Of a stretch of 21,624 bases of DNA, positions 1 to 21,624 are shown piece after piece; the stretch's first letter is position 1; each line of letters starts with the position of its first letter. The notes under the pieces were generated by a model. The model searched no databases and was not told the DNA's origin. It saw only the letters and a program-made list of their open reading frames with translations. A program made the translations under genes and the position numbers. The DNA is from Octopus sinensis (Eukaryota). The stretch is from assembly GCF_006345805.1 (NCBI RefSeq), contig NW_021823640.1, positions 1 through 21,624 of the forward strand, in the 5' to 3' direction.

Positions 1-370
1 AACTAGTTCAATGATTAAAACAAATATACGAATAAACGAATAAAAGATAATATGTATAAGGAGAAAGGCCGAGGCATAGCAATTCGTACAGGGCGGTGCA
101 GCTCGTTTACGCAACACGGTAAAAGCAGAGAGTGACAGTTGGATAGACAAAGCGTAATTGGAAGTGAAACAGGTTTAGCAATCTCCAAGGATGTAGAGGC
201 CATTTGGTAGTGATAAAAAAAGACAGCAGAGAGACAGCAAGGTTTTAGAGCAGAAGCTGTAATGTATGAAACTTCGCCAGTTACCATATACAAAGATATC
301 TCAACGCAATATATTGTATGTTTGATTCAGGTAATGAACCACGAAGACGGAGACCGTTTTCGTTTTACAG

Positions 371-505
371 ACACGTTACAAAGTGTTACAAACGTTTACA
401 GGAAACAAATTGAATGCCTGGGACATCAGAGATGACCAGCATGCTGTCATCTTCAGAGCATCTTCTACATTCCGGTGGGATTATTTTAATGAATACGAGC
501 GCTAA
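371..505 (+). CDS. Candidate terminal coding exon, unidentified (TRYKVLQTFTGNKLNAWDIRDDQHAVIFRASSTFRWDYFNEYER*)
   Basis: Acceptor-like GTTTTCGTTTTACAG ends at 370, followed by 44 open non-repetitive codons. No homolog recognised. Confidence 0.2.
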   Translation, partial: TRYKVLQTFTGNKLNAWDIRDDQHAVIFRASSTFRWDYFNEYER

Positions 506-650
506 ACCAAAGTATGGAAGCAAATACATGCATAAAATGTACGCATGCAGGTAGACATATATTTTCATGTACGTGTGTGTGTATGTTTCTGTGAGTGCGT
601 AGGTCTGACTGTGTACATGTACGGATGTATTTGTATAAATGCATAAATGC

Positions 651-722
651 ACATATAAATACACACACACACACACACACAAACATATATATATATATAT
701 GTACATACATATATATATATAC

Positions 723-757
<35 letters not shown>

Positions 758-800
758 AATAAATATATATATATAAATACATACATATATATACATAAGG
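651..800. repeat. Compound (CA)n/(TA)n/(TACA)n microsatellite
   Basis: Direct inspection. Confidence 0.95.
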
Positions 801-919
801 TACCTCATGTATAGAATGTACAAGAGTGTATAGTTTAGTAAAAACGTTTCTATGGGATGTAATCTCAGAATACACATATGGCGCATGTAGCGTGTGTGGA
901 ATGGTAAAAATTACATTCA

Positions 920-943
920 TACAGACACAAACACGCACAAACA

Positions 944-982
<39 letters not shown>

Positions 983-990
983 GCACACAC
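920..990. repeat. (CA)n microsatellite
   Basis: Direct inspection. Confidence 0.95.
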
Positions 991-1202
991 GCAGAACACG
1001 TACAGTCAAAACGCAAAGGAAGTCTGTTAGATTATAAGGAGCGGTGAACGACATAAAATGGTAGCTATGGCGGAAAGTTTTGCTAGATTACACCTGTCAC
1101 GTATTAAAGACGAAGTTTCTTACGAAACTGACAGACGAGTCAATAATCAGCTAAACTACACAGTGTCTGTCACTATAAAAACCACAGGATGTACGAATCT
1201 GT

Positions 1203-1257
1203 CATGTATAGGAGACTGCAGTATAGAGAATATTTATACCTGAGACTCCTATACGTG
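1203..1257 (+). ncRNA. Pre-miRNA-like hairpin (candidate only; strand not determined)
   Basis: CATGTATAGGAGACTGCAGTATA pairs with TATACCTGAGACTCCTATACGTG around a 9-nt loop. A lower stem GTACG/CGTAC lies at ~1191-1270. Confidence 0.25.
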
Positions 1258-1374
1258 TATTTGTGCGTACGTATCTGTGGTAGTACGTGCGTGTGTGTGT
1301 CAGTGTGTGTGTGTGTATGCAAGTATGTGCTTATGTTATCGGATATACGTAGATGGATGCAAGAAAAATGCGCC

Positions 1375-1517
1375 ATGTGTATGTATGTATGTATGTATGT
1401 ATGTATGCATGCATACATGTATGTATGTATGTATGTATGTATGTATGTATATAATTATCTATCTATATATATATCTATTTATCTATCTGTCTGTCTATCT
1501 ACCTATCTATCTCTCTC

Positions 1518-1552
<35 letters not shown>

Positions 1553-1901
1553 ATCATTTGGGCCTATGTATGATCGCATGCATACATTCAAACATGCATG
1601 TATCTATGTATGAATGTATGTATGTATGTGTGTGTGTTGTGTGTGTATACATGTACAGACATATTTATATGTTTTTGTATGCATATATATGTGTATGTAT
1701 ATGTGTCAGTGTGTATATGTATATATATATATATATATATATAAATACGCACATATAGATATATAGATAGATAGATAGATAGATTGCTACACAGATAGTT
1801 AGATGGAATGATAGATAATTAAATAGATACATAGATAGATATATAGACAGATAGATAGGGAAATAGAGAGATAGATAGATGTATAGATAGATAGATAGAT
1901 G

Positions 1902-1946
<45 letters not shown>

Positions 1947-1990
1947 ACAGAGAGAGAGAGAGAAATAGGTAACCTGATAGAGAGATAATG
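1375..1990. repeat. Compound (TATG)n, (TCTA)n, (TA)n, (TG)n, (GATA)n microsatellite block
   Basis: Direct inspection. Confidence 0.95.
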
Positions 1991-2350
1991 ATAGCTAGTC
2001 CTCCTAACAAACTGAATGTCAATCAGATAGTGATTTAATAATGAGCATTTTCATATTAAGAGGATTTCCTACTAAATCCCGTTCCAGAGATCCTCCCTAA
2101 ATACAAGATATATAGCGATTTGCCAAAATACACAAGCTTTCCTCTTTTTCGAATTCAGCAGATTAGAGCATTGCGCTTTTCTCAGATACTTGGAATATGT
2201 TTTGGCAAACACCCCGTTCCTCTCACAGTTGAATCATACGAACTCTTATTTAAGAGATAATACTGGATCTGTCATACACTCATAAACGCACAGTGATAGA
2301 TATAGAAAAATACACATACACACACACACACACATAACACCACTGTATTG

Positions 2351-2650
2351 TGGAGGCACATGGCCTAGTGGTTTGAGTAGCGGACTCGCGGTCGAGGGAT
2401 CGCAAGTTCGAATCTCAGACCGGGCGATGTTTTTGTTTATGAGCGAAACACCTAACATCCATGCGGCTCCGACAGAAGGAAATGGCAAACTTCTGCTGAC
2501 TCTTTCGCTACAAGTTTCTCTCACTCTTTCCCCCTGCATCTTGCAGCTCACCTGCGACGGACCGGCGTTCCAACCAGGTGGGGAACCTATACGCCAAGGA
2601 AACCGGCCCTTATGAGGCAGGCCTGGCTCGAGAAGGAACAACAGAAGAGA
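2351..2650 (+). mobile_element. tRNA-derived SINE, family A, full length with target-site duplication
   Basis: A-box TGGCCTAGTGG and B-box GTTCGAATC. Homologous to copies at 12522, 13570 and 20212. 15-bp TSD with 1 mismatch: AACACCACTGTATTG (2336-2350) and AACACTACTGTATTG (2651-2665). Confidence 0.9.
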
Positions 2651-2800
2651 AACACTACTGTATTGATATCAATGTGTGTGTGTGTGTGTGTATGTGTGTA
2701 TAGAGAGAGAGAGGGAGAGAGTTTGATATACATTAAGATAAATATATGGATTTGTATGCATATTATGTATACACACACACATATATATATTTAGATAGAC

Positions 2801-2880
2801 ATTTCTTTATTGCTCACAAGGGGCTAAACACAGGGGGCAGACAAGGACATCGAACCCAGTGCGTCGACCCCAGTGCGTCA
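2801..2880 (-). mobile_element. 3' fragment of SINE family C
   Basis: Reverse complement shares CTG..GGTTCGATGT...CCCC...GCCCTTGTG with 12418-12480. Carries an internal 14-bp tandem duplication TCGA(A/C)CCCAGTGCG at 2850-2877. Confidence 0.6.
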
Positions 2881-3079
2881 GTCACACCTCGAAAGATAAA
2901 ATTACATACAATAATTTCTCCTCATTTTTACTTACCACAAGTCAGCCCTGATATAGCAGTCACACGGCAAAAAGATTTCCAGCCATGCCCACCTTACTAG
3001 CATTCAGTTAATTTTTGATCTAGATGAACAATCGCTTCATTATATCTCTAAGACGTTGGAGGTTGTATACTGACGAATA

Positions 3080-3310
3080 CAAACAGAACCTAACACACAC
3101 ACACACACGCACACACACACACTTATATATGCATATTAAATACACATAGTATACAATATGCATGCATCCATAGACACATACGCATATTATATATATATAT
3201 ATATATATATGTATATACGCATGCTTACAAAGGGAAATGTATACACGTAATACTACACACATGCTTATATATACATTTACAAACGTAGGTATACACACAC
3301 ACACATATAT
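3080..3310. repeat. (CA)n/(TA)n microsatellite-rich tract
   Basis: Direct inspection. Confidence 0.85.
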
Positions 3311-3315
3311 AATCT

Positions 3316-3637
3316 TTAAATCCTTAAAAATGTTTTAGCCCGAAGGCCGCGGCCATGCTGGGGCACCACCGCTGAATGAGCTACACTAGTTTGTGAATCC
3401 ACCTCTGATACGTGGCACTTGATCAACAAGGGAGTTCGATGCTGCTGCCCGCATCCGTGTCTCCCGTCGTGAGGTAGGTTCATCCGGGACTCCCAACAAG
3501 AAGAGATCCAGTTTAGTTTTAAAGAAACCCACATCCACACCATGTAAGTCTCTCAGGCATTTAGGGAGGATGTTAAAGAGCTGTGGTCCTCTGAAACCCA
3601 AGCTGTTGCAGTATCTGGACCTGTATTTTGATGGTGA
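3316..3637 (-). mobile_element. 5'-truncated non-LTR retrotransposon 3' end (CR1/L2-like group ORF2 C-terminus plus 3' UTR)
   Basis: Open frame 3637-3386: SPSKYRSRYCNSLGFRGPQLFNILPKCLRDLHGVDVGFFKTKLDLFLLGVPDEPTSRRETRMRAAASNSLVDQV. The 'LFNxLP...FKxxLDxFL' motif is typical of CR1/L2-like ORF2 ends. Paralog at 17810-18170. Exact clade not resolved. Confidence 0.85.
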
Positions 3638-3639
3638 TA

Positions 3640-3895
3640 TATATATATATTATATATAATATACATATATAAGCTTATATACGCTCATACATACGCAGAA
3701 ATGTATCATTTGGTATATATATACTGTGTTGTGTCTAAAGAATCTTGCAAACTAGATTAAAAAACCAAGTTAGCGAATATCTTTAATAATATATATCTTT
3801 TGTGTACATACATACATAATATATATGTATACATATATATAATATATATATATGTATAATATACATATATACACATATATGTATAATATACCTAT

Positions 3896-3945
<50 letters not shown>

Positions 3946-4120
3946 CATACATACACACCCACACACACATATATTTATATATATATATATAGTTATGTAT
4001 GTATATGTGTATATTTATATATATGTATGTATATATTTATATATATATATAGATAGATATATAGACATTTATATTCTTACATACACCCCATCTCCACATA
4101 TATATATATGTATGCGTACA
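3640..4120. repeat. Degenerate (TA)n/(TACA)n tract
   Basis: Direct inspection. Confidence 0.9.
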
Positions 4121-4489
4121 TATATAATCGTTAAAGGCAAGTTTAGCTGAAACAAAAGTAATTCATTTATTTCATTTATCCATTTCTAACTAACTGGCTT
4201 CATTATTCAGTAATTCTTGCACCATCAAAGATTTCTTTACAAACATCAATGATACTGAAGATAAATAGCGGCAGCCTTGCAAACAGATCGTCTGACGTCT
4301 TCAGTTTATACAGACAGAGTAGAATTTCCTGGAGTAAAGCCGTATATTAACAGTTGCCCGTATCAAAACCTCAGGAGCAGATGCTATCTTTTCAAAGATA
4401 CATCTTTGCAAACTTCACCAATACTTTTAAATCATTCTTCACTTTATATATGCAGGCATCTATGCATTTATACATGTATGTAAGTATTA

Positions 4490-4628
4490 TGTATGTATGT
4501 ATGTATGTATGTATGTATGTATGTATGTATGTATGTATGTATGTATGTATAAGTATCAATACCTGGTTTACTTGAGTCCTGAACTCTTATATGTATGTGG
4601 GAAGGGCCTGTAAACTAATCAGTCAGTC

Positions 4629-4664
<36 letters not shown>

Positions 4665-4790
4665 TGTATCTATCTATCTATCTATCTGTCTGTCTGTCTG
4701 TCTATCTGTCTGTGTATCTATCCATCCATCTATTCTATCAATCTATCTTTTTCTCACTTTGTCTCTCTTTCTCTTTCATCCTCTCTCTGC
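4490..4790. repeat. (TATG)n and (TCTG)n/(TCTA)n microsatellites
   Basis: Direct inspection. Confidence 0.9.
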
Positions 4791-5032
4791 CTCACTCTAT
4801 GGTTATACACAAGATTGCTCTTAAAAACCTACGCTCATGGATCTGCGCAGGATTGCACCTAAGGATTCATGCTTTGATTGCTATTACTTCGGAAGGTTGA
4901 ACTATGAACTTTTATGCATCTTTTTTCTTTTCTATAGCCTTCACCTTATTCTTTTACTACCTTCCACTGTGTTGCCATCTTATTTATATACACCATTTTC
5001 ATTTTCCACATTTTCCCCCCAATTTGTCTCTG

Positions 5033-5170
5033 ATGTCTATATATATATACAGAACACCATGATGGACCGTTAGCCCCTACACACATTTTTTTCTCTCCTT
5101 GTTTCTTTCTGTGTTTCTTTTCTGTGTATCTTTCTGTCGAAGAGCGTAGGCTCGAAACGTAAAAGACTTG
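5033..5170 (+). mobile_element. Partial copy 1 of Penelope-like (pLTR-type) non-coding repeat
   Basis: Near-identical direct repeat of 5312-5453 and inverted match to 5710-5846. Contains the hammerhead-like motif. Confidence 0.65.
5129..5166 (+). ncRNA. Minimal type I hammerhead ribozyme-like motif, copy 1 (A6U core variant)
   Basis: TCTTT-CTGTCGA-A-GAGC-GTAG-GCTC-GAA-ACGT-A-AAAGA gives stem I (TCTTT/AAAGA), core, stem II with tetraloop, GAAA, palindromic ACGT helix III and a GUA cleavage triplet (cut predicted after 5161). Confidence 0.6.
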
Positions 5171-5311
5171 GCTTTAAATTCAAGCCTCATGTGTTGCGCT
5201 GCGTTCGATTTTATCTTGGACCAATTTCTGTATGTATGTATGTATGTATGTATGTATGTATGTATGTATGTATGTATGTATGTATCTGTGTGTGTATCTA
5301 TCTATCTATCA

Positions 5312-5485
5312 ATGTCTATATACATATATATACAGAACAACATGATGGACCGTTAGCCCCTACACACATTTTTTTCTCTCCTTGTTTCTTTCTGTGTTTC
5401 TTTTCTGTGTATCTTTCTGTCGAAGAGCGTAGGCTCGAAACGTAAAAGACTTGTTTTATTTCTATTCCTGAGCGCCATACTAATA
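5312..5485 (+). mobile_element. Partial copy 2 of Penelope-like repeat
   Basis: Direct repeat of copy 1, extending to CTGAGCGCCATACTAATA and ending in a local foldback CGCCATA-CTAA-TATGGCG (5473-5490). Confidence 0.65.
5412..5449 (+). ncRNA. Minimal type I hammerhead ribozyme-like motif, copy 2
   Basis: Identical to 5129-5166 and offset by 283 nt. Cut predicted after 5444. Confidence 0.6.
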
Positions 5486-5582
5486 TGGCGTATAACCAGA
5501 AAAGGCTGTAAGATTTTGAATTTCTTCCTATAATAAATAATATTGCATATGCCTTGGCTTAATGTTTGACGTCCTGCTTAAC

Positions 5583-5614
<32 letters not shown>

Positions 5615-5616
<2 letters not shown>

Positions 5617-5830
5617 CGGGAAGGTTTACGAAAATAAACAAAAGACGAAGGCAGGTGGAGTACAAACAAACAATTGTATTAGTATGGCGCTCAGGAATAG
5701 AAATAAAACAAGTCTTTTACGTTTCGAGCCTACGCTTTTCGACAGAAAGATACACAGAAAAGAAACACAGAAAGAAACAAGGAGAGAAAAAAATGTGTGT
5801 AGGGGCTAACGGTCCATCATGGTGTTCTGT
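5615..5830 (-). mobile_element. Most complete copy of the Penelope-like repeat, embedded between (TA)n tracts
   Basis: Minus strand runs ...GATGGACCGTTAGC...hammerhead-like motif...pyrimidine-rich tail...AAACCTTCCCGTT then (AT)n. Diverged relative at 13885-14063. Confidence 0.65.
5713..5750 (-). ncRNA. Hammerhead-like motif copy 3, probably inactivated
   Basis: Same as copies 1 and 2 except G10.1>A (plus-strand position 5737), which breaks the G10.1-C11.1 pair closing stem II. Confidence 0.45.
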
Positions 5831-6099
5831 ATATATATATAGACATTGATAGATAGATAGATACACACATAGATACATATATACATACATACATACATAC
5901 ATACATACATACATACATACATACATACATACATACATACATAAGTTGGTCCAAGATAAAATCGAACGCAGCGCAACACATGAGGCTTGAATTTAAAGCC
6001 ATGCTCATAATTGGAGTAATTAGGAAACTGATTTAAGAAAGCAGAATGTTCACTCACGCTTCTTAGCAAGGCAATCCAATAGGAAAGTCTCTGCCTGCC

Positions 6100-6383
6100 T
6101 GTCTGCCCCTCTATGCGTTTGTCTGTCTGTCCGTCTCTCTGTCTCTCTGTCTCTTTCTTTCTCTCTCTCTCTCCATATATATATATATGTGTATATATGT
6201 ACATATATATGTATATACATTCATGTGGATGAATATATATACGGAACATTCCTGATGAATCTCTAAAACGCTATATAAATAATTCTCTGGAATTCTGACA
6301 ACCTCCTTTTTCCAAATATATAAGATCTACACTCTTGAAGCAGAATATATTTATTTACACATACATACACACACGTATACACT

Positions 6384-6416
<33 letters not shown>

Positions 6417-6803
6417 GCGTTTGTGTATGTGTGCGTGTGTATATATATATACATATATATACAGAGAGAGCTAGAGAGGAAAAGAGCAGCAGAGACAGAG
6501 ACAGAGGGAGGGAAGTAGAAAGGGACGTAGAAGCACGTACACACAAGTATTTATATGCATATATACATATTTATATAATGTATATATATATTATATATAT
6601 ATATATATATACTTATTATAGCAAACCTTCCCGTTTATATAATATATATAATATATATATATATATATAGCAAACCTTCCCGTTATATATATAATATATA
6701 TATATATATTATATATAAAATAGAGAGATAGAGAGAGAGGAGAGAGACAGATAGACAGACAGACAGACAGATAGACAGACAGACAGACACAGGACAGACA
6801 GAC

Positions 6804-6854
<51 letters not shown>

Positions 6855-7187
6855 GAAATATCTATGTACACATATATGTTTAGATATCTATTTATCATAT
6901 CGTTATTTAGAGATGAAAAATATAACTTTTTTTTTCCCGATGAGGCATAATGTGTCTTCGATTTTTATGATGCCCTTCCGCATTAATTAGCTTTAATTAA
7001 TGTCTGGCAAGAAATGGATACCAAAATTGAATACAATGCCTTCTAATTAAATGTTTTCTACTATGTAACATATATAATTCTCATATGAAAAATATGCGTA
7101 ACTACATATACATACATACATACATATAAAGATATATATATATATATATATATTATAAATATCTATATTATTTATATAATATATATA

Positions 7188-7244
<57 letters not shown>

Positions 7245-7304
7245 ATATATTATATATATATATATATTATAAATATATATATATATTATATATATATATT
7301 ATAT

Positions 7305-7346
<42 letters not shown>

Positions 7347-7600
7347 ATATATATATAAATATATAATTTATATATATGTGTGTGGTTTTGTATGTAGATA
7401 GATAGATAAATAGATAAATAGCGATTCGAATACTTATGCGTGAAGATGCTTCTATGCCGACGTATATATATATATGTGTGCGTATGTTTCTGTATGTGTG
7501 TGTTTATGTATGTATATATATATTTGCGTATGTACATGTATATACATACAGACACACACACACATGCACACACACACATATATATATATATATCTTTACA
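6100..7600. repeat. Extended compound microsatellite block: (TCTG), (CA), (TA), (GACA), (GATA), long degenerate (TA)n at ~7130-7380
   Basis: Direct inspection; short unique interruptions (e.g. 6900-7090). Confidence 0.85.
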
Positions 7601-7789
7601 GATATTTAGAGTATTTAGGAAATTACTTGATACTGTTACCATATTTAGAGAATGATTTCTTTGCAAAAGTTAAGATTTAGAAAAAACTTTTAGAGAGTAG
7701 AATGGTAGAAACACTTAGGAAGGAATTTCACTCATTGTGTGCGGGCTTTAATAAGTGTGCAAGCGCTTTCATTCTGGCCACCCTCAAGG

Positions 7790-7975
7790 AAAAGGTAAGC
7801 TAAGAGCACTAGATTTCTTGGAAGAAAGCAGAGAGTGTATACGAAAACAAGGACAGAAAACAAAACGGAGAAATTGTACACAAATACAAATACAAACATC
7901 AGGACATTAACAACGGGTGTCTTTCGACTAAGGACGAATTAAATTTAGCTGGCGTGACAGTGATGTCCAGAATAT
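7790..7975 (-). mobile_element. Possible terminal fragment of another Penelope-like repeat
   Basis: Purine-rich TACGAAAACAAGGACAGAAAAC tract resembles TACGAAAATAAACAAAAGAC of 5615-5660. Only weak in-window support and no hammerhead found. Confidence 0.2.
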
Positions 7976-8139
7976 GTTGTATACATTATGTTTTAGGGAA
8001 TATACATTCATTCCCTTTGTTCTCTTAGATTTTCTAATTCTATTCCTTTTTCGTCCTTTTATAATGTCGTATTTGTTTTAATTGCGATTTTCAAAGTTAC
8101 CCTGATAAGCGCCAATTTTTGTCTTTGTCTTTTTTGTGA

Positions 8140-8446
8140 GGCTCTCGTTTGTCGAACCGCCAAATTACGGGGACATAAACACAACAACAACGGTTCTAAC
8201 ATAAACGCACACACATACACATACACGCACACGCGCATGCACATATATATATACATAAATATATATATGTGTGTGTCTGTGTGTGTGTGTGTACGATGGT
8301 CTCCTTCCAGTTTCCATCTACCAAATCCACTCATAAGGTTTGATCGGCTTGAGACTATAGTAGAAGACACTTGGACGAAATGTCCTGCAGTGGGATTGAA
8401 ACCGGAGCCATGTTGTCAAGAAGCGAACTTATCACACATCGACGCC
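8140..8446 (-). mobile_element. SINE family B, 3'-truncated, diverged copy with internal (TA)/(TG) microsatellite
   Basis: Matches 12030-12341 (CTACCAAATCCACTCA, GACACTTG, CAGTGGGA.TGAA, CGAACCGC.AA.TTACGGGGAC). Confidence 0.85.
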
Positions 8447-8886
8447 GCGCGTTCTTGTAATATATTAATAGACCAACGCCAATTAAATTTTTGAGATAGC
8501 ACAGTAGACTCTTGGAAGTGGATAAAAAAATGTTTGCAATATAGATCTTCCTAAACAAATTAACGTGACAGTCATGGATGGAACGACTTTCATGAGAAGT
8601 CCCCTTTATCAGAGCTCCCGTATGCTTAACCACTGTCACTAACAACAAGGCCCTCTTAGAACCTAACATTTCTCGTCTGTGTCTCTGTTTGGTGAGCGAA
8701 ATTTTTTGGGTGTTAAGTGACGTAATTTTCCTCTTAGACTTTATCGTAGATCATCCATTAGCTTACAATGCATATCTCTGTTTGTTGGCTGACCTTTAGA
8801 GTGTTGGTCAAATTACTTAGCGGTAGTAGAAAGGAAAGAGAACGATAAGTGCATATGAATATGTGTGCGCTTATGTATGTACGTAT

Positions 8887-8926
<40 letters not shown>

Positions 8927-8951
8927 GACACACACGTACATATATCCGTCT

Positions 8952-9262
8952 GTATGTTTTTATCATACCTAATGCGCCTATTATGAGAGGAATTGTTTCT
9001 GTTTTTAAGCTCCCCATTAGATTTACCCAGATTTCCAGATCTTTGTATTTTGCAAGTTTCTCCGTTTCTATTAGAGAATCATTGTCATCTGTTTGTATTG
9101 GTACATCAATTAGGAAGAATTGTTCTTCTTGGTGATCTCTGACAACTATATCCGGCTTATTAGCCTTGATTTCTCTGTGTGTATTGACAAATCCCAGCCT
9201 ATGGTTACTTTCTCATCTTTTCCGTGACCTTTTCTGGGATGTATCTATACCATATCTTTTCT
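8952..9262 (-). mobile_element. Degenerate R4/Dong-like retrotransposon fragment 1 (restriction-like endonuclease domain), older subfamily
   Basis: With frameshifts translates to WYRYIPEKVT..WD..EIKANKPDIVVRDHQEEQFFLIDVPIQTDDNDSLIETEKLAKYKDLEIWVNLMGSLKTETIPLIIGALGMIK. Confidence 0.85.
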
Positions 9263-9276
9263 TTTGTTATTTCATA

Positions 9277-9277
<1 letters not shown>

Positions 9278-9348
<71 letters not shown>
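9278..9348. repeat. (ATT)n/(TAA)n microsatellite
   Basis: Direct inspection. Confidence 0.97.
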
Positions 9349-9351
<3 letters not shown>

Positions 9352-9837
9352 TAGTTTTATTTTTATAGCGTGCTTTCACTTCAATACCGAGCACAGCTCT
9401 GTGTGCCTTGGGTATGTGCTGTGATTTGTTGTGATGCTCTGATGGTTATTGTATGGAAAGTGTTCTGCGTAGGATGTGTGCAGTGCCTAGTATTGCAATT
9501 TTCTGTATTTAATGTGTTTGTAAGTCCTGGTGTTTTTTGTTATGTATTTGTCTGAATATATTTTTATCATGCCTAATGCACCTACTATGATAGGAATTGT
9601 TTCTGTTTTCAGATTCCACATTCTAGTTACCTCCTATTTCCAGGTCTTTGTATTTTGAGAGTTTTCTCCATTTCTTTTAGAGACACGTTGTCATCAGCCG
9701 GTATCGATACATCAATTAGAAAGCATTTTTTTTCTTCATGATCTCTGACAACTATATCTGGTCTGTTGGCCTTAATTTCTCTATCTGTGTGTATCGGCAT
9801 ATCCCAGAGTATGGTTGCTTTCTCGTTTTCTGTGACC

Positions 9838-9839
<2 letters not shown>
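9349..9839 (-). mobile_element. R4/Dong-like retrotransposon 3' end, fragment 2 (RLE domain pseudogene 9839-9446 plus 3' UTR)
   Basis: KVTENEKATILWDMPIHTDREIKANRPDIVVRDHEEKKCFLIDVSIPADDNVSLKEMEK/LSKYKDLEI/EVTRMWNLKTETIPIIVGALGMIK...QKIAILGTAHILRRTLSIQ*. Shows the RPD..D..K..KYxDL motifs of the PD-(D/E)xK endonuclease, with several 1-nt frameshifts. Confidence 0.92.

Positions 9840-9872
<33 letters not shown>
9839..9872. repeat. (ATT)n microsatellite
   Basis: Direct inspection. Confidence 0.97.
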
Positions 9873-9873
<1 letters not shown>

Positions 9874-10139
9874 TGTAGTTTTATTTTTATAGCATGCTTT
9901 CACTTCACTACCGAGCGCAGCTCTGTGTGCCTTGGGTATGTGCTGTGATTTGTTGTGATGCTCTGGTGGTTATTGTATGTAAAGTGTTCTGCGTAGGATG
10001 TGTGCAGTGCCTAGTAGTGCAATTTTCTGTATGTTATATGTGTTTGTAAGTCCTGGTGTTTTTGTTATATATTTGTCTGAATATTTTCTTATCATGCCTA
10101 ATGCACCTACTATGATAGGAATTGTTTCTGTTTTTAGAT
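9873..10139 (-). mobile_element. R4/Dong-like retrotransposon 3' end, fragment 3
   Basis: Intact frame LKTETIPIIVGALGMIRKYSDKYITKTPGLTNTYNIQKIALLGTAHILRRTLYIQ* (stop 9970-9972). 3' UTR nearly identical to fragment 2. Confidence 0.92.
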
Positions 10140-10152
10140 ATTATTATTATTG

Positions 10153-10228
<76 letters not shown>

Positions 10229-10230
10229 CA

Positions 10231-10264
<34 letters not shown>

Positions 10265-10265
10265 C
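10140..10265. repeat. (ATT)n microsatellite
   Basis: Direct inspection. Confidence 0.97.
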
Positions 10266-10821
10266 ATTTTTCTCCTTTCCCCCTCCATTTCCTCTTTTGC
10301 GGACTGACCTTCGGAACTAATATCAAACAGCTTGGTCACGTCACATAACACCTTAGCTATTGACCCGGCATGACAATTGTTGTACCATTATCATGTCTTC
10401 CAAAGCATATAATAGCTGATCAGGTTGGATAGGTGTCATTAATGTCCCGGACGTGACCACTGTATCTTATGAGGTAATTTATGCCTTCGTCATCCACTTA
10501 GCCCCAACACAAAAATGGAAATTCTAGTACGAAGTTTATTTCGTTGAAAATTCTTGCAGAATAGTGAGAGACCCCCACCACCACTCCAGTTGAATTATAT
10601 CAGCTCCTAGTATCTATGGTACCTCGTGGAATCCGTTCGAAACAGCTATCGTATATTGAATATGCAATTCGCCACGCCTCATTACCCAAGTCCATCTTCT
10701 CAGGAAATGTGTAGTGAAAGAGAGCAAGTGACCCTCGTGGCCTGAACTCTTTACATGAACACCACCCTGTACTTAACTCCATGTCCTCCTACATGGCCTT
10801 GCTATTTGCTTTTGAGCCAAA

Positions 10822-10857
10822 TTAACTAACTAACTAACTAACTACTAACTAACTAAC
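10822..10857. repeat. (CTAA)n microsatellite
   Basis: Direct inspection. Confidence 0.9.
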
Positions 10858-11906
10858 AGAGGTATTTAAATTGAAGAAATCAAAGAATGATTAGGAAAAA
10901 AGGGTCCAACTGCTTATATGCATATGACACAACCGAAAGGGTCTTGGAGACTCTTGAAAGTCCGACCTCTGAACACAAGGAGGGACCTAGGAGATGCCTA
11001 ATGATATAATCGCCGGACGAATGAACGGCATTGTTTTCCTCCGTGGTATTTGATGCCAGTTCATATCATTCCAGAATTAAACACCGCATGGCATTTTATA
11101 TCATGCAATAAGGATAAACCCAATCTAGCGTCAACTGAGTAAATTTTGACTGCTATTAATTCTACTGTATCGAGTAACCTCGTAGAGGGTCCCACGAAGG
11201 CTTATGGTAATGCGAAAATGTTTAATAGACACAGAATAACCAGAATAAATAGGTTGGAGATTCTTGTAGCTACTTTACTCTCCATTAACGCAAAGAAACT
11301 TTTGCCAGTTCCATTATCTATCGAATTTTGGTTTACCATAATAAATAGCTTCAATTATGGAAGTTTTAAAGCGTATATTTTCGAACAAGTTAGGAAATGT
11401 GTCTATCCAATATTCTATAGCTTCTGATTTTAGAGTCTGAAATATATTAAAATAGAGATTGGCTCAAACGAGTAAAACTAAGAGTCTTCCGTTTTCGGTT
11501 TCTTCCAGTAAATGATTCCGGAAGCCATTGTTAAATTCTAAATGAGCTATTAAATGAATGCTGCAAGGTTTTAAAATGCTATCTATACTCTTTGTATTTT
11601 GAAAGACGGTCCATTGCGTCTTGTTATTGTTGTTGCTGTTACTATTTCTATTGTTGTTGTTGCTAACTCATACATCATTCTACATAGAACAGAGCTATGA
11701 AAAAAGAAGAAAAAAACTCCGTCCGCTAATATCAAAACTTTTTCTCGCGGTTTAGCGTAACTAGGACAATCTAAGTTCTCGTGTTCTTATTTTCTGAGAG
11801 AGCAACGTATAATGTAAAGGTGGATGGGCTACTGTTTCTAGCTGGTTGAGTTACCACATAGACAATCTGATGTAGCCTCGGCTAAAACTTTTATTGGTGA
11901 ACACTT

Positions 11907-12147
11907 ACTCTTTTTGACTCTTTTACTTGTTTCAGTCATTTGACTGCGGCCATGCTGGAGCACCACCTTTAGTCGAGCAAATCGACCTCGAGACTTATTC
12001 TTTGTAAGCCCAGTACTTATTCTATCCGTCACTTTTTGCCGAACCGCTAAGTGACGGGGACGTAAACACACCAGCATCGGTTGTCAAGTGATGGTGAGGG
12101 GACAAACACAGACACACAAACATATACACACACATACATACATATAT

Positions 12148-12179
<32 letters not shown>

Positions 12180-12341
12180 CGAGAGGCTTCTTTCAGTTTC
12201 CGTCTACCAAATCCACTCACAAGACATTGGTCGGCCCGGGGCTATAGCAGACACACTTGCCCAAGATGCCACGCAGTGGGACTGAACCCGGAACCGTGTG
12301 GTTGGTAAGCAAGCTATTTACCACACAGCCACTCCTGCCCC
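11907..12341 (-). mobile_element. SINE family B, full length (tRNA-like head, CORE-like segment, internal microsatellite, LINE-related tail)
   Basis: Head GCAGGAGTGGCTGTGTGG...GGTTCAGTCCC. Segment GTGGCATCTTGGGCAAGTG resembles the CORE-SINE motif GTGACCTTGGGCAAG. Tail GGTGGTGCTCCAGCATGGCCGCAGTCAAATGACTGAAAC is followed by A-rich repeats. Confidence 0.9.
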
Positions 12342-12352
12342 TTATTTTATTT

Positions 12353-12500
12353 CCGAGTTCAAATTCCGCAGAGTTCAACTTTACCTTTCGGGGTCGATAA
12401 AATAAGTACCAGCTAAACGCTGAGGGTTCGATGTAATTCCCTCATCCCCTCCCCCAGCATCGCTGCCCTTGTGGCAAAATTTAAAACCATTATTATTTTT
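12353..12500 (+). mobile_element. SINE family C, 5'-truncated
   Basis: B-box-like GAGTTCAAATTCC, central CCTTTCGGGGTCGATAAAATAAGTACCAG, tail shared with 2801-2880. Confidence 0.7.
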
Positions 12501-12521
12501 ATTATCTTCGTGTCTGTAGTA

Positions 12522-12911
12522 GTGGATGGAAGCACTCCGTCGGTTCCGACGACGAGGGTTCCGGTTGATCCGAATCAACGGAACAGCCTGCTCGTGAAAT
12601 TAACGTGTAAGTGGCTGAGCACTCCACAGACACGTGTACCCTTAACGTAGTTCTCGGGGATATTCAGCGTGACACAGAGAGTGACAAGGCCGGCCCTTTG
12701 AAATACAGTTACAACAGAAACAGGAAATAAGAGTGAGAGAAAGTTGTGGTGAAAGAGTACAGCAGGGATCACCACCATTCCCTGCCGGAGCCTCGTGGAG
12801 CTTTAGGTGTTTTCGCTCAATAAACACTCACAACGCCCGGTCTGGGGATCGAGACCGCGATCCTATGACCGCGAGTCCGCTGCCCTAACCACTGGGCCAT
12901 TGCGCCTCCAC
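12522..12911 (-). mobile_element. SINE family A, full length with alternative 3' tail and TSD
   Basis: Head GTGGAGGCGCAATGGCCCAGTGGTTAGGGCAGCGGAC. Perfect 10-bp TSD GTCTGTAGTA at 12512-12521 and 12912-12921. Confidence 0.92.
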
Positions 12912-13007
12912 GTCTGTAGTATAAAGGATTATTCTTGTTACTGACGTCTTTTCGCTGCTGTTCCGTAGTCCGGGATTAACACTGTTCTAGCAGACAGGAT
13001 TAGGTAG

Positions 13008-13041
13008 AAGGCAGAGTATATTGTAAAGGCAGAGTATATTG
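13008..13041. repeat. Short tandem duplication AAGGCAGAGTATATTG x2 (period 18)
   Basis: Copies at 13008-13023 and 13026-13041. Confidence 0.9.
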
Positions 13042-13269
13042 CAATGTTCAAGGTGTTCGTTGTTTTGGGAGGAAAGGTAGAAAAGGAGATCAGGAAGAAA
13101 AGGCTTAGGGTTTTAGGAGTTCGAGCGATTGCTAAGTGATCTTAGGCTGCGCAAATTAAATACTTATGCACCTACAGTGGTTATAATCTGACAACAGAAT
13201 TCTGCTTCTGGAAGAGTTATGTTGTATTTGTGTGTATGTGTGTGAGTCAACATAGATGTGTATGTAAGC

Positions 13270-13324
13270 ATGTATATATGAATATATACATATAATAATA
13301 TATATATATATATATATATATAAC

Positions 13325-13380
<56 letters not shown>

Positions 13381-13415
13381 AATATATATATATATAATAT
13401 ATGTATATATATATG

Positions 13416-13447
<32 letters not shown>

Positions 13448-13510
13448 TATATTGTATATATATATAATATATTATATGTATATATTCAAAGAGAGATATA
13501 GATAGATAGG
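13270..13510. repeat. Degenerate (TA)n tract plus (GATA)n
   Basis: Direct inspection. Confidence 0.95.
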
Positions 13511-13863
13511 CGCAGGACTGGCTGTGTTGTAAGAAGCAAGCTTCTCGACCACATTGTTCCGCTGCCCTAGTGGTTAGGGCAGCGGACTCACGGTCGTAGG
13601 ATCGTGGTTTCGATTCCCAGACCGGGCGTTGTGAGTGTTTATTGAGTGACAACATCTAAAAGCTGCACGAGGCTCGGGCAGGGGGTGGTGGCGATCCCTG
13701 CTGTACTCTTTCGCCACAACTTTCTCTCACTCTCCCTTCTCTTGGCCTGCTCGGTTAGCCAGCTGGGTGGCGTCACTTGAAGGCTAAAACAATGCAAAGG
13801 GCTTTGTAACCAGCGATGTGTAGCAACATCTGATAGCTTGGTCGGTCACGGTTATCACGGTGA
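13509..13863 (+). mobile_element. Chimeric SINE: family B head (13509-13561) fused to family A body (13570 onward) with a third tail type
   Basis: GGCGCAGGACTGGCTGTGTTGTAAGAAGC..CCACATTGTTCCG matches the B head. GTGGTTAGGGCAGCGGAC onward matches family A. Confidence 0.85.
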
Positions 13864-13884
13864 TATGTATATTTAGTTGCAATT

Positions 13885-14063
13885 TATAAAAGACAAAACA
13901 TGAAGACAGGTGTGTAAACAACAACTAGGTGTATTAGTTTAATGCTCGAGAAGGTGAGAATTTCTTTTACGTTTCGAGCCTATGCTCTTCAACAGGAAGG
14001 AACACGAAAAAATAAACAGAGAGAAGAAAAGAAAGCTTTAGTAGCTAGCGGTCAATCATGGTG
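13885..14063 (-). mobile_element. Diverged member of the Penelope-like hammerhead repeat
   Basis: Collinear with 5630-5825 (TGTATTAGT, TCTTTTACGTTTCGAGCCTA.GCTCTTC, GCTA.CGGTC.ATCATGGTG). Confidence 0.65.
13963..14000 (-). ncRNA. Hammerhead-like motif copy 4 (diverged)
   Basis: CCTTC-CTGTTGA-A-GAGC-ATAG-GCTC-GAA-ACGT-A-AAAGA. Core and stem II are kept; stem I is weakened. Confidence 0.4.
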
Positions 14064-14067
14064 ATAG

Positions 14068-14071
<4 letters not shown>

Positions 14072-14118
<47 letters not shown>

Positions 14119-14280
14119 TCGCATGTATATTCAAGTAAGTTTCAAAATAAGAATTGTACACTCACACACACGCACACATGCACGCTAACACATGCAAACA
14201 CAAAGAGACAGACAGACAGACAGACAAATAGACAGATAGACAGACAGACAGAGAGACAGACAGATAGGTAAATAGATATG
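14072..14280. repeat. (TA)n, (CA)n, (GACA)n microsatellites
   Basis: Direct inspection. Confidence 0.9.
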
Positions 14281-14892
14281 GTCATGTGGGTCGCAGAGTT
14301 TCGTCTTCCAGAGAAAATGCTAAGGAACAACGGAATGCATAATTTTACGTTCATTATCATAACGAAAATAATTCTTTTAGCAAACCTAAATATATATAAA
14401 ATAAATTACAGATATTAGGTTTCTTTGTTAAGTTATATTAAATAATCAATAACGCATTCTATGATATTAATCTTCCTTCTTATGAAAAATTTTTATTCTA
14501 TAATATGTATTCTCAGGATACATATTAAAAAAAAGAAGGTTTCGGCACACGATTACACATTCAGTCTCTTTAAAAGACAAATGCAAAATTTAATATTTTC
14601 ATTTGCTATGAATTCCTTTCGTAATATTTCTAACCCTTTTAAGTAGGTGGATATAATCGGCACCAGGATACTAGTTGAATTTAATTCTTTGCACAGTTTA
14701 CGAATGCCTCGATATTCTATTAAAATGTCATCCAATTTCGTTTTTCTATTTCAGCTTCTGTGGATTGAGAAATTATCTAATATTATTGGCGGAAGCAAAA
14801 TCTAATTGGATTCCAATACTCCCGCCATCGTATTGAATTTATTTAATATTCTATATATCTTTTCTATCATTCACTTTTTCGGCTTATCTCTC

Positions 14893-14931
<39 letters not shown>

Positions 14932-15151
14932 GTAGTTTACGGTTCCATTATAGGTTGGAGCAAAGAAACAAGTACTCCATTGAGTGAGAGACACATATTT
15001 AATAAAGGTAGTGTTTGAATAGGACCTACTAGTAGTTTCATGCTCGGGAAACACATTAAATGAACATATTTTTATATCGTACTTTATGTGCCCAAGCAAA
15101 TTATTAGCAGCAGATATTAAAAGATATATTTGTACGTTTAAGTGTATATGT

Positions 15152-15219
<68 letters not shown>

Positions 15220-15225
15220 ACATAT
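15152..15225. repeat. (CA)n microsatellite
   Basis: Direct inspection. Confidence 0.97.
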
Positions 15226-15589
15226 GTATGAGAAGTAATTAAGATACAGTCTGGTATTATCCGAACAGCTCGAAGTAGGGTGAATAGAATCAAAATAATT
15301 GACAAGATTTCAAGTAGTGATGCAGTACGACCGTTTCAAGCGACTATTTTTAATTGAACAATGCAATCGTTACATCAATTTAAATACAGTTCTATCTTCA
15401 ACTGTATTAGTTATCGTTCTAGTATTCCATCTAACAGTTCATTGCAGCCGTGGTCATTCATAGTGTTTTTAGTATCAACTGATGGTCCACCTTCATCGGG
15501 TTCTGTATACCCAGTTTGCTGGTTTGAGTTAGTGATTTCAGAGCTTTTACCCGTGGGTGTGAGTGAGTGTGTGTTATACTTATCTGACT

Positions 15590-15676
15590 TTTGACTGATC
15601 TGACTATTTTGTCAATTTCGCTGACAGTTAGTCTTTTAGTTTTTAGTAAAACACGTCGAGCCACTATGGCTGCACT
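15590..15676 (-). mobile_element. Possible N-terminal ORF remnant of an R4/Dong-like element
   Basis: AIVARRVLLKTKRLTVSEIDKIVRSVK resembles the 'RRxIxKxxxLxxxEIxxI' motif I recall near the N-terminus of R4/Dong ORFs. Abuts TAATAATAA on its 5' side. Unverified. Confidence 0.4.
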
Positions 15677-15741
15677 TATTATTATCCTCCTCCTCCTACT
15701 ACTCCTCTTCCTCCTCCTCTTCCTCCTCCTCCTCCTCATTA

Positions 15742-15781
<40 letters not shown>

Positions 15782-16201
15782 GTAGTAGTAGTAGTAGTAG
15801 TGGCAGAATGAGAGGAGGGAACAGGTGATGCTATCTTGCAAATTCTTCTAGGTCTCAGAAGATTCTAACAAGTTTATCCGTTTGACTGTGTCTGCAAAAT
15901 TCGATCTTTTCTTCTGATTAACGATTGAAAAATTATAAACGAAAAACGAAAAACAATAAAACAAAACAAAACAAGCCATCCATATATATACATAAAAATA
16001 ATAATTCAGTAAATAAACAAACAAATAAACAAAAGAGAAAAAAAATGATATTATTTCGAATCGCTAATTTTCTTTTAATAGATTAAAAAACGAAATTTAT
16101 TTCTTCTTTGTAGAATTTTATTTAATATGACTAACTTTATTTATCACTGGAACCAAAAACCAAAAGACATTCTCTAAAGCAAACACAATCAATTTCCTTA
16201 C

Positions 16202-16265
<64 letters not shown>

Positions 16266-16366
16266 GTTATTATTATTATTATTGTTGTTGTTGTTGTTGC
16301 CATGGTTGTGGTTATATGAATTTTTGTTACTTATCTTTCATTATCTTAGTCAGCGTCTTCATCATC

Positions 16367-16423
<57 letters not shown>

Positions 16424-16463
16424 TATTATTATTATCATTATTAATTATTATTATTTATTTTTA

Positions 16464-16525
<62 letters not shown>

Positions 16526-16529
16526 TTTA

Positions 16530-16573
<44 letters not shown>

Positions 16574-16976
16574 TTTATCATTATTATTATTATTATTCAA
16601 TTTCTTATTGGAATGAAACGAAATTTAATTTTACTTCTTTCCGTTATTACCAACCAATTATCTTTCCTTTTGAGACTGTGTTGTTGATTTGTTGTTGTTG
16701 ATGCTGTTGTTGTTGTTGTTGTTGTTGCTGTTGTTGTTATGATTGTTGTGCTTTTCGTTCTTTTTCCGTTTTTAGATATTGTTGCTTTTTTTTCTTTTCC
16801 TGGTACAATTCAAGAACAATATTCAGTTCGTGACATCTTTGATGAATATAAATAAGAACGTCTGACGACTCTATCCGTAACCAAGAGTACGACGATATTA
16901 GAAAACAACAAACAACGTCTTAAGCAACAACAGCAACAACAATAACTAAAATAACAAGAACTAATAACAACTACTG

Positions 16977-17009
<33 letters not shown>

Positions 17010-17206
17010 ATATTGCCTCTGCTGCTGCTGCTGCTACTACTACTACTACAACTACTACAACTACTGCTGCTGCTGCTGCTACTGCTACTGCTGCTGCTGC
17101 TGCTGCTGATGGTGGTATATAGATGAGCAATACATAATACAATATCGAACAGATCGACACTAAGAAAAGGAACGGAACATACATTGACAGCAACAAGAAA
17201 TAACAT

Positions 17207-17243
<37 letters not shown>

Positions 17244-17330
17244 CACCACTACTACCACCACCACTACCACCAATACCACAACTACTACTACTACCATCAT
17301 CACCACCACCACCACTGCCACTATTACAAA
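15677..17330. repeat. Trinucleotide microsatellite block: (CCT), (ATT), (AGT), ~400 bp (ATT)n at 16200-16600, (GTT), (ACT), (GCT), (ACC)
   Basis: Direct inspection; unique interruptions between arrays. Confidence 0.92.
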
Positions 17331-17809
17331 TTCTTTTGTACATAGCATTTATGTACGTATGTTCTTCGCTTTCTCCTTCTAATTTCAAAGTAAACTTTGA
17401 CCCGCTACCTACCTGGTAGCAAGGTTATGAACGAAGGTATCTTTATTTTAATCATCATCCATTGCATCTTAACTTCTAGATTTTTATACTGCAGCATATA
17501 GTAATCATACATAGCATAGGAATTAAGGATTTGGGTCCTCTCCCCAAGATCCAAGGTTCAGCCATCCTTTACTCCAGACGTGTTGGCACGAATACTGTTG
17601 CTCCAATAATAATAGATACAAAGCTGAAATTTACCTTAGGTACTGGATTCAAAACTCCTTATCAATGGTCCGTATATGTCATCTTTGTCTCGTATTTTTT
17701 ATGTATGTATATATCTATGTACGTATACGTGCGTGTGTGTGTGTATGTGTGTGTGCGTGTGAGTTATTCTGTGCAGATATAAAAACATAGATAAAAAACT
17801 AAGCGTCGG

Positions 17810-18170
17810 TCAGATTAGTGCCAAGGACTCCAAATTTGCCATCAAGATGTAGGACAAGATACTGTGATAGCCTGGGCTTCAGAGGCCCACAGCTCTTCAA
17901 TATCCTCCCAAAGAACCTGAGAGACCTGCATGGGGTGGATGCAGATGTCTTTAAAATAAAACTGGATCTCTTCCTGTCAGGTGTCCTAGATGAACCAACT
18001 TCACGGCAGGAGGTGCAGATGAGGGCAGCTGCATCGAACTCTCTCATGCACCAAATGGCAATTACTAAAAAGCATTCATGAAGTAAAATCATGTAGCAAC
18101 ACCGAATGGCGGTGCTCCAGCATGGCCACAGCTCGTGAGCTGAAACTAGATAAAATATAAAATATAAATA
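17810..18170 (+). mobile_element. 5'-truncated non-LTR retrotransposon 3' end, same family as 3316-3637
   Basis: Open frame 17818-18081 PRTPNLPSRCRTRYCDSLGFRGPQLFNILPKNLRDLHGVDADVFKIKLDLFLSGVLDEPTSRQEVQMRAAASNSLMHQM. 3' UTR has GGCGGTGCTCCAGCATGGCC and an (ATAAAAT)-like tail. Confidence 0.87.
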
Positions 18171-18904
18171 TATTCGTTCCTTGCGGCAAAGTGAAGCCCC
18201 ATTCTACCCATACCTTATCTTTTCTTTATACTTTTTGCTTACAAATCTCTACATCGCAAATAATTCCTCAGAAACGGTTAGTTGATGCTGAAAAAAATCA
18301 ACCATTCAATAACTGTATGTTTAAAGATTTAAATCAACATATTTTCCGTTATGTTACGAGAAATGTGTACGTGAATGGATGTATGCGTTAGTGTATTTTT
18401 ATTATTTTTGTTGTTGCTTCTGTTGTTACTTATACTGATATCGTTCAAATTGTAGCTTTAAAATATTACATTCTGATATTATTGGAAACTATATTCGTGT
18501 TATATAGTTACTTTTTTCCCGTTTACAATTTTAAAAAATCAAAATTCCATTTATGATAGAGTTAAAATTTATAATTTCTCTTTCGAGTGTCCAATGATCA
18601 AATGATTTTCTTCCTTCAAAAGATTGTCAAAATGCGGCAACCCTCGTTTTTAAGTTTTTAATTGCTCCTCTCTTAAAATTACTGTAAACACTACAATATT
18701 CCGCAGATGAGAAAAAAAACCTGAAGTTATATTTGAAATAGACTCTCTGTCTGCTTCAGACACTGAAAGAACTGTGGTGACTTTCGAAATACAGCTGTTG
18801 TAAAAATAAACTACAAAGTACAACATACTTATGATTCAAAACGTCTCTATGTTCTTATCATTGTTATATAAACGAATTGGAAATGTTAAATCGAAAGTTT
18901 TTAC

Positions 18905-19020
18905 CTGGTGTAAAAGTTGTGCTACAACAAATATTCTGCGCAATACCACAGATTTGCTAGTCAGTTGCTTAATCTTATCCAGTTCAGCGTGTCCCTTAGT
19001 GGCCGACGATATGTGCGTCT
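18905..19020 (-). CDS. Candidate internal coding exon, unidentified (THISSATKGHAELDKIKQLTSKSVVLRRIFVVAQLLHQ)
   Basis: Acceptor CCTGCTTGTCTTCAG and donor CAG|GTAAAA bound 116 nt with only one open frame. More GC-rich than the flanks. Confidence 0.3.
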
Positions 19021-19323
19021 CTGAAGACAAGCAGGTGTAGTTGGGGAGCATCATATCCATGTCTTGAGAGAGAGAGAGGGGGAGTGAGAGAGGAAGACCA
19101 TCATCGGAATCCTGTTGGAAGTCCTTTAGAGCTGAGTAAAATGAATTGCCCTTTTTAGGGGCACACCGTACTAATAGTATTTAACACGATATGAACGCGT
19201 CAACGTTCCAATGGCCCACTTCAGCACCATCATCGTTTAGTGTCTCCCTCGTGCTTCTCTTGCCTACAAAAACTGGGGCTCTAAGTAAAAAAGAGAGGCT
19301 TGTATGTATGTATATATATATAC

Positions 19324-19460
19324 GTGGTAAGAAGCTTGGTTCCTAATCACATAGTTTCGGGTTCAGTCCCGTTGCGTGACACCTTCTACTATAGCCTCGG
19401 GTAGACCAAAGCCCTGAGGGTGGATTTGGTAGACGGAAACTGAAAAAAAGCCCGTCGTAT
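19324..19460 (+). mobile_element. SINE family B, left half
   Basis: GTGGTAAGAAGC...GGGTTCAGTCCC...TGGATTTGGTAGACGGAAACTG. About 13 bp of the CORE-like segment is deleted between CTT microhomologies. Confidence 0.88.
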
Positions 19461-19506
19461 ATATATATATATACACATATATATATATGTGTGTGTGTGT
19501 ATACAA

Positions 19507-19660
19507 CAGGCTTATTTCAGTTTCCATGTACCAAATCCATTCACAAGGTTTTGGTCGGCAGGAAGTTATAGAGGATATTGCCCAAGGTGCTCCTGAGGGG
19601 GACTGAACCCATGACCACGTGTTTGGGAAGTAAACGCTTAACCACATACCCGCACTTGCA
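19507..19660 (-). mobile_element. SINE family B, left half, diverged
   Basis: TTCAGTTTCC..TACCAAATCCA, TTGCCCAAGGTGC, GGGACTGAACCC. Confidence 0.85.
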
Positions 19661-20099
19661 CCTATAATATAACGTTATCTTTTTTTTTCTGATTTTTTTT
19701 TCATGTTTCGTACAGATAATTTATAGATACCTTGTATTGTTAATAATCAGTACCACCCTGTGACCCGCCGCTTCATTAAAATGTATTTCGTCTTGTGGTT
19801 ATTATTGTTGATAGTCTCGTTGCTTTTGTTTGCTACTAAAACTGTTGCTGGTGTTGTTAGTATTTGAAGTGGCGCCCATGTTATTAACTGTGCTACTATC
19901 TGTCTGCGTTCTTTGATTTTTACAATCTTTGTTTTATTCATTTTGACAAATTAATTCTAATTTTGATGTTTTAATGAGTAACTTTTAATTTTCACACCTC
20001 ATTATGTTTGCTCATGTGTCATATTCTCTGTTTTTCAGTCTGTTTTAATTTTCTAAAAAATGTTTTTTTTTTTAATTTCGCATTTCGACAATGTTGTAT

Positions 20100-20185
20100 T
20101 CTTTTGCTGGTTCCGGTTATTGGGCTGCGACCATATTAGCGCACCAACCTAAAGAGTTTAACCGAGTGAATCGACCAAAGTATGT
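20100..20185 (-). mobile_element. Highly degenerate 3' tail of SINE family B type
   Basis: CTGCGACCATATTAGCGCACC...AATCGACC aligns loosely to CTGCGGCCATGCTGGAGCACC...AATCGACC (11944-11990). Confidence 0.4.
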
Positions 20186-20211
20186 GTTTTTTGCATGTTA
20201 CTATTCGTAGA

Positions 20212-20528
20212 GTGGAGGCGTAATGGCCCAGTGGCTAGGGCAGCGGACTCCCGGTCGGAGAATCACGGTTTGGATTCCCAGACCGGGCGTTGTGCGTGTT
20301 TATTGAATGAAAACATCAAAATCTCCACGAGGTTCCAACAGGGGTAGGTGGCGACCCCTGTTGTACTCCTTCGCCCCGACTTTCTCTCACTCTTTGTTCC
20401 TGTTTCTTGAGTAACGCTTCGATGGACTGGGCTCCCGTCCAGCTGGTGGGAACACATACGACATAGAAACCGGGAAACCGGGCCCATGATCCTGGCTAGG
20501 CTTGAAAAGGGCGCATAAATAAAATAAA
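20212..20528 (+). mobile_element. SINE family A, full length
   Basis: GTGGAGGCGTAATGGCCCAGTGGCTAGGGCAGCGGAC head. Tail related to the 2351 copy (CGATGGACT...CCAG...GGGAAC...GAAACCGG). No clear TSD. Confidence 0.88.
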
Positions 20529-20944
20529 CTTACAATGAACTTTACGAAGCTCGCTCCATCAAATAAGCTGCTGACCTGCCTCCCAAGCACAGAAAATATT
20601 TTGGACTTTGGTAAATAGAATGTTGCCACAAACGCCGATCACTCCATCAACAGAACCATGATAATAACGGAAAATTCGAACCTCACGTTCTATAAAAGAT
20701 TAGTCGAAATTTTGACAGATAATGATTGTAAAATGATCGTTGGAATCCTTTCTGGATGACCAGGAGGCATTCTTCGAAGAACGGTTCGAAATATATATAA
20801 ATATTGGCATTCTAGTAAATTTCCAAACGTCTTTGATTAGGTTAAAATAAATCCGTTTCCATTATGGAGTAAAGAGGAATGGATTCCAGATACCGAAAAC
20901 GTTGGATTAGGTGTTTTATACGCTCACTTGACAACAAAGTGATT

Positions 20945-21187
20945 TCGGGTTTTTTCCCACTCAGTGGCACTTGGACCCACAATTTTCCCTTATAGCCTCG
21001 GGTTGTTGATGCATTATACATGTACATACTAGATGGAAACTGTGCGGAAGCCGTGTGTGGCTGTATGGCAAAGTAGTTGGCTTCCTAACCACATGCATAT
21101 ATGTATACATATCTATATATTTATCTCTATCTATCTATCTATCTATTTATCTATCTATTATGTATATGCGGCTGTATATAGGTATAT

Positions 21188-21240
<53 letters not shown>

Positions 21241-21480
21241 AGTATATATATAGATATACGTTGTGTGTCTTGGTTTTTTTTTTCCTTTCCCCCGTCCACC
21301 ACTTGACAACCGATGTTGGTCCCCGTAACTTAGTGCTTCGGCAAACAGAGACCGATAAAATAAGTGCTAGGAGGCCTACAAAGACTAAGTCCTGGGGTCG
21401 AATTGTTCGACTAAAGGCGGTGCTCTAGCTTGGCCGCAGTCAAACGCCCGAAACCCAAAAAGTAAAAGATTAAAAGATTA
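20945..21480 (+). mobile_element. Degenerate/rearranged SINE family B: middle segment (20945-21042), head (21053-21095), microsatellite, right half (21270-21480)
   Basis: The right half clearly matches 11907-12110 (CTTGACAACCGATG, CCCCGTAACTTAG, GGGGTCGA, GGCGGTGCTC). The left pieces are weak. Confidence 0.7.
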
Positions 21481-21489
21481 GGTAAAGCA

Positions 21490-21522
21490 TATATAAAAAT
21501 ATATATATATATATATATATAC

Positions 21523-21620
<98 letters not shown>

Positions 21621-21624
21621 ATAT
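21490..21624. repeat. Long (TA)n microsatellite running to window end
   Basis: Direct inspection. Confidence 0.97.

What the first reader, a model, noticed from the sequence alone, without database searches (positions are those of the whole stretch)
5129..5449. Tandem non-canonical hammerhead ribozymes 283 nt apart: a retrozyme-like or self-processing unit
Seen: two identical motifs TCTTT-CTGTCGA-A-GAGC(GTAG)GCTC-GAAACGTA-AAAGA fold as a complete minimal type I hammerhead, with a zero-loop palindromic helix III (ACGU) and a GUA cleavage site. Known: Penelope-like elements carry minimal type I hammerheads whose palindromic helix III works as a dimer; metazoan retrozymes are short tandem units bounded by such ribozymes and give circRNAs; an extra A between A9 and G10.1 is tolerated (CChMVd viroid hammerhead). 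Unusual: the core reads CUGUCGA rather than CUGANGA (A6U). All four window copies keep U6 while varying at N7 (C/U) and loop II (GUAG/AUAG), the positions where hammerheads tolerate change. Inference: this may be an active variant ribozyme family, and the two tandem copies could dimerise in cis and excise a 283-nt RNA (5162-5444). The tandem may also be only a by-product of the local rearrangement.
Basis: partly seen in the sequence, partly recalled or inferred. Interest (0 to 1): 0.85.

Follow-up and report, generated by a model that had tools for sequence, protein, structure and literature searches.

The report
Hammerhead-like motif in a retroelement repeat
A short repeated retroelement in this animal-type genome carries a small RNA motif built like the self-cutting "hammerhead" of Penelope-like jumping genes, but with one essential core base changed, so it is more likely a weakened or retired ribozyme than a new active one.

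Summary
The motif is real. CTGTCGAAGAGCGTAGGCTCGAAACGTA occurs identically at 5134-5161 and 5417-5444 (+), 283 nt apart. Near-copies lie at 5718-5745 (-) and 13968-13995 (-). It matches the published minimal type I hammerhead of Penelope-like elements (PLEs): 5-bp helix I, an extra base after A9, a G10.1-C11.1 pair, palindromic ACGU as helix III, and a GUA site. The one exception is U instead of A at core position 6. A descriptor search finds nothing comparable in 600 simulated windows.

The motif lies about 105 nt from the 3' end of a roughly 385-nt non-coding repeat that abuts a (TA)n tract. The locus is a partial tandem plus an inverted copy, as described for PLE insertions.

The 283-nt "unit" is not a retrozyme monomer. 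In three of four copies the motif is followed by a different sequence (Z), and the tandem junction lies 9 nt past the predicted cut site.

Three copies are near-identical, so U6 rests on two lineages. There is no stem covariation, and three changes break pairs. The motif is still the best-conserved block between lineages (31/33 against 64% elsewhere, p about 0.01).

Published mutagenesis shows low activity for changes in the CUGA turn. Most likely this is an attenuated PLE-type hammerhead; activity is untested. No further family copies could be retrieved.

The parts
5129..5166 (+). Hammerhead-like motif, copy 1. Helix I 5' strand 5129-5133; core CUGUCGA 5134-5140 with U6 at 5137; bulged A 5141; helix II 5142-5145 with 5150-5153, loop GUAG; GAA 5154-5156; palindromic ACGU 5157-5160; A17 at 5161; helix I 3' strand 5162-5166.
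5412..5449 (+). Hammerhead-like motif, copy 2. Identical to copy 1 and 283 nt downstream; U6 at 5420; predicted cut site 5444/5445.
5713..5750 (-). Hammerhead-like motif, copy 3. U6 at 5742. G10.1 is changed to A at 5737, which breaks the closing pair of helix II.
13963..14000 (-). Hammerhead-like motif, copy 4, from the diverged lineage. U6 at 13992; N7 is U (13991); loop II is AUAG (13983); two A.C mismatches in helix I.
5033..5170 (+). X1: a partial upstream copy of the repeat, truncated at both ends. It is 137/138 identical to X3 and ends 9 nt past the predicted cut site, where it joins the 5' end of the next copy (CTTG|GC).
5171..5485 (+). Left-arm copy of the repeat. It comprises the 5' part Y (5171-5225, GCTTTAAATTC...), internal (ATGT)n and (CTAT)n microsatellites, X2 (5316-5453, carrying motif copy 2) and the first 32 nt of Z (5454-5485).
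5587..5616 (.). (TA)n tract between the two inverted arms. It abuts the 3' end of the right-arm copy and is the putative insertion target.
   Evidence: PMC8557442
5615..6001 (-). Right-arm copy of the repeat, the most complete one (about 385 nt). Order is Y' (6001-5945), microsatellites, X3 (5846-5709, carrying motif copy 3), then the full Z (5708 to about 5615), ending ...CGTAAACCTTCCCGTTA next to (TA)n.
13880..14066 (-). Diverged copy X4+Z4 of the same repeat, about 68% identical to X3+Z3. It is preceded by (TA)n and has no detectable Y part.
6626..6685 (+). Two further instances of the repeat's 3'-terminal AAACCTTCCCGTT(T)A beside (TA)n. They may be extremely 5'-truncated copies or a local minisatellite.

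Best explanation
The motif is a hammerhead-derived element of the Penelope-like-element (PLE) 'minimal type I' kind. It sits about 105 nt from the 3' end of a short (about 385 nt), non-coding, microsatellite-containing retroelement that ends against (TA)n.

Shown: the sequence architecture, the repeat anatomy and the conservation of the block.

Inferred, step 1: the repeat is a non-autonomous relative of a PLE, or a fragment of a PLE pseudo-LTR, mobilised in trans.

Inferred, step 2: the local arrangement is X1, then Y-X2-Z, then (TA)n, then an inverted Y-X3-Z copy. This is a complex partial-tandem plus inverted insertion, or an early rearrangement of one, of the type PLE integration produces. 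The two motifs 283 nt apart are therefore a pseudo-LTR-like duplication, not monomer boundaries of a retrozyme.

Inferred, step 3: the A6-to-U change arose in a master copy ancestral to both lineages in the window and did not stop propagation. Either hammerhead cleavage is not required for PLE-type mobilisation, or weak protein-assisted dimeric cleavage suffices.

On its own the RNA is expected to cleave very poorly or not at all. The block is probably retained as part of the element's 3' module, for example for recognition by the reverse transcriptase/endonuclease.
For: Architecture:
- Every feature listed for metazoan PLE min-HHRs in PMC4209133 is present except A6.
- Canonical-core motifs of the same build were found in unrelated invertebrate contigs: CTGAAGA-A-GGTC..GACC-GAAACGTT, CTGACGA-A-GGGC..GCTC-GAAACGTC and CTGATGA-T-...-GAAACGTT.
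- Chance is unlikely: 0 descriptor hits in 600 simulated windows.

Context:
- A partial tandem and an adjacent inverted copy are present.
- The 3' end abuts (TA)n, and 3'-terminal fragments recur beside (TA)n.
- The motif lies near the 3' end.
- All of these match the PLE insertion features in PMC8557442.
- 'Dual min-HHRs 100-700 bp apart on opposite strands' are described in PMC4209133.

Conservation:
- The motif is the best-conserved block between the two lineages: 31/33 identical against 64% outside, permutation p = 0.009.
- With copy 3 itself the figures are 30/33 and p = 0.04.

Against strong catalysis:
- Apart from a C3/G8 base-pair swap, single and double mutants of the CUGA turn showed low activity (PMC9901934).
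- A natural A6C variant cleaves at less than 0.1 per min (PMC3088659).
- PLE min-HHRs are already slow in vitro.
- Hammerhead catalytic mutants do not affect PLE insertion in vitro, and no RNA-seq ends map to the hammerhead site (PMC11167929).
- Naiad PLEs thrive without canonical hammerheads.

Thermodynamics:
- In the 371-nt transcript, helix I has under 1% and helix II 11-19% pairing probability.
- The double-hammerhead dimer (-15.9 kcal/mol) is less stable than two monomers (-17.2) or the dimer MFE (-23.6).
Against: - No PLE reverse transcriptase or GIY-YIG ORF is visible in the window (read by eye only; no profile search was run), so the PLE link rests on architecture alone.
- The arms lie tail-to-tail around the (TA)n tract, not in the head-to-head layout usually drawn for PLEs.
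- The left copy stops after 32 nt of Z and is followed by 104 nt of unique DNA, which the model does not explain.
- Only two independent lineages were available, so it is unknown whether U6 is the family consensus genome-wide.
- Conservation of the whole core, including G5, G8 and G12, would also be expected if the ribozyme were still used.
- Nothing here measures cleavage.
Confidence: 0.55

Rival explanations
1. The U6 motif is an active variant hammerhead. The two tandem copies pair through ACGU to form a double hammerhead in cis, excise the 283-nt RNA 5162-5444, and may yield a circular RNA, as in a retrozyme.
For: - The min-HHR architecture is complete apart from position 6.
- U6 is shared by two lineages, and the block is conserved beyond its flanks.
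- The differences between lineages inside the core fall only on N7 and loop II.
- Of the four CpGs in the motif, the two at constrained positions (C11.1-G12 and C15.2-G16.2) are kept and the two at free positions are lost. My estimate is Fisher p about 0.1.
- A natural A6C variant keeps detectable activity (PMC3088659).
- A PLE hammerhead can be protein-assisted (PMC11167929).
Against: - Substitutions at A6 give low activity and are not rescued by second-site changes.
- Minimal PLE hammerheads are already poor cleavers.
- No compensatory changes are seen, and three changes break pairs.
- The family continuation after the motif is Z, not Y, in three of four copies, so the family is not a circularly permuted 283-nt unit.
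- The tandem junction is 9 nt past the cut site.
- The hammerhead fold is disfavoured in the full transcript and as a dimer.
Confidence: 0.17
2. The resemblance to a hammerhead is coincidental. The block is simply a conserved segment (for example a hairpin GAGC-GUAG-GCUC) of a SINE-like repeat mobilised by a LINE, with no hammerhead ancestry.
For: - Rfam reports no hammerhead family even at E<=10 on 76 nt.
- MFE z-scores are unremarkable.
- A defining core base is wrong.
- No PLE ORF is evident nearby.
- LINE fragments are present in the window.
Against: - The Rfam result is uninformative, because Rfam also misses the canonical-core min-HHRs in L001 and L002.
- A one-mismatch min-HHR occurred 0 times in 600 simulated windows. 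My analytic estimate is about 2e-5 per window.
- Optional PLE-specific traits that no descriptor forces (bulged A, ACGU palindrome, GUA) are all present, as are the tandem/inverted layout and the adjoining (TA)n tract.
Confidence: 0.1
3. The tandem and the palindrome are not products of retrotransposition. They would instead be later DNA-level events (replication slippage, or fold-back duplication at the microsatellites) or an assembly artefact of a repeat-rich region. Under this reading the 283-nt spacing has no biological meaning.
For: - The arms are 93-99% identical, and X1 equals X3 except for one base.
- The junctions lie at or next to microsatellites and show 2-nt microhomology (TG).
- The window is saturated with simple repeats.
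- The tail-to-tail layout is not the standard PLE picture.
Against: - Y starts at the same nucleotide in both arms, as expected for an element terminus.
- Partial tandem plus inverted copies are a recognised PLE signature.
- This rival concerns only the arrangement and is compatible with the best explanation of the motif itself.
Confidence: 0.18

Closest known systems
Minimal type I hammerheads of Penelope-like elements (min-HHR; Cervera & de la Pena 2014, PMC4209133; Lunse, Weinberg & Breaker 2017, cited in PMC6765202)
   Same: Type I topology with an open helix I of 5 bp; an unpaired base between A9 and G10.1; a G10.1-C11.1 pair; helix III reduced to the palindrome A15.1-C-G-U16.1, so that only a dimer can form it; a GUH site; occurrence in repeats, singly, in tandem, or on opposite strands a few hundred bp apart; position near the 3' end of an element that abuts (TA)n.
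   Different: Position 6 of the CUGA turn is U, not A, in all four copies. Helix II is 4 bp, whereas Schistosoma families have 7-8 bp. No PLE ORF is linked in the window. Stem covariation, which the published families show, could not be demonstrated.
Metazoan non-LTR retrozymes (Cervera & de la Pena 2020, PMC7229834)
   Same: Low-GC repeat; two hammerhead-type motifs in direct orientation about 300 nt apart; proposed PLE-dependent mobilisation.
   Different: Retrozymes carry canonical type I hammerheads with loop 1-loop 2 contacts and form true head-to-tail arrays whose monomer closes on itself. Here the motif is minimal, there are about 1.5 units, the junction is 9 nt off the cut site, and the family's normal continuation after the motif (Z) differs from the start of the putative monomer (Y).
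Schistosome SM-alpha / Sj-alpha SINE-like elements with hammerheads (Ferbeyre 1998 and Laha 2000, as cited in PMC6765202)
   Same: A short non-coding retroposon that carries a type I hammerhead-type motif and is present in many copies.
   Different: Those hammerheads have a consensus core and cleave in vitro. No sequence similarity was tested here.
Natural hammerhead core variants (Perreault et al. 2011, PMC3088659): A6C in phage Bcep176, U3-A8, and insertions
   Same: A natural sequence with a non-consensus base at position 6 in an otherwise complete hammerhead.
   Different: The known case is A6C in a tertiary-stabilised ribozyme, with measured activity below 0.1 per min. A6U fixed in a eukaryotic repeat family was not found in the papers searched.
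CChMVd viroid hammerhead with an extra A between A9 and G10.1 (De la Pena & Flores 2001, cited in PMC4209133)
   Same: The extra unpaired nucleotide at the 5' base of helix II.
   Different: That is a type III viroid ribozyme. In PLE min-HHRs this extra base is the rule, so here it is a family trait and not a second anomaly.

Membership tests
Hammerhead ribozyme (any type) | Conserved core C3 U4 G5 A6 N7 G8 A9 ... G12 A13 A14 A15.1-U16.1 H17 | tested here: not met
   Ten of the eleven fixed core positions and H17 match. A6 is U in all four copies.
Hammerhead ribozyme (any type) | Site-specific self-cleavage 3' of H17 | not testable with these tools
   This needs in vitro transcription or mapping of RNA ends. 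The literature predicts low activity for changes at position 6.
Hammerhead ribozyme (any type) | Recognition by the curated Rfam hammerhead covariance models | tested here: inconclusive
   No hit at gathering score or at E<=10. The same models also miss canonical-core min-HHRs in the control loci L001 and L002.
PLE minimal type I hammerhead (min-HHR) | Type I topology with a short open helix I (4-5 bp) | tested here: met
   UCUUU pairs with AAAGA (5 bp) in copies 1-3. Copy 4 has 5 of 7 pairs with two A.C mismatches.
PLE minimal type I hammerhead (min-HHR) | Unpaired nucleotide between A9 and G10.1, and a G10.1-C11.1 pair | tested here: met
   Bulged A at 5141 and 5424. The G-C closing pair is present in copies 1, 2 and 4 and is lost (A.C) in copy 3.
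PLE minimal type I hammerhead (min-HHR) | Helix III reduced to palindromic 15.1-15.2-16.2-16.1, allowing a dimeric double hammerhead | tested here: met
   ACGU in all four copies. The double-hammerhead pairing can be drawn without a pseudoknot but is not the favoured fold.
PLE minimal type I hammerhead (min-HHR) | Consensus families with covariation and compensatory changes in helices I and II | tested here: inconclusive
   Only three distinct sequences were available. They show 0 compensatory changes and 3 pair-breaking changes. No further copies could be retrieved.
PLE minimal type I hammerhead (min-HHR) | Location in the pseudo-LTR of an element encoding RT plus GIY-YIG endonuclease, or a truncated derivative | tested here: inconclusive
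   No such ORF was seen among filtered six-frame segments of the window (by eye; no profile search). The layout is PLE-like: partial tandem, inverted copy, an adjoining (TA)n tract (PMC8557442).
Metazoan non-LTR retrozyme | Head-to-tail array (dimer or longer) of a 150-450 bp monomer that closes on itself at the hammerhead site | tested here: not met
   Two motifs bound 283 nt. However, the sequence after motif 2 (Z) differs from the sequence after motif 1 (Y) beyond 9 shared nt, and copies 3 and 4 also continue into Z.
Metazoan non-LTR retrozyme | Canonical type I hammerhead with helix I/II loop-loop tertiary contacts | tested here: not met
   Helix I is open and only 5 bp, so there is no loop 1. 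The motif is of the minimal PLE kind (PMC7229834).
Metazoan non-LTR retrozyme | Expression as a small circular RNA | not testable with these tools
   No transcriptome data are available for this sequence.

The most novel reading that the evidence does not exclude
A family of Penelope-type minimal hammerheads has fixed U at core position 6 and still self-cleaves, as a dimer and/or with help from the element's protein. If so, the 'invariant' CUGA turn would be replaceable by CUGU in this scaffold, and descriptor-based censuses that hard-code A6 would have missed a whole class of ribozymes.
Probability: 0.13. Interest if true: 0.7.

Novelty: new variant of a known kind. Interest (0 to 1): 0.33.

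Why it matters
Searches for genomic hammerheads hard-code the catalytic boxes, so families with a fixed core substitution are invisible to them.

A repeat family that keeps the whole minimal hammerhead scaffold but carries U6 in two diverged lineages is a natural experiment on an open question: do Penelope-type hammerheads need to cut at all? In vitro, hammerhead mutants do not impair PLE insertion, and Naiad elements lack the motif.

If U6 is inactive yet conserved, the motif would be serving as something other than a ribozyme, for example a protein-recognition module. If U6 is active, the hammerhead consensus widens.

Either outcome is of modest, specialist interest. Nothing here suggests a new kind of system.

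Tried and rejected
1. Rfam searches at the gathering threshold and at E<=10 gave no hammerhead hit. I rejected this as evidence after the control showed that Rfam also misses canonical min-HHRs.

2. Retrieval of more family copies failed by every route.
- Exact-pattern scans of viral contigs and metagenome contigs found nothing.
- A second metagenome scan and a GTDB genome scan gave only chance hits in prokaryotic coding DNA.
- Protein-proxy searches with the repeat's open frame and with a SINE-consensus frame found nothing.
- Exact look-up of 10 window ORFs found none in the collection.
- A LINE-like ORF fragment found only relatives at 58% identity or less, from other species. Their contigs contain no copy of the repeat.

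3. A literature string search for the motif found no paper. A search for 'A6U' with hammerhead found nothing relevant. Lunse et al. 2017 is not held.

4. I looked for an alternative register that would give a canonical CUGANGA. None exists, because the base after CUG is U in every copy.

5. I looked for other, canonical-core min-HHRs in the window and found none with a helix II.

6. I tested whether Y is present upstream of copy 4. The alignment score was not above shuffles.

7. I considered a tRNA-like B-box reading of GGCTCGAAAC. I rejected it because there is no A box upstream and ARAGORN finds nothing.

8. The organism was not identified. The tRNA-derived SINE and the microsatellite load suggest an invertebrate animal. 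My own recollection suggests a cephalopod-like SINE, but I did not verify this.

Full report
OBSERVATION

The window is eukaryotic in character. GC content is about 35%, it is saturated with microsatellites, and it carries tRNA-derived SINE copies and LINE fragments.

The 28-nt string CTGTCGAAGAGCGTAGGCTCGAAACGTA occurs at 5134-5161 and 5417-5444 on the + strand. A copy with one change lies at 5718-5745 (-). A copy with two changes lies at 13968-13995 (-). None is expected by chance. The first two are 283 nt apart.

With flanks, the sequence reads UCUUU-CUGUCGA-A-GAGC(GUAG)GCUC-GAA-ACGU-A-AAAGA. This is a type I hammerhead layout with a 5-bp helix I, a 4-bp helix II, a zero-loop palindromic helix III and a GUA site. 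Position 6 is U where the consensus has A.

I wrote a descriptor modelled on the published min-HHR descriptor and allowed at most one core mismatch. It returns exactly these two sites, and the mismatch is at position 6 in both. It returns nothing in 600 Markov-simulated windows.

- Copies 1-3 belong to one local structure and are almost identical. X1 and X3 differ at 1 of 138 positions; X1 and X2 differ at 5 of 138. 'Four copies keep U6' therefore means two independent lineages.
- Copy 3 has G10.1 changed to A, which breaks the most conserved pair of helix II.
- Copy 4 has two uncompensated A.C mismatches in helix I.
- Over three distinct sequences there are 0 compensatory changes and 3 pair-breaking changes.
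- The two differences at 'tolerated' positions (N7 C to U; loop II G to A) are both CpG transitions, the most mutable sites.

ANATOMY OF THE LOCUS

Repeat finding and BLAST within the window, plus direct reading, give the following map.

| Coordinates | Strand | Segment |
|---|---|---|
| 5033-5170 | + | X1, partial copy carrying motif 1 |
| 5171-5225 | + | Y, followed by (ATGT)n and (CTAT)n |
| 5316-5453 | + | X2, carrying motif 2 |
| 5454-5485 | + | First 32 nt of Z |
| 5486-5586 |. | Unique DNA (one search tested 5486-5589) |
| 5587-5616 | . | (TA)n |
| 5615-6001 | - | Complete copy Y'-X3-Z |

The complete copy ends ...CGTAAACCTTCCCGTTA directly against the (TA)n tract. Y begins at the same nucleotide in both arms (GGCTTTAAATTC), which is what an element terminus looks like. 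The 3'-terminal AAACCTTCCCGTT(T)A recurs twice more beside (TA)n at 6626-6685.

A fourth, diverged copy (X4-Z4, 14066-13880, minus strand) shares X and about 100 nt of Z. It is preceded by (TA)n and has no detectable Y.

The repeat is therefore a roughly 385-nt non-coding element with internal microsatellites. Its sense strand is the strand of the motif, and the motif lies about 105 nt from its 3' end.

IS THE 283-nt STRETCH A SELF-PROCESSING UNIT?

If the family propagated as a 283-nt circle or tandem monomer, every motif would be followed by the start of Y. In copies 2, 3 and 4 it is followed by Z. Only copy 1 runs into Y. That junction (CTTG|GC at 5170/5171) lies 9 nt beyond the predicted cut site and shares a TG microhomology with the other arm's flank. 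There are only about 1.5 units.

The arrangement is better described as a 5'-truncated partial copy in front of a full-5' copy, plus an inverted copy. Craig et al. 2021 describe this picture for Penelope-like elements: partial tandems forming pseudo-LTRs, adjacent inverted copies, tails, a (TA)n target bias and hammerheads near the 3' end (PMC8557442). Cervera & de la Pena 2014 noted 'dual min-HHRs 100-700 bp apart on opposite strands' (PMC4209133).

Two details do not fit neatly. The arms lie tail-to-tail rather than head-to-head. The left copy stops after 32 nt of Z. A later DNA-level rearrangement or an assembly problem cannot be excluded.

IS IT A HAMMERHEAD?

By architecture it matches the PLE minimal hammerhead point by point. 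The published non-descriptor traits are an extra nucleotide between A9 and G10.1, a G10.1-C11.1 pair, palindromic 15.2-16.2 positions and a 4-5 bp helix I. All are present here.

Unrelated invertebrate contigs came in as by-catch of a protein search. They contain canonical-core motifs of the same build, for example CTGACGA-A-GGGC(TAGC)GCTC-GAAACGTC.

Rfam finds no hammerhead in the window. It also misses those canonical controls, so its silence carries no weight.

The one defining feature that fails is A6. The literature on that position is consistent:
- In a complete single- and double-mutant scan, mutants in the CUGA turn had low activity and showed no rescue, apart from the C3/G8 swap (PMC9901934).
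- The one natural position-6 variant that has been tested (A6C, phage Bcep176) cleaves at less than 0.1 per min (PMC3088659).
- PLE min-HHRs with consensus cores are already poor cleavers even as dimers.

Thermodynamic prediction does not help the ribozyme reading. The motif's folding energy is like that of shuffled sequence. In the 371-nt tandem transcript, helix I has under 1% pairing probability. The double-hammerhead dimer (-15.9 kcal/mol) is less stable than two monomers or the alternative extended duplex.

EVIDENCE FOR SOME CONSTRAINT

Between the two lineages, the 33-nt motif is the best-conserved block of the element. It is 31/33 identical against 64% outside, with permutation p = 0.009 using the lineage consensus, and 30/33 with p = 0.04 using copy 3 itself. 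U6 is shared, so it predates the split and did not stop propagation.

This fits either a still-used, weak and perhaps protein-assisted ribozyme, or a motif kept for another role. Frangieh et al. 2024 found that hammerhead catalytic mutants do not affect PLE insertion in vitro, that the PLE hammerhead needed the protein to cleave, and that no RNA-seq ends map to its cut site (PMC11167929). Naiad PLEs proliferate without canonical hammerheads. I therefore favour the second reading, at moderate confidence.

LIMITS

The source genome is absent from every collection I could search. The decisive census could not be run: how many copies exist, what base they carry at position 6, whether stems covary, and whether an autonomous PLE shares the module. 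No PLE ORF was seen in the window, but this rests on inspection by eye of filtered six-frame segments. I ran no profile search.

VERDICT

The interpretation as a PLE-type minimal hammerhead scaffold is supported. The retrozyme-like 283-nt unit is not supported. Activity of the U6 core is untested and disfavoured.

I classify this as a new variant of a known kind. It is hammerhead-derived, it fails one defining core position, and it is of modest interest. About a one-in-eight chance remains that it is a genuinely active U6 hammerhead, which would be notable.

Noticed in passing
window 2361-2640(+), 13563-13900(+), 20224-20560(+), 12560-12925(-): Four copies of a tRNA-derived SINE. The head resembles a tRNA with A and B boxes, and the body is conserved (...CTGCTGTACTCTTTCGCCACAACTTTCTCTCACTCTT). 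ARAGORN calls none of them a tRNA. Copy 13563-13900 abuts the diverged hammerhead-bearing repeat in the opposite orientation.
   Followed up: partly
window 3413-3634 and 17839-18060: A distant inverted pair (77% complementary, 14 kb apart) that encodes the C-terminal end of a LINE-type ORF (...GPQLFNILPK.LRDLHGVD..FK.KLD.FL..V.DEPT). These are two old copies of one LINE family's 3' end.
   Followed up: no
window 8874-9212(-), 9490-9899(-); tandem 9314-9517 / 9838-10041: ORF fragments resembling non-LTR retrotransposon proteins (..ANKPDIVV..LIDV..EK..KY.DL..) lie inside a roughly 524-bp tandem duplication (95% identity). The best database relatives are only 55-58% identical; the one named hit is from Lingula anatina.
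   Followed up: partly
window 6626-6637 and 6675-6685 (+), 5614-5624 (-): The repeat's 3'-terminal AAACCTTCCCGTT(T)A recurs three times, each time directly beside a (TA)n tract. These could be extreme 5' truncations of the element inserted in (TA)n, or a small local minisatellite.
   Followed up: partly
L001 2716-2739(+), L002 552-576(+), L008 ~17822(-); also L001 16417-16443(+), 2954-2977(-), L002 5462-5485(+): Unrelated invertebrate ENA contigs, fetched only as by-catch, carry several canonical-core minimal hammerheads per 20 kb. They have the same bulged base, and three of them have the same GAAACGU helix III. Rfam at E<=1 reports none of them, so curated models miss this abundant class.
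   Followed up: partly
window 16100-17330: Long arrays of (TTA)n, (TTG)n, (CTA)n, (CTG)n and (CAC)n trinucleotide repeats create spurious low-complexity ORFs. Overall the window has an unusually high microsatellite load.
   Followed up: no
window 5470-5492: At the point where the left arm stops matching the right arm, the sequence CGCCATA-CTAA-TATGGCG forms a 7-bp perfect hairpin that is absent from the right arm. This may be a fold-back or template-switch scar at the breakpoint.
   Followed up: no
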